Source of the DNA: Candidatus Poribacteria bacterium
GTDB lineage: Bacteria > Poribacteria > WGA-4E > WGA-3G
Assembly (NCBI GenBank): GCA_965215265.1
Contig: OZ244048.1
Location: forward strand, 4,416,001 to 4,480,000
DNA: 64,000 nucleotides
Direction: 5' to 3'
The notes under the pieces were generated by a model, which did no database searches, was not told the origin of the DNA, and saw only the letters and a list, made by a program, of their open reading frames with translations. Position numbers and translations under genes: made by a program. Below are positions 1 through 64,000 of this stretch, in pieces. Numbering within the stretch: the first letter of the stretch is position 1; each line of letters starts with the position of its first letter.

Positions 1-802
1 CTATTAATGCAGTAAGGGTTTCAGCCGAAACGGTTTGAATATCAGACAACTCATCTATCGCATTTGTTCGCACTTTAGTGGAGTTATCACTGAGGCTTGA
101 GATCAGAGCATCGCGTATCGTATCAGTGTTTTGGCCACTGGCGCTTGCTAGTTCGCCGATGCGCCCGAGCACATCTAGGACTTCTGCGCGTTGGCTTGAG
201 GACCCCTTAGTCCGCACTGCGATTAACGCAGGCACGACAATCTCAATGGATGTAGATGATTGGATGCGGACATCATCTAGCTCTTCAAGTGCTTCGTCGC
301 GAACCTTGGCAGAGGTGTCGCCCAGTGCCTTTGCCAGGCCAATAGCAGCTGCATCCGTACTTCGCCCTGCTTTTCTCTCATGTTCTCCAATCTCACCTAA
401 CGCGTCAACAGCTTTCTCGCGGATTCGTACAGACGAATCATTGAGCATTTCAGTCAGCGCAGCGATGCCGGCACTGCCAATTTCTTCGAGGAAATCCAAA
501 AATTGGCGTTTCACTTTGTCCGATTCGTCCGCCAACGTTGGAACAATCTGTTTGAGCAGTTCTGACTGCCATTGGGCATTGAGTCCAGCTTGCTTCGCTT
601 TAAGTGCGTTGAATTCCTCACGGAGTTGTGCCAAACTTTCCTTTTCTGATTCCGCATGCACCGCATTAAATTGAGGTAATTGGCTAATTCCAAAACCGAG
701 CAGTCCCCCTATGACAATCACTATTATTGATGATGTATGTTTCGCAAACGTGCCTACCAGTCTCTTATAGGACTGATTGAACTTAAACTGTTTATGGTTC
801 AC
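1..802 (-). CDS. HEAT-repeat protein with N-terminal membrane/signal segment (runs off the left edge)
   Basis: Own translation from GTG at 802 after AGGAGG: hydrophobic IIVIVIGGLLGFGI, then HEAT-like units (ALTEMLNDSSVRIREKAVDALGEIG). Not in the ORF track because it is truncated. Confidence 0.8.
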   Translation of the reverse strand, partial: MNHKQFKFNQSYKRLVGTFAKHTSSIIVIVIGGLLGFGISQLPQFNAVHAESEKESLAQLREEFNALKAKQAGLNAQWQSELLKQIVPTLADESDKVKRQFLDFLEEIGSAGIAALTEMLNDSSVRIREKAVDALGEIGEHERKAGRSTDAAAIGLAKALGDTSAKVRDEALEELDDVRIQSSTSIEIVVPALIAVRTKGSSSQRAEVLDVLGRIGELASASGQNTDTIRDALISSLSDNSTKVRTNAIDELSDIQTVSAETLTALI

Positions 803-850
803 TTATTGTTCCCTCCTTATTGATTTTCGCATCAAGTTTTTCCAATACGT

Positions 851-902
851 CATGGTACTTTATTTTTCACGTGCTTCATGGTACTTTATTTTTCACGTGC
901 TT
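851..902. repeat. Perfect 26-bp tandem duplication CATGGTACTTTATTTTTCACGTGCTT x2
   Basis: Read directly at 851-876 and 877-902. Confidence 0.9.
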
Positions 903-1044
903 CTTCGACTTTGTCCATCTTTATCGAGGGTTTGGGGGTATGTGTCGCGAGCCGGTAAACCAAAACACCTGCAATGACGACGAGAAACACCGTGAGAAGT
1001 ATCCAATATTTTAGAAGTCTGGTGTTTGTGCGGCGAGTCTTCAT
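886..1044 (-). CDS. Small (52 aa) single-pass membrane protein
   Basis: MKTRRTNTRLLKYWILLTVFLVVIAGVLVYRL..., AAGGGG upstream, co-oriented with the HEAT gene. Confidence 0.5.
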   Translation of the reverse strand: MKTRRTNTRLLKYWILLTVFLVVIAGVLVYRLATHTPKPSIKMDKVEEAREK

Positions 1045-1408
1045 GCTCAATGCCCCTTGTATGAGATAGAACAGTGTCTATTCTATCACGGCGGCGTGGT
1101 GTCCACCAAATTGACGTAATATATTATACCCAATTCGCAAAGAATGTCAACTTTTTTGAAAAAAGGACTGCCACCGCAGCCCTCCTGATCGGCATGGGTG
1201 TGTCTGTCAGGCGAGATTTTACCAGAAACCGACACACCTTCCCTGACTTTTTCCAGATGAAACTTAAAAAATGGTGGGGAAGTGAGATTTTTCTGTGAAC
1301 GTTTCGTGTTGATTTATAGATTAATTTTTGGTAAAATACGCAGTACCCTGATACCTAACTGTGTTAAAGCAAACGAAAATTTTTAAGCGGAGGCTCAGCT
1401 ACGAAAAG

Positions 1409-1906
1409 ATGAAAACAGTTCTTATCTTGCGGCATGCGAAATCGAGTTGGAATGCTCCGGAGCTCTTTGATTATGATCGGCCGCTCAACAAGCGCGGTAA
1501 ACGAGCGGCACCCCGCATGGGGTACCATCTGCGCGAACAAGGGTTAATTCCGGACCTAATTCTGAGTTCATCGGCGAAACGTGCAAGGAAAACTGCTGCG
1601 AAGGTCGCGAAAGCTTGCGGTTACGATGGGAAACCAGAGCTACTGGATGCCTTTTATCTCGCACCGCCGGGTGTTTACTTTGAAACCTTGCAGGCACTGC
1701 CGGATACGTATCAATGCGTGATGGTAGTTGGGCATAACCCGACGATGGAAGAACTGGTTATGCACCTAACAGAGCAGATTGAACGGATGCCGACCGCGGC
1801 GCTCGCCTACGTTACGCTTCCTATAAAGCAGTGGAAAGTGCTCGATTTTGCTACAAGAGGAACCTTAGTCAACCTATGGACACCCAAAACCCTTTTTTCG
1901 GATTGA
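1409..1906 (+). CDS. sixA: Phosphohistidine phosphatase SixA family
   Basis: LRHAKSSW, DYDRPLNKRG, SSAKRA and VGHNP motifs; start taken at MKTVLIL. Confidence 0.88.
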   Translation: MKTVLILRHAKSSWNAPELFDYDRPLNKRGKRAAPRMGYHLREQGLIPDLILSSSAKRARKTAAKVAKACGYDGKPELLDAFYLAPPGVYFETLQALPDTYQCVMVVGHNPTMEELVMHLTEQIERMPTAALAYVTLPIKQWKVLDFATRGTLVNLWTPKTLFSD

Positions 1907-3246
1907 GCTGCCTATCAGTCGGATTCATGCTCTTGTGTACGTTGGCATCTGCGGAAACAGCGGTGTCTACTGCAATAGACGGTCAATTTTTACCGTGGGT
2001 AGTAGCGGATGGCGCGGGGGGCGTTATAGTAATGTGGGAGGACTATCGCACGGGTAAAGATTGGGACGTTTATGCGCAGCGCGTAGATAGCAGCGGGAGA
2101 ACACGTTGGGAGTCGGATGGGTTAGCGCTCTGCATAGCGGATAGGAACCAACGTCGGTTACGAGTGATTCGGCACGAGTCGCACGCGATCGTCCTCTGGA
2201 ATGATAGGCGTGATAGAACAAATTGGGATATCTATGCTCAGGCAGTGGAGCTTGGAGGCGAGGTGCGATGGCAAAAGGATGGCGTTCCGGTCTGTACGAA
2301 CAGTGCTGACCAGTCGACTCAAGCGATTTTGAGCGATGGCGAAGGCGGTGCTATCTGTGTGTGGGAAGATGAGCGTAGAAGTTCTGAATTCCAAGATCTC
2401 TACATTCAACGGATTAATCGGGGAGGCGAACGGATGTGGGAGAAGGATGGCATTCCGGTCTTTCCATCGGACTCGTTGCAAAGCGACCCGATTCTGGTTG
2501 CTGATGGTTTAGGCGGATTTTATATTGTGTGGTGGGATGTGATTGGGTATGATGCCTGGCACATTATGGCGCATCGGCTGCGTTTAGATGGTAGCGCGTT
2601 GTGGGATGCGCCACGTCTTATCTCACCGTCGGAGGGGATGCAGGGGGAACCGCGCGTGATAGCGGATGGTACCGGTGGCATTATTGTGCTTTGGCAGGTT
2701 TATGAGAATTTTATTAACGACGAGCTCTACGCGCAGCGGGTGTCGCCGGATGGCAGCAAGGTATGGGACGAAAACGGCATTCCTGTTTGCACTGCGCCGG
2801 GCATTCAGAAGCATGCTTCGGTTTCGAGTGATGGCGTTGGTGGGTTTATCGTTGTCTGGCGCGATGAGCGTGATGTGTACTCCGACCTGTACGTGCAGCG
2901 CGTCACTGCGGACGGGAAGGTTGTGTGGCAAAAAGACGGTGTCCCGCTCTGCACCGCCGGGGGGCATCAGGACAAGCCGTTTATTGTGCAAACTGAAGAA
3001 ACTCGCTTTTTCGTAGGATGGCTGGACTACCGGGAGGATTTTGGTGATGAGAACCGTGATGCCATATACGGGCAGCAAATTGACTTAAATGGAGAGAGGT
3101 TATGGGAGGAAAACGGGCGGGCGATCTCTGTGAGTGAAGGGAGACATTATCCGCCATTTGTGGTATCTACTGGTGACGGACATTGGGCTGTGGTTTGGAG
3201 TAATAACCGACGGGATAATGGGGATATTTATCTTGAACAGTTTTGA
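1876..3246 (+). CDS. Secreted repeat (beta-propeller-like) protein
   Basis: Signal-like N-terminus and ~7 repeats of 'DGxGGxIVxWxDxR...DIYAQRV...G...W..DGVPVC'; start uncertain. Confidence 0.8.
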   Translation: MDTQNPFFGLSCLSVGFMLLCTLASAETAVSTAIDGQFLPWVVADGAGGVIVMWEDYRTGKDWDVYAQRVDSSGRTRWESDGLALCIADRNQRRLRVIRHESHAIVLWNDRRDRTNWDIYAQAVELGGEVRWQKDGVPVCTNSADQSTQAILSDGEGGAICVWEDERRSSEFQDLYIQRINRGGERMWEKDGIPVFPSDSLQSDPILVADGLGGFYIVWWDVIGYDAWHIMAHRLRLDGSALWDAPRLISPSEGMQGEPRVIADGTGGIIVLWQVYENFINDELYAQRVSPDGSKVWDENGIPVCTAPGIQKHASVSSDGVGGFIVVWRDERDVYSDLYVQRVTADGKVVWQKDGVPLCTAGGHQDKPFIVQTEETRFFVGWLDYREDFGDENRDAIYGQQIDLNGERLWEENGRAISVSEGRHYPPFVVSTGDGHWAVVWSNNRRDNGDIYLEQF

Positions 3247-3288
3247 GCCTGCCATGGTGTTATCAGCGGGCTGCCTTATAAACTATTT

Positions 3289-5190
3289 TCAGCGTATTTC
3301 ACTCTCTGGCTGCGATTTGATTTCAATCAGGTGCGCGTCTTCTAATCCAGTGCGTACTTCCTCGTCATAACTGGTGACAATTACCTGGTGCTCTTTAGCA
3401 AGTTGTTGAATAAAGTCTACCATTAATGCTTTTCGTTGGGCATCTAAATGGAGCGTCGGGTCGTCGAAGACGAAGAATCCGGGGTTTCCTAAAACCTTAG
3501 CGAGTGCGACTTTAAAACAGAGATATAAAAACATCTTCTCGCTGCCGCTAAGGAGCATCAAGCTTCTATCTACGCCGTCGATCGTAAGCGATGGCAGGAG
3601 GTGTTGCCGCTGTAAGTCGACGCGTCCTTTGTCGAGTGAAGAGCCGAAGAGCTGCATGTTCTGAATCCATTGATGCAGCTCGAGTTCGACGGGCTCGAGG
3701 ATTTGATGCTGTAAGGTTTGTATGGTTTTGTCAATGCCATCACATGCGAGTTCAAGGCTGAGGCGTGTCTGTTGAGCTGCCGCTGCGGCCGTATTGACGC
3801 GCTGAAGTTCTTTGTGCCGGTCCAATCGGACGGCTTCTTTCTGTTTAAGCTGGTCAAGTCGTTTGCGCTCTTTGTCGATTTGTATTTTGAGTTGACTTTT
3901 GTCTACGGGACGGCCGGTTCGATTTCTGGGCTCGTCGGTTGCTTCTGCCGCGATGCCCCTTTCGCTGAGCCGTGCTTCTAATGTGGTGAGTTCGGTTTGA
4001 ATTTTGGGGATGGTTTGGGCAAGTTGTTCCGAGCGAGTTTGACGTGTGTGCAAAAGGCGTAGTCGTTGTTCAAGTACAGTTCGTGCGTTTAATTCCTCGC
4101 TCTGTTTGTCTAAAGTTTGTTCTTGTTCGTTGAGTTGTGTTTGCAATTCGGATTTTTGGGATTCTTTTTCGTCTATAATCCGTTGTACGACTTGAGGTTC
4201 GACTTTCTGGTAACAGGTTGGACAGTGTCCGCTGTTGTCTTGGAGAAGTCTGCGTAGGGTATCACAGATAGTTTGCAGGGTTGCGATGTGTGATTTGGTA
4301 CTGCCGATTTGTTGTATGAGAGCGTCGCGTTTTGCGTTGAGTCCAGTGGAGTCGTCGATGGCATTCTGAATTGTGTGTATCATCTCGCGGAGTTCGTCGC
4401 TATTGTTAAAACCACTTAGAACTTCAGTCTGCTCGTGCGCGAGGGCTGCGAGCTGTGTTTTCAACTGGTTTTGACGTTGCGTCCATTCGGCAATTAATTC
4501 GGTGTCGCTTGTGTGCGCGCCATATTCAGCTTCTAACTTTTTTATATTTTCTTCAATTTTCTGGATTTCAGCGGTGTGTGTTTGCTGTGCGCTGAATCTT
4601 AAGCTATTTTGATGTGAACGGATGCGGTTCTCTTCGCGCTTTGCGAGTCGGCGTGCGTCAATGAACCGCTCTCGGACGGCAATGAGTGTATCAATACCGA
4701 GGAGTGTATAGAGTATATCACGTCGGGTTGCGGATTGCCGTGCGAGGAATTCAAAGATTTCGCCTTCGCGTAGAAAGGCAGTCAAGGCGAGATGTTGATG
4801 TGCGAAACCGAAGCGCTTCTGCAATTCGGTTTCAACGACTGTGACGCGTTGCTCATCAAAAAGAATCTTCCAGCGAGAGTTTTGCTGCTGCTGTTCTCTT
4901 GCACGCAGCTGGATGCGTTTGGCCGTTGCGCGAAAAAGCTGGTACTGATAGCCGTTTCGGGCGAATTGGAGTCCTGCGGTTCCGGTATATGCGTTTGCAT
5001 GCTTCATCGCAGCGGCATCAATCCGTGGCACAATCGGTTTGCCTGTTAAGGTAAAAAAGATCGTATTGACAAGTGTGCTTTTGCCACTGAAGTTGGGTCC
5101 AAAAATCAAGTTAATGCCCTCAGTCAATTCAAAATCTTGTTTTCCGTGAAAGCAACCGAAATCTCTGAGGATGATCTTCTCTATGTACAT
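3289..5190 (-). CDS. SMC/SbcC(Rad50)-like ATPase
   Basis: Walker A GPNFSGKST, coiled coils with central CPTC zinc hook, LSGSE signature, Walker B FFVFDDPT. Confidence 0.88.
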   Translation of the reverse strand: MYIEKIILRDFGCFHGKQDFELTEGINLIFGPNFSGKSTLVNTIFFTLTGKPIVPRIDAAAMKHANAYTGTAGLQFARNGYQYQLFRATAKRIQLRAREQQQQNSRWKILFDEQRVTVVETELQKRFGFAHQHLALTAFLREGEIFEFLARQSATRRDILYTLLGIDTLIAVRERFIDARRLAKREENRIRSHQNSLRFSAQQTHTAEIQKIEENIKKLEAEYGAHTSDTELIAEWTQRQNQLKTQLAALAHEQTEVLSGFNNSDELREMIHTIQNAIDDSTGLNAKRDALIQQIGSTKSHIATLQTICDTLRRLLQDNSGHCPTCYQKVEPQVVQRIIDEKESQKSELQTQLNEQEQTLDKQSEELNARTVLEQRLRLLHTRQTRSEQLAQTIPKIQTELTTLEARLSERGIAAEATDEPRNRTGRPVDKSQLKIQIDKERKRLDQLKQKEAVRLDRHKELQRVNTAAAAAQQTRLSLELACDGIDKTIQTLQHQILEPVELELHQWIQNMQLFGSSLDKGRVDLQRQHLLPSLTIDGVDRSLMLLSGSEKMFLYLCFKVALAKVLGNPGFFVFDDPTLHLDAQRKALMVDFIQQLAKEHQVIVTSYDEEVRTGLEDAHLIEIKSQPESEIR

Positions 5191-5191
5191 G

Positions 5192-5398
5192 TTATATTTG
5201 CCGTTTGTTATGGATGAGGTCGTAGAGCATTTGTGCTCTGACCTTATCTTTTCCGTGTGTCAAGGTTAATTCAAAGGCATGCACAATTGTCTGAATTTCC
5301 GGGGTACCGAGGGTTTTATATTTGGGTTCGCGAAGACTGAGATTCTCAATTTCTCTTCTATAAATGTTCAGCGTTTCGTTTTCAAGCGGTGTGTCCAT
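5192..5398 (-). CDS. Hypothetical protein (68 aa)
   Basis: AAGGAG RBS before MDTPLENE; stop lies 1 nt before the SMC start. Confidence 0.65.
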   Translation of the reverse strand: MDTPLENETLNIYRREIENLSLREPKYKTLGTPEIQTIVHAFELTLTHGKDKVRAQMLYDLIHNKRQI

Positions 5399-5453
5399 AA
5401 CTGCTCCTTTGAGATCAAGATGGCCTGTTCGTCTGCTAGTGTGGCGGTGATAA

Positions 5454-6641
5454 TCAGATTTTTGCTTTAATCTGCATAAGCCGTTCCCCGGCTTCAATCA
5501 ACAGGTTATCGGCCATGCTGAACATAAACCGGAATTTGTTTTTGCCGAGTTGGGAACGACTATAGAAACTGGAGCCGGGAACGCCGCCGACACCAATCTC
5601 TTTGACAAGCCAATGTGCAAAGGCGGTGTCATCGGGGAACCCGAAGTCGGTGATATCGGTCATGATATAGTAAGCGCCTTCTGGAGGTTGACAAGCAAAA
5701 CCGGCCTTTGTAAGAGTGTTGACGAGTCTTTTTCTATTTTTGTCATATTTTTCGACGAGTTCACGATGATAAGTTGGCGGTAAATTGAGGGCGACGACCC
5801 CTGCCTGCTGGAGCGGGTGCGGTGCGCCGACTGTTAGGAAATCGTGCATTTTGCGGATGGCATTTGTCAGTTGTGCGGGTGCGACAACATAGCCTAATCG
5901 CCATCCGGTCATTGAGTATGCTTTGCTCAGGCCGGAGACGGTGATGGTCCGCACTTGCATCTGTGGTAAGGCCCCGATGCTGATATGCGGCATGTCATCG
6001 TATATCATGTGCTCGTAAATTTCGTCGGTGATGGCGAGACAGTCGTATTCACAACACAAATCGGCGATTTCCTGGAGTTCGTGTTGTGTAAAAACCTTGC
6101 CGAGCGGGTTATTGGGTGTGTTTACGATGATTGCTTTGGTGTTAGCGGTGAAGGCCTCTTGTAGTTCATCTGGTTCGTAAGTAAAGGTGCCGGTGCTATC
6201 CGTTGCAGCAGTTTCGCGTAGTGGGACATAGACCGGGGTGGCACCAGAGATAATTGTATCTGGCCCGTAGTTTTCATAAAAGGGCTCAAAGATGATGACT
6301 TCATCGCCGGGGTTAATAACAGCGAGCAGTGCAGATAGCATGCCCTCGGTTGAGCCGCAAGTAACGGTGACGTTTTTTGCGGCGTCGGTAGGGATGTGGT
6401 TTGCTGTTGTCATTTTGTGTGCGATTGCCTCGCGAAATGCGGGTGCGCCCCAGGTGATGCTATATTGGTTGTACCCATCTTGAATTGCTGCGATGGCGGC
6501 GGCTTTGACTTCATCTGGTGGTTGGTAAGCTGGTGTGCCTTGTGAGAGGTTAATTGCGTTGTACTGCAGGCAAAGCTGCGTCATACCTCGGATAACAGAT
6601 TCGGTGAAACGTGTGGATTTGTCTGACAGTTTAAATTGCAT
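5454..6641 (-). CDS. PLP-dependent aminotransferase class I/II
   Basis: INLSQG, NTPNNPLG, DEIY and SKAYSMTGWRLG motifs. Confidence 0.93.
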   Translation of the reverse strand: MQFKLSDKSTRFTESVIRGMTQLCLQYNAINLSQGTPAYQPPDEVKAAAIAAIQDGYNQYSITWGAPAFREAIAHKMTTANHIPTDAAKNVTVTCGSTEGMLSALLAVINPGDEVIIFEPFYENYGPDTIISGATPVYVPLRETAATDSTGTFTYEPDELQEAFTANTKAIIVNTPNNPLGKVFTQHELQEIADLCCEYDCLAITDEIYEHMIYDDMPHISIGALPQMQVRTITVSGLSKAYSMTGWRLGYVVAPAQLTNAIRKMHDFLTVGAPHPLQQAGVVALNLPPTYHRELVEKYDKNRKRLVNTLTKAGFACQPPEGAYYIMTDITDFGFPDDTAFAHWLVKEIGVGGVPGSSFYSRSQLGKNKFRFMFSMADNLLIEAGERLMQIKAKI

Positions 6642-6647
6642 GCGGGT

Positions 6648-7193
6648 TTAGGTTTTGTAGCTCAAAATGATGCCGTCGTCCAATGGAATATCGACAGAAC
6701 AGAGGCGTGGTGTATTGAAGACGAATTCGACGTAGTCTTGCATTTCATCGCGCATTGTGACGGTATCATCAGCGACGATTAGGCCCCCGGGTCGGATTGC
6801 CGGCAGTGCCAATTCCAGGTACCTGCGATACTCGCTTTTTTCAGCATCAAGGAAGACGAGGTCGAAGGGTCCTTGACATTTTGGGATTTCGTCGAGTGCG
6901 TTTGCGACGCGTACCTCAACAATGCTGTTTAACCTTGTATCAAGCAGATTGGTTCTTGCCAGCGCTGCGCGTGCGGCATCAAATTCAAGGGTTATCAGAT
7001 TGCCGCCTGTCTCTTTGAGCGCGGTGGCGAGCCTGATAGTGGAGTACCCGTTACTTGTTCCGACTTCAAGTACATTTTGCGCGTGGATGGCCTTGAGGAG
7101 AATGGTGAGAAATTGCCCGTTCTCTGGTGCGATATTGGTGTACTGTTTCGCTGTTTTTTCGAGTCGTTTTAATATAGATTCGTAACGTTCCAT
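6648..7193 (-). CDS. SAM-dependent O-methyltransferase (Methyltransf_3)
   Basis: VLEVGTSNGYS, FDLVFLDAEK and GGLIVADD motifs. Confidence 0.9.
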   Translation of the reverse strand: MERYESILKRLEKTAKQYTNIAPENGQFLTILLKAIHAQNVLEVGTSNGYSTIRLATALKETGGNLITLEFDAARAALARTNLLDTRLNSIVEVRVANALDEIPKCQGPFDLVFLDAEKSEYRRYLELALPAIRPGGLIVADDTVTMRDEMQDYVEFVFNTPRLCSVDIPLDDGIILSYKT

Positions 7194-7321
7194 TTTCTGT
7201 TTTTTTTGTCTGTCGCTATCGGATGTAGTGCGAGGACAGATATTCTAGCGGTCTTGTATCGCTGATGCGTTATCCGGATGGGATATACTTCGCGTTCTTC
7301 TTATCAAGGACGCTATAGTTT

Positions 7322-7346
7322 GGGCGGCACTGCGACAGTGCCGCCC
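7322..7346. terminator. GC-rich hairpin downstream of the LamG gene (terminator or REP-like)
   Basis: GGGCGGCACTG-CGA-CAGTGCCGCCC, 11-bp perfect stem; no clear U-tract on the minus strand. Confidence 0.45.
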
Positions 7347-7363
7347 TCAGCAGAATTGCTAAC

Positions 7364-8146
7364 TTAACGTAAGCGTTTAATTTGTCCCCAGGATGTGGCG
7401 AGTTTATCTTTCGGGTCAATAGCGAGGAATTCATCAGCACCCATATCCATGCTGGCTTTCACCTCATCAGCAGAGAGTGCACGATTCCAGAGCCGGACCT
7501 CATCCACCATACCGGGCCAGGCTTCCCCGGACCATGTGCCGATCTGGATGCGGCTTGTGGCTGCGGCAGGTGCGACTGGATTGTTGGAGTCCTGTGAGTG
7601 TGTGACTTCGCCATCCACGTAAATTTCAACCAACCCTTTGTTGTCGGTTGTGTGGGTGTATGCGAGATAGTACCACTTACCGGTATCCAACCCTGTTTTG
7701 TTGTCGTTAATGTCGAGGAATCCGCCGCCGCCGCCGTTTGTCCAGACCTTAATGCCGTTTGCCGGGTTCATTCCGTAGCCGAAGCCGATGTGTCTACCGC
7801 CGCCGCCCATGCGTGTGCCGAAAACGATGGCGTGTGCGCTTGGCAGCCGATCGAGATTAATCCACGCTGCTTGTGTGATTTCATCTTCGATGTGAAATGC
7901 TGCGTCGTCTTCAACTGCGACGAAATCGCTGGATGCGCCGAATTGCAGGGCTTTCCCGAACTTTCCATCCACCCACTTTGCACCGCCGTTGAGCTCGCCG
8001 GTAAATCCATTTTCGGAGAAATCTTCGGTGCGTCCGCCTTTGCCTTCATCGAGGGGCATGTATAGCACGAGTCCTTCGAGCAAGTCGGCTGTTGCATAAG
8101 TGCTAGAAGTTAAAACGAGTAACAGAACAATAAACAGATATTTCAT
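7364..8146 (-). CDS. Secreted LamG/concanavalin-like domain protein
   Basis: Signal peptide, WVDGKFGKALQF, DEVRLWNRALS, C-terminal KLATSWGQIK motif. Confidence 0.88.
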   Translation of the reverse strand: MKYLFIVLLLVLTSSTYATADLLEGLVLYMPLDEGKGGRTEDFSENGFTGELNGGAKWVDGKFGKALQFGASSDFVAVEDDAAFHIEDEITQAAWINLDRLPSAHAIVFGTRMGGGGRHIGFGYGMNPANGIKVWTNGGGGGFLDINDNKTGLDTGKWYYLAYTHTTDNKGLVEIYVDGEVTHSQDSNNPVAPAAATSRIQIGTWSGEAWPGMVDEVRLWNRALSADEVKASMDMGADEFLAIDPKDKLATSWGQIKRLR

Positions 8147-8271
8147 AATTTTCCTCCATTGAATAGTTATTATTTAACAGAATACCATAAACACTTTTCT
8201 GTGTCAAGTGTATCGTTTCGAACAAGTGCGTGGCATATAAGCGAAACGATAGCGTCGAGATTCTGCTGGGG

Positions 8272-9108
8272 TTATTGGAAGAGTTTCCAGCTTCTGCCGG
8301 GCAGATCTGCGCGGAAGCGTTCGACGTTCCCGCGGTCTGCCATTGTAACGTAACAGGTGCATCCGTCGGGACCGCCGAATGCGATGTTGGAACAGAGTTT
8401 TCCAGTTAATTGAACTTCTAGTAGTATTTCACCGTCTGGTGAAAGTTTAGCAACCGTGCCTTTACCGTGCCGTGTGACGTAAAGGTTGCCTTCAATGTCG
8501 CATCGCATTCCGTCCATATTGAAATCAGGGAATTGGATGAGCAACCTTTTGTTGCTGATGGTTCCTTTCTGGGAAAGGTCGTATGCCCAGATGTTGCGCT
8601 GCACCGATTCGTTGACATAGAGGGTTTTCTCGTCGGGGCTGACTTCAATTCCGTTTGTTGTGCCCATGTCTACTTCTAGGGGTGTGACGGTTCCGTCGGT
8701 GTCCACGCGCCAGAGCTGCCCTGTAGATTCGCCCCAGTTTGGGTCGCTGGCGTAGAGGATGTCGTTCGCGCCAATAGCGAGGTCATTGGGTTGATTCATC
8801 GTTGATTCGTGGGCATGCACGCTGATGTCGCGAGTTAACATATCCACTTTCAGCACGTTATGGTTCGTATAGTCGGCGATGAACATGGATCCTTCACTGT
8901 TGAAGCGGATACCGTTGCCGATGCTCCCGTCTGGCAGTTCGATAAAAACGGTGGCTGTGCCATCGGGTGAGACCTTTCCGATGGTGTGTTGACGTGCATA
9001 GTTGACAGCATAAAGGTTCCCGTCTACATCACAGGCAGGTCCCTCAATACCAGATGTAAATCCGTTGACAGGTGTAAATTCTTGGCTGAGGAAAAGAGTT
9101 TCGTTCAT
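8272..9108 (-). CDS. SMP-30/gluconolactonase family protein
   Basis: EGPA, PNDL, NGIEVSPDEKTLYV, DGMRCDIEGNLYV, SNIAFGG. Confidence 0.9.
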   Translation of the reverse strand: MNETLFLSQEFTPVNGFTSGIEGPACDVDGNLYAVNYARQHTIGKVSPDGTATVFIELPDGSIGNGIRFNSEGSMFIADYTNHNVLKVDMLTRDISVHAHESTMNQPNDLAIGANDILYASDPNWGESTGQLWRVDTDGTVTPLEVDMGTTNGIEVSPDEKTLYVNESVQRNIWAYDLSQKGTISNKRLLIQFPDFNMDGMRCDIEGNLYVTRHGKGTVAKLSPDGEILLEVQLTGKLCSNIAFGGPDGCTCYVTMADRGNVERFRADLPGRSWKLFQ

Positions 9109-9434
9109 TTGCGTGCCTCTTATGATTTTTTAAGTGCTGGTAGATGACAGCAGGTGTATGCTGTGCGTTTCGTGTCCATAATCCTGGCGGTTGTATTGAT
9201 ATTATAGTAGATTTTCCGATGATTTGTCCAACCTGAGCTAGGCGGTTGGTGCCCACTCCTCGCGTCGCCGTCTGTGAGCGAGGATGTCCGCTGATTTTCA
9301 GGAGTTACTATATTATTGTAGCAGATCTGAAAAATAAAAGTGAGAGCGATTTTACAATTTTGTCAGAAAAAAAAGCAAAATTTTTATACTATTTTTCGAG
9401 TCCTATGCCCGTGGCGTAGGACTCTTCTTTTGTG

Positions 9435-10616
9435 TTATACGACTTCCATGCGGATGCCCGGCACGAATCCCGGATATTCGCCTGCACTGAACGCCGGGTA
9501 ATAGACATCCTCGCCTGTGAAATTGTGAACAGTGACGCTGCCGTCGGCATTTGGGATATGCACTCTGCAGACGTACTCACTTTCGCGGAATAACTGCTGG
9601 GGTGTGGGTTCGGACTTTCCAACCCGGTATGCGGCTAAAGCAGATTCATCTACCGCAATGCCGAGTCCGGGTGTTTCAGCGACCTGAATTGTTCCGTCAG
9701 TTACGACGTGGCGTGTCTCAAGCAGATCGGACTCCCACAGTTCGTGGCATGTAATCGCCGGTAATTCGGCTTTGGAAAGCACAGTGCCGAGGTGTACAGC
9801 ATAAGCAGTGGTTATGCCGGTGCCGACCATCTGTAACCAAAAGGGTTGCTCGAACGATGCACAGAGGGCATTGGTGCGCCGTAGCGTGGTTACGCCGCCG
9901 CCGACAACGAACCCGCCGCAACAGCGTGCGTGTAAGCAGGATTCGTTGAAATGCTCTACGATGCGTTTTTGGATGGTTTCTTGTAGTCTTCCGGCACCGG
10001 CTACATCGGTGCCGAGGTAGAAGGGGCTCTCGTAGATGGCAACGTTCGGATGTTGGTCCAATTGCTGTAAAACCGGGGCGGCATTCTCTGCTGTTCGGAG
10101 GAAGCCGTTAAAATCGATATCGAGGCGATAGTCTTGTGGTACTGCGTTTCCGACGGCTTCTACTTGTGCGAAGATGTCGCGCCAGGGCCGTGCCTTGAGT
10201 TTAGCGGAGGTGTAGCCGCGTTTGACGGATTCTTCGACTTCAGCGACCCAATCCTCTGGTGGCATATCGATATCCCACCACGAGATGGGGCATCGTTCTC
10301 GGACTTTGGGCCCAATGAGTTGATAGACTGGTATCCCAACCGTTTTTCCGACTGCGTCAAATAGTGCCATCTGAATGCCAAAACCGATGCTATCATCGTT
10401 CATGTAGGCAAACGGGTTCTGCCCGATGAGCCGTTGGATGTTATCGGATTCATCGGCTAAATTTTCGCCATAACCGGTGGTACCGTCACTCAGTTCAAGG
10501 CGGTAGACGTAGACGCGTTCTCCGTGCGTCAATGCCCTGTGCATGTGCCGACTGACGCGTTCGCAATAGAAGGGGACATGCAACGGTATCGTTTCAATCT
10601 GTTTGATGTTAAGCAT
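9435..10616 (-). CDS. Mandelate racemase/muconate lactonizing enzyme family (enolase superfamily)
   Basis: GIQMALFDAVGK, KLK, DFN and PGLGIAVDE motifs; GGGAGG RBS before MLNIKQ. Confidence 0.85.
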   Translation of the reverse strand: MLNIKQIETIPLHVPFYCERVSRHMHRALTHGERVYVYRLELSDGTTGYGENLADESDNIQRLIGQNPFAYMNDDSIGFGIQMALFDAVGKTVGIPVYQLIGPKVRERCPISWWDIDMPPEDWVAEVEESVKRGYTSAKLKARPWRDIFAQVEAVGNAVPQDYRLDIDFNGFLRTAENAAPVLQQLDQHPNVAIYESPFYLGTDVAGAGRLQETIQKRIVEHFNESCLHARCCGGFVVGGGVTTLRRTNALCASFEQPFWLQMVGTGITTAYAVHLGTVLSKAELPAITCHELWESDLLETRHVVTDGTIQVAETPGLGIAVDESALAAYRVGKSEPTPQQLFRESEYVCRVHIPNADGSVTVHNFTGEDVYYPAFSAGEYPGFVPGIRMEVV

Positions 10617-10942
10617 GAGGTGCCTCCCAATTTGTCCGTTCAATTCGGGTGAAGGTTGAAAACTTATCTTTCAAGTTTTTTACATTATAGCACGGTTAGG
10701 AAATTGTTGCGTTTCTGATAGTTACAAAATTCTTTGACTCTATTTACGGGGTGTGCTATCTTAAATGATAAAAGATGTCAACTAAACCCGGGTTCATTTA
10801 GTTTTGGACATTTTCGTGGATTTGCAGCGCCCGTCTACGGTGGTGTATTGCGATTTTAGTGTGCATTCTTAAGGGCTAACTAAATCGTTCTATCTGAAAC
10901 GTTAGTCTATAGCTTAGGGTAGAAAAAAAGCGGGATAGTATT

Positions 10943-12073
10943 ATGAGTAAAATTTCACAGGTATCGGTTTTTCCGACAGCTATCGGCATGAAAGATGTTT
11001 TCACTATCGGTACTGGATTTGTCGGTGATAGTGCGGTGGCGGGGCACCATATTTTCGTCAAAATTAAGACAGACGACGGCTACATCGGTTGGGGTGAACA
11101 GCGTGCGCTGCCTTCGTGGAGTTATGAGACGGTGGAGTCTATCACGTCAACGATTCGGTATCACCTTGCGCCGCTGCTATTAGGTCGAAATCCACTGCAT
11201 CTCAATTCAATTAACGATGAAATTTATAGTACATTAAAACCGGCTGTGAGTAACGGGCATCCTTTTGCTAAAGCTGCAGTTGATATAGCGTTGCGAGACC
11301 TCGGTGGACGGCTATTAGATGTGCCGCTGCACACCCTTTTCGGTGGGAAACGTCAGGGTACCTTGCCGCTCTGTTATGCACTGAGTATTGACACGCCGGA
11401 GATAATGGGATTGAAGGCGAAGGCATTGTCGCCTTGCACCTGTTTCAAAGTGAAAGTCGCAGGGGAGCCTGCTGTTGATGCTGAGCGTCTTCAGGCCGTG
11501 CATGAAGCAGCGCCTGATGCAACGCTCTGGATAGATGCGAATCAGTCTTATGTTCCTTCTGGCGCTGTTGAGCTGCTTAAACGGGTGTCAGACATCGACG
11601 GAATCTACTGTATGGAGCAACCGGTTGCGAGTCAAGATTGGTTTGGGATGAAGCGGGTGCGGGATAATACGTCGATGCCTATTGCGATTGACGAGGGGTG
11701 TTTTACCGATTTTGATTTGGCGAAAATTGTCAGGCTTGAATGTGCGGATGCTGTGGTGTTGAAGGTGTGTAAATCCGGCGGCTTAGAGGCGTGTCTCAAG
11801 AGTGCTCATGTGGCGGAAGCGAATTCGCTGGAGCTGCTCGGCAGCGGTTTGACAGAGGCCGGTATCGGTTTCGTGGCATCGGTTCACCTTTTTTCTACCT
11901 TAGCCTTGGTGTTACCGGCGGAATTAAACGCGCCAGCGTTTTTAGAGACGTTGGCCGTGAGCGGTATAACTATCCGTGACAATGTTGTAACGGTTCCAGA
12001 TGGTCCGGGGCTCGGCATCACAGTGGACGAAGATTACATTAAGGCACATCCGCTTAGAATTGCAGGCGTTTGA
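10943..12073 (+). CDS. Muconate cycloisomerase/dipeptide epimerase-like enolase-superfamily enzyme
   Basis: AKAAVDIAL, FKVKV, DANQ, EQP, DEG and GPGLG motifs. Confidence 0.88.
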   Translation: MSKISQVSVFPTAIGMKDVFTIGTGFVGDSAVAGHHIFVKIKTDDGYIGWGEQRALPSWSYETVESITSTIRYHLAPLLLGRNPLHLNSINDEIYSTLKPAVSNGHPFAKAAVDIALRDLGGRLLDVPLHTLFGGKRQGTLPLCYALSIDTPEIMGLKAKALSPCTCFKVKVAGEPAVDAERLQAVHEAAPDATLWIDANQSYVPSGAVELLKRVSDIDGIYCMEQPVASQDWFGMKRVRDNTSMPIAIDEGCFTDFDLAKIVRLECADAVVLKVCKSGGLEACLKSAHVAEANSLELLGSGLTEAGIGFVASVHLFSTLALVLPAELNAPAFLETLAVSGITIRDNVVTVPDGPGLGITVDEDYIKAHPLRIAGV

Positions 12074-12115
12074 ACGTTCGTAGCACGTGGTAAGGCTTTT
12101 GAGGCCTCTCTCATC

Positions 12116-13303
12116 TTATTCGCTGCGATGTATAAAAGAAGCGATGCGGCGATGCATGAAGAGCTCTATTACGATGGCGATGCCTATTGCCACCGCACAG
12201 AGGAGGTACGGACTTTGAACACCTAATGGAGAATCCGCTGCGATACCGCCGAAAAAGGGACCGAGCAAGATACCGACACCGAGCGTCGCTTCATGCCAAC
12301 CGCTTTTGTTGCCCTTATCCTTTTGCCGGTCTAAACCGTAGTAGAGGCTGCTGAAATAAGTGAAGGCGGCAGAGATGCCGATAACGCCAAATGCACATGC
12401 CCAGAGCGGTGTGCGTTGTATCTGCCAGAGTCCAATGAAGCTCAGAATTGCGAGTATCTGCACCGTTAAGAGGGGTGCTAGCCGGTAGTGCCATCGGGTT
12501 GAGTATCTGGTGCCGAGTAGCAGAAATACCGCTGTTTGTAAGGTTCCGAGTGTTAGCATCAAGTTTCCGAACGTCTGTGTGGGAATGCCCATTTCTAATG
12601 TTAGTTTTGGGGTGATTTGCCGGAGGATGCCGAGTGCAAACCACGATGCGAAATTGGCACATCGTGCAAGGTTGAGATGGGTCGCGCGCACCGCGGGTGA
12701 GGGCGAGTCTGGCTTGAGTCGTTCGGATTCAGGTAGCGGTGTCGGCACGGAAGGTTCAGGTTTATTGAAAAAGAACGTTGCGAACGTCAGTGCGCTGAAA
12801 GCGGCGGCAAGGTAGAACGGCGTGAAGGGGTTGGCATCGTGATAGAGGTAGCCTGATGCTGTTGGCCCCAAGGTCATCCCGATGCTCCAGAAGAGATTAA
12901 AAAACATCACTCGCTGTAGCAGTATGTCTTCTGCCTCGCGTTCAGCCAACCACGCTTCGTAAGCTGGCCAAAAGAGTGCCATACTGATGCCGACAGTGGG
13001 GAAAATGAGGAGTAGATGAAAGGCGTTACGGCAAAAAGGGAGTCCGATGGAGGCGGCCCCGAGTAGCAGACATGCGGCGTAAAGGACGTGCCGCCGGCCT
13101 AGCCGGTCGGAGAGCCGCCCGAACGGGATTGCGAGAAAGACAAAAAAAGCCGTGGTTAGCGCCATTAACCCGCCGAGAAACGTTGAGGAGAGCCCCAGGT
13201 AACTGGTATAAAAAGCGGTGTTCGTCAACAAGCCACCGAACGCGAAATCTATCAGGAGTGCGGGCAGATAGACAGTCAGCAATTGACTGAGTTGAGGAAT
13301 CAT
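12116..13303 (-). CDS. MFS transporter
   Basis: ~12 hydrophobic segments, motif A GRLSDRLGRR. Confidence 0.9.
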   Translation of the reverse strand: MIPQLSQLLTVYLPALLIDFAFGGLLTNTAFYTSYLGLSSTFLGGLMALTTAFFVFLAIPFGRLSDRLGRRHVLYAACLLLGAASIGLPFCRNAFHLLLIFPTVGISMALFWPAYEAWLAEREAEDILLQRVMFFNLFWSIGMTLGPTASGYLYHDANPFTPFYLAAAFSALTFATFFFNKPEPSVPTPLPESERLKPDSPSPAVRATHLNLARCANFASWFALGILRQITPKLTLEMGIPTQTFGNLMLTLGTLQTAVFLLLGTRYSTRWHYRLAPLLTVQILAILSFIGLWQIQRTPLWACAFGVIGISAAFTYFSSLYYGLDRQKDKGNKSGWHEATLGVGILLGPFFGGIAADSPLGVQSPYLLCAVAIGIAIVIELFMHRRIASFIHRSE

Positions 13304-13382
13304 AACCTAAGGAATCTCCGACGAGATTTACACACGAGTTGTCAATATCTAAGCGTTGATGGTACGGAGATATACGAAAATT
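13292..13382 (+). repeat. Dispersed ~90-bp element, copy A
   Basis: 86/91 identical and collinear with 20612-20702; core also at 15188-15247. Confidence 0.9.
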
Positions 13383-13497
13383 CGGTGCATGAAGGGCGTT
13401 CCGTAACGGGCGCGGTCCGGAAATTCTGTCGTTCCGGAGCCGCTTACATCGCTTTTTTTGTTTGCTCTGGTAGCGTTGTGCATCTGGACGGCAGTGG

Positions 13498-14490
13498 CTA
13501 TGGTGTGACAATCTCTGCGTCAATCATGTGGTATCCAATTGCGCCTACCGGTTCAGCTTCGATTCCGATTTCGTCTTGCGTGATTCCTGTGTTGGCGGTG
13601 GCTCTGGCGTAGATTTCAACGGGCTCTGCCTTTTCTGGGACGCGCCATTCCCATTTCCAGAGCACCCAGGCCAAGGGTGTATCCTTCGCCCAAATTTCTG
13701 CTTCGTGCCAAGTTTGTCCGTAATCGACGCTGACTTCGACGGATTTGATGCCGCCGTGGTTGCCTGCATCAAACGCTGCCCCGCTCACAGTGTAAGTTTT
13801 GCCGGCGCTGATTTTCTCGTCTTCGCTTGGCGTTCCGATGAGAGTGGCTAACTTGACGGCTGCAATCGGGTCCCACCCGCGTTTTTCCCAATACCCTTCG
13901 TGTTGCGTTGCGAGTTGGATATTGACTATCCACTTCGGGTTTTTTGTGCCGTAGTGCCCGGGGTTGAGCAATCGGATTGGGAATCCGTGTTCGATCGGCA
14001 GCGGTTCGCCATTCATTTCATAAGCGAGTAGCGTGTCTTCGTGCATCGCTTTTTCTATCGGAATAGCGGTATGATATCCGTCGGCACACCGAAAAACAAC
14101 GACTTTTGCTTCCGGTTTCACGCCGAATTTTTGAAGCAGGTCGCGTAAGCGAATCCCCTTCCAAGTTGCATTGCTCATCTGCTCTGTGCCAATCGGGTCT
14201 CCGATACACTTGAGTGTTCGCATTGTCGTCACTGCGTCCATTGCGGTAATGTCCTCAAGCTGCAAAGGGGGACCTGGTTTCTGGATTAATCCGGTGACGA
14301 CTAGGTGCCAGTCTTCTTTCTCCAACACGGCGGGCTCGCCAATTTGGAGGATATAGAAATCGGCATTGGGCGTTATCAAGGTGCTCGGTTTGAGGGGTGC
14401 GGTTTGTGTGGTGTGTGCTTCTAACTGCAGCGGGAGGACGAAGCCTGCTGCACTGATTGCGCTGAGTTTTATGAAGGTTCTTCGTTTCAT
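13498..14490 (-). CDS. Tat-exported molybdopterin oxidoreductase (sulfite oxidase family)
   Basis: KRRTFIK Tat motif, CIG Mo-ligand, LLAYEMNGEPLPIEHGFPIRL, C-terminal Ig-like dimerisation domain. Confidence 0.9.
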   Translation of the reverse strand: MKRRTFIKLSAISAAGFVLPLQLEAHTTQTAPLKPSTLITPNADFYILQIGEPAVLEKEDWHLVVTGLIQKPGPPLQLEDITAMDAVTTMRTLKCIGDPIGTEQMSNATWKGIRLRDLLQKFGVKPEAKVVVFRCADGYHTAIPIEKAMHEDTLLAYEMNGEPLPIEHGFPIRLLNPGHYGTKNPKWIVNIQLATQHEGYWEKRGWDPIAAVKLATLIGTPSEDEKISAGKTYTVSGAAFDAGNHGGIKSVEVSVDYGQTWHEAEIWAKDTPLAWVLWKWEWRVPEKAEPVEIYARATANTGITQDEIGIEAEPVGAIGYHMIDAEIVTP

Positions 14491-14613
14491 TTTTAGGTGT
14501 AACCTTTCGGTTGAGAGTATTTAGAATTTTGCTGTGCTTGCGTGTGTAAAATCGGTTCCAAATTCTGCACGACATCGCTCCGTCAAGAAAAATCTATGCA
14601 GTGTTTTCGTGTT

Positions 14614-14802
14614 TCAACGTGTTTTGTTGGTGTGCATTCGCATGGTAATTTTGACGATGCCTCTAATCATAATGGCTGTGCCGGTTGCCAGGAATAGCGG
14701 CAACCCCCATGTCCACTTAAAGAAATAGTAGGCAATAAAAGTGGCAACCATCAAGAGAATGGCGATATTGAGAAGTGTTCTGTTCTGATACCAATTTTTC
14801 AT
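14614..14802 (-). CDS. Small two-helix membrane protein
   Basis: 62 aa ORF with two hydrophobic stretches. Confidence 0.55.
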   Translation of the reverse strand: MKNWYQNRTLLNIAILLMVATFIAYYFFKWTWGLPLFLATGTAIMIRGIVKITMRMHTNKTR

Positions 14803-15175
14803 AATTTCTTAACTGTATCTCTACGTTGTAACCGGATTTCAGATTTAGAGTTTTGCTGTCGTCCTGTGCTTGCACACTGTCCTTAGAAATGTTAGCATAT
14901 ATACACTTGAATGTCAATTGGTTCGATTGGCTTATGCAACTTCTGATAATTTTTTTGTATACTGGAGCCCAATAAAGGCTGCTGCAATGGACACCCTAGC
15001 ACAAAACTCGTCGGAGGGTTCTGATGTTTTGATTCATAGCATAGAAAACCTCCGATCTATAGATGGCAGGTATAAGGTTATCTTGTCTCATGGACAGACA
15101 AAGTGGCGAGATAGGTAATATCGCGAGTCCTCGAGGGCTCGCTTTGCTACCTTTTACTCGCCACTCACTGGGAAT

Positions 15176-15247
15176 ACCTAACCTGCCACGAGATTTACAC
15201 ACGAGCTATCATTACATAGACGTTGATGGTACGGAGATATACGAAAA
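15176..15247 (+). repeat. Dispersed element, copy B (diverged)
   Basis: 60-bp core is 53/60 identical to copy A; ACCTAA left end conserved. Confidence 0.85.
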
Positions 15248-15261
15248 AGGAATCCGCTAAA

Positions 15262-16602
15262 GTGATGTTGCTTCGTCGTTCCTCCAAAGTTTTGCTCTCC
15301 AAAGCTGCGTGGTGTGCCTATAACACCTATCGTAAAGGGCTTCGTTACCGCCGTCGGCTTTCTCGGGCTGCGTTCTTGCTGGATGCCCCACGTGAATCGA
15401 TTTTCGCTTTTCAGCGTGAACGTCTCCAAAGACTGTTCGATCATGCTTCTGAAACGGTGCCTTATTACCAAAAACATTTGCGGCGAGGTGCGCTGGATAT
15501 ATCCGAGGTTCCGCCGCTTGAAAAAGGGACTGTTCAGACAGAACTTCCGCGTCTCTGTTCGACACTGTTTCCGGCTCGGAAACGGATCCAGAATGCTACT
15601 GGTGGTTCTACGGGTGCCCCGCTCACGTTTTATCAAGATCGGCACTATTGGAATGAACGGAATTTAAGTGTCTATTACTTTGACCGGTGGGCAGGCTGGG
15701 ATTTCGGTATGCCTCAACTGATTGTTTGGGGTTCGCGTGCGGATGTGGAAGGCGTGCAGAGCTGGAAAGTTCGTTTTAATAATTTTTGGCGGAATCAGAG
15801 TTGGCTCAATGGTTTCCGTCTGACGCAGTCAGCGATGCATTTGGCTTATGAGCAGATGGCACGTTGGCATCCTGAAACTATCCTCGCGTATCCTTCATCG
15901 CTGTATCAATACGCCAAATTTCTCTCAGAAAATGGGTTGAAGGTGCAATGGAAGTTAAAGGGCATTATTTGCTCTGCGGAGATGCTCTATGGGCATTACC
16001 GTGCGTTAACAGAAAGGGTGTTCAACACAAAGGTTTACAACCGTTATGGTGGGCGGGAAGTGGGGTTAATAGCGATGGAATGTGCTGCGGGGAGGCTGCA
16101 TATTAACTGTAGAGATGTGTATCTTGAGATTGATAGTCCGTCACCGTATACGGAGCCGGGGGAGATACTCATCACGCAACTGAACAACTATGCGATGCCG
16201 TTTATCCGGTATCGGATAGGGGACATCGGTCGGCTTTCCGAAGAGGTCTGTCCGTGTGGCAATGAATTGCCTGTTTTGGCGGAGCTGCTGGGGCGTACGA
16301 CTGCGACGTTCCGGACGAAAGCGGGAACGTTGATACACGGTGGCTATTTTACACAGCAATTCTATAACCTCGCCGGTGTCAGCCAGTTTCAATTGATTCA
16401 GGAAACCTTAGAGCAGTGTACGCTGAAACTGGTTATTAATACGGAGTGGGAGGCGGCAACAGAGTATTACATCGTTCAGAAGATTCGGGATGCACTCGGT
16501 GGCGATGTAACCGTTGCGGTGGCGTTTGTGGAAGACATTCCAGTTTCGGCATCGGGCAAACGTGCATTCACAATTTCAAAAGTCGCAAGACAAGATTCGT
16601 AG
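15262..16602 (+). CDS. Phenylacetate-CoA ligase/CapK-like adenylate-forming enzyme
   Basis: TGGSTGAP, YGGRE and MPFIRYRIGD motifs. Confidence 0.88.
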   Translation: MMLLRRSSKVLLSKAAWCAYNTYRKGLRYRRRLSRAAFLLDAPRESIFAFQRERLQRLFDHASETVPYYQKHLRRGALDISEVPPLEKGTVQTELPRLCSTLFPARKRIQNATGGSTGAPLTFYQDRHYWNERNLSVYYFDRWAGWDFGMPQLIVWGSRADVEGVQSWKVRFNNFWRNQSWLNGFRLTQSAMHLAYEQMARWHPETILAYPSSLYQYAKFLSENGLKVQWKLKGIICSAEMLYGHYRALTERVFNTKVYNRYGGREVGLIAMECAAGRLHINCRDVYLEIDSPSPYTEPGEILITQLNNYAMPFIRYRIGDIGRLSEEVCPCGNELPVLAELLGRTTATFRTKAGTLIHGGYFTQQFYNLAGVSQFQLIQETLEQCTLKLVINTEWEAATEYYIVQKIRDALGGDVTVAVAFVEDIPVSASGKRAFTISKVARQDS

Positions 16603-16606
16603 CGAG

Positions 16607-19024
16607 TTATTGTGTGCAGATTTCACGGAGGGGTGCGTCGCGTTTTGTCCATCTGGGTATATAAGCCAAAATGAGGCCATCAATCGGGCGCGTTTTATCA
16701 GCGACGATGCCCGTGCTTTGTTCTGCGGTTACGCCCTTGGAAAGGAGTAAATAAAAGGTATCCTTTGCCCAGCCGGGGGTGGTATAGAAGTTTCCTTGCC
16801 CTTTTGAAATGACGAGTTCTGCCTGCAGCAGCATGTTCGCAAACTCAGGGGTGGCTTGATAAAGATTTGTGCCGATAGTCTTTGCGCCTGAAGAGATGAA
16901 TGTGACATCGCCAGCCATTATTGCGGTTTGGAGTTCTTCAAATTGTGGATAATTGGCTATGGTGTGCAAATCTGAGAGGGTGACATCGTTGCTGGCGTTG
17001 TCTGCTTTTCCGGCAACACAGAGCCGGTGTCCGCATTTCGCTAGTTCTTGAATGAGCGCTAAATCAAAGACGGCCTCGCCGTCGTTATCAGCGAGCCAGA
17101 GGATGTGCTTGGGTGTGCTGTCAATCACCTGTTGCTGAAATTGAGGGTAAGAGTCAATGGCAAAAGGGGTTTGAACTGCTGCTTGTAGTGCCTCCGTGAA
17201 ATAGTTCGGATTTGCTTTTAATTTTGCAATGACTCGTGCACTGCTGTAATCGATGATATTCCCTGCGACAACTAACTTCAGCCGTGTTAGCCAATCGTTT
17301 TGCCAAAAGTCTGGCAGGAGTGCCAAGGCGGTTTGACGTGCCTTGAGTTTGTCTGCGTGGTAAGGGTTTGGGTTGCCGGTGTAGAGCGCGACGATTTCAA
17401 AGATACTGCCCCAGAGTTCTTCAGGTGTGAGGCTTTCTATGAGATATGAATTATTGGCTCTTCGGAGTGCGAGGAGTGCTTTCACAGCTTCGCCGGTTAG
17501 CTGCTGCAACTGTGGTGTGCGTGTCGCGCGCGGAATGAGTTCCGCGATGCTATGTGTCTGAACGTGCTGCCGTAGATTCTGCCAATCGGGCAATTCGCGC
17601 TTCTCACCTAGGGTAAAGAGACCGGGGATATAATCCTCAGGCACGATGTCCCTAAAAACAGATGCGGGAACCCCGCTGGGCGTTTGGGCAAGTGGAACGC
17701 CTAAGGTTCTATGTGCTAAGCGTATCTCAGATGGAATGACTGTGCCATACGCCTGGATTGCTGATAATTGAACGCTGTGCCCTATCTTTACGGCATCAAA
17801 GGCGCAATTTTTAATCGAGCTGCTTGTGGAGAGTGCTTGGACGGGCCGGGCTAACGTCTCTGGGACGGGATTCGTCTCAAATATTGTATCCAGTGCGGAG
17901 ACATCTTCCAATCCGACAGCATCGCCTACCGTCGTGTTGCCGTGCAACGTGACGTTTTCAAGCCGGCAATAGTCTCCGATTTGAACGTTCTGACCGAGGT
18001 GCACTCTTCCGAGCAGATAACACCCGGTGCCGATGCCCGGTGCCTCGTTTTCCAAGGTTATTTGCGCGTCCGGATCGACGCGAACGCCTTGCTTAACGAG
18101 AGCGGAGCGGGTGTTCTCAAACAACTTGGCTTCGCCTACCAAGACGTTCGACCAACGGTTCACGCCGGAAAGCACTTGGCTTTGGTAAATGAAAGCGTTG
18201 GTTTTGAGTCCATCTTCATAACAGAGCGAGATGAGATCTACGTGGTGTAGTTCGTTGTTTCGGTTTTTGTGGGGTTTCAAGCGATGAATCCGTTCGAACA
18301 GGGCACTTTTCCGAATCAGTGTAATGCCGGTATTGGTATATGCGATGCCGCGTTCGGAGCGTCTCTGCATTTGCTGCTTTTCTGCGTTGCTCATATCGTA
18401 CCACTCTTTGGTGCAAGTGAGGCGGTCCTCGTCATCAAAGAAGAGTCCGCCCTTATCGACAACGGTCTCGGGTACTTTGCCGCAGAGCGTTACGTCTGCG
18501 CCGGAGAGGAAATGGGACAGCAAAGTCTGGCTAAAAATCGGTTTCTCTAAGAAGGGTTCATCGCCGAATGCGATGCCGACGCATTCGGCATCGGAATTGC
18601 GAAGTGCCTCGAGTGCTGCTTGCAATGCGCCGCCGGTGCCGTTCATCTCGGATTGGACGCATAAAATAGCATCTGCGCCGAACAGTTGGGCTGCTGCTTC
18701 GCGCCGTTCTGCCATCTGTGGGTTAATGACGATGATGTGGGGTAGCTGACCGGGGAGATAGCGTCGAGAGAGTTGGAGGGTGTTGTGTTGCCCGAACATG
18801 ATGTCTAATGTTTTGCTCAATCGTCCGGTGGCATCAATGCGTGTGCCTTTACCGGCGGCGAGGATTACCCACTGAGGGGTGAGTTGGCGTTTAAGCGCCT
18901 CCGCGTCAAAGTCGTCGGGTATGGTGTTAAGGAAGGTTTCTAGTGCAGAAGTGCCGATGGACATTTCTGCAAGGGTGTCGTCTATTTGACAACCGATAAC
19001 CTCTTCGAGGATGCGTGTTTTCAT
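16607..19024 (-). CDS. Fusion: GlmU-like nucleotidyltransferase + left-handed beta-helix + DUF89/ARMT1-like phosphatase
   Basis: ILAAGKGTR, GTGGA, hexapeptide region (LGRVHLGQNVQIGDYC), then GNIIDY, DNDGE, NDVT, SKGQGN. Confidence 0.8.
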   Translation of the reverse strand: MKTRILEEVIGCQIDDTLAEMSIGTSALETFLNTIPDDFDAEALKRQLTPQWVILAAGKGTRIDATGRLSKTLDIMFGQHNTLQLSRRYLPGQLPHIIVINPQMAERREAAAQLFGADAILCVQSEMNGTGGALQAALEALRNSDAECVGIAFGDEPFLEKPIFSQTLLSHFLSGADVTLCGKVPETVVDKGGLFFDDEDRLTCTKEWYDMSNAEKQQMQRRSERGIAYTNTGITLIRKSALFERIHRLKPHKNRNNELHHVDLISLCYEDGLKTNAFIYQSQVLSGVNRWSNVLVGEAKLFENTRSALVKQGVRVDPDAQITLENEAPGIGTGCYLLGRVHLGQNVQIGDYCRLENVTLHGNTTVGDAVGLEDVSALDTIFETNPVPETLARPVQALSTSSSIKNCAFDAVKIGHSVQLSAIQAYGTVIPSEIRLAHRTLGVPLAQTPSGVPASVFRDIVPEDYIPGLFTLGEKRELPDWQNLRQHVQTHSIAELIPRATRTPQLQQLTGEAVKALLALRRANNSYLIESLTPEELWGSIFEIVALYTGNPNPYHADKLKARQTALALLPDFWQNDWLTRLKLVVAGNIIDYSSARVIAKLKANPNYFTEALQAAVQTPFAIDSYPQFQQQVIDSTPKHILWLADNDGEAVFDLALIQELAKCGHRLCVAGKADNASNDVTLSDLHTIANYPQFEELQTAIMAGDVTFISSGAKTIGTNLYQATPEFANMLLQAELVISKGQGNFYTTPGWAKDTFYLLLSKGVTAEQSTGIVADKTRPIDGLILAYIPRWTKRDAPLREICTQ

Positions 19025-20485
19025 TTAATCGTGTTCACCTAGTTCTGTATGGATGCGTTGAAAATGTGCGAGTGCGGTTTGTAAGTTCTCTGCGATTTCT
19101 GCGACTAAAGCCTGTGGGGGTGGGAGTTCTGTGATTTGTTCAACAGAATCGTCTTTGAGCCAAAAGATGTCAAGATTGACTTTATCGCGTTGGATGAGTT
19201 CGTCATAGGTGAATGCGCGGAAACGTTCGGTTTCAACGCGTGCGAGTCGGTTTTCCGGATGATAAGCGTCAATGAATTCGTCAAGATCAGCATCTTGCAT
19301 CGGTTTTGTCTTCAAGGTAAACCGTTTGTTGGTACGTAAGTCATAAATCCAGAGTTTGTCAGTCCAGGGTTCCTGTTGTGCGGGGCGTTTATCGAAAAAG
19401 AGGGCGTTCGCCTTGACGCCTTGTGCATAGAAGATACCGGTTGGTAACCTGAGGAGGGTGTGAACATCAAATTGGGCAAGTAGCTGCCGTCGAATTGTCT
19501 CGCCTGCCCCTGCTTCAAAGAGAACGTTGTCAGGGAAAACGACGGCGGCTCTGCCGTTCTGCTTCAAGACGGTTTTGATATGTTGAAGGAAGTTCAATTG
19601 CTTGTTTGATGTGGTTACCCAGAAGTCGTCGCGTTCATAACGGAGTGACGTTTCGCTTCGTTTGCTTGTGCCATTGCCAATTGTGATATTGCTTTTATTG
19701 CCGAAAGGGGGATTCGTTAAGATAACGTCGTAACGCATCCCGGGGTCTTTGGTGAGACTGTCGCCAGTCTCAATTGGACTTTCATTGCCGCCAATTCCAT
19801 GGAGGTATAAATTCATGACACAGAGTCGGACGTTATTGTCGACAATATCTGCGCCGCTGAAGGTATGAAACCTGAGGAATTCCTTTTCGTCACGTGTTAA
19901 CGAATAATTGTTAGCGATGTAGTCATGCGCAGCGAGAAAGAAGCCGCCGGTGCCGCACGCTGGGTCACAGATGGTTTGCCGCGGTTCGGGGTTCATGACG
20001 CGAACCATGGCTTTAATGAGTGCCCGAGGTGTAAAGTATTGCCCGGCACCGCTTTTGGTATCCTCAGCGTTTTTCTGTAGGAGCCCTTCGTAGATAGCGC
20101 CTTTTACATCCGTGGTCATGCCGCTCCAGGTTTCGGTATTGATGAGGTGTATGAGGCGTTGGAGGTTCGCGGGTTTTTGAATACGGTTTTGGGATTTTCG
20201 GAAAATGAGCCCGAGTAAGCCTGCTTTCGTGCTGAGTTCCTGAAGGATTTTCAGGTACTGTGCCTCAAGTGCCGGCCCGGTCTCGCTAAGAAGGCTTTCC
20301 CAATTTAGGCCGGTGGGGATGGTTGAGGGTTTATTGAAGGGCGGCTTGGTCTGTTCGTCGGCGAGTTTGAGGAAAAGGAGGTACGTGAGTTGTTCAACGT
20401 AATCGCCGTAGCTGACACCGTCGTCTCGGAGTACGTTACAGAAGTTCCAGAATTTCTGGACGAGTATTGTGGAGTGGTTTGGCAT
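19025..20485 (-). CDS. hsdM: Type I R-M methyltransferase subunit
   Basis: GQYFTPR, DPACGTGGF, NPPF, LRLPTGIFYAQGVK. Confidence 0.95.
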   Translation of the reverse strand: MPNHSTILVQKFWNFCNVLRDDGVSYGDYVEQLTYLLFLKLADEQTKPPFNKPSTIPTGLNWESLLSETGPALEAQYLKILQELSTKAGLLGLIFRKSQNRIQKPANLQRLIHLINTETWSGMTTDVKGAIYEGLLQKNAEDTKSGAGQYFTPRALIKAMVRVMNPEPRQTICDPACGTGGFFLAAHDYIANNYSLTRDEKEFLRFHTFSGADIVDNNVRLCVMNLYLHGIGGNESPIETGDSLTKDPGMRYDVILTNPPFGNKSNITIGNGTSKRSETSLRYERDDFWVTTSNKQLNFLQHIKTVLKQNGRAAVVFPDNVLFEAGAGETIRRQLLAQFDVHTLLRLPTGIFYAQGVKANALFFDKRPAQQEPWTDKLWIYDLRTNKRFTLKTKPMQDADLDEFIDAYHPENRLARVETERFRAFTYDELIQRDKVNLDIFWLKDDSVEQITELPPPQALVAEIAENLQTALAHFQRIHTELGEHD

Positions 20486-20520
20486 AAGATGTCCTCTATG
20501 AGTTCGGTTTGGGAGCGGAG

Positions 20521-20902
20521 TTATTCTGTCGGTATGACGACGAGTTCATTGGCATCAGCCAATTCCTGTAGAATTTCATTCCGGTCTTCGAGGAACTTGC
20601 GAAAAAAGTGATTGAAGAATCATAACCTAAGTCATCTCCGACGAGATTTACACGCGAGTTGTCAATACCTAAGCGTTGATGGTACGGAGATATACGAAAA
20701 TTTGTCAACGGGAATCGGTTTAAGATTCGCAGGTAGCGGATGTTGTTCGGTTTCTGGAATGACTTCAAGATTATTTTCATATATCCCACACTTCACTTTC
20801 AGTAAGTGAGGAGGTGCGATAGACAGAAATCTCATTAGGATGCTTTTTCGGTGGAATGAATGCTCCATATTTGACTCTGTTTTTCTGAGGAGAAAAGTTA
20901 CT
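20521..20902 (-). pseudogene. Fragmented small gene interrupted by the dispersed element
   Basis: Pieces in different frames: NFSPQKNRVKYGAFIPPKKHPNEISVYRTSSLTESEVWDI / YENNLEVIPETEQHPLPANLKPIPVDK / RKFLEDRNEILQELADANELVVIPTE*. Confidence 0.55.
20612..20702 (+). repeat. Dispersed ~90-bp element, copy C
   Basis: 86/91 identical to copy A. Confidence 0.9.
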
Positions 20903-20940
20903 TTAACATAAACTGATGATAGAATGCGTGCATTGCTAGT

Positions 20941-21336
20941 TTATTCCTGATAGATGAGGCGCAACATGAGCAAAAAATCGCGGAGTGGTGCGAGGCTTGA
21001 TAGTTTTGACAAGGAACAGGTCTCTTTAATTTTTCTATCCGCTCCTAGAGCCGCGTTATAGGTGACTTTATTGTCTCCGTATATGCTTATGATGCCGATT
21101 CCTTTTCCTTTCTCAGTGCACCATTCAAACCCGATTCCTCCGTCTTCGAGCCACATGATGTGCGGCATTGGGCTGAAAGCCTGCAGCATATTTAATAAAA
21201 AACGTGCTTGGGTGTAAGCCGATTCCGGAACAAATTCAGTCTCGCTATCCAATTTACAGGCTTCCTCAACCTCTTGGCGTATCTCTTCTAGTTGTTCTTC
21301 CACTTCTCGGGTTGTAAATTTTGCGAATGTCATCAT
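20941..21336 (-). CDS. Hypothetical protein (PxIxxxEDGGIGFEW motif)
   Basis: 131 aa ORF overlapping the upstream stop (ATGA coupling). Confidence 0.7.
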   Translation of the reverse strand: MMTFAKFTTREVEEQLEEIRQEVEEACKLDSETEFVPESAYTQARFLLNMLQAFSPMPHIMWLEDGGIGFEWCTEKGKGIGIISIYGDNKVTYNAALGADRKIKETCSLSKLSSLAPLRDFLLMLRLIYQE

Positions 21337-21860
21337 TGGTTATTTTTTTTACTTTTTTTCCAGATATGCACGTCATGGTGCGGGATATCAAATGGGAATT
21401 CGCCGTACTCCAGCAGCGGTGTACCGTCGGTATCTGTTTTGAAAACAAGGTGGAGTCGATGCGGCTTGACGCTGGTATCGACGCGTTCAAGGAACAGGAG
21501 TTGTGTGCCGTCGTGGGTTATGATGTTCACTTTCGTCCATGGTACGCCGTCTGCGCCGGTATATGTGCCTTCTGAGCGTGTGGTTTGATGCGGCGGGTCT
21601 GGCGGCAAGACGAAAAGAGCTCCTGCCTTAAATATAGAATTCGGATGGCTAACTTCCACGATTTGCCAAGTTCCCAGGACCGGTACCTCAACGCCGTTCT
21701 GATCGACAACCCAAGCGGTACTGTCTTCAATTTTTCCGGAGGGTTCAGTTGATGTCGGAGGTTGTAGGGCTCTCTGTGCTCGTTCGCAGGACAGAAACCC
21801 GGTGGAAAGAACGGTAATTGTAAATAGACAGATTAGTTTTTTTACTTTTCTGATATTCAC
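21333..21860 (-). CDS. Putative lipoprotein
   Basis: Basic N-terminus, hydrophobic stretch, FLSC lipobox-like site, GAAAGG RBS. Confidence 0.7.
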   Translation of the reverse strand: MNIRKVKKLICLFTITVLSTGFLSCERAQRALQPPTSTEPSGKIEDSTAWVVDQNGVEVPVLGTWQIVEVSHPNSIFKAGALFVLPPDPPHQTTRSEGTYTGADGVPWTKVNIITHDGTQLLFLERVDTSVKPHRLHLVFKTDTDGTPLLEYGEFPFDIPHHDVHIWKKSKKNNQ

Positions 21861-21986
21861 GGTGTCGCCTTTCTAGGTTTTGAATGTACGTTAATTCGTT
21901 TTATTTTTGCGGGCCTGTCCGAACTATCTATAAGTTCTCTACTATTATAATGTATTTGCTAAGATTTGTCAAGATGGATTTCGCTC

Positions 21987-22060
21987 CTCATTTCCGCCCG
22001 ATTTTTAGCATGGTTGAGAATATAGTTGTTATGGGTTGCGGTTTGTGTGAGGCAGTCAAA
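21987..22060. repeat. 74-bp direct repeat, copy 1
   Basis: Matches 28547-28619 with 1 indel and 2 substitutions. Confidence 0.9.
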
Positions 22061-22165
22061 TGCAATTTTTTCAATTCTATGGCTTTGTCAAAATCCGCTG
22101 TTGACCGAAGGCGGACTTCGCCTTGCCGCGATTGTAAATGGGAAAAAATAGTGTGTTTTTGCCCG

Positions 22166-22331
22166 ATGCCATTCACGAAAAGTTTCACGAGAGATTTTGG
22201 CGAAAGTAGACTACCAGTGCGTTCAGAAGATCCAGAATCGGTTTTTTCGTGAAACTGGCTTCTGTGGTAACTTCCGATGTTTGGCTTCAAAGTATGCCAT
22301 TCACGAAAAGTTTTACGAGAGATTTTCGCGA
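22166..22331. repeat. 38-bp direct repeat pair (22166-22203, 22294-22331)
   Basis: ATGCCATTCACGAAAAGTTT(C/T)ACGAGAGATTTT(G/C)GCGA, 36/38 identical. Confidence 0.85.
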
Positions 22332-22459
22332 GAAGCGACTTTCACACATCGTGAGCTAGCTGCCGCAGCCGCTCTGAATTTCCACCCAAAGTGCTGAAAA
22401 GGGGCTGCTGATTATGTATAGAGAAAAGAAAGCCCTCTTGCGCTTGAATAGCGAAAACC

Positions 22460-24951
22460 TTACTTGCGTATGAACATCTTGCGTGTAGCGGTGAAGTCCC
22501 CTGCGGTGAGCGTGTAGAAGTAGACACCGCTCGCTACCGGCTCACCGACGGCGTTTCTGCCATCCCAATACGCTGCGCGTGCACGAGCTCGGTAAAACCC
22601 CGCCTGCTGATGCCCGAGCGCCAGTGTTCGGACGAGCGTGCCGTGGGCGGAATAGATATGCACTGTCACGTCTGCCGGTTTTTCCAACTGATACGGCATC
22701 CACGTCTCGGGGTTGAACGGGTTGGGGAAGTTTGGCAAAAGGGCGTTCTCTTGCGGTGTGAGTGCGGCGAGGAGCTGCTCGAGGACCGCAAGCCCGCGCT
22801 GGACACCCGCGTCTGTGAGATTCAGCTGCCGTGCTTCAGTGAGCCAGTGCTGCACTTCTGCGCGCATCAGCGCCTGGCCCTGCTGTCCTGCTGCCGGGGC
22901 TGCCGGTGCTTTCCCGAATGCCGCCGCTACGAGCGTGAGATCCAGGATATTGACGAGTTCATCGGCGTTGACATCTGCACGGTTCTCGCCTGTCTCCCCG
23001 AACGCTGCGGCGACTAAAACGAGGTCTTGAATGTTCACAACCCATCGCCGTTGATGTCCTCCGCTGCAGCAGGGGCAGTAGGAGGACGGAGGTCCCAGAG
23101 CAGCACGGTGCCGTCACCACTCCCACTTGCGAGTGCACTGCCGTCTGGGCTGAACACTACGCTCCAGACAATATCCGTATGTCCAGTGAGAGTTTTAAGG
23201 GGTTCGCCTGTGGTGGCATCCCAGAGCCGAACGGTCTTGTCCCCACTCGCGCTGGCGAGATACCGGCCATCTCTGCTGAACGCTACGCTACTGACAGTCC
23301 CGGTATGCCCAGTGAGTGTTTTGACGGTTTTGCCTGTCTCCACATCCCAGAGCCGAACGGTCTTGTCCCCACTCGCGCTGGCGAGATACCGGCCATCTCC
23401 GCTGAACACTACGCTACTGACAGCCCACTTATGCCCAGTGAGTGTTTTGACGGTTTTGCCTGTCTCCACATCCCAGAGCCGAATGGTGTTGTCCCAACTC
23501 CCACTTGCGAGCGTGCGGCCATCTCCGCTGAACGCTACGCTCAAGACAGCATCCGTATGCCCGTTGAAAGTGCGTATTGTTTCGCCCGTGGTAAAATCCC
23601 ATACACGAACCGTGAGGTCCCCGCTCCCGCTAGCGAGAGACGTGCCATCTGGGCTAAACGACAAGCTACTGACAGGAGCTGCATGCCTAGTGAAAGCACG
23701 GATGTGTTCGCCTGTCTCTATATTCCACAGCCTAAAAGTCCAGTCCCCACTCGCGCTGGCGAGGTGTTCGCCAGCGAGGCTAAATGCTACGCTCAAGACA
23801 TCACGCGTATGTCTAGTGAAAGTGCGTATTGTTTCACCTGTGTTGACATCCCACAGCCGAACGGTTGCGTCCCAACGTCCTCCGCCGGTGGCGATGTGTG
23901 CGCCATCTGGACTAAACGACATGCTCCTGACAGTATGCGTATGCCCGTTGAAAGTGTGAAGGGTGTCACCTGTCTCTATATTCCAGAGCCGAACGGTCGC
24001 GTCATAACTCCCGGTAGCGATGTGTGCGCCATCGGGGCTAAACGCGACGCTCATGACGGGAGCCGTATGCCCGCTGAAAGTGTGGATTGTTTCGCCTGTA
24101 TTGACATCCCACAGTTGAACGGTCGCGTCATAACTCCCGGTGGCGATGTGTGCGCCATCGGGGCTAAACACCACGCTCATGACAATATCCGTATGCCCGT
24201 TGAAAGTGTGGATTGTTTCGCCTGTGTTGACATCCCACAGCCGAACGGTCGTGTCATAACTCCCGGTGGCGATGTGTGCGCCATCGGGGCTAAACGCGAC
24301 GCTCCTGACTAAATACTTATGTCCTTTGAAAGTATGAAGGGTGTCGCCTGTCTCTATATCCCAGAGCCGAGCACTTTTGTCCATACTTCCACTAGCAAGG
24401 TGTGTGCCATCTGGGCTAAACACCACACTCGTGACACCTGCCGTATGTCCTTTGAAAGTGCGTATTGTTTCGCCTGTGTTGACATCCCACAGCCGAATGC
24501 TTTTATCCTGACTCGCGCTAGCGAGGTGCCTGCCATCAGGGCTAAATACCACGCCCTCGACAGTCTGCGTATGCCCGTTGAAAGTGCGTATTGTTTCGCC
24601 TGTGTTGACATCCCACAGCCGAACGGTCTTGTCCCCACTCGCGCTGGCGAGAGACGTGCCATCTGGGCTAAATGCGATGCTCCAGACAACATCCGTATGG
24701 CCAATGAGCAGCTCGAGCGGTTCTTCGGTTTCCGCATTATAGAGCCAAATACCAATCCCGCCTGCTACTGCAAGACGCGACGCATCCGGCGAATACTGCA
24801 CATTTCTTATAAAGCCTTTACCGAGGCGTGCAATCGCCCCCTCCGGTAAACCCCACTGCGTCTCCGCAGGATACTGACCCGACGCAACCGGTAGGAAGGA
24901 ACTTGACACGATAAGACTTAGAAAACAGAATAACGTTAGGCGCTTTTTCAT
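22460..24951 (-). CDS. Secreted WD40-repeat protein with dockerin and FlgD/T9SS-like C-terminal domain; frameshifted at ~23040
   Basis: 13 clear GH...WD repeats. ORF 23035-24993 ends EDINGDGL* and ORF 22460-23038 continues VNIQDLVLV, so one dockerin motif is split by a 1-nt loss. Confidence 0.85.
23090..24720 (-). repeat. ~126-bp coding tandem repeats (WD40 units)
   Basis: High DNA identity between adjacent units; boundaries approximate. Confidence 0.85.
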
Positions 24952-25148
24952 TTGACTCTCTCCAGTCATTTTGTTTTGCCTGCATGGGTGCAAGCGGCTC
25001 TTTTTTTCGAGTTTTCCACTTGGTTCTTAAAGAAGTATACCACAGATTGTAAAAAAAGTCGATTAAGAAGCGGATGTCCTCGTTGTGCATATTATCTCCT
25101 AAAACGCGGCAGTTATCAAGTGCTTTTTTTTCAAAACTTATACTTTTT

Positions 25149-25177
25149 ATAATAACACATCCGTGAATCATTGTCAA
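25149..25177 (-). promoter_or_regulatory. Sigma70 promoter for the WD40 gene
   Basis: TTGACA-17 nt-TATTAT with TG extension. Confidence 0.7.
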
Positions 25178-25210
25178 GCAGAGAGAAATCGGTATCGCCT
25201 CGAAGAGAAA

Positions 25211-25256
25211 GAGGTGTGATAGCATTCGGCACACGGCCTACTCACTATCACACCTC
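25211..25256. repeat. Inverted repeat/hairpin between the FGE and WD40 genes
   Basis: GAGGTGTGATAG-22 nt-CTATCACACCTC, 12-bp perfect stem. Confidence 0.7.
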
Positions 25257-25381
25257 GGGGGTTATCTTTGGCCCATCTCGTTAAAAATTCACCCAATTTC
25301 TAACGCTTTTTTGAACTACCTGTTAAAAAAGTGTATCGATACAATCTGTATGCAGCTCGGACGGGGTAAAGGGGTAAAGAT

Positions 25382-28120
25382 TTAAGGCGTAACAGCCCTC
25401 GCACAACGGAACCCGAAGATGCCGTCCGTGAACGGTGGGGTACTCCTGCTGCGAGCGGCGACACGCACGTAGATAGGAGTAAGGAACCAACTCCCGCCAC
25501 GCAACACGCGAGATGAGGTAACATTTGTGTAGTTATCTATAATCTCATCCAGATTCGCGAGCGTACTGTCAGACACACCACTCAGCGGATTACGAGACGG
25601 AGACGCAGAATAGAAATCCACATTATACGCATCAAGACACCACTCCCACACGTTGCCTGCCATGTCATATAGCCCATACCCGTTCGCCGCATAACTCCCC
25701 ACAGCCGTTGTACCGCCTACATTACTAACGTAGTTCGCATCGTCCGGCGTTATCGTGTCCCCCCATGGGTATTTCTTACCAACTAACCCACCGCGTGCCG
25801 CATACTCCCACTCCGCCTCCGTTGGAAGACGCTTCCCTGCCCACGCAGCATAAGCCATCGCCGCATACCACGACACATTCATCACAGGATGGTCCCCCTT
25901 ACCCACTGGATAGTTATTACCTTCCCAACGGCTTAGGTAAAAACCATCATGGAGGGCATCCGGAATCCGCGTCTTCTGCCACTGCGGGTTCGCCAGCACA
26001 AAACTTTGATACTCGGCGTTCGTCACTTCGTGCGTATCCATATAGAACGCGTCCACATACACTGTATGCACAGGCTGCTCTTCACCATGGGCCTCGGCAT
26101 CGTTGCTGCCCATCTGGAACTCGCCCGCGGGAATGAGTGCCATCCCTCCCGGTGCCGGCGGCACGGAAGGAGTCACAGCCCTCGCACACCGGAACCCGTA
26201 GCTGCCATTGGTGTCCGTAGGGGTATCTCCGCGGCGATTAGCGGCACGCAGGAAGAGTGAATCAAAAGACCAGCTACCGCCGCGCAACACGCGATGAGAC
26301 TCAATATTGGTATAGTCCGCTACAATCTCAGCCAGATTCGCGAGCATACTGCCAGACACACCACTCAGCGGATTACTAGACGGAGACGCAGAATAGAAAT
26401 CCACATTATACGCATCAAGACACCACTCGTAAACGTTGCCGGCCATGTCGAACAGCCCATACCCGTTCGCAGCATAACTCCCCACAGGACGGGTGTTCCC
26501 TACATTCCTACCGTAGTTCGCACGCACAGAGGATATCGTCTTTCCCCACGGATACTTTAACCCTAGCCAACCGCCGCGCGCCGCTTTCTCCCACTCCGCC
26601 TCCGTTGGAAGACGCTTCCCTGCCCACGCCGCATAAGCCATCGCCGCATACCACGACACATTCACCACAGGATGGTCCCCCTTACGCTTAGGATACTTAT
26701 TACCGTCCCAATCGCTTAGGTAATTACCATCATGGAGGGCATCCGGAATCTGCGTCTTCCGCCACTGCGGGTTCGCCAGCACAAAACTTCTATACTCGGC
26801 GTTCGTCACTTCGTGCGTATCCATGTAGAACGCGTCCACATGCACCCTCCGCACAGGCTGCTCGTCAACATCGGCCTCGGCATCGTTGCTGCCCATCTGG
26901 AAGGTGCCACCGGGGATGAGTGCCATCCCTGCAGGTGCCTGCGGTGCGGGTGGCTCCGGCTCCAGTGCGGGTGGCTCCGGCGGTGTGGGTGGTTCCGGCG
27001 GTGTGGGGAGCTCCGGCGGCGGTTCTGCACTCACACAACGAAACCCGGCGAAGCTTTCCGTGAACGTCGGCTCCCTCTTGAACCTATCGGCGACGCGCTG
27101 GTAACGCACACCAGCACGCCAATTACCACCCCGCAACACCCGCAGTGACTTCACATTTACGCCTGTGTAGTCCGATACAATCTCAGCCAGATTCGCGAGC
27201 ATACTACCAGACACACCACGCAGCGGATTACTAGACGGAGACGCAGCATAAAATGTCTTATCCCACTCATCAAGGCACCACTCGTGAACGTTCCCGGCCA
27301 TGTCGAACAGCCCATACCCGTTCGCCGCATAACTCCCCACAGCCGTTGTATCGTCTACATTCCTATCGTAGTTCGCATCGTTCGCCGTTATCGTGTCTCC
27401 CCACGGATACTTCAGACCTGCCTCCCCACCCCGTGCCGCTTTCTCCCATTCTGCCTCCGTTGGAAGACGCTTACCTGCCCACGCAGAATATGCCATCGCC
27501 GCATACCACGACACATACGTCACGGGATGGTCCCCCTTACCCCCTGGATAGTTATTACCTTCCCAACGGTTTAGATACTTACCGCTGTGGAAGGCATCCG
27601 AAATACGCCCCTTCTGCCACTCGGGATTCGCAAGCAGAAAACTTTTATACTCAGCGTTCGTCACTTCGTGCGTATCCATATAGAACGCGTCCACATGCAC
27701 CAGATGCACAGGCTGCTCGGGATTCCGCGCATCAGCAGCATCGCTGCCCATCTGGAACTCGCCAGCGGGGATGAGCACCATCCCTGCAGGCACAGACGCA
27801 GGCGCCGCAGGCGCAGACGCCGCACCGTTAAACCCCTCTGCTACTAACGCCACGTCCCCTATATCCACTACACTATTCCCGTTCAAATCTGCCGAACTGT
27901 TACCGCGGGTTCCCAGGCGCGCCGCTACCAGGGCCAAATCCACTATATCCACACGGCCATCACCATTCACATCCGCATCACCTTTGACAGCCGAAAGCAC
28001 ACCGACATCCGCAGCCACGCTTACCCCTTGCGCACACACATCGCTCAAAACGCCCAAACTCAAAACCGTGAGAACACACGCCAACATCGACAACATCATT
28101 GACACACTTTTAGCAAACAT
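25382..28120 (-). CDS. Secreted dockerin + 3x FGE-sulfatase (SUMF1/C-type-lectin fold) domain protein
   Basis: GGAGGT RBS, signal peptide, DVNGDGRVDIVDL dockerin, three F(Q)MGS...RLPTEAEWE...DMAGNV.EW...RGG.W...GFRC domains with Pro-rich linkers. Confidence 0.92.
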   Translation of the reverse strand: MFAKSVSMMLSMLACVLTVLSLGVLSDVCAQGVSVAADVGVLSAVKGDADVNGDGRVDIVDLALVAARLGTRGNSSADLNGNSVVDIGDVALVAEGFNGAASAPAAPASVPAGMVLIPAGEFQMGSDAADARNPEQPVHLVHVDAFYMDTHEVTNAEYKSFLLANPEWQKGRISDAFHSGKYLNRWEGNNYPGGKGDHPVTYVSWYAAMAYSAWAGKRLPTEAEWEKAARGGEAGLKYPWGDTITANDANYDRNVDDTTAVGSYAANGYGLFDMAGNVHEWCLDEWDKTFYAASPSSNPLRGVSGSMLANLAEIVSDYTGVNVKSLRVLRGGNWRAGVRYQRVADRFKREPTFTESFAGFRCVSAEPPPELPTPPEPPTPPEPPALEPEPPAPQAPAGMALIPGGTFQMGSNDAEADVDEQPVRRVHVDAFYMDTHEVTNAEYRSFVLANPQWRKTQIPDALHDGNYLSDWDGNKYPKRKGDHPVVNVSWYAAMAYAAWAGKRLPTEAEWEKAARGGWLGLKYPWGKTISSVRANYGRNVGNTRPVGSYAANGYGLFDMAGNVYEWCLDAYNVDFYSASPSSNPLSGVSGSMLANLAEIVADYTNIESHRVLRGGSWSFDSLFLRAANRRGDTPTDTNGSYGFRCARAVTPSVPPAPGGMALIPAGEFQMGSNDAEAHGEEQPVHTVYVDAFYMDTHEVTNAEYQSFVLANPQWQKTRIPDALHDGFYLSRWEGNNYPVGKGDHPVMNVSWYAAMAYAAWAGKRLPTEAEWEYAARGGLVGKKYPWGDTITPDDANYVSNVGGTTAVGSYAANGYGLYDMAGNVWEWCLDAYNVDFYSASPSRNPLSGVSDSTLANLDEIIDNYTNVTSSRVLRGGSWFLTPIYVRVAARSRSTPPFTDGIFGFRCARAVTP

Positions 28121-28271
28121 CAAACACCTCCAAATCATTGAATCGTTTTTATTGCACATTACAGTCCTCCAAATGCCGCGAAACACTCGCGGCTAAAAAT
28201 ACGAGGGGTTGGAGGCGGGACCGCCGCGTCAAACGCAGACGGCACACACACCCTTACACATCTGTCTCCCT

Positions 28272-28448
28272 TTACTTCCTAATCAACATCTTCTGCGTCG
28301 CGGAGAAGTCGCCGGCGCGCAGCGTATAGAAATAGATACCACTCGCAACACGCTCACTATGCTCGTTACGCCCATCCCAATACCCCGCACGAGATTTACT
28401 CGCGTAAACGCCCGCCGCTTGAGGCCCTAACGCTAACGTCCTAACCAA
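28272..28448 (-). pseudogene. Orphan remnant of a FlgD/T9SS-like C-terminal domain
   Basis: Translates LVRTLALGPQAAGVYASKSRAGYWDGRNEHSERVASGIYFYTLRAGDFSATQKMLIRK*, paralogous to the end of the 22460 gene; no proper 5' part. Confidence 0.8.
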
Positions 28449-28504
28449 TAAGCTGCGTATGCTCCGGGTGGGAAAGTTCCCAAAAAAACTACTACTTTTT
28501 ATTT

Positions 28505-28533
28505 ATGATAACACATCCGGGAATCATTTTCAA
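28505..28533 (-). promoter_or_regulatory. Sigma70 promoter, paralogous to 25149-25177
   Basis: TTGAAA-17 nt-TATCAT; spacer nearly identical to the 25149 promoter. Confidence 0.6.
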
Positions 28534-28546
28534 GCAAAGATAAATT

Positions 28547-28619
28547 CTCATTTCCGCCCATTTTTAGAATGGTTGAGAATATAGTTGTTATGGGTTGCGG
28601 TTTGTGTGAGGCGGTCAAA
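28547..28619. repeat. 74-bp direct repeat, copy 2
   Basis: Matches 21987-22060. Confidence 0.9.
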
Positions 28620-28642
28620 AGAGTTGTAGGGATGTATCGCCT

Positions 28643-29947
28643 TCACGCCCGGCGGTCTATCTGATTTCCCATTCGTTCTAGCAGGCTGCTGGCGGGTTCA
28701 TCATCAGGATTTTGCGAGACCAGTTTACCAGAGAAGGCGTGCTTGAGAATCGACTGCCGCAGCCGTTCGGCGCGTCTGCTTTCTGCCGCAAGCGTCGCCT
28801 CAACCTCATCTACGATGGAGAGGTGGTGCTCAACTTCGGAGACGATGCGGCGTTGTTCCGGGAGTGAGGGGAGGGGTACAAACATTGTTTCTATATGTTC
28901 CCTTCGGAGATTATTAATGTTTATCCCGAGAGAGAGACGGGAAATCTCATTTCTATAAATAGGACTTTGGAAAAAGAGTCCGATGAATTTTCGATTAACT
29001 TCTGATGAAATTCTGACCAATCCACAAAAGGTGCCAAAACTTCCTTTGAAATCTTGATGCGCTTGAGCGGCTTTGCCGACTAGATGTTTGCTGCCACTAG
29101 ACATTGCAATGATAATATCAAATGCCTTGATGAATTGTTCAGCCTTAACTCTTCCCTGCTGAACATAAACAAGATCTTCATAGTTTAGTTGCACATTGAT
29201 ATTGTTAGCACGCAATATAGGAAGGTAGCCAGTTTTTGGAGTTTTGGAAGACTCGTTTTTCCGATAGGACACGCCACGGATAAATTCCGCAACTTCCTTA
29301 ATCTGTGTCCAGACCCACCCGTTTGGCAAATCAGACGAATGACTTTCCGCTTGAAGAGGATCCAAACGTGCTTCGCGCCATTCCTTTGTGAGTTCGCCTT
29401 CAAAGGCGGCTTTGAGGAGGGAGCGGCGATACCTTTTCACTTGTGCTTGTGCTTGTTTGAGGGCATCAACGCCTGCGTCTAATTGCGTAAACAGCGCGTC
29501 CAACTTAGCAACGATACGGCGTTGTTCCGGGAGGGGCGGAAGGGGGATTGGTGCCTTTTCTAAAAATTGGAAATGTCTTGCATATCCTTTGTTTGGAAGT
29601 GGAATCGCTTGCATAAAATAATAGAATAGCTTAGGCTCATACATTTCTTGAGGTTTAATTACTTTTATTCCGTCGGCTCCGGCGACAAAGTCAAAATTTA
29701 TATATTTGATAGTTTTGGTGTGATCTCCGAAAACTATAATAGGTAGTTGACATTCAACTCTGAGATTTTCGTTATCGGTATATCCACCGATAAAAGATAA
29801 TCCCTGATCTATAACAGGAAGTTTTCCGCTGGCTTGATAGTCTCTTTTTTTTACTTTTTTTCCGCTCACGGATACCTTATTTATGACGTGCCCAACCTGT
29901 GTCCACACCCATCCGTTTGGCAAATCATTAAAAAATGGAGTTAGCAT
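28643..29947 (-). CDS. hsdS: Type I R-M specificity subunit
   Basis: Two TRDs each starting DLPNGWVWT, PLPPLPEQRRIV conserved regions, SILKHAFSGKLV. Confidence 0.93.
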   Translation of the reverse strand: MLTPFFNDLPNGWVWTQVGHVINKVSVSGKKVKKRDYQASGKLPVIDQGLSFIGGYTDNENLRVECQLPIIVFGDHTKTIKYINFDFVAGADGIKVIKPQEMYEPKLFYYFMQAIPLPNKGYARHFQFLEKAPIPLPPLPEQRRIVAKLDALFTQLDAGVDALKQAQAQVKRYRRSLLKAAFEGELTKEWREARLDPLQAESHSSDLPNGWVWTQIKEVAEFIRGVSYRKNESSKTPKTGYLPILRANNINVQLNYEDLVYVQQGRVKAEQFIKAFDIIIAMSSGSKHLVGKAAQAHQDFKGSFGTFCGLVRISSEVNRKFIGLFFQSPIYRNEISRLSLGININNLRREHIETMFVPLPSLPEQRRIVSEVEHHLSIVDEVEATLAAESRRAERLRQSILKHAFSGKLVSQNPDDEPASSLLERMGNQIDRRA

Positions 29948-30092
29948 TTGTGATTTCCTTAGCGATACCGAGCATGAAGCGGCCTCCTTCTTGCGAAGGC
30001 AGAGATGCACGGCTTCCTGTTTTGTGTAAGCGTTTTAATCCGATTAAAGCGAGGGCTTGTAAGATGCTGTCGTAGCTTATACTGTCTAGGGC

Positions 30093-31268
30093 TTATTGAC
30101 GAACTGATTTCGTTCGTTCGGTCATGATTATATTGAGTATTTCATCTGCAATGAATAAACGATTGCGCTGCTGCCCGGTTATTTCTCTGAGTTTTCGTTT
30201 TTTTACAAGATAATCAACCCCTCGCTGAGCAGTGGGAAACGGGAGTCCACTAACCTTAGAGAATTCTGCTATTGAGATAATAGGTTTTCCAATTAACCAT
30301 TCGATCAGAAAATTGACTGCTTTCGGGACCTTCGGTCCGGTTGCGAGTGTTTTGTATTCCTCTTTTAACCTGAGTAAGTTTTGGATTGTCAAGAGTGCGT
30401 CTTCTGACTGTTGACAGATTCCGTTTAAGAAAAAGGTGAGCCAGGCGTTCCAATTTCCGGATGTGCTGACATTCAAGAGTAAATCGTAATACCTCTCTCG
30501 GTGCTGCTCAAAAAAATCAGAAAGGTAGAGAACAGGACGCGATAACAAATTTTTTTCGATAAGCATAAAAATGATAAGAAGCCTGCCGATTCTTCCGTTG
30601 CCGTCAACAAATGGATGGATTGCCTCAAATTGATAATGAACAAGGGCACATTGAATCAGGAGCGGTTCCTTTGCCGGGGAATGGATATATTTTTCTAGGT
30701 CTGACAAACACTGTTGCATTTCTGGTACTGGCGGTGGGACGTAGGTTGCTTGCATCAAAGTACAACCGGGGCTGCCAATCCAGTTTTGGCTTGTGCGCAT
30801 GAACCCCGGCGTTGCATGTTCGCCACGGACCTGCTTCATTAAGATTTCGTGTATTTCGCAAAGTAGCCGGGAACTAATGGGCATCTCCTGTGCCCTTTTG
30901 ATACCATATTCCATAGCTCTAACGTAGTTGAGAACCTCCTTGACATCAGAAATTGCCGGTGGTTCCGTTTCGTCAGCTTCGAACATAAAGAGAGTATCCA
31001 AACCCGTTTGGGTATTTTCGATTCTAGAACTTGTCACGGCTTCGCGTCGAATAAACGGACTTATTAAGACATGTGGGTTCGGGAGAAGTTGAGCTATGCC
31101 GGATAATTCTCCGATTTTGTTGTTGGCTTGAGATAAAAGATTAATTAGCTCCCCGTCCAATTCTATTTTTGGTGGCAGTGGATTCGGGATAAATGCCCAA
31201 TATGCTGGCCGGGTTATACTGCGGATACATCGTCCTGCAGTTGAATTTTTGAAGTTTTCTGGATTCAT
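30093..31268 (-). CDS. Fic family protein (N-terminal inhibitory helix, C-terminal HTH-like region)
   Basis: HPFVDGNGRIGR catalytic motif; SSRIEN fits (S/T)xxxE(G/N). Confidence 0.93.
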   Translation of the reverse strand: MNPENFKNSTAGRCIRSITRPAYWAFIPNPLPPKIELDGELINLLSQANNKIGELSGIAQLLPNPHVLISPFIRREAVTSSRIENTQTGLDTLFMFEADETEPPAISDVKEVLNYVRAMEYGIKRAQEMPISSRLLCEIHEILMKQVRGEHATPGFMRTSQNWIGSPGCTLMQATYVPPPVPEMQQCLSDLEKYIHSPAKEPLLIQCALVHYQFEAIHPFVDGNGRIGRLLIIFMLIEKNLLSRPVLYLSDFFEQHRERYYDLLLNVSTSGNWNAWLTFFLNGICQQSEDALLTIQNLLRLKEEYKTLATGPKVPKAVNFLIEWLIGKPIISIAEFSKVSGLPFPTAQRGVDYLVKKRKLREITGQQRNRLFIADEILNIIMTERTKSVRQ

Positions 31269-31303
31269 TTTTTTTCCACGAATTTCGGGTAATAAAAACG
31301 GTT

Positions 31304-31416
31304 TTATTAACGTTAAACCCACTTAACGTTAATAAGAATTGTGTTATTAACGTTAAACCCACTTAACGTTAATAAGAGACGGTTTTATTAACGTTAAGCC
31401 CACTTAACGTTAATAA
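31304..31416. repeat. Three tandem 32-bp palindromic units (period 40-41 bp)
   Basis: TTATTAACGTTAA-(A/G)CCCAC-TTAACGTTAATAA at 31304, 31344 and 31385. Confidence 0.95.
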
Positions 31417-31449
31417 GAGACGGAACTCCGTTGCAACAGCTTTATGTTA

Positions 31450-31478
31450 AGTTTAGCATAAATTTGATTTGAATGCAA
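31450..31478 (-). promoter_or_regulatory. Putative promoter of fic
   Basis: TTGCAT-17 nt-TAAACT with TG extension; near-identical to 33950-33978. Confidence 0.55.
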
Positions 31479-31485
31479 TTCGGAT

Positions 31486-33894
31486 TTAGGAGACTAACTG
31501 TTGCGTGAGGTCCTTTAATATTGTCTCTAACTCGTGCCCGAAGAGTTGGTAGACTTTGGCTCCGTTTCCGAGTGCTGCAAAAGGTGCGTATTCAAAATCG
31601 TCGATGCGGATGTCAAGCGAGATGGCAATGTGCTCGCGTATCATCTCAAGCCATGTGTGTTGTTCCTCAGTGAGGGTCTGCGTGCTGATCCAATCTTCAA
31701 ATCGTTGGTTAACAGTTGCGGCGAAAGGCTCGAGATAGAAGTTTTCGCCGGTGGCGAACCGAATCAGAGAGATGATGTCATTAGGCTGAGTGCCGTTGCC
31801 TGTGACGCTTGTGGGAGCTTTACGTGCGTAGGCTGCCCAGAGGTTTTTCACAGTCAAGACGTAAGGGGGTTGTTTGAGTGCGTCTTCAAGTTCTTTGATG
31901 GTTTGTTCGGTGAGTGTGCCTTGGGCATTGTGGCTGTTACAGAGAATTCGGAGTGCGGGCAGTTGTTCTCTATTCTGTTGAATGAACTGTTTGAAACGGT
32001 TGAGCTGCGAGAGGACTTGTTCTGCTGTTTGGGTTTTGAGTCCTGCGCTAATCACTTCATCTTCGCTAATGTCATCAATAAGTTGTTCGGTTTGGCGTGT
32101 AGCGGTTTTCGTCTGCTTAGGTTGATGCTCGAGGGGTTGTGAATCGGTTTTCTCTGCGTCGCAGACACCGACAGCGTCAACGATAAAGAAGTGTGTTTTT
32201 TGGGTAGCGTCGCCGGTGACGGCTTGCAAGTCGTCTGGGCTGATGGTTCGGGTGCCGCGGCCTTTCATCTGTTCGAAATAGCCGTTAGATCTCACTGCAC
32301 GCATGAAGAGGAGGCACTCAAGCGGTTTGATGTCGGTGCCGGTGGCAATCATGTCGACACTGACAGCGACCCGGAATCGGGGGTCTGTTCGGAATTTGGC
32401 GATGCGAGCTTCTGGTTTATCGCTCTGGTAGGTAATTTTTTGGCAGAAGTCGTTTCCTTTAGCGAATTCCTCCCGGACGATGTGGACGATATCCTCTGCG
32501 TGTGAGTCGTCTTTAGCAAAGATAATGGTTTTAGGGACGACGGTTCTGTCGGGGAAAATATCTGTGAAAAGTTTGGCTTTGAAGGTTTGGATGACGGTGC
32601 GGATCTGGTTAACGGAGACTACGTCTCGATCCAACTGCGTTTCGTGGTATTCGACATCTGCGTCGAGTTCTGCCCAGTTGATCTGTCGTGTTTCGCGATT
32701 CCGTTTTTGGACGTAATGCCCGGCTTCAATATTGCTACCGGCTTGTGTGATTTTGGTTCGGATGCTATAGACATAATAGCCGACGTTCACATTGTCTGCG
32801 ATGGCTTGTTGGTGGCGATATTCGGAGACGAGGTTCTGGTTGAAAAAAGCGAGTGTCTGTTTGTAGGGGGTTGCGGTGAGTCCGACAATGAAAGCGTCGA
32901 AGTATTCCAAAACGCGTCTCCATTTGCCGTAGATGGAGCGGTGGCACTCATCGACAATGACGATGTCAAAGGTATCAATCGGGATGTGAGGATTGTAGTT
33001 AAGTAGGGATGGGGGTTCCGTCTCAGTATCGTTCTCAAAAGCGGATTTTTCCTCAGAGGTAGTGTCGTACTCGGTTTCGCTTTTCAGCATGGAGTAGAGG
33101 CGTTGAATGGTAGTAATGCAGACCTGGCTTGTCGAGTCAATGACGTTGCTGGTGAGATGTTGGACGTTGTATAGTTCAGTGAATTTGCGTCCATCGTCGG
33201 GTGCGGTATAGGCTTGGAATTCACGGAGGGTTTGCCTACCGAGGTTACTCCGGTCGACGAGGAAAAGAATTCGCTTTGCACGTGCGAATTGGATAAGCCG
33301 GTATGTTGCAGTGACGGCGGCATAAGTTTTGCCGCTGCCGGTGGCCATCTGTATTAAGGCGCGTGTGCGTGCTTCTGCGAGCGATTTTTCAAGATTTGTG
33401 ATTGCCTCAAGTTGACAGTTCCTGAGGTTTCCGTTTTCTAGGGGCGGGATGTCATTTTTGAGTCTGTACCGGAAGGTTGTCGGTTCGACGATTTCCCGGC
33501 GAAGCGCCTCGGGTGTATGGAACGTAAAGAGTGGGCGTGAGCGGGGTTCCGGGTCGCGTGTATCCCGGAAGCATGTTTCAACGCCGGTGGATTGATATTC
33601 AAAAGGACAGCCGGAAAATATGGGCAGTGCCTCTGGTAAATTGGCGCGGTACCGTTCTGATTGCTGAGAGGCACCACTAAGGGTTGTACCGGCTTTTTTG
33701 GCTTCAAGTAATCCGACTGCGATGCCGTCAACAAAAAGAAGGTAGTCGGCTTTTTCCGCACTGTTCAACCGGTATTCGCGGATGGCGACACCGAGCCCTT
33801 CAGCTGCGGCGCGTTCAGCATAATCATAAATGCGCCATCCGGTTGCTTCAAGCATCTGATCTATATTGCGTCTGGCTTGCTGTTCAGGAGTCAT
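31486..33894 (-). CDS. hsdR: Type I R-M restriction subunit (EcoEI-like)
   Basis: ADY...LEAKK nuclease, MATGSGKT, DECHRS, GLTATP, QMKGRGTR, EcoEI-type C-terminus. Confidence 0.93.
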   Translation of the reverse strand: MTPEQQARRNIDQMLEATGWRIYDYAERAAAEGLGVAIREYRLNSAEKADYLLFVDGIAVGLLEAKKAGTTLSGASQQSERYRANLPEALPIFSGCPFEYQSTGVETCFRDTRDPEPRSRPLFTFHTPEALRREIVEPTTFRYRLKNDIPPLENGNLRNCQLEAITNLEKSLAEARTRALIQMATGSGKTYAAVTATYRLIQFARAKRILFLVDRSNLGRQTLREFQAYTAPDDGRKFTELYNVQHLTSNVIDSTSQVCITTIQRLYSMLKSETEYDTTSEEKSAFENDTETEPPSLLNYNPHIPIDTFDIVIVDECHRSIYGKWRRVLEYFDAFIVGLTATPYKQTLAFFNQNLVSEYRHQQAIADNVNVGYYVYSIRTKITQAGSNIEAGHYVQKRNRETRQINWAELDADVEYHETQLDRDVVSVNQIRTVIQTFKAKLFTDIFPDRTVVPKTIIFAKDDSHAEDIVHIVREEFAKGNDFCQKITYQSDKPEARIAKFRTDPRFRVAVSVDMIATGTDIKPLECLLFMRAVRSNGYFEQMKGRGTRTISPDDLQAVTGDATQKTHFFIVDAVGVCDAEKTDSQPLEHQPKQTKTATRQTEQLIDDISEDEVISAGLKTQTAEQVLSQLNRFKQFIQQNREQLPALRILCNSHNAQGTLTEQTIKELEDALKQPPYVLTVKNLWAAYARKAPTSVTGNGTQPNDIISLIRFATGENFYLEPFAATVNQRFEDWISTQTLTEEQHTWLEMIREHIAISLDIRIDDFEYAPFAALGNGAKVYQLFGHELETILKDLTQQLVS

Positions 33895-33949
33895 TTTTTG
33901 AATGGATTGCGGCAAATCCGCACCGGACAATTGTTAACTTTAGTTGATA

Positions 33950-33978
33950 AGTTTAGCATAAACTTGATTCGGATGCAA
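33950..33978 (-). promoter_or_regulatory. Putative promoter of hsdR
   Basis: TTGCAT-17 nt-TAAACT. Confidence 0.55.
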
Positions 33979-34218
33979 GTTTTTTTTAGAGTTGGCATAT
34001 TCGATTCTATAGTTGTGAGATTTTTGCGTAAGAGAGAACGCATCGCCCTGTCTATACTATGCTATTTTGCACTGCTGAAGCGGACGGATTGTTTCTACTG
34101 TTTCTATAGGCGCATGTTTTGAGAACGGTAGGCTATCGTCTGATATGTTTTGATACGTTTTGATATGTTTCACTCTTCACAAAAATCGGGGGTTCCGCTC
34201 GTCAGGTTCAAAATTTGC

Positions 34219-34248
34219 TTGACATGTATCGGCAATCGGTGTTAGAAT
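34219..34248 (+). promoter_or_regulatory. Sigma70 promoter
   Basis: TTGACA-18 nt-TAGAAT with TG extension. Confidence 0.55.
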
Positions 34249-34358
34249 AAGACTATCTTATAAAAGGTAATTTCCCAATAGTTCCGCTTTTAGGTCCCAG
34301 TTACACCAAACATTTTGAGCCATATAGAGAGCGATGTTTTTTTAGGACTTATACGCAC

Positions 34359-34700
34359 ATGAGTGAGGCACTTTTTACAATCCTGAGGTATTTTCACGCT
34401 CTATGTAGCATAGTCCTTTTAGCTGCAGTTTTTCGGTTTATGTTCCATGTATTCCGTGGGAATTTGAGAGAGTTTCTCAGGCGGAGTCGTACGACGCAAT
34501 TCTTTATGCGTTGGTGGAAACCGATGGCTGCGGGTTACTTGTTATTAGCGTTGTTGCTTGAGGAATTAGAGTGGACGCATGTCTATCTGTTAATATTTCT
34601 GTTAATTCTGACAGGGATTTACATCGTTCTAAGATTGTGGTTAGAACGTCTTGAGCAAGAAGATGACTCTGATGATGATGAGGCACCGCCTTCTCAGTGA
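34359..34700 (+). CDS. Membrane protein with acidic tail
   Basis: Three hydrophobic segments, AGGA RBS. Confidence 0.7.
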   Translation: MSEALFTILRYFHALCSIVLLAAVFRFMFHVFRGNLREFLRRSRTTQFFMRWWKPMAAGYLLLALLLEELEWTHVYLLIFLLILTGIYIVLRLWLERLEQEDDSDDDEAPPSQ

Positions 34701-34881
34701 AGTTGATGGGGACATTCCCTGGCGTGTTCGGGGGAACTACTTCTCATCAGATCATCGGAACGGATCAGAGAAAACCTGCGGAGCTGTTAGAAGGGACGTA
34801 AGCAGTAAATGGACTCTGTTCGTTAAACAAAAAGATGGGGATGCTTGTTAGCGCGCGTTACCCTTTAGTGACGGAGAAACG

Positions 34882-37314
34882 ATGGCCAGTACCGTGGAAG
34901 AAATTAATATTGTGAATGCGGACGATTCCGAACTGATGCGAATCAGTCAGGACGGCACCTTGTCGCTGAACCTAACAGAGATGCACGCAATTCAGAGGCA
35001 CTTTAGCGGCTTGGGGCGCAACCCGACCGATGTAGAGCTTGAGACGGTTGCACAAACGTGGTCGGAACATTGTGTTCACAAAACCTTTAAAAGTATCATT
35101 AACTATTCCGAACCGGGTAAGGTGCCGGAGCGGATTGATGGATTGTTCAAGACATTCATTCAACGTGCGACGGAGGAGCTTGCAAAGCCGTGGTGTGTTT
35201 CTGTGTTTTCGGATAACGCGGGCATCATTGAGTTCGATGAAACATATAACCTCGTTTTTAAGGTAGAGACGCATAACCATCCGTCGGCGATCGAGCCGTA
35301 CGGTGGGGCTGGTACGGGCATCGGTGGTGTGATTAGAGATTCACTCGGTACGGGGCTCGGTGCGAAACCGATTCTGAACACGGATGTGTTCTGCTTCGGG
35401 TTACCGGATACCTCTTATGCTGCGTTGCCGAAAGGGACGCTTCATCCGAAGCGCGTTTTTAAGGGGGTTGTGGCTGGGGTTCGGGATTATGGTAACCGGA
35501 TGGGCATTCCGACGGCGAATGGGGCGATCTTATTTGATGAGGGCTACACCGCCAACCCGCTTGTTTTTTGTGGAAATGTCGGCTTAATTCCGAGGGACCG
35601 GTGTGAGAAATCTGTTAGTCCTGGTGATCTGATCGTCGCCATTGGGGGGCAGACCGGGCGGGACGGCATCCACGGGGCAACCTTCTCTTCTGCGGAATTG
35701 GATGATACTTCTGAAAATCTCGGTAGCGTTGTCCAGATCGGCAATCCGATTATGGAAAAGAAGATCGTTGATGCGTTGCTCCGGGCGCGCGACCGTAACC
35801 TGTACCGTTCTATTACGGATTGTGGTGCAGGCGGTTTCTCGTCCGCGGTTGGTGAGATGGGACAGGATACCGGGGCAGAGGTGCATTTAGAACGCGTTTC
35901 CCTCAAGTACGCTGGCCTCGCGCCGTGGGAAATCTGGCTTTCCGAAGCACAAGAGCGGATGGTCCTCGCAGTACCACCGGGAAACCTTGCTGAATTGATG
36001 GATATCTGCGATGCTGAAGTGGTTGAGGCGACGGTGTTAGGGACATTCACAGATACGCAGAGACTACAAGTTTTCTATCAAGGCACGATTGTGGCAGATT
36101 TGGAGATGGACTTCTTGCACAACGGGCTCCCGCAGCCTGTGAAAGAAGCGGTTTGGTCTCCGAAGTCTGTTGACGCTAATGTCCGTAATGTCTCTGACGA
36201 GCTGGGGATGGATAGGACACAAATCCTGCATCGGCTGCTTGCGAGCCCAAATATAGCGAGTAAAGAATCTGTTATCCGTCAATATGACCACGAGGTACAA
36301 GGCGGTGTCGTTATCAAACCGCTTGTTGGAGTTGAAAACGATGGACCGGGCGATGCTTGTATCGCTACACCGGTTCTCGGGAGCCGGAAAGGCGTTATTG
36401 TTGCAAACGGAATTAACCCGAAATACAGCGCGCTTGACCCATATCACAGTGCTGCAGGTGCTATCGATGAGGCGTTGCGCAACGTCATCGCTGTTGGCGG
36501 AACGCTTGCTCGGACAGCGTTATTGGATAATTTCTGTTGGGGTAACCCGGATAAAGCGGATCGACTCGGAGAGTTGGTGCGAGCTGCGAAAGCGTGTTAT
36601 GACATCGCGACTGTATACGGCACGCCGTTTATTTCTGGCAAAGACAGTCTCTACAACGAATACCGTGACACGACAACGGGTGAACAGCGTGCAATTCCGG
36701 CGACGTTGCTAATATCTGCAATCTGCGTGATGCCGGATATCAATCGCGCTGTCACGATGGATGTGAAAGCACCCGGTAACTTCATCTACGTTGTCGGCAA
36801 TACTTATCACGAACTGGGTGGTTCGCACTACTTTGGTCTGCAGGGTGTCCTCGGCAACACTGCACCGGTCGTTAGGCCGGAGGCAGGCAAGTTAACGATG
36901 GAGACGCTCAGCGTTGCCATAAGTCGCGGTTTCGTGCGTTCGTGTCACGATTGCTCTGAGGGTGGGCTTGCAGTTGCGGCGGCGGAGATGGCGTTTGCAG
37001 GTGGATACGGGATGCACCTCAATCTCACACACGTCCCTGTCGGCGACAGAGATGTGCCGGACGGTTCTGTTGCACGCGAGATTCCTCTGGACGATGTTCT
37101 CCTGTTTTCTGAGTCAAATAGTCGATTCCTTGTAGAGGTTGAACCGCAACACCGAGAAACGTATGAGGCGTGCATGGCAGATGTGCCGATGGGGTGCATC
37201 GGGACCGTTACAGCAGGACGAGCGTTTATTGTTAACGGCACTGAAGAGGAACGGGTTGTTGAAGCATCTATTGATGCTCTCAAGACGGCGTGGCAGTCCC
37301 CGTTATCCTGGTAA
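34882..37314 (+). CDS. purL: Phosphoribosylformylglycinamidine synthase subunit PurL
   Basis: WSEHCVHK, KVETHNHPSAIEP, DCGAGG, SEAQERM, ISGKDSLYN, HDCSEGG. Confidence 0.96.
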   Translation: MASTVEEINIVNADDSELMRISQDGTLSLNLTEMHAIQRHFSGLGRNPTDVELETVAQTWSEHCVHKTFKSIINYSEPGKVPERIDGLFKTFIQRATEELAKPWCVSVFSDNAGIIEFDETYNLVFKVETHNHPSAIEPYGGAGTGIGGVIRDSLGTGLGAKPILNTDVFCFGLPDTSYAALPKGTLHPKRVFKGVVAGVRDYGNRMGIPTANGAILFDEGYTANPLVFCGNVGLIPRDRCEKSVSPGDLIVAIGGQTGRDGIHGATFSSAELDDTSENLGSVVQIGNPIMEKKIVDALLRARDRNLYRSITDCGAGGFSSAVGEMGQDTGAEVHLERVSLKYAGLAPWEIWLSEAQERMVLAVPPGNLAELMDICDAEVVEATVLGTFTDTQRLQVFYQGTIVADLEMDFLHNGLPQPVKEAVWSPKSVDANVRNVSDELGMDRTQILHRLLASPNIASKESVIRQYDHEVQGGVVIKPLVGVENDGPGDACIATPVLGSRKGVIVANGINPKYSALDPYHSAAGAIDEALRNVIAVGGTLARTALLDNFCWGNPDKADRLGELVRAAKACYDIATVYGTPFISGKDSLYNEYRDTTTGEQRAIPATLLISAICVMPDINRAVTMDVKAPGNFIYVVGNTYHELGGSHYFGLQGVLGNTAPVVRPEAGKLTMETLSVAISRGFVRSCHDCSEGGLAVAAAEMAFAGGYGMHLNLTHVPVGDRDVPDGSVAREIPLDDVLLFSESNSRFLVEVEPQHRETYEACMADVPMGCIGTVTAGRAFIVNGTEEERVVEASIDALKTAWQSPLSW

Positions 37315-37397
37315 CTTTTGCGTAGCGTAAGGGTTTAAGATATAGGTTTGTGGTCTGGCGATTCGTCGCCTATGGAAAAAGGGAAAAGGGGGAACCG

Positions 37398-38168
37398 ATG
37401 CTGAAACCGCAGGTTCTCATTTTGAGAACAGCAGGAACGAACTGTGATGGAGAGACCGCAGCTGCCTTCCAATTTGCAGGTGCGGATACGGTTCTCGTCC
37501 ATATCGAACAACTCGTCTCGGGGGGGACCGGGTTAGAGGCTTACCAGATTCTGGCGATTCCGGGTGGATTTTCGTACGGCGATGACATCTCCGCGGGGAT
37601 TCTACTTGCTAACGAGCTCAGGCACAAATTAGCGGATGCGCTCAATCGGTTTATAGAGGATGGTAAGTTAATACTCGGTATCTGCAATGGGTTTCAGGTG
37701 CTTGTCAAGTGCGGGTTGCTGCCGAAACTCGATACGCAGATGACACAGAGCGCGACATTGGCAATGAATACGTCCGGAAAATTTGAGTGTCGCTGGGTTG
37801 AGATGACGGTGCAAGAGAGTCCGTGTGTGTTTACGACCGGCTTGGAGTCGCGTGTCTACCTGCCGGTAGCGCATGCGGAGGGACGCTTTACTGCGCCGCG
37901 AGAGATGCTGGAGCAGATGGAAGCAAACCGTCAGGTTGTCTTTCGATATGAGACGGCGGAGTATCCGTCTAATCCTAACGGTTCGGATTTGAATATCGCG
38001 GGCATCTGCGATCCGACGGGGTGCATTTTCGGGCTGATGCCGCATCCGGAGCGGTTTCTTACCAGATGGAACCATCCTCGCTGGACGCGTGAAAGTCTAC
38101 CGGAAGAAGGGGACGGTTTGGCTATTTTCAAAAACGGTGTCAATTATGCAAGGGCGAATTTTTCATGA
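37398..38168 (+). CDS. purQ: FGAM synthase glutaminase subunit PurQ
   Basis: GTNCD, PGGFSYGD, GICNGFQ, NPNGS, MPHPER. Confidence 0.96.
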   Translation: MLKPQVLILRTAGTNCDGETAAAFQFAGADTVLVHIEQLVSGGTGLEAYQILAIPGGFSYGDDISAGILLANELRHKLADALNRFIEDGKLILGICNGFQVLVKCGLLPKLDTQMTQSATLAMNTSGKFECRWVEMTVQESPCVFTTGLESRVYLPVAHAEGRFTAPREMLEQMEANRQVVFRYETAEYPSNPNGSDLNIAGICDPTGCIFGLMPHPERFLTRWNHPRWTRESLPEEGDGLAIFKNGVNYARANFS

Positions 38169-38599
38169 GCAATAAATTATCGCGTCGTCTGCTTCCGTTG
38201 TACATGAAAACCCCGGTTTTATTGGCGTTCATCCTGCTCTCGCTGCTGGGTCAGATACTCTGGGTGGCTGCAGTCTCCCATCATCCGCGGATTGACCTGC
38301 GGTGGTGTGCGTTTGGATTCGCGTTCGGGATTATGCTCGGTTTTATGCAGGGCAAATGGACATCTCGGCTGTGGGGACGTTCATATCTACAGGTCATCAA
38401 GCGAGAATTCACATTTTGGCATGCAGAAGGGGCGAAAAGTCTGACCTGTTATACTGTTTTAGCGCTCGGTGTGCCGATTTTCACTTGCCTCTTCATTCAG
38501 ACGCTCAGCACTTTAGCCGGTTTCCAATGTTATGTTTTCGGTTTTATCAGTGCGATGAATTTTGCGTTGTTGTTGTGGGTGCGCCGGCTCCCGAAATGA
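38165..38599 (+). CDS. Membrane protein
   Basis: Four hydrophobic segments; ATGA-coupled to purQ. Confidence 0.7.
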   Translation: MSNKLSRRLLPLYMKTPVLLAFILLSLLGQILWVAAVSHHPRIDLRWCAFGFAFGIMLGFMQGKWTSRLWGRSYLQVIKREFTFWHAEGAKSLTCYTVLALGVPIFTCLFIQTLSTLAGFQCYVFGFISAMNFALLLWVRRLPK

Positions 38600-39084
38600 T
38601 TCAAGCGAATTTGAAACGAGCAGACTTTCAAAGTTCATGATACCTCCATCGAAAACGGCAGGACCGTCGTCTCAACTTGTGCGAGATCTATTCACACCTG
38701 AGCCGAGCTTCCTTTTTTTCTCTCGAGCCGCAATAAGGTTTTTGCTCAGCCCCAACTCGGAATTGCCTCTATTACATATATATAATACCACGTACACACT
38801 TAAAATGGAAACTTTTTTTGCTCGCCTGAAATGGGTTTTTAGTAAGTGAAACAGGGCGTTTCACACTTCATTGGATAAAATCGCCGATGAAGGGTGGCAC
38901 CGCGGGGACTCCAAATAGAACGGACATTCTCCTTTATCCGTTCGAAAGTTGGATATACCGGATAGAGAAACAATACAGCCCAGGTTCATAGGGGATTATC
39001 TGAAAGAAAATATAATTGTCTTTTTTTTCTCAGTGTGGTAACCTGAAACAACGGTGTATCGAGATTGGGAGTTCGATTCTAGAG

Positions 39085-40845
39085 ATGAGACTTGATAAAA
39101 ACCAGACAAAAGCGGTTAATCACGTTACCGGTCCTGCGATTGTGGTAGCGGGGCCGGGAAGTGGGAAAACAACGGTCATCGCCGAGCGGATTCTGAACCT
39201 CATCCGTGTCCATAACGTACCGCCGGAGAAGATTCTTGCAATTGCTTTTAATAGAAAAGCAGTTGAAGAGATGGAGAGCCGTATCTTGGCGGGATTAGGT
39301 AAGAACAGCTGTGCTCATGGTGCCTTGTTACCTGAAATCCGGACGCTTCATGCGTTCGGGAAGGATATTATCATCGAGAACTATCGGTACGCCGGATTTG
39401 CGCAGGAGCCGCAGATCTGGTCTGGACACCTTGGGCGAATGATCGTGACGGAGCGGAATCGACTTGAGCAGGAAGCCTCCACGACCACGGTTGCTATCTA
39501 TAAAATTGAGAGTAAGACGACCGGTAGGTGTTACATTGGTCAGAGCGTAGCTCCGGAGCGACGGGAGCGGGAGCATTTCAGCTATTCGTCAAATGATAGG
39601 CTCCGTCAGGCAATCCGGGCTGAAGGCGTGTCCGGATTCAGTTTTGAGGTGCTTGAATGGGTGCTTGGGGCAGATGCGAACCGTCGCGAGGCGTATTGGA
39701 TTGGGGTTTACAAGAACCAGTGCAGTGTCTTTAACCGTGCAGATCCGTTGCGAGAACGGTTTAGTAGTCAGGTGATGCTTGAGATGTTCTGTCAGCATTT
39801 CGGCATTCCTTATGAAGTGCATCTCGACCGGCACCCTGATTTCGAGAATTTGTTTGAACGGTTTGATGCCATCCAATCGGAAGTGATGCGAGCGAAACGG
39901 CAAGTTAAAACGGGGTTGTTCGACCCGAAGACGCTTGAGAACCGGGTTGTACAGGCGTTTGCAGAGAAATACGAGGCGGCGAAAACGGAGGCAAACGCTA
40001 TTGATTTCGAGGATATGCTTATCCATTCCGCGAATCTATTTGAACGGTGCCCGGACATCTGTCAAACCTACTGTGAAAGATATCCATATCTGCTTGTTGA
40101 TGAGTTTCAAGATATTTCGCCTGCAGATTTTCGGCTGATTTCCCGCTTATCAGAAAATCTTTTTGCTGTGGGGGACGATGACCAAGCGATTTACGGTTTT
40201 CGCGGCGGCAATTCGCAAATTATGCTTGAATTTGCCAGCCGTCGGGATGTTTCAAAATATGAGATTACGCGCAATTATCGTTCTACCTCGACACTTGTTG
40301 AGCATGCGAGGACCCTAATTGAACGTAACTTACCACGTATTAAGAAGGATCTCCGGGCGCATAACCCGGTTCGAGGTTGTATAAGCATTGTGGAGGCAAC
40401 GCCTGAAAGGTTAGAAGAGTTGTTATTGGTAGAATTAGCAACCCGCCAAGAGACAGCCGTCCTCGCCCGCACGAACTACGAAGTTGACGTGCTCGAAAAG
40501 ATGTTGAGCGGTAGACATGCTGAACACCGCCTATCGGAAATAACGACTATTCACAAAGCAAAGGGCCGTGAGTATGAGAAGGTTATCCTCATTCACAACG
40601 CATTGGGGCGACACTTCCCGCGTGGAGATAGCGATAGGACAGAGGAACGGCGCGTGCTCTATGTTGCAATGACGCGGGCGAAGTTGGAATTGGTTGTTTT
40701 GGGTGGGGATTGTCCTTTCATTCCGGAGTTTGAAAAGGTGCGTAAAAATTTAGGGTATTATTCGCGGCAGTTTGGGTATTGGTATGCGAGGCGGAAGTTG
40801 AATCAAAAAGAACTTGATTCTGCTAATAAAATGTCGGGGCATTAA
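39085..40845 (+). CDS. UvrD/Rep-family helicase with inserted GIY-YIG nuclease domain
   Basis: AGPGSGKT, DEFQD, GDDDQAIYGFRG, NYRS, TIHKAKGREY, YVAMTRA; internal AIYKI...YIGQS...R...E...FN. Confidence 0.88.
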   Translation: MRLDKNQTKAVNHVTGPAIVVAGPGSGKTTVIAERILNLIRVHNVPPEKILAIAFNRKAVEEMESRILAGLGKNSCAHGALLPEIRTLHAFGKDIIIENYRYAGFAQEPQIWSGHLGRMIVTERNRLEQEASTTTVAIYKIESKTTGRCYIGQSVAPERREREHFSYSSNDRLRQAIRAEGVSGFSFEVLEWVLGADANRREAYWIGVYKNQCSVFNRADPLRERFSSQVMLEMFCQHFGIPYEVHLDRHPDFENLFERFDAIQSEVMRAKRQVKTGLFDPKTLENRVVQAFAEKYEAAKTEANAIDFEDMLIHSANLFERCPDICQTYCERYPYLLVDEFQDISPADFRLISRLSENLFAVGDDDQAIYGFRGGNSQIMLEFASRRDVSKYEITRNYRSTSTLVEHARTLIERNLPRIKKDLRAHNPVRGCISIVEATPERLEELLLVELATRQETAVLARTNYEVDVLEKMLSGRHAEHRLSEITTIHKAKGREYEKVILIHNALGRHFPRGDSDRTEERRVLYVAMTRAKLELVVLGGDCPFIPEFEKVRKNLGYYSRQFGYWYARRKLNQKELDSANKMSGH

Positions 40846-40979
40846 AGGCCGAGTCGCACGGATTTTCCTCAGGCGCTTCAGCGGTTTTATGGACACCTAA
40901 AAACGACGCTTTGGGACAGAATCAGACTACTGCCTTGAATCAAGAAAAGGCGAGGCTCTTGGACATGCTGACAATGGCA

Positions 40980-41231
40980 TCAGATCCGCCTCTCGTATTC
41001 ATCGTGTGTTCCAATCCAGAACCAGATGAAATTCCCGTCTTCTTCACGGGCTAACGCTCTGTAACCTCCACTCACCCGTATTGCCCAAAGGTTTCCGACC
41101 TTTTTTAAATGAATTGAAGGGTGTCTGGGATTTTGCCGAAGGCGTTGAAACTTCTGCGGGACGCGGCTTCGGACATTGAACGGAAGTTTCGCGTAAGATT
41201 CCCAAAAATCGTCATCGAGAATATGGTTCAT
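40980..41231 (-). CDS. RelE/ParE-like toxin
   Basis: 83 aa, NPRHPSIHLKKV...RVSGGYRAL...WFWIGTHDEYE pattern. Confidence 0.8.
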   Translation of the reverse strand: MNHILDDDFWESYAKLPFNVRSRVPQKFQRLRQNPRHPSIHLKKVGNLWAIRVSGGYRALAREEDGNFIWFWIGTHDEYERRI

Positions 41232-41556
41232 GCTCTAACAGTTTCTGGAGTTCCTCTATGCTACGGCATTTGCCTTCTCGATAATTCTTCACCGCTTTTT
41301 CAGCAAGGGCATCCAGCCGTCCGGCTTTCACATCTTTTTCAAACTGCTGCTCCCATGCTTCTTCTTCTGCGACTAAGGTGTCATGAAGTTTATTTTCAAG
41401 GGTCTTCAGCAGTGCTTTTTCTGTAGGTGCCTCGCATTTAACTTCTGGAACATCTGGAATCCTCCCAAGCCAACTCGTGCTGTTTCTCTGAATGTGAGCG
41501 ATGTAGCTCTCTTCAAAGCCGTTATCATGAATCTCAACCTTCTTTATTTTTTCCAT
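41212..41556 (-). CDS. Putative antitoxin (HicB-like N-terminus + helical antitoxin C-terminus)
   Basis: WLGRIPDVPEV...; WEQQFEKDVKAGRLDALA; overlaps the toxin start. Confidence 0.7.
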   Translation of the reverse strand: MEKIKKVEIHDNGFEESYIAHIQRNSTSWLGRIPDVPEVKCEAPTEKALLKTLENKLHDTLVAEEEAWEQQFEKDVKAGRLDALAEKAVKNYREGKCRSIEELQKLLEHEPYSR

Positions 41557-42010
41557 TGTCTTCTCCTACGGATGAAGTTAGGTAGAGTTTTTCGGTGTCT
41601 GTCTGCAAATCGTGTTCCCAAGTTTTGGCGTTACGAAAAACAGATGGTTCTTCTGCCCACGAGGCGGTCAACAACCACTTAGGGATAAAAGCGACATCAA
41701 CACGTTTTTTAGAGTTCTGTAAATACCAACTTTCTAAACTTTGATGGATGTGTGGTGCAAATTCCCGATTACTGCGGTATGCCCGGAGCTCGCGAATAAG
41801 CGTTCTGCGGACTTGCTTTTGCTGCCTCTTGAAACGCCAGCGAGCGGCGTTACTCCGAAGATACTGTAGGAGATACCGGCGTTCTAAATTATAGCGATGA
41901 TTCCAAGAACGTCGTAACTCCTGAACAAGCAGGTCTTCAAGGGTAACCTTTTCAGGTATCCACTCGCCATTTTCAATACAGTTGAATTCGTAAAGGAATT
42001 GGTTCTTCAT
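41534..42010 (-). CDS. Hypothetical protein
   Basis: 158 aa ORF overlapping the antitoxin start; in frame with upstream ORF 42014-42220. Confidence 0.55.
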   Translation of the reverse strand: MKNQFLYEFNCIENGEWIPEKVTLEDLLVQELRRSWNHRYNLERRYLLQYLRSNAARWRFKRQQKQVRRTLIRELRAYRSNREFAPHIHQSLESWYLQNSKKRVDVAFIPKWLLTASWAEEPSVFRNAKTWEHDLQTDTEKLYLTSSVGEDNGKNKEG

Positions 42011-42350
42011 GTATTAGCTTTGCGGCAACCGGCTTACTTCTATCTCTGTCTGGATAGAGGCACCGGGGACAGAGAACGGCAGTATTAGGAACTCTTTGAA
42101 GGAAGCGTCCCAGAGCTTCTGTCTGCTTCTCGTTTTTTGAGCATTCCCGAAAGCATGGGCAATTGAGCAGGGGGCTCCATGCTTCCGTCTGCTTCTCGTT
42201 TTTTGAGCGTCCTCTAGCACTGTAGTTGGCTTTCTTAGATTCTTGCGTTCTTGATGCTTTCTTATAAATTATACCAGCATCTCTATTATTTTGTCAACGG
42301 CTTTTTTCTCCCCCAAAACCGACTTCTGGGCCATGGCTCACTTTTCTGCA

Positions 42351-42379
42351 TTGACTTTTTTTCTGTGGTGTAGTAAACT
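42351..42379 (+). promoter_or_regulatory. Sigma70 promoter
   Basis: TTGACT-17 nt-TAAACT before the MFS gene. Confidence 0.5.
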
Positions 42380-42436
42380 CCCTCTTAACTTTTAGCTGCA
42401 GTCCGCTGCGATGAGGAAGAAAATAACATCAACTTT

Positions 42437-43672
42437 ATGAAAAAGATGCCGCCTCTGAACGTCTCTACACGTGTGCAGTTCTATTTCCTAACGTTTGCGC
42501 ATACCGTTTTGGATTCTTATGCGACACTTTTATCCCACCTATTACCGTTACTGCTGACAAAGCTCGTCTCATCTGCGGCGCGTAACAGTTATGCAGGCAG
42601 ATTCATAGCGGTGTACAGCGTGTTCAGTTCGTTAGGGCAGCTCGTCTTCGGGTGGCTGTCAGACCGGGTGAAAACGGTACATTTCCTAACGTTAGGGGTT
42701 GCGTTCACTGCGATGGGGTTGAGTCTATTGGGGCTGGCGCGTTCTCAATTTGTTGTGTATCTGTTATTGAGTGTTGGTGGGCTGGGTGTGGCGGCTTTTC
42801 ATCCGCAAGCGACGACGTATGCCGGTGCGCTTTCGGCAAAGGGAAGAGGGTTGGGTACCTCCGTTTTTTTGACCGGTGGAAACGTTGGCCGGGCACTCGG
42901 GCCATTGGTGCTGATGCTCCTCCCGTATCGCTTCGGTCTGAAGCACCTTGTCTGGGAGATGATACCGGGAGTTCTGGTGGCGTTGTTAGTGCCCAAGGTT
43001 CTTCGCTTTCCGCGCGAATTGGACGTTACTGCCCGGGCGTTCGGTGCAGAACCGAGTTCTAAGTTGGGGCCGGAGCATCCGTTAGGCACGCGCATCCCGT
43101 TGCGTCGCGGTGTGCTTTTTCCGCTGACGGTGCTATTCGTTATCGCAGCGTTCCGGACGGTTACGTCCGTGGGGTTAGAAAGTTTTCTCTCGATTCATCT
43201 GGCAGATGAGGCATATTCAAACCAGGTGCGTTCTTTGGTTATCGCGCTCTTTATTTTTGCGGGTTCAGTGGGCATCATGATTGGGGGCTGGTTTTCGAGT
43301 CGGATTAATACATACATCCTATTGTTGTTCTCGCTCGTCGGTGCGCCGCCGCTTCTGTATGCGTCGCTTCACACGGATGGGGTGTCTTTCCTTATCTTTC
43401 TGTTTTTAGGCAATGTGGTTCTTTCAAGTTCGATCACGATTAACATTGTGCTTGCACAAATGCTGCTGCGTGGGCATGAAAACATCGCGTCAAGTCTGAT
43501 GATGGGTGCTGTGTGGGGTGTCGGTGGGTTATTGAATATACAAGTTGGGGCATTAGGGGACCGGTTTGGGCTGCCGATAGTGTTAGATGGGTTGGTGATG
43601 CTGCCGGTGGTGATGGCTCCGCTCCTGCTGCTGCTCCGTGCTCAGCCGGATTTGTCAAAGGTGCCGAAATAG
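42437..43672 (+). CDS. MFS transporter (Fsr-like)
   Basis: H..LD, FGWLSDR, GVAAFHP, GGNVGRALGP motifs. Confidence 0.88.
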   Translation: MKKMPPLNVSTRVQFYFLTFAHTVLDSYATLLSHLLPLLLTKLVSSAARNSYAGRFIAVYSVFSSLGQLVFGWLSDRVKTVHFLTLGVAFTAMGLSLLGLARSQFVVYLLLSVGGLGVAAFHPQATTYAGALSAKGRGLGTSVFLTGGNVGRALGPLVLMLLPYRFGLKHLVWEMIPGVLVALLVPKVLRFPRELDVTARAFGAEPSSKLGPEHPLGTRIPLRRGVLFPLTVLFVIAAFRTVTSVGLESFLSIHLADEAYSNQVRSLVIALFIFAGSVGIMIGGWFSSRINTYILLLFSLVGAPPLLYASLHTDGVSFLIFLFLGNVVLSSSITINIVLAQMLLRGHENIASSLMMGAVWGVGGLLNIQVGALGDRFGLPIVLDGLVMLPVVMAPLLLLLRAQPDLSKVPK

Positions 43673-43719
43673 AAAAGTGCATCGTGTGCGGGCGCTCGCT
43701 TCTACCGTTCTACCGTCCG

Positions 43720-44877
43720 TCAAAAACTCCACAAGAGACTAAGGAAATGGGTGTTGATTAAATCACCTATGAGGAGTGCGTAATCGAGACGGAACCGGCG
43801 AAGCTGAATGCCGATGCCGCTTGTTAAGCGTCCGTCTCGGTAACCGGCCCGGAGTGCCATTAGCACGCTGATATGATATTCAATGCCGATGTGCGTCTGT
43901 CCGCCATAGCGGCTCTGCCACTGATAGGCGAGGATGAGTTTTCGACTGAAAACGTTGGTGTTAAAATATGTAATGCCGAAATTCCAGTTTTCAGGGATGG
44001 ATTCTTTAATGGCGGAGCTGGTATTCCATGTTAAGGTCGTCTTGGAGATGTCTTGTAAATTGAGCCCGAGGGCGAAGCTGCCAACATTTTCAAGTCCGAA
44101 AAGTGCGTTGAGATCGGGTAGGCGGATGAGCATTCCTGCATCGAAGCCGTATCCGCTGTTTCCGTAGTCGCGAGTCTCCTGAGGCGTAGGCGTGGTGAAT
44201 CCGGTGATAGGTTCTGCTGGCGTTTGAGCGAGCGTTGCACTGCCGCCGAGGCGCTGTGAAATCCATTTGGCGTTAATACCGAATAGGAATTCCGGTGGCA
44301 CGGAGTCTCGTCCGAAGTTATCCCACCAAGATTGGCTAACAGCGAAGCGGGTTGCACATGTGAGGAGGTAGGCGTTTTCATTATCGCTGAGGAAGCCGGT
44401 CGGTACGAAGTCTTTCTCTTTAGGACGGTATCTAGTGAGATTTTTCCGTTGTTCGGCAGTGATATTTGGGTCAAACGCGGGTATCGTTGGATAGATAGGG
44501 ATATCGTCAATCCCGGCGCGAATCCACGAGAGCCCGAGTGAAAGGTTGGGTATAATCTGCTTGACGGCGGCTAGATAGTTGAAAGCCCCTAGTCCGGAGC
44601 GACGCGCGGCGTGCATGAAACAGAATTGGTAATTGTGTGAGAGTTTTGCGATTCCGGCGGGGTTCCAGTAGGTTGCAGTGGCATCGTCGGCGATGCTAAC
44701 ATAGGCACCGCCTAAACCGAGCGCACGCGCGCCGACTCCGTTGGTTAAAAAATCGCCGGTGTAATTCTCTGCCGATGCAGTGGCGAGCAGAATAATGCAA
44801 CCGAATCCGATAAGTATGAAGCATTTTAGGTTAACCAATGATTTCCATATCCTTCCTGTTTTGCGAGTCCTTCTCAC
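43720..44877 (-). CDS. PorV/UPF0164-like outer-membrane beta-barrel protein
   Basis: GVGARALGLGGAY...DDATATYWNPAG N-terminus, LRAGY, C-terminal Phe. Confidence 0.8.
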   Translation of the reverse strand: MRRTRKTGRIWKSLVNLKCFILIGFGCIILLATASAENYTGDFLTNGVGARALGLGGAYVSIADDATATYWNPAGIAKLSHNYQFCFMHAARRSGLGAFNYLAAVKQIIPNLSLGLSWIRAGIDDIPIYPTIPAFDPNITAEQRKNLTRYRPKEKDFVPTGFLSDNENAYLLTCATRFAVSQSWWDNFGRDSVPPEFLFGINAKWISQRLGGSATLAQTPAEPITGFTTPTPQETRDYGNSGYGFDAGMLIRLPDLNALFGLENVGSFALGLNLQDISKTTLTWNTSSAIKESIPENWNFGITYFNTNVFSRKLILAYQWQSRYGGQTHIGIEYHISVLMALRAGYRDGRLTSGIGIQLRRFRLDYALLIGDLINTHFLSLLWSF

Positions 44878-45740
44878 ACAAGATTTAAGTCAAAGACGTT
44901 CCAGTAGTATTGATACTTTGTGGATTTCCATCCGTTATAGATTTCATCCCAACCCATCCGATTGAAATGGGGTAAGAGTGAACCTGCTGTAACGGGTTTT
45001 GAGCATCCTTGGTATCGGTAATCAACCGAAAGACGCATCAGATTTCGCGTCTGATTGGGCAATGCCTTGTGCACGGTGTGGCTGTGAAAGAAGATGGCAT
45101 CGCCAAGTTTGTAATCGCCGGTGGCCCAGTGTAAACCGTCTGCTTCCAAGGGGGCGGTATCGATACCGAGTCCTCCAGCCCCGTGGGCAGGCTTGACCGG
45201 AAGGATGCCGGATCGATGTGAACCGACAAGGATTGACAACCCACCCAAGGCTTGTGGGCAGTCGCCAAGTGGAATCCAACCGGTGTAGGTTTCCTCAGTG
45301 CCGCGGATGTGGATGAAATCCTGATGCGCGGGCGTTGTGTATTTAGTGTTCTCTGGGAACATAATTCTTCCAATATTCCGGGGGTGTACGAGCGTTTTCT
45401 CGGAGAACAATTTATCGCACATGTCGAGAATCGCGGGGTGATGTGCGAAAGCGTGGAAGGATTCGAGAGATTGGAATTTGTCTAAAACCGGCCAATAGCC
45501 GTCATCGCCTTCCATAAGAGGGGTGCCGTTTCGGATGCCGTGCATGAGGTTTTGGCCCCCTTCAACCCAGCCGTGTCGATGACAGATTTCTAAGAATTCT
45601 CGGCGCAAATTGAGAATGGATTCGGTATCGATGAGGCGGCGAAAGTAGAGATAGCCGTCCTGCTGTGCCCGTTGGCGGAGTTTCTCGGCATCATCTAAGA
45701 GGGCATTTGAGACAGTGAAGGGGATAATATTTTTCATCAT
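44874..45740 (-). CDS. Phytanoyl-CoA dioxygenase (PhyH) family
   Basis: HQD, WIPL, GSH, GDAIFFHSHTVH, RLSVDYRY. Confidence 0.9.
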   Translation of the reverse strand: MMKNIIPFTVSNALLDDAEKLRQRAQQDGYLYFRRLIDTESILNLRREFLEICHRHGWVEGGQNLMHGIRNGTPLMEGDDGYWPVLDKFQSLESFHAFAHHPAILDMCDKLFSEKTLVHPRNIGRIMFPENTKYTTPAHQDFIHIRGTEETYTGWIPLGDCPQALGGLSILVGSHRSGILPVKPAHGAGGLGIDTAPLEADGLHWATGDYKLGDAIFFHSHTVHKALPNQTRNLMRLSVDYRYQGCSKPVTAGSLLPHFNRMGWDEIYNGWKSTKYQYYWNVFDLNLV

Positions 45741-45858
45741 GTGCTTCCTTCTGATATTACTGACGGATTGATTGGAAACATTATATCAACAATATGGGGC
45801 ATCTGTCAACTAAAACTGCGTTTTCCGGTCTGTATGCGATTTATGTTCAAATTTTCAG

Positions 45859-45887
45859 TTGACGTGTTCTTGGTTTTGGGTTATAGT
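45859..45887 (+). promoter_or_regulatory. Sigma70 promoter
   Basis: TTGACG-17 nt-TATAGT. Confidence 0.55.
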
Positions 45888-45929
45888 ATATCATAATCAC
45901 CCGGGCACGTCTATGGAGGAAAACACGCA

Positions 45930-46223
45930 ATGTTATTTGTTATCTTTGTCCTTGTCATTCCTATCACCGTTTGGGTGATTTTACACTTTATGACTCGAGA
46001 AAAATCGAGCGGCGAGTCTCCTGCGGAGGAAGTGAAAGATGTGTGTGCGCTCTGCCACCAAGAATTTCAGATAGACCGGCTGCTCGAGAAAGAGGTCGGG
46101 GAGTATGGGCGCATCTACTGCTTTTGCGGGGCATGTATTAAGGGTTTGTCGCGTGAATATGAAGATACCCGCGAACAGCACGTGCACGCTGGTCCGGAAC
46201 AAAAAGCCTCAGGATTGGAATAA
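45930..46223 (+). CDS. Small membrane-anchored CxxC...CxxC protein
   Basis: GGAGG RBS, N-terminal TM helix, CALC/CGAC. Confidence 0.7.
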   Translation: MLFVIFVLVIPITVWVILHFMTREKSSGESPAEEVKDVCALCHQEFQIDRLLEKEVGEYGRIYCFCGACIKGLSREYEDTREQHVHAGPEQKASGLE

Positions 46224-46234
46224 GGAGTTTTTCT

Positions 46235-47278
46235 ATGTATGATTTGGTAACGTTTGGTGAAGCGATGATTCGGCTGACTGCGCCGGAGTATATGCGGCTG
46301 GAGCAGGCGACATCGCTCGCCATGACAGCAGGCGGCGCAGAGATGAACGTCGCGGTGAACGCTGCGCAGCTCGGTTTGAGAGCCGCCTGGGTATCTCGAT
46401 TGGTTGATAACTGGTCTGGCCGCTATATCTGTAACAAGGGCCGCGAGTACGGCGTGGATATGTCGCATATCGTCTGGGTGGATTTTGACGGGGTTGGGTT
46501 GGAACGCAACGGGTTTTATCACCTTGAATTAGGAGCAGGGCCGCGCGCGAGCAGCGTCACCTATGATAGGGCACATTCGGCAATCTCAAAGGTTCAACCT
46601 GGTGAGATTGATTGGGCATCTCTTTTTAGTAATACGCGGTGGTTTCACCTGAGTGGGATTACGCCAGCATTGTCAGCATCGGCGGCGGCGGTTTCAGCGG
46701 AGGCACTTCAAGCCGCACGGGCAGCAGGTGTCAAAACGAGTTACGATTTGAACTTCCGTTCCAAGTTGTGGAATGCAGAGCAAGCACAAGCCGTGAATCA
46801 GCCGATGATGGAGCATGTTTGTGTGCTCATCGGGAATGAGGAAGATTTTGAGAAATCGCTCGGTTTCGCAGCAGAAGGTACGAATGAGGCGTACAGCAAA
46901 CTGGAGCCGGACAGTTACAAAGTTGTGGCGCAGCGAGTCAAAGAGGCGTTTCCGAACATTGAGATGATCGGCACGACGTTGCGCGATGCGAAAACAGGCT
47001 GGCTCAATGACTGGCGTACGCTTCTATTTGATGGGGCGGAATTCTATCTGTCTCGTATCTATGAAAACTTGGAATTAGTAGACCGGGTTGGTGGCGGTGA
47101 TAGTTTTTCGTCGGGATTAATCTATAGTCTACTGAACGAAAAATCGCCGCAGGAGGCAGTGGATTTCGCCGGTGGTTACTCCGCTTTGGCACATACCTTC
47201 CCCGGCGATTTCAATTGGGCAACGGCAGAAGAGGCAGAAAAAGCGATGCAGGCAGGCAGTGTGCGTATTAGTAGGTAA
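46235..47278 (+). CDS. kdgK: PfkB sugar kinase, 2-keto-3-deoxygluconate kinase-like
   Basis: FGEAMIRL, GGAEMNVA, DLNFRSKLW, GNEED, DRVGGGDSF. Confidence 0.8.
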   Translation: MYDLVTFGEAMIRLTAPEYMRLEQATSLAMTAGGAEMNVAVNAAQLGLRAAWVSRLVDNWSGRYICNKGREYGVDMSHIVWVDFDGVGLERNGFYHLELGAGPRASSVTYDRAHSAISKVQPGEIDWASLFSNTRWFHLSGITPALSASAAAVSAEALQAARAAGVKTSYDLNFRSKLWNAEQAQAVNQPMMEHVCVLIGNEEDFEKSLGFAAEGTNEAYSKLEPDSYKVVAQRVKEAFPNIEMIGTTLRDAKTGWLNDWRTLLFDGAEFYLSRIYENLELVDRVGGGDSFSSGLIYSLLNEKSPQEAVDFAGGYSALAHTFPGDFNWATAEEAEKAMQAGSVRISR

Positions 47279-47560
47279 ATAAATTTCTTTATCATGTTGT
47301 GAGCTCCGTCTAGAGATATCCTCTTGTTCCGAAAATTCATCCGCCAAATTGGTGGGATTAAAAGGATTCGATGGTTCGATCAACTACGGCGTTTTGATTC
47401 CAAATTGGCACGATTAAAAGTCTTTTGCATTAAGAGCAAAGATGAGCACTATAGTTGCAAGGAGGGTGAGGTTGAGGTGCGATGCATGCTGAAGAGTACG
47501 ATGAAGGCGAAAGTTAAGAGAAGGCGACAGAACGTTATGGCATTTGCAAGCATAACCGGC

Positions 47561-47977
47561 TTATTCCTCCGGTGTGGTTGCGAGATATTTCGGATGGGAT
47601 TGGATGCCGGGGGGATAGTAGATTTCCCAGATTTTCACGAGGCCCTTCTCGAAGTTTTCCGTAGGGTAAATAGGAATGAATGCCTCGCTTGGCTCCCCAC
47701 GTAGAAATGGAGCTGTGGCAGCTTCTTTACCTGTTAACATGAGATGGGTGACAGTATGCGTTTTTAGGAATTCTAATGCCGCTCTCTCGTTTTTAGCGAA
47801 GTTGATCGACTGCTGGTAGAGATGTATCCAATGCGGTATGTAGTGGTCCTGATCCACAATAGTTTTCATCCCTGCCAGGACATTGAGTTGACTTCCGTGG
47901 TTCCAGTGAGCTGCAACGACGGAAGTAGATGGTAGGTTGCTTTTTATCCAATTGAACGCCTGGGCGAGGCTGCCCCT
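47561..47977 (-). pseudogene. C-terminal fragment of an STT3/AglB-like membrane glycosyltransferase
   Basis: Open frame without a proper start: AFNWIKSNLPSTSVVAAHWNHGSQLNVLAGMKTIVDQD, resembling the WWDYG region. Confidence 0.55.
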
Positions 47978-48034
47978 TTAAGAGTGCTAGTGACGATTGC
48001 TGTCCCGATTTTTCGCATCACCCTAAGTTTAGTC

Positions 48035-48292
48035 TCAATCTTTCCGCGTTCGCGAACGTTGCTCATACTTTTTGTCAAGTTGCTTACGGCGTTCAGCATC
48101 TAAGTCAATCGGATCGTAAACGCATTTTAGAAAGGTGGTATCCGTTGAAAAGGCATAGAAGATCCTGTAGAAAAGCATTGGGTCTTGGACCGCAATCCGA
48201 AGCAAAGCCTCTGAGCGTCCATGTTTTTCAAAGAGGGCTTTTATCCATCGAACATCGTGGCGAAGCATCAATGTGGGGCGATTATCACGCAC
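48035..48292 (-). CDS. Hypothetical protein or gene fragment
   Basis: 85 aa ORF in a decayed region. Confidence 0.4.
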   Translation of the reverse strand: MRDNRPTLMLRHDVRWIKALFEKHGRSEALLRIAVQDPMLFYRIFYAFSTDTTFLKCVYDPIDLDAERRKQLDKKYEQRSRTRKD

Positions 48293-48384
48293 GGGAACTG
48301 GCAGTTCTACTCTGGCGAGAGATAATGGATAAGCCGTACCTGACGTTTTTCTAAGTCAGAGCAATTTTTTCATCTATCCAAAGC

Positions 48385-48425
48385 AAAAAAAATAGGGGCA
48401 ACCACTTGTGAGGGTGGCTGCCCCT
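48385..48425 (-). terminator. Rho-independent terminator
   Basis: AGGGGCAGCCAC-loop-GTGGTTGCCCCT followed by A and a T-run on the minus strand. Confidence 0.75.
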
Positions 48426-48628
48426 GGTTAGGTTAGTTTAGTTTAGTTTAACTTAGAGCTCACTGCGGTGATGGCTAGCACTGGCGAACGCCGTTCCAGA
48501 TCCAGTTTATCACGATAAGCACTCTCGCGCCGCAGGTTGATGACACGCGCATCAGGGAAGTGAAGTGGCCAGAGGTGCAACCAGTGTCCGAAACGCCTGA
48601 GTCTAACATGACTTTACCTCCATGTTAA

Positions 48629-50485
48629 TTATTGTGACAGGGCTGAAATATTCGACACTTGCGTATCACTGAGATCCAACTTTTTCAAGTTGGTGAGGCC
48701 TGACAGTGCCGAGACATCCGACACTTGCGTACCCCCGAGATCCAGCTCTTCCAAACTAGTGAGCTCTGACAGTGCCGAGATATCCGACACTTGCGTACCC
48801 CCGAGATCCAGCTCTTCCAAACTAGTGAGCTCTGACAGTGCCGAGATATCCGACACTTGCGTTCCCCCGAGATCCAGCTCTTCCAAACTAGTGAGCTCTG
48901 ACAGAGGCGAGATATCTTCTACCGCCGCACCCGCAAGATTCAGCGTTTCTAAGTTGGTTGCGGATTGAAGGAAAGTCAGATCGCTAACGTCTGAGCCACC
49001 TAAATCGAGGCTTGTCAAGCGGAGCATATCTGCCACGGTGACAGACCTCGTCGCGGAGATGTTGAGTGTCTCCTCTATTTTCGCACGGAGCGCCGGAGAT
49101 GGAATGTTCACCACCGTTTGAGGTATGTGTGTCCCGCTGTTTGTTACCCCAAAACCTACCACTCTCAAGTTGGTGAGGTGTGACAGTGCTGAGATATCCG
49201 ACACTGGCGTATTAGTGATATCCAGCGTTATCAAGTTGATGAGGCTTGCCAGTGCCGAGATATCCGACACTCGCGTATTATCGAGATACAGCCTTATCAA
49301 GTTGGTGAGGTTTGCCAGCGGCGAGATATCCGACACTGGCGTTCCCCTGAGATACAGCGTTATCAAGTTGATGAGGCTTGCCAGTGCCGAGATATCCGAC
49401 ACTTGCGTTCCCCCGAGATCCAGCCATGTCAATCTGGTGAGGTTTGCCAGCGGCGAGATATCCGACACTTGCGTACCCCTGAGATCCAGCCTTGTCAAGT
49501 TGGTGAGGTTTGCCAGCGGCGAGAAATCCGACACTTGCGTCCTCGGGAGCTCCAGCGATGTCAAGTTGGTGAGGTTTGCCAGCGGCGAGATATCCGACAC
49601 TTGCGTAACGCTGAGATCCAGCCTTGTCAAGTTGGTGAGGTTTGACAGTGCCGAGATATCCGACACTCGCGTACTCTGGAGATTCAGCGTTATCAAGTTG
49701 GTGAAAGTTGACAGCAGCGAGAAATCCAACACTCGCGTACCCCTGAGATTCAGATATTCTAAGTTGGTGAGGGTTGCCAGCGGCGAGATATCCGACACTT
49801 CCGTACTCTCGAGAATCAGCTCTACCAAGTTGGTGAGGTTTGACAGTGCCGAGATATCCGACACTCGCGTACTAAGGAGATCCAGCCCTGTCAAGTTGGT
49901 GAGGTTTGCCAGCGGCAAGATATCCGACACTTGCGTACCCCTGAGAATCAGCGTTTCCAAGTTGGTGAGGTTTGACAGTGCCGAGATATCCGACACTTCC
50001 GTACTCTCGAGCTCCAGCTCTACCAAGTTGGTGAGGTTTGACAGTGCCGAGATATCCGACACTTGCGTAACCCCGAGCTCCAGCGTTGTCAAGTTGGTGA
50101 GGTTTGACAGTGCCGAGATATCCGACACTTGCGTTCCCCCGAGATACAGCGTTGTCAAGTTGGTTGCGGATTCAAGTCCTGTCAGATTGCTAACGTTTGA
50201 TTCCCTTAGATCGAGGACTGTCAAGCGGAGCATATCTGCCTGGGTGACAGCCGTCCCAGCGGCGATGCCGAGTGTCTCCTTGATTTCCGCAAGGAGCGCC
50301 GCATCCGGAATGTTCACTACTGGACTTTGGCTTACTGCCAGGGGGGCAATGAGTAACGAAAGCGTGATGCAAAATAGAATGGAACAGGTTAAGGGGTGTT
50401 TGTAAACGGCATAACAAGCGCAGCGATGAATAATAGAACTAAAACACTTAACATGTATAGGGGGGGGGTGAATTCTTCTCTTCAT
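48629..50485 (-). CDS. Internalin-like leucine-rich-repeat surface protein
   Basis: Signal region, two VVNIP...cap domains, ~20 22-aa LRRs (LTNLxxLxLxxTQVSDISAL); ends abruptly mid-repeat. Confidence 0.9.
   Translation of the reverse strand: MKRRIHPPPIHVKCFSSIIHRCACYAVYKHPLTCSILFCITLSLLIAPLAVSQSPVVNIPDAALLAEIKETLGIAAGTAVTQADMLRLTVLDLRESNVSNLTGLESATNLTTLYLGGTQVSDISALSNLTNLTTLELGVTQVSDISALSNLTNLVELELESTEVSDISALSNLTNLETLILRGTQVSDILPLANLTNLTGLDLLSTRVSDISALSNLTNLVELILESTEVSDISPLATLTNLEYLNLRGTRVLDFSLLSTFTNLITLNLQSTRVSDISALSNLTNLTRLDLSVTQVSDISPLANLTNLTSLELPRTQVSDFSPLANLTNLTRLDLRGTQVSDISPLANLTRLTWLDLGGTQVSDISALASLINLITLYLRGTPVSDISPLANLTNLIRLYLDNTRVSDISALASLINLITLDITNTPVSDISALSHLTNLRVVGFGVTNSGTHIPQTVVNIPSPALRAKIEETLNISATRSVTVADMLRLTSLDLGGSDVSDLTFLQSATNLETLNLAGAAVEDISPLSELTSLEELDLGGTQVSDISALSELTSLEELDLGGTQVSDISALSELTSLEELDLGGTQVSDVSALSGLTNLKKLDLSDTQVSNISALSQ
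49165..50165 (-). repeat. 66-bp coding tandem repeats (~15 LRR units)
   Basis: GAGATATCCGACAC recurs every 66 bp; a second block lies at ~48640-48960. Confidence 0.9.
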
Positions 50486-50780
50486 ATTATCTAATACCTC
50501 GTTATTCTTTATCCCGTTAGGATATAAACTTTACTTTATAGTTCGGACTAAGTTTCCGAACAGACTACGTTTTCAACACTTTTTGCCAATTCGTAAGACG
50601 TGCACACAGGTGTTCAAGAAAAGGAAATCGTATTTGTGAGTCACTTTCCAAAAAATCAAGTGCATTCACAAACTCTCAACGGACACGTCCATTCATTCTT
50701 TCACTTTTAAAGAACACTTTTGCTCTCTTCGCAAAAGGTTATTTGATTTATATAAATTATACCTCAAGAAGAAGTGTTTG

Positions 50781-51506
50781 TCAAATTAAAAATATGTGGA
50801 ATATAGCAAGGTGAAGAAAGAGGATACCATCAAAGGATATGAGACAGAGAGTTGCGGTAATCTCTACGCCAGGGTATGAGAGCACTCTCTCATCTAAGTG
50901 TTCTTGTGCTGTCAGTAAAACAAAAGCGAAAGCGGCTCTTTTACCTTCCCGCTGCTCAAGGATTTTTCTGCCAATCGGTTTAAAAGCCAGTACGTGGCCG
51001 AGGCGGAAGGGTTTGCCTGGCTGTAGTAACGGATACCTGTCCTTACCACGCTGACTGGCTTCACTTGCCCAACTCGAGGTAGCGATGTGATGAATGACGT
51101 ACTGTTCATCATCGGTTATCTCCTCAGCGCTTGGGATGTTCAGATATTCTTGACAGAATTTGAGGTAACGATCTTTAGGGGGCATTACCCGTTTATCGAA
51201 ATCGTGGATATCTAAAAACGGAGCAAATTTTGGGTAGGTTTTCGCTAAGAAGTTGAGGTACTCCGCGCTCGTTTCGAGCGTATTCAGCGTGATGCCGTTA
51301 GGATTCCTCCGAAACCGGCCCACTATCGCCGCGCGAGCCTCTAAATACACATCCTCTACGGCATAAAGCGGCACCTCCCTGCGTACGATACTCATCATAA
51401 GCAGTCTATACTTGGCAATGAGTTCTACGAGGGCGGTATCGTCCCTTTTTTGGATGTGTTCAAGTAAGCGAGCGTCTAAATCCGTTGTCAAAGTTTCAGA
51501 GTTCAA
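50781..51506 (-). pseudogene. Probable chimeric remnant: ECF sigma region-2-like N-terminus fused to an unrelated fragment
   Basis: DARLLEHIQKRDDTALVELIAKY...VEDV resembles ECF sigma N-termini; no region 4. Confidence 0.45.
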
Positions 51507-52275
51507 GTGATATTCTTAAGGTGTCGGAAAAAGTGGAACCGGTCACGCCGTCTTAGAACGGATTAAGTTTGTGGCGGTGAGTTCCCGTTTTTTCACATCT
51601 GGCGATTTCCCGCTCGTATTTTTCTGCGCCTTTCATACAGCAAGACGTAAAAAAAGGCAAACCGGGTCGAACAAAAGACCTTTTTTTCGGAGAAATCCTC
51701 ATTTTTCAACATTTTCTGCTAAAAAAATGCGAATTGGGGTTGCGCGTTTTTTAGTCTATAGGGACTAAAGAATCCTCCAGATAACCGACGCTGTGCCGCA
51801 GGACGGAACGCTTTCAACCTCAATTTCCTACCCTATCCTGAGCAGGCGACAACATTGATCGGAAAAAACTGGTCTCTGAAATTTTCGTTGTATAAATTCA
51901 CAAGTTGTGCTATATTTAACCATGCGGTTTTTACGGATTCAGCACAGCTGACAGGTGCTATTTCTATAGAATACCATGAAATCTTTTATGTGTGCAATGT
52001 TTTTTTTAATCGATAATCCCGGTTCTTTACTCTAACCTAAGTTGCCACGAATCTTTAAATCGCATTTTTATATTTGTGGCGATGTGAAATAAAAAGAGCT
52101 GGCGGCGACAAGGGCGGTAGTCATCACTTCTGCATCTGTCATCTGTGTTTGTGGATGCGCTTGATGTCCGAGTGAGAGTAAAAGAGCGGCACAAAGGGTA
52201 TAAACTGCTGCAATAGTTAGGTCCATGGGCGCTGCTTTGGTTTTATTGTGATATAAACACTATAAAGGAAAACCC

Positions 52276-52476
52276 ATGGATTTACAACTTTTTTATAGGT
52301 GGCAACTTAGGTTAACGTTGAAGCGACAAGTTGATGAAATTGATGAACTGATAGTCGAGTATGAAATTCAATTACATAACCTGGAGATAGAATCGCAGAT
52401 CGCCTATGAGGTTTCAGAGGCTGCCTTAGCACTGTTTCAAAAACGGTTTGAAGAATTCAAGGCGAGTTGTGACTAA
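52276..52476 (+). CDS. Small coiled-coil hypothetical protein
   Basis: AAGGA RBS, 66 aa. Confidence 0.55.
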   Translation: MDLQLFYRWQLRLTLKRQVDEIDELIVEYEIQLHNLEIESQIAYEVSEAALALFQKRFEEFKASCD

Positions 52477-52518
52477 GGCTTGAACAAAATGACGCGAAAA
52501 TCTGATAAGAGTGAACGG

Positions 52519-53487
52519 ATGAAATATCTTGTTACCGGGTGTGCCGGCTTCATCGGATGGAAAGTGAGTCAATTTTTGCTTGCCGATGGCCACACCGTCG
52601 TTGGGGTGGATAACCTAAACGATGCTTATGATGTGACAGTCAAGCAGTGGAGACTCACGCAACTCCAAGAAAACTCGAATTTTGAGTTTCACCCTTCCGA
52701 TATTTGCGATAGGAGTACATTAACGGCGATATTTAAGACACCTTTTGATGCGGTTATTAATCTCGCCGCGCGTGCCGGTGTCCGACAATCTGTTGAAAAC
52801 CCGTGGGTTTACGTAGAGACGAACGTCACAGGCACGTTGAATCTGCTTGAGTGCTGCCGGGAGTTTGATGTGAAGAAATTCATACTCGCTTCCACCTCAA
52901 GCCTCTACGGAGCTAATAATCCCCTCCCATTCAGTGAAGAATCGAACACAGACGGACCCTTGTCCCCTTACGCTGCATCCAAAAAAGGGGCAGAGGCACT
53001 TTGCCATAGTTACCACCATCTCTATGGGGTTGACGTGACGATATTCCGTTTTTTTACCGTCTACGGGCCAGCTGGACGGCCAGATATGAGTGCGTTCCGA
53101 TTCGTCCAATGGATTAGCGAAGAACAGCCCGTCACGGTTTATGGGGATGGGCAACAGTCCTCGCGGGATTATACCTACGTTGAGGATATTGCCCGGGGGG
53201 TCATCGCCGGACTCGAACCGCTCGGTTACGAGGTTATCAACCTCGGTTCGGATAGCCCCGTTGTATTAATAGAGACCATTCGCTTGATAGAGGAGCTCGT
53301 CGGCAAAAAAGCGAAACTTGAACATCATCCGTTTCATCCTGCCGATGTCCGAGCGACGTGGGCAGATATCCGAAAAGCCGAACGCCTCTTAGGATGGCAC
53401 CCGCGGGTCACGTTTCACCAAGGTATATCCGCATTGGTTGCGTGGTACCAGCAAAATCGCACGTGGGTAAAGGACGTTCAAACCTGA
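52519..53487 (+). CDS. NAD-dependent epimerase (UDP-glucuronate 4-epimerase-like)
   Basis: TGCAGFIG, LAARAGVR, YAASK, RFFTVYGPAGRPDM. Confidence 0.9.
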   Translation: MKYLVTGCAGFIGWKVSQFLLADGHTVVGVDNLNDAYDVTVKQWRLTQLQENSNFEFHPSDICDRSTLTAIFKTPFDAVINLAARAGVRQSVENPWVYVETNVTGTLNLLECCREFDVKKFILASTSSLYGANNPLPFSEESNTDGPLSPYAASKKGAEALCHSYHHLYGVDVTIFRFFTVYGPAGRPDMSAFRFVQWISEEQPVTVYGDGQQSSRDYTYVEDIARGVIAGLEPLGYEVINLGSDSPVVLIETIRLIEELVGKKAKLEHHPFHPADVRATWADIRKAERLLGWHPRVTFHQGISALVAWYQQNRTWVKDVQT

Positions 53488-53494
53488 GTTGGGT

Positions 53495-54499
53495 TCATAC
53501 AAAAAGCACCCACATCGGATTTTCACCTACTGCATAGTTCTCAAGGGGCGAGAGCGCCCCGGTCTGTTGATTAATTCGGTAGGTAGCGATTCTGCCTGAG
53601 CCTTGCCCTCCGACAAATAGGAAGTTCCCTGTCCCGTCAATGTTGAAAACCCGCGGTGTCGGCTCTGTCAGTTGGTGCCCCGTAGTTGTTATTTCGCCGC
53701 TCTTTTCGTCAATTGCGAAGCCCGCAATGCTATCGTGCCCTCGGTTAGAAACGTACAGGAACCTTGCATCTGGCGTTAGGTGAATCTGAGCACAGGTATT
53801 TCCTTCTTCAAAGTCTGCTGGCAGTGTAGAAACCGTTCGCAGATGCCGCAGGTAGCCCTCGTCTTCGATGAGTTCGTAAGTACTCATGCTGGAGCCCTGT
53901 TCATCTGAAAAGTAAAGCACCGGTTTATCAGGATGAAAGCAGTAATGGCGTGGTCCAATTGGCGTATCCGGATTGAAATGTCCGCGGCTGTTTTCAGTCA
54001 GTGCCCCCGTATCTTCCGAGAAGTAAAACTGGTAGATAGCGTTCCGCGGTACGGTGTGTGGCACGAAAACAAACCGATTTGACGCATCTGTCTCAATACA
54101 ATGCGCGTGCGGTGCTGTCGCAACCGTGTGGACTGGTTCGCCTTGAACAGTTTTATCCTCACCAATTGCATGGACGGTAACTTTGCCTGCCCCATAATAA
54201 GCAGAGAGCAGAAAATTGCCTGTGTTATCCGTTGAAATATAGCACGTATCCGCATCAAGCACAATCGTTCGTAGGTGGGTAAGGCGCTTCGCTTGCTCCG
54301 CAATGCGGAAACTCGCAATTTCACGACTGGATCGAAGCCCCGCGTACAGGTAGTTACCACATGGCGAGAGGGCTAAGGGCCCGGGAGACCCGCTGACATT
54401 AACATTTTCCTGAAATTCAATCTCGCCACTCGCTGCATTGAACATATAGATGGCGATTCTATTCTCTCCAGCAATTGAAAAATAAACGTGAGTTTGCAT
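53495..54499 (-). CDS. pgl: 6-phosphogluconolactonase-family beta-propeller lactonase
   Basis: HAH, GPRH, YVSNRGHDSIA, PR motifs. Confidence 0.8.
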   Translation of the reverse strand: MQTHVYFSIAGENRIAIYMFNAASGEIEFQENVNVSGSPGPLALSPCGNYLYAGLRSSREIASFRIAEQAKRLTHLRTIVLDADTCYISTDNTGNFLLSAYYGAGKVTVHAIGEDKTVQGEPVHTVATAPHAHCIETDASNRFVFVPHTVPRNAIYQFYFSEDTGALTENSRGHFNPDTPIGPRHYCFHPDKPVLYFSDEQGSSMSTYELIEDEGYLRHLRTVSTLPADFEEGNTCAQIHLTPDARFLYVSNRGHDSIAGFAIDEKSGEITTTGHQLTEPTPRVFNIDGTGNFLFVGGQGSGRIATYRINQQTGALSPLENYAVGENPMWVLFV

Positions 54500-54590
54500 G
54501 TTAGTTCCTTTTTTGTAAGCAGCCCAGGCATGGTGCTTTTGGTGCGAAATTCAGACTGCTAATTCGTTGGAGACTTTATGGCACGAAACT

Positions 54591-55760
54591 TTACAAGTAC
54601 TCAAAGATGCCTGCAGCTCCCATGCCGCCCCCGACACACATCGTTACCATACCGTACCGGTGATTTTGTCTACGCATTTCGTTGAGCAAACTCACCGTCA
54701 GCTTTGTTCCAGTGCAACCAAGCGGATGCCCCAGTGCAATCGCGCCACCGTTGGGGTTAACCTTGTCCAATGGCAGTCCTGCTTCCTGAATCACAGCGAG
54801 GGCTTGCACAGCGAATGCCTCGTTGAGTTCAATGACATCTATATCCTCCAGCGTTAATCCGGCTGATTTCAGTGCCTTGGGAATTGCAGAGACGGGCCCG
54901 ATTCCCATAATTTCGGGCGGAACGCCGGCAGTGGCGTAACTCACAAAACGGGCTAAGGGTGTGCATTTCTCTGCCTGCGCGCGTGCCTCGGACATCAAGA
55001 CCACCGCAGCCGCACCGTCGCTCATCTGTGAGGCGTTGCCAGCTGTCACAGTTCCTGTTTCGTGGAAAACAGGTTTAAGCGATGCCAATGTTTCTAACGA
55101 CGTATCCCGGCGCACACCCTCGTCTACGTGAAAACCTACGCAATCCGAGCTGCTTTCCAATAGTACTGTGACAGGCACAATTTCAGAATTGAAATTGCCT
55201 GCATCAACTGCCTTAATAGCTTTCCGATGGCTCTCCAAGGCGAATTCGTCTTGTGCTGCTCGCGAGATATTGTACTTATGCACAAGGTTTTCTGCTGTGA
55301 GCCCCATGCTCAGATAAGCCTCCGGTGCATGTTCCATCAAATAAGGATTCGGCGACAAGTTCGCAGCAAACGGCACGAGACTCATGCTCTCTGTGCCCCC
55401 CGCTACAACTACCTCCGCGCGCCCTGACAAAATTCGCTCAGCTCCCATCGCTATTGATTCCAATCCGGATGCACAGAATCGATTCAGTGTCATTGCCGGT
55501 ACCGAGACAGGGAGTTTCGCCCGTAAACTGGCAATTCGAGCTACGTTGTAACCTTGCGTGCCCTCGGGCGACGCACACCCGAGGATGACATCGTCTATTG
55601 TCTCCAAATTGAGGTCCGGCAGCTTCTCTACTGCACTACGAATAACCACAGCCGCGAGTTCATCTGGACGTGTATTTTTCAGCGTACCTCTGCCTGCTTT
55701 TCCAACGGCGGTTCGCACTGCGGATACGATAACCACGTTTTTATCTCTGTTTCCAAACAT
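54591..55760 (-). CDS. Acetyl-CoA C-acyltransferase (thiolase)
   Basis: [28 protein letters not shown]. Confidence 0.95.
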
Positions 55761-55892
55761 AACACATTTTCCTCAGCGTGAATGTCGGACTTTCGATCTT
55801 TTTGGAGATGCGAGCGATAAGACGGCCTGGCAGTAAGTTCCCATGTCCATCTTGTCAAAGTCTCTTTGGTTAATGTAGATGTACTTTATGCT

Positions 55893-57194
55893 TCACTCGT
55901 TCGAACTTTTTTCGCTTAGCTTTTTTATTTTTTCCGAATAACGACGAAACCGTGTCAGATAATTCCCTAACTCATCTTGGATACGCCGCGCACGCGTCGC
56001 CGGCCCAATATAGTGGCTAATGAAGATGCAAAAGGCTAACACCTCACCATCCGCTGTAATAGTGTAACCAGCAAGAGCAGAGACACCGCTTAATGTTCCT
56101 GTTTTTGCCCGAAGCAGCTTCTCAGCCCGCATCCCTTTCATCCGATTCTTTAATGTTCCATCAACCCCAGCAATCGGCATCGATGATAAGTATTCAGGCA
56201 TGATTTCAAAATTGTCGTAAACGGCAACAAGCAAATCCGTCAACAATTCAGCGTTAACCAAATTGTAACGAGACAATCCAGAACCGTCAAAGATCCGAAA
56301 CGCAGAGGTATTCTCATGACCTATTTCCGATAAAAATTCGGTGATAACCTCTTTCCCTTTTTGCCATGTTCCCGGCTCCCCTTTCACTTCAGCACCGAGC
56401 GTTTTAAAAAGCAGTTCAGCAATACTGTTATTGCTCGGTTTATTCATCCGCCTGAGAATCTCAGCAAGTGGCGGCGATCGATGTGTCTCAAGCGTGGTTA
56501 CAGTTGATGGAACCGTTCCGAGAGAAACCTCTCCATTGACGATAATGCCACTTTGTGTCAGCAGCCTCTCCAACACGAGTCCACACGCAACGGCGCGCCC
56601 TATATCTGGGTTTTCAGGCGAACTTCCGTGGAGAGCCAAAGCACTCAATCGAAGTGGTTTATCATCCCACATCCATCCGGGCCCCTCCCGCACCGTGTCG
56701 AGGTAACTCTCATCAACGACGATATCACCCTTTATCAACTTTACGTCAGCGTCTATTAACGCATGAATCAATTTCGCCAAGTCGTTCTCTTGAAATACCG
56801 GATCTGACCTGCCTTTGAGATAGATATTTCCGGCGACGCATCCATCTACAATAGGAACCTCAGCATAAAGTGTTGTTTCAAACCGATAGTCTGGTGTCAA
56901 TTTCGCCAAAGCCGCAGCCGCTGTTATGAGTTTCATTGTCGAAGCAGGATGGTGTAACTTGTGAACGTTCTTGCCATAAAGTTCTTCTCCTGTCTTCACA
57001 GAAACAACCTTGATGCCGATATGTGCTGCTGTGAAAAGTGAATCCAACAAAACACTGTCAAGTTGGGCATGTAACCTTTTGAGTGAGTCTGCAGGGATTG
57101 CTGGGGGTTGACTTGCACTAGGCTTCGTCGTAGAAATCCCGCAGCTTGATAGGTGCACTACACAACAGCACAAAAAAATAGCAGAAGTTTTCAT
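55893..57194 (-). CDS. dacB: D-alanyl-D-alanine carboxypeptidase/endopeptidase (PBP4, S13)
   Basis: PASTMK (SxxK), SNN, DGSGLSR, KTGTL. Confidence 0.92.
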   Translation of the reverse strand: MKTSAIFLCCCVVHLSSCGISTTKPSASQPPAIPADSLKRLHAQLDSVLLDSLFTAAHIGIKVVSVKTGEELYGKNVHKLHHPASTMKLITAAAALAKLTPDYRFETTLYAEVPIVDGCVAGNIYLKGRSDPVFQENDLAKLIHALIDADVKLIKGDIVVDESYLDTVREGPGWMWDDKPLRLSALALHGSSPENPDIGRAVACGLVLERLLTQSGIIVNGEVSLGTVPSTVTTLETHRSPPLAEILRRMNKPSNNSIAELLFKTLGAEVKGEPGTWQKGKEVITEFLSEIGHENTSAFRIFDGSGLSRYNLVNAELLTDLLVAVYDNFEIMPEYLSSMPIAGVDGTLKNRMKGMRAEKLLRAKTGTLSGVSALAGYTITADGEVLAFCIFISHYIGPATRARRIQDELGNYLTRFRRYSEKIKKLSEKSSNE

Positions 57195-57429
57195 AAATGT
57201 TTATGATAACACATTTATCTCAATTAGAAAAGAGAAACATAAACGGAGGTACTACTGTTCAAAAATGTTAAAATTAAACGGATTTTAGGGCACTAGGGTA
57301 TGACATGACATTAGAGCATTCCCATTAAACCGTAAATTCAAAATGTTTTCAAGACAGAAAGTGTCAAAAATAGACAAAAAGGTTAAATAAAATTTCAATT
57401 GTTCTGTGGCATTGAATGCTTAACTGAAT

Positions 57430-57458
57430 TTGACTTTTGCACTGAGACATGTTAAAAT
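57430..57458 (+). promoter_or_regulatory. Sigma70 promoter of cimA
   Basis: TTGACT-17 nt-TAAAAT with TG extension. Confidence 0.6.
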
Positions 57459-57571
57459 AGTAGTAGTACTTAATAAGGATTTTGTCAGGGGATTCAATTG
57501 TGAACCCGTGGCATAATTTCAAAACCTGCATATTTTGTTGGCGTTAGTAGAAGGAGACACCGGATTTCAAA

Positions 57572-59146
57572 ATGGTTGAATTTTATGATACAACGCTCAG
57601 GGACGGTAGCCAAGCCGAAGGCGTGGCGTTTTCCGTTGAAGATAAACTTATTATCATAGAAGCATTGGACCAATTAGGTATACACTATATTGAAGGTGGG
57701 TACCCCGGTTCCAATCCCAAAGATATAGAATTTTTTAAAAGGGCGAAAGAGTTAGTATTGGAAAACACCACGGTTGTGCCGTTCGGAAGCACACGGTATC
57801 CTACATATTCGCCTGATGAAGATCCAAACCTCTCAGCACTGCTTGAGACGGGTGCACGCACACTCACCATTTTTGGTAAAAGCTGGCGACTCCACGCCAC
57901 AGATGTTCTACGTGTGACTGCAGCCGATAACTTAGAATTAATTGAGGGCTCTGTCAGCTATCTTGTCGAGAACGGCCGCGAGGTGATTTACGATGCCGAG
58001 CATTTTTTTGACGGGTACGCCGATGACACTGACTATGCCTTGGAGACGGTGAGGGCAGCCGCAGCTGGAGGGGCGAAATGTATTGTTCTCTGTGATACGA
58101 ACGGCGGCAGATTGCCATTGGAAATTCAGGAGGGTGTCAAAGCAGCAATGGATGCTGTAGCACTTCCTATCGGTATCCACGCCCATAACGACGCAGGCAT
58201 GGGCGCTGCGAATTCTGTATTGGCTGTACAAGCCGGGGCAAACCACGTACAAGGCACCTTCAACGGCTACGGAGAACGCTGTGGAAATGCGAATCTCGCT
58301 TCCATCATCCCTACAATTCAACTCAAATTAGGAATAGAATGCCTCACTGAAACGCAATTGAAGGCGTTAACGAGCGTTTCGCGTCTTATCAGCGAATTGG
58401 CGAATCTGCCTCACGACGAACGCCAACCTTACGTTGGACGTTCAGCGTTCGCGCATAAGGGCGGTTTACATACAGATGCTATCCGTAAAAACCGGTTAAC
58501 CTACGAACATATCCAGCCTGAACGCGTCGGAAATACGCAACGCATTCTTATCTCCGATCAGGCGGGACGTGGGACGATTATAAAAAAGATTGAGAAAGAA
58601 TATCCGAATTACGATAAGAATTCACCTGAAGTCCGCCAACTCTTTGAGAACCTCAAAGCAGCGGAACAAGAAGGGTATCAGTACGAGGCTGCCGAAGCCT
58701 CTTTTGAACTTCTTACACGCAGTGTCTTTCACGGATACGAGGCTTTTTTTCACCAGCCCGGTTTCCGCGTCATTGTCGAGAAATTCGGTGACAGATTGCT
58801 GCGCTCCGAAGCGACTGTAAAAGTTACAACACCAGATGGCATCACAATGCACACCGCCGCAGATGGGGACGGACCTGTTAACGCCCTTGATGCTGCACTT
58901 CGGAAGGCATTAGAACAGTTCTACCCCTCTCTACAAACCATCCGACTGATGGATTACAAAGTCCGAGTACTCAATACCAAAGCTGGAACCGGTGCCAAAA
59001 TTCGCGTGCTGATTGAATCCAGCGACGGAGAAATGACGTGGAGAACCGTCGGAGTTTCAGACAATATCATCTCTGCTAGCTGCGAAGCACTCATAGACAG
59101 CTTCGAATACAAACTTTATAAAGACCCGGCGGCAGGAAAAAATTAG
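57572..59146 (+). CDS. cimA: Citramalate synthase
   Basis: DTTLRDGSQ, GYPGSNPKD, YDAEHFFDG, HAHND, YEAAEASFEL, LeuA-type regulatory domain. Confidence 0.92.
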   Translation: MVEFYDTTLRDGSQAEGVAFSVEDKLIIIEALDQLGIHYIEGGYPGSNPKDIEFFKRAKELVLENTTVVPFGSTRYPTYSPDEDPNLSALLETGARTLTIFGKSWRLHATDVLRVTAADNLELIEGSVSYLVENGREVIYDAEHFFDGYADDTDYALETVRAAAAGGAKCIVLCDTNGGRLPLEIQEGVKAAMDAVALPIGIHAHNDAGMGAANSVLAVQAGANHVQGTFNGYGERCGNANLASIIPTIQLKLGIECLTETQLKALTSVSRLISELANLPHDERQPYVGRSAFAHKGGLHTDAIRKNRLTYEHIQPERVGNTQRILISDQAGRGTIIKKIEKEYPNYDKNSPEVRQLFENLKAAEQEGYQYEAAEASFELLTRSVFHGYEAFFHQPGFRVIVEKFGDRLLRSEATVKVTTPDGITMHTAADGDGPVNALDAALRKALEQFYPSLQTIRLMDYKVRVLNTKAGTGAKIRVLIESSDGEMTWRTVGVSDNIISASCEALIDSFEYKLYKDPAAGKN

Positions 59147-59200
59147 CCAAAAGAGACTTTGGAACTTTACGCCGCCACATTCGCGATATGGAGGGATACG

Positions 59201-59761
59201 ATGGGGAGCTTAGCACAAATTCAAAAAGCCGCTGAGAGAATTATTGCTCTCTGCCGAAAGGAAAAGCTGACCAAAACAGACAAGAAAAAGATGTCGGTCC
59301 TACATGCCGACATTTTTACCGGCATCGAAAAACTTAACGAATGCGAATTCTGTGGTGCAATCAGCGACATCATCGCTACCTTGACACTCGCAGAGATAAC
59401 AGCAAAGTTGTGCAAAGAGTGTGGGGTGAAGGCATTAGAAACTGGCAAAATCCAGGCACCGACAAAAAGGGCATCCCGGAAACAGACTCGCCGCTCGAGA
59501 ACTTCTAAAACGACATCGAAATCTGAACCTGTCGATAAAGAACCTGAGAATCCGGGAGAGTTACACACCCGCGTCGAAGAGCAGACCGGCATCAAAAAAG
59601 CGGATGTAAAACGTTTACATAGAATTTTAACCGATATTGCAACCCCGATGAGCCGTGAACATACGCTCACCTATGTCCAACGCGAGGTAGAAAATGCTAA
59701 ACTAAAGGTTGAGCCACATACCTTGGAAAAAGCCGTTGAACTTTTGATGGCACCCGGTTAA
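59201..59761 (+). CDS. Hypothetical protein with CxxC...CxxC zinc-binding motif and basic linker
   Basis: GGAGG RBS, CEFC/CKEC. Confidence 0.7.
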   Translation: MGSLAQIQKAAERIIALCRKEKLTKTDKKKMSVLHADIFTGIEKLNECEFCGAISDIIATLTLAEITAKLCKECGVKALETGKIQAPTKRASRKQTRRSRTSKTTSKSEPVDKEPENPGELHTRVEEQTGIKKADVKRLHRILTDIATPMSREHTLTYVQREVENAKLKVEPHTLEKAVELLMAPG

Positions 59762-59882
59762 TGTATAAGACATGTTACTATCATCTACAAGGCATTTCTA
59801 CATTTAGGAGATGCTACATGTTCAAAATTCCGTGTGCCGCCACGACTTTGTCGAAAATAAACCGCACAGTTGAAAATATAAC

Positions 59883-59911
59883 TTGACAAATCGGATTCTA
59901 TGTGGTATTAT
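59883..59911 (+). promoter_or_regulatory. Sigma70 promoter of the ferredoxin pair
   Basis: TTGACA-17 nt-TATTAT with TG extension. Confidence 0.65.
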
Positions 59912-60117
59912 TATAGTGTCCCTGAATTGCAACTCAGTAGACAGTCTTTTTTCTTTCGCAACTCACAGTGCAGCTTCCTGCAACTTTGACGATATTTGTG
60001 GATAATGGCCAAGGTTGCTCTGGCGAGATGGGCATATCTACGCTCACGCCAAACACGCCTTACCGTTTTAATCGACAAAAGCTGTAAGTAAATCAAGAAG
60101 AAAGGAGTTTTTCGCAA

Positions 60118-60375
60118 ATGACGTATGTAATTTGTGAGCCCTGCATTGACGTGAAGGATAGCGCGTGCGTTGACGTATGTCCCGTTGACTGTATACACCC
60201 TTTACCGGATGCTGAAGAGTTTGAAGATGTAAATCAGCTTTACATCGATCCGGAAGAGTGCATCGATTGTGGCGTATGCGAGCCCGAATGTCCCGTTGAA
60301 GCCATCTTTATGGAAGAAGATGTTCCAGAAGAGTGGGAGCATTTTACCGAGCTCAACGCTGAATACTTCCAATAG
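60118..60375 (+). CDS. Dicluster ferredoxin (FdxA-like), copy 1
   Basis: CEPC...CVDVCPVDC and CIDCGVCEPECP. Confidence 0.93.
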   Translation: MTYVICEPCIDVKDSACVDVCPVDCIHPLPDAEEFEDVNQLYIDPEECIDCGVCEPECPVEAIFMEEDVPEEWEHFTELNAEYFQ

Positions 60376-60483
60376 AAGGCTATAAAAAAGGTGCAAACGG
60401 TTGTCGGTTTTTGATACTTCTTCAGGTAACACAAAGTGACAGCCGTTTGAACCTTCTCAAAGAAGAAAGGAGTTTTTTCGCAA

Positions 60484-60741
60484 ATGACGTATGTAATTTG
60501 TGAGCCCTGTATTGATGTGAAGGATAGTGCGTGCGTTGACGTGTGTCCTGTTGACTGCATACACCCGGGACCGGATGCTGAAGAGTTTGAAGATGTAAAT
60601 CAACTCTATATAGATCCGGAAGAATGTATCGATTGTAACGTCTGTGTCCCTGAATGTCCCGTTGAAGCCATCTACATGGAAGAAGATGTTCCAGAAGAGT
60701 GGGAACATTTTATCGAGCTCAACGCTGAATACTTCCAATAA
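60484..60741 (+). CDS. Dicluster ferredoxin (FdxA-like), copy 2
   Basis: Near-identical to copy 1; CIDCNVCVPECP. Confidence 0.93.
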   Translation: MTYVICEPCIDVKDSACVDVCPVDCIHPGPDAEEFEDVNQLYIDPEECIDCNVCVPECPVEAIYMEEDVPEEWEHFIELNAEYFQ

Positions 60742-60890
60742 GGCACGACAGAAGGTAGGGCAAAAGGTTTAGTTAGCGGCATCTCTATAGATGACGCAAA
60801 GTGTTGATTAGCAGATCTGGTTATTCCGTTCTAGTATCAAAGTGCCTATAGATGTTTGTTTGATGCTATCTTGACAGTGGAGAAATCTCA

Positions 60891-61235
60891 ATGGGTGAGC
60901 AGACTCGCAGTTTAGGCAACAAGCCGTATGAAATCAAAAGAATGGAAGATTACCTGGTAGTACGCTGGACAGATTCACATCTTAGTAGGCTCTCCTATAA
61001 GCTTCTCCGGCAAAAATGCCCTTGTGCAAGGTGTCAAGCCATGCGCGAGGGAAAAAATCATTTTCATATCTTACCCTCTGACACGTTTTTTCAGAACCTT
61101 AATCTAGTGGACATCCAGCCAGTTGGAAATTATGCCGTACGCCTCTTATGGAACGATGGCCATCGCACCGGAATTTATCCCTTTGCTTTTTTGCGAGAAC
61201 TATCTGATGAGGAGAGCAACCCGGCAACAACATAG
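60891..61235 (+). CDS. DUF971 / gamma-butyrobetaine hydroxylase-like N-terminal domain protein
   Basis: LRQKCPCARC, VGNYAV...WNDGHRTGIY. Confidence 0.85.
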   Translation: MGEQTRSLGNKPYEIKRMEDYLVVRWTDSHLSRLSYKLLRQKCPCARCQAMREGKNHFHILPSDTFFQNLNLVDIQPVGNYAVRLLWNDGHRTGIYPFAFLRELSDEESNPATT

Positions 61236-61774
61236 CAGTTCGGTTCTTTTCGTTCTACGCCCAATTGCTTACTCACCATTTGACATTCCCGCCAATAGCG
61301 CGTGTAATTGAGCGGTATAAAACGTTGCCGCTGCCCGATGAACGTTTTATGGCAGCAGGCTAATTCATTTCCATTATGCAGCGGGTACCCCCACACCCGG
61401 CAGATGACGGGACGGTGCTCATAAACAGTGCAAACTCCAGCAATAAGCATCGGACATTCGCCTTCACGCTTGCCTTTTATCACCTGAATCGCGTCAAGCC
61501 CTACCTGCGCTGCCATATTTTTAGCGTTGTAACCTTCTGCCTCCAGGGCGCGAATGGTCCGCTCCGCTTTCTGGCGGATATGCATCCGTAACTGTAATGG
61601 GAGCGCGTCTAAACCCACCTTCAAGTCGCGTGCTTCGGCCTCGCTTATCGCCATCGTTGCAGTATTTTTGCAACATTCAAAACAGTCCGCCGGACAGGGA
61701 AAACGCCCATATTCTTTGCGCAACCGCTGAACTTCTTTGGTAATCTCAGCAGTGAGTTCATGATAGGTTTGCAT
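61175..61774 (-). CDS. YkgJ-family cysteine-cluster protein
   Basis: CPADCFECC...CPML...CTVYEHRPVICR. Confidence 0.85.
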   Translation of the reverse strand: MQTYHELTAEITKEVQRLRKEYGRFPCPADCFECCKNTATMAISEAEARDLKVGLDALPLQLRMHIRQKAERTIRALEAEGYNAKNMAAQVGLDAIQVIKGKREGECPMLIAGVCTVYEHRPVICRVWGYPLHNGNELACCHKTFIGQRQRFIPLNYTRYWRECQMVSKQLGVERKEPNCYVVAGLLSSSDSSRKKAKG

Positions 61775-61819
61775 AATAGATATTGCAGGAAATGGATTGC
61801 TACGACTTTACCACTTTGA

Positions 61820-62755
61820 CTATAACACCTTCAGTTCGTAGAGCGCGTGCTGGAATAACACAACTTTGGCACCATTATTTAAAATCAATTTGATTTCATA
61901 AGGGCTGACCCAATCTATAATTCCGCGAAATATTTCGCCTTCCCGGAGGGTAACCTCAATTAAATCGCCGCGCTTGCGAGCATTCTGCACTGCTTCTGCA
62001 TCCAATAGATACCCCTCTTCTCCTTTTTGTAACGCGGCCAACTTTCGTGCTTTAACAGCCTCATCAATTTCTACAGATGCCTGAACTTTCTCCGCGTCCA
62101 TATCTTTATAACAGTATTTAACATCTGTTTTGATGATAACCTGTTCATTCCCATTGCTATTGAGCGTCAAACTGGTCAGCGTCATTTCTAAGACGATAGC
62201 TGGGAGTTGCACGTCTCTATACAATGCGAAGAACATAGCGGTTTCAAAATTAATCTGCTTGAGGATGTACAAGTCACCGAAACTGAGTTGTTTAGAGGAT
62301 TGCTCAGCTGGTCGACGTGATGAACCTGTGGAGCGAGGGACCTGTTGCTTCGTACTTTCTACCGCTACCGGCGTATCTGTTTTAAGACGACTGCGAGGCT
62401 TAGTCGTCTCCCGGACTGCAATAGAGGGCCCTCCTGCATCGGATGGGATTGGCTCTTCTTCGGCGAGAAATTGCCCTTGGCCCGGGAAGCCTGAGTACCC
62501 CCTTGGGATAATCGCTTTTCCTTGTCGCAGCCATCGCCGTTCCGTAGGTGTCAGTAAGACTTCAACGTTTTGCGCAACTAGCCCTTTTTCGCCTTCAACG
62601 ATGTTATATTTCACTCGTTGTCCGACGCGCAGCTCCTCGTAGTCAGGATGCTTTATGGCTGAACTGTGTAAGAAGACATCAGTATCACTGCTATCTTGCG
62701 CGATAAATCCGAATCCTTTGTCGAAATTGTAATACTTAATCCGTCCTGTAGGCAT
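61820..62755 (-). CDS. Cold-shock domain protein with C-terminal Hfq/Sm-like domain(s)
   Basis: KGFGFI/DVFLH CSD; C-terminal IEVTLREGEIFRGII...VVLFQHAL. Confidence 0.8.
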   Translation of the reverse strand: MPTGRIKYYNFDKGFGFIAQDSSDTDVFLHSSAIKHPDYEELRVGQRVKYNIVEGEKGLVAQNVEVLLTPTERRWLRQGKAIIPRGYSGFPGQGQFLAEEEPIPSDAGGPSIAVRETTKPRSRLKTDTPVAVESTKQQVPRSTGSSRRPAEQSSKQLSFGDLYILKQINFETAMFFALYRDVQLPAIVLEMTLTSLTLNSNGNEQVIIKTDVKYCYKDMDAEKVQASVEIDEAVKARKLAALQKGEEGYLLDAEAVQNARKRGDLIEVTLREGEIFRGIIDWVSPYEIKLILNNGAKVVLFQHALYELKVL

Positions 62756-63222
62756 TGTCTGCTCCTGAAAATCGTCATAAGATGCTTTTTACTGCAATTC
62801 CGAAATAGCTACCGTTCGCTTACCAACCAATCAGGGAACCTTGCTTGGGTACACACGTATTAGACTGAGAAACCGAAGTACTACAGTATAGGCACCAAAC
62901 CATCTGCAAGGCGAGGAGATTGTTCCAATGCATGTGCAAGTTAACAACTTAAACCACAATAACGTACCTATGACAATAGCGGATGTTTCTCTTGACATAA
63001 CACCGGTTCCTTTGTAAAATAATTTGTAGTATACGTTTACGAATTGCGTTCTACATCAAAGGGATTTTGCTGGCAAAACCTGACAATACAAAATATTTTA
63101 TAATACGTGACATGATTTGTCAAGTTTTTTGTTTAGTTCTTCCATTAACCGCGTTTGGTATACCTATTCACCAGAGACTTTTTGGCTAATTCCAAAATAT
63201 CTTTAAAAGGAGAACTTTCATT

Positions 63223-64000
63223 GTGACAGAACTGACACATCACATTCAAACTATCCGTTTGGTTGACACGCATGAGCACATGCGACGCGAAACCGACTGG
63301 GTTGAAAACGGCCCCGATATCCTACAAGATCTGTTTGGTAACTACGTTCCTGCAGATCTCCACACGGCAGGCGCGTCCCCTGAAGCAATGCGGAATCTCA
63401 TGGATGCATCTCAAGATGTCGCAGGACGTTTTGAGGGAATCCGAACTGCGTGGGAATCAACGCAGTTCACCGGTTACGGTGAAGCGGTGCACCTCATTGC
63501 CGAACATATTTACGCACTTGATGAACTTACACCTCAAAAACTCGCCGACGCGCAAGATGAGGTGAAAAAATTTAGAGCCCCTGGTGAACGTTACCGCATC
63601 CTACACGATATCGCCAAACTCGACCATATCCAGACAGACGATTTCAGTTGGCAGTGTGTACCGGATACCTCCGGATTAGATTTTTTCCTTTACGATCTCT
63701 CGTGGGCAACATTCTGCAATGGGCAAGTCGACCCGAGTGCTATTCATGCCGCCACGGGTGTGGATGTCACCAATCTCGCCTCGCTGAAGCACGGAATGGC
63801 AGCAATTTTTGAAAAACATGCACCGTGTGCCATTGCCGTGAAATCGCAGCACGCTTACAACCGCACACTCAATTGGATTGAACGAAGCGACGACGAAGCA
63901 TCAAAAGCACTTAGCGCTGTATTGACGAAACCCACTGCTGAAATTGATGAAGCAACTCGCAATTGCCTCGGCGATTGGTGTTGGGCACGTGGTGTGGAAC
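63223..64000 (+). CDS. Amidohydrolase-family protein (runs off the right edge)
   Basis: Own translation from GTG after AAGGAG: LVDTHEH metal motif, KSQHAYNRTL; open to the window end. Confidence 0.8.
   Translation, partial: MTELTHHIQTIRLVDTHEHMRRETDWVENGPDILQDLFGNYVPADLHTAGASPEAMRNLMDASQDVAGRFEGIRTAWESTQFTGYGEAVHLIAEHIYALDELTPQKLADAQDEVKKFRAPGERYRILHDIAKLDHIQTDDFSWQCVPDTSGLDFFLYDLSWATFCNGQVDPSAIHAATGVDVTNLASLKHGMAAIFEKHAPCAIAVKSQHAYNRTLNWIERSDDEASKALSAVLTKPTAEIDEATRNCLGDWCWARGVE

Follow-up and report, generated by a model that had tools for sequence, protein, structure and literature searches.

The closest described systems are diversity-generating retroelements (DGRs) whose template repeat (TR) serves variable regions (VRs) in genes elsewhere in the genome. 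In the portions of the respective reports considered here, the DGR of Trichodesmium erythraeum IMS101 has one TR and 12 targets, some of which carry silent non-adenine changes and were judged no longer targeted (PMC4143802); Treponema denticola has seven remote targets, the most in the survey of Wu et al., which also includes a triple-FGE (formylglycine-generating enzyme) target (PMC5758913); and DGR4 and DGR5 of Thiohalocapsa PB-PSB1 serve live triple-CLec (C-type lectin) targets in trans (10.1101/2023.09.22.558884). On these accounts, remote, multi-VR and degenerate FGE targets are already published for Treponema, Trichodesmium and Thiohalocapsa.

Poribacteria are mostly sponge symbionts, and a literature search for DGR, retroelement or FGE-sulfatase in this group returned no report, though survey supplements may list such elements. 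We analyzed a window of 64,000 nucleotides (contig OZ244048.1 of assembly GCA_965215265.1, positions 4,416,001 to 4,480,000) from a Candidatus Poribacteria genome assembled as one contig of 4.83 Mb (genome G000, contig C1), and within it a minus-strand gene for a 912-aa protein. We assign a probability of roughly 0.7 to the reading that this gene carries the imprint of a DGR as a real, DGR-written remote target that has likely been retired. New relative to the published systems are the host group, the scale, the layers of template states and the cassette remnant behind the gene.

Domain make-up and variable tips

The gene is a single reading frame with an ATG start and a GGAGG site closely upstream (Table 1). 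Three FGE-sulfatase stretches and one dockerin exceed the Pfam cut-offs in its product. The three FGE scaffolds are 75–80% identical, whereas the 24-residue tips running from RGGxW to GFRC match at just 6–8 of 24 positions. Domain 3 matched TvpA (PDB 2y3c) by sequence (E 6.8e-15), and its model, built from a 41-row alignment after a single-sequence fold (pLDDT 31) was discarded, resembles formylglycine-generating enzyme (2q17, 6muj; TM 0.78 to 2q17, 37% identity); the VR sits in the C-terminal loop of an FGE-subtype CLec fold, as in known DGR targets. In true FGE, the two loop cysteines following RGGS have a catalytic role; unlike in that enzyme, both are missing from all three domains, and the product is likely not an FGE enzyme. 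Eight cohesin matches lie over cut-off in the genome, as does the dockerin of this protein, making dockerin-mediated display plausible. Judged from sequence, the gene likely encodes a secreted protein that binds ligands through three domains of fixed specificity and is likely anchored, via its dockerin, to a cohesin-bearing partner.

Table 1 Features of the 912-aa gene and its 3′ flank (positions within the window; differences are from the TR)
Feature	Position	Strand	Remark
CDS, 912 aa: signal-peptide-like N-terminus, dockerin, three FGE/CLec domains	25382..28120	-	
Signal-peptide-like hydrophobic stretch, aa 1-30	28031..28120	-	called by eye
Dockerin type I (PF00404)	27839..27973	-	28.3 bits, cut-off 22.9
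FGE/CLec domain 1	27035..27784	-	Pfam and scaffold comparison
VR1	27031..27142	-	25/35 adenines, 19/77 other bases differ; most decayed class; frozen
Pro/Glu-rich linker	26930..27030	-	from sequence
FGE/CLec domain 2	26186..26929	-	without counterpart in two-domain relatives
VR2	26182..26293	-	20/35 adenines, 6/77 other bases differ; frozen
FGE/CLec domain 3	25403..26146	-	model pLDDT 77; TM 0.78 to FGE 2q17
VR3	25399..25510	-	23/35 adenines, 10/77 other bases differ; class-B template state
VR3 3′ constant end, stop codon, pyrimidine tract (IMH-like)	25361..25414	-	tract common to other targets
Decayed target hairpin	25341..25360	-	-1.4 kcal/mol, z -0.2
Match to cognate target 3′ end and start of target-to-avd spacer, 141 bases	25274..25414	-	82%
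Match to sequence behind TR, 208 bases	25072..25279	-	82%; directly abuts the preceding match

A distant cassette, its imprint and its remnant

A PF00078 profile search of the genome gave a single RT match, at 1.42 Mb and 3.02 Mb from the 912-aa gene. This RT is an intact 356-aa open frame with YVDD (C1:1419886-1420944), within the gene order two FGE genes, avd, RT, TR; as PF00078 itself is not DGR-specific, its assignment as DGR-type follows from the avd and TR context. The avd gene is likewise intact, its product scoring 120 bits against NF033474 (cut-off 80) and also matching PF22296. Downstream of the RT, the TR (C1:1421035-1421146) is non-coding and AAC-rich, includes AAY codons and contains 35 adenines among 112 bases, a capacity of about 10^17.6 possible peptides. 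A second template in this genome was considered and rejected, as blastn of the TR region (43 hits) returned only one AAC-rich copy.

Among taxon-titled matches, the two RT loci closest to this one belong to Poribacteria genomes (83% and 82%), and its nearest relatives outside the group are largely cyanobacterial (55–60%). Of the 112 family genomes, 11 have an Avd match above cut-off, the RT as query matched 3 of 41 relatives (G000 itself counted), and homologous TRs exist in relatives. One cassette, in relative G006, has a truncated avd fused to the TR, no RT match and two VRs with 0–1 non-adenine differences; it is a recently disabled DGR.

All three VRs of the 912-aa gene differ from the TR preferentially at its adenines (Fisher p 4e-8 for VR3 and for VR2; p 4e-6 for VR1 aligned without gaps, where a gapped alignment gives instead 22 adenine and 16 non-adenine differences and 6 gaps), and none matches the present TR almost perfectly outside its adenines. 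The bias persists in the variable interior alone (p 3e-6, 8e-5 and 6e-5 for VR3, VR2 and VR1) and, in VR3, at codon positions 1–2 alone (20/31 adenines versus 4/44 other bases). All 12 AAY codons of the TR are changed in VR3 with the third base retained in 12/12, and the third base is retained in 10/12 in VR2 and 9/12 in VR1. A comparison of domain 3 with the cognate scaffold gave no adenine bias (32/144 versus 91/478). Together, the codon-position, interior and scaffold controls support an adenine-specific process. The preliminary description, made from the window only, had rightly proposed a DGR target of FGE/TvpA type served from afar, with no local RT, and the genome-wide search it suggested for a template repeat beside an RT or avd gene located TR, RT and avd together elsewhere in the genome; its account of domains alike up to RGGxW and divergent until GFRC, and of NNY codons in the tips, agrees with the counts above, and the three tip peptides read exactly as it quoted them.

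Behind the gene, the two abutting matches of Table 1 form a remnant of the cassette that is devoid of avd, RT, TR and Rpn body. The match to sequence behind the TR contains a long inverted repeat (at which a terminator scan found no terminator), a promoter-like site (25149-25177, 11 of 12) and the first Rpn/YhgA codons. Such a shell lies behind 10 VR loci, five of them with a full Rpn gene, and may have arisen because copies of the cassette lost avd-RT-TR again and again, or may be a mobile 3′ unit that seeds target sites. Two orphan units (C1:2998871 and 4393899, minus strand) stand behind unrelated genes; each comprises the last 20 or so VR bases, the IMH-like tract, the hairpin and an Rpn/YhgA gene, and their VR remnants differ from one another at template adenines. 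Sixteen Rpn/YhgA (PF04754) copies on C1 are 88–100% identical to the copy behind the TR (24 tblastn hits), and among the Rpn/YhgA clusters five immediately follow a VR and one follows the cassette. Rpn proteins are reported to promote recombination and to act as nucleases against phage (PMC5350276, PMC10400941); among the papers listed by a literature search, none links DGRs to Rpn/YhgA.

Also on the minus strand of the window, a WD40-repeat gene (23035-24993, 13 repeats) lies behind the promoter-like site of the remnant, followed by an overlapping FlgD-Ig frame (22460-23038), the pair resembling one split secreted protein. Further downstream is a type I restriction-modification specificity subunit (19025-20485, Pfam). 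Upstream of the 912-aa gene are a second copy of the promoter-like repeat (28460-28560; C1:4444543, 85% identity) and three genes whose labels were given by eye (28643-33930): a methylase, a Fic-like gene and a restriction subunit.

Histories of the terminal and inner variable regions

As established for BPP-1 and presumed here, RT/Avd makes an error-prone copy of the TR RNA, with the errors falling at adenines, and this cDNA takes the place of a VR that precedes an IMH-like tract and a DNA hairpin. A paralogue at 1.562 Mb, 93% identical to the 912-aa gene over its length, allows the terminal and inner VRs to be compared: VR3 is 27% divergent (26/35 TR-adenine sites, 4/77 others), versus 3–7.5% in the other segments, VR1 and VR2 included. 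The terminal VRs have therefore diverged almost only at template adenines since the two genes split, and because the divergence is concentrated there, VR3 was rewritten after duplication and the inner tips were not. The rewriting would likely have occurred in trans, under an older state of the cassette template.

Six of the non-adenine differences of VR3 (TR columns 12, 18, 21, 48, 50 and 54) are the majority state of a class of 13 VRs, termed class B, and four remain relative to that majority state. Among eight well-aligned TRs of relatives (that of G080, misaligned by a fixed-length cut, was left out of these column-state counts), column 54 is C in 8/8, column 50 is T in seven and column 43 is G in seven, as in VR3; the class-B state is on that basis likely older than the present TR, and the class-B differences likely mark this older TR state. 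A class-B template was found neither in G000 nor among nine relative TRs (one misaligned), and we infer that it existed. The caveat of the preliminary description, that synonymous non-adenine differences imply different templates or old divergence, was apt, as these differences fall into classes most likely marking older template states. Its suggestion that one protein may hold several variable regions is not supported if these are taken as live: VR1 and VR2 are common to paralogues, and VR3 differs from the TR at 10 non-adenine sites and lies ahead of a broken hairpin.

The cognate target hairpin has an 8-bp stem (-7.7 kcal/mol, z -3.2); its counterpart behind VR3 is broken, and the inner VRs continue into coding linker. 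In BPP-1, the hairpin stem structure is reported to be required (PMC3240598); a low activity independent of the hairpin is kept there. Thirteen of the 27 terminal VRs of the genome have a stem of at least 7 bp, and their median number of non-adenine differences is 3, versus 7 in the rest; these medians are descriptive only, because the copies are related. Three class-B terminal VRs have perfect 7-10-bp hairpins despite 8 non-adenine differences, so hairpin loss is not the sole route to retirement. For comparison, the survey text considered gives non-adenine differences in 23% of DGRs, with up to 11 per target, some suggested to be part of mutagenesis (PMC5758913). Following the rewriting of VR3, its hairpin would have decayed and the template would have drifted at six positions, leaving a fixed VR3 allele.

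The inner VRs have a separate history. VR1 is common to five paralogues and identical or near-identical in two-domain relatives from other assemblies; against the two closest paralogues, VR2 differs at 0/35 and 0/35 TR adenines and VR1 at 2/35 and 2/35. Because they are almost unchanged across paralogues, VR1 and VR2 are inherited rather than live; these inner tips likely originated at other loci and entered the gene within domains that were already complete. Taken together with the linker, domain 2 shows 2.4–3.1% divergence among three paralogues, versus 6.6–8.8% in domains 1 and 3. VR2 matches a younger template state than VR3 though it is common to paralogues, and either an extra recombination step or two co-existing templates are therefore needed; the simplest reading would be a later spread of the finished domain-2 module among the three paralogues by recombination. 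In one paralogue (C1:1263755, 1264574), domain 3 still has the initial variable codons of the shared VR2, whereas its 3′ part is rewritten with the current template, likely because domain 2 was duplicated and the copy was then partially homed; the VR2 of this paralogue carries an internal duplication.

Relatives in other assemblies show related arrangements. P0017, P0135 and P0021 share the N-terminus and domain 1 (92–94%) and carry a single further domain, which in P0017 and P0135 is closest to domain 3 (87%), with a different terminal VR. These two-domain relatives and the uneven domain divergence point to an apparent shuffling of finished domains. The two-domain cluster P0032 (15 of 25 members listed) has three inner-tip versions, compatible with shuffling or with occasional inner rewriting, and in the dockerin-triple-FGE clusters P0013 (8 members) and P0016 (6) all three tips are nearly invariant. 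Both tips of P0019 and P0137 are identical to those of P0136 (1.69-Mb gene), across three assemblies, with proteins 93–94% identical to the G000 copy, a pattern that hints at selection keeping frozen tips. Outside G000, no full-length DNA match was found among 111 family genomes (single-domain matches of 66–74% only), and neither the 912-aa protein, sought as four start variants, nor the 1.793-Mb paralogue has an exact match in the protein collection; the relatives compared thus include no orthologue with the same three domains.

We weighed other origins for VR3. A second DGR cassette with its own template, later lost or present in other strains, might have written the class-B tips, VR3 among them; this would directly explain why the near-current VR2 is shared and the class-B VR3 is not, and would suit both the cassette-like remnants behind 10 VR loci and the two avd genes of relative G110. 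We nonetheless consider it unlikely, given that intermediate and mosaic VRs connect class B stepwise to the current template, that the distal gene beside the cassette is itself class B, that the TR is identical in read-derived contigs of runs X1, X3 and X5, and that none of the nine relative TRs (one misaligned) fits VR3 better than the TR of G000 does (13–17 non-adenine differences versus 10).

VR3, and perhaps the inner VRs, could instead be low-rate live targets of the present template in a protein that is still diversifying. The RT and avd are intact, the 3′ constant ends are near-perfect (one mismatch from the TR in VR3, none in VR2), the 1.793-Mb paralogue has an inner VR that departs from the TR at just 1 non-adenine site, and multi-VR targets are live in Thiohalocapsa, according to the part of the report of Dore et al. 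considered (10.1101/2023.09.22.558884). Against this, full homing from the present TR would erase the 10 non-adenine differences of VR3, its hairpin is broken, and VR1 and VR2 are common to paralogues. The inner VR of the 1.793-Mb paralogue is itself nearly conserved in P0003 and P0122, whose best match that paralogue is (80–81%): the second tip is 3 residues apart, while the terminal tip is wholly different and the first tip is not the same either. Runs X1, X3 and X5 (two studies) contain a 184-base contig that matches VR3 with its flanks exactly, an identity seen in contigs only and lacking an informative control because no change is seen in X1 and X3 even in the 1.796-Mb target, which matches the TR perfectly and has its hairpin intact. 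The contig was absent among the pieces listed of X6; contig comparison drops rare variants, and one or more runs are possibly the source sample. The avd-RT-TR segment was covered without differences in X1, X3 and X5 and partly in X6. No contig with the cognate VR allele of G000 spans positions 3596-3604 in any of the four runs (identifiable contigs there are paralogues), at most a weak hint of hypervariability that is given no weight here. A pattern scan of metagenome contigs with a 23-base stretch of the window gave 0 hits. On balance, continued diversification of the protein appears improbable.

A comparably low probability attaches to the idea that the locus was never a direct target, VR3 having been written elsewhere and imported by gene conversion. 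Domains are swapped among relatives, and the domain-3 scaffold is a mosaic whose nearest neighbors change along its length (nearest neighbors only, as the scaffold tree is poorly resolved; six domains, five of them broken or doubtful, were left out, and the list used held 36). The genome offers no donor, however: VR3 is unique, with the nearest VR 24 positions away. An IMH-like tract and a hairpin remnant are present behind the stop codon, and the closest scaffold is that of a paralogue of the same template class. Lastly, ordinary divergence of FGE-fold paralogues under binding-loop selection with no retroelement, for which the similar loop frame of true FGE enzymes could be cited, is refuted by a non-coding AAC-rich template adjoining RT and avd and by an adenine bias that holds within codon positions 1–2 and the interior, keeps 12/12 AAY third bases and is absent from the scaffold.

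The target family and its place among known systems

The 912-aa gene is one member of an unusually large target family of a known kind of system. Across 27 loci, 40 VR-like segments bear the mark of the single TR, 27 of them terminal and 13 inner (43 rows minus the TR, four non-aligning rows with gaps of 95-100 and 842330 with 24 non-adenine differences, plus three blastn rows); non-adenine differences number at most 2 in 8 and at most 5 in 16. Among relatives, G004 has 18 VR-like segments in 16 examined loci (15/24 matches fetched), G128 five, and G024 and G006 three each. Seven VRs with few non-adenine differences (C1:1419164, 1795933, 2357312, 2359646, 3732561, 4150273 and 4795203) have 3-base insertions or frame-shifting indels near AAC runs, which resemble the template slippage described in the part of Wu et al. 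considered (PMC5758913). At one locus (C1:996500-1007500), seven genes for FGE targets are interspersed with reading frames labeled by eye as dynamin-like/GTPase and TPR.

Tentatively, and at somewhat less than even odds, we propose a two-tier receptor library in Poribacteria. New tips would be written only at terminal, hairpin-flanked FGE domains; useful tips would be fixed by hairpin loss or template drift; and recombination among some 40 near-identical scaffolds would move finished domains inward to build multivalent proteins, with sites seeded by a mobile 3′ unit. This proposed unit would consist of IMH tract, hairpin and Rpn/YhgA nuclease gene, equivalent to a cassette from which avd-RT-TR is missing. 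If this were true, Poribacteria would possess a write-fix-shuffle receptor system, and the genome would preserve past templates and the specificities selected under them in a form that can be dated, on a scale several times that of published target sets served by a single template. The genome also constitutes a natural experiment, in which a single template, four layers of template states and 27 target loci, some with intact and some with broken hairpins, occur together, and thereby makes testable both the on/off switch of remote targets and the way in which cellular DGRs gain numerous targets and retain them.

Set against the described systems, as far as the portions of those reports considered allow, the Poribacteria DGR resembles that of Trichodesmium erythraeum IMS101 in serving many C-terminal FGE-sulfatase targets, a subset of them degenerate, from one TR (PMC4143802). 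It differs in that most of its VR-like segments have >2 non-adenine differences, in its tandem domains and intact RT, and in targets with secreted-type dockerin, cohesin or lipoprotein N-termini where those of Trichodesmium are mostly kinases. With the triple-FGE target of Wu et al. and the targets of Thiohalocapsa DGR4 and DGR5, the 912-aa gene shares three tandem VR-bearing CLec domains served in trans; unlike those, it has no vWA or MoxR context among the annotated ORFs of the window (WD40, FlgD-type, type I restriction subunit). Treponema denticola TvpA (PDB 2y3c) is likewise an FGE-subtype CLec target in a system with remote targets (PMC5758913), from which G000 is set apart by a protein of three domains plus a dockerin, about four times as many loci and layered template states.
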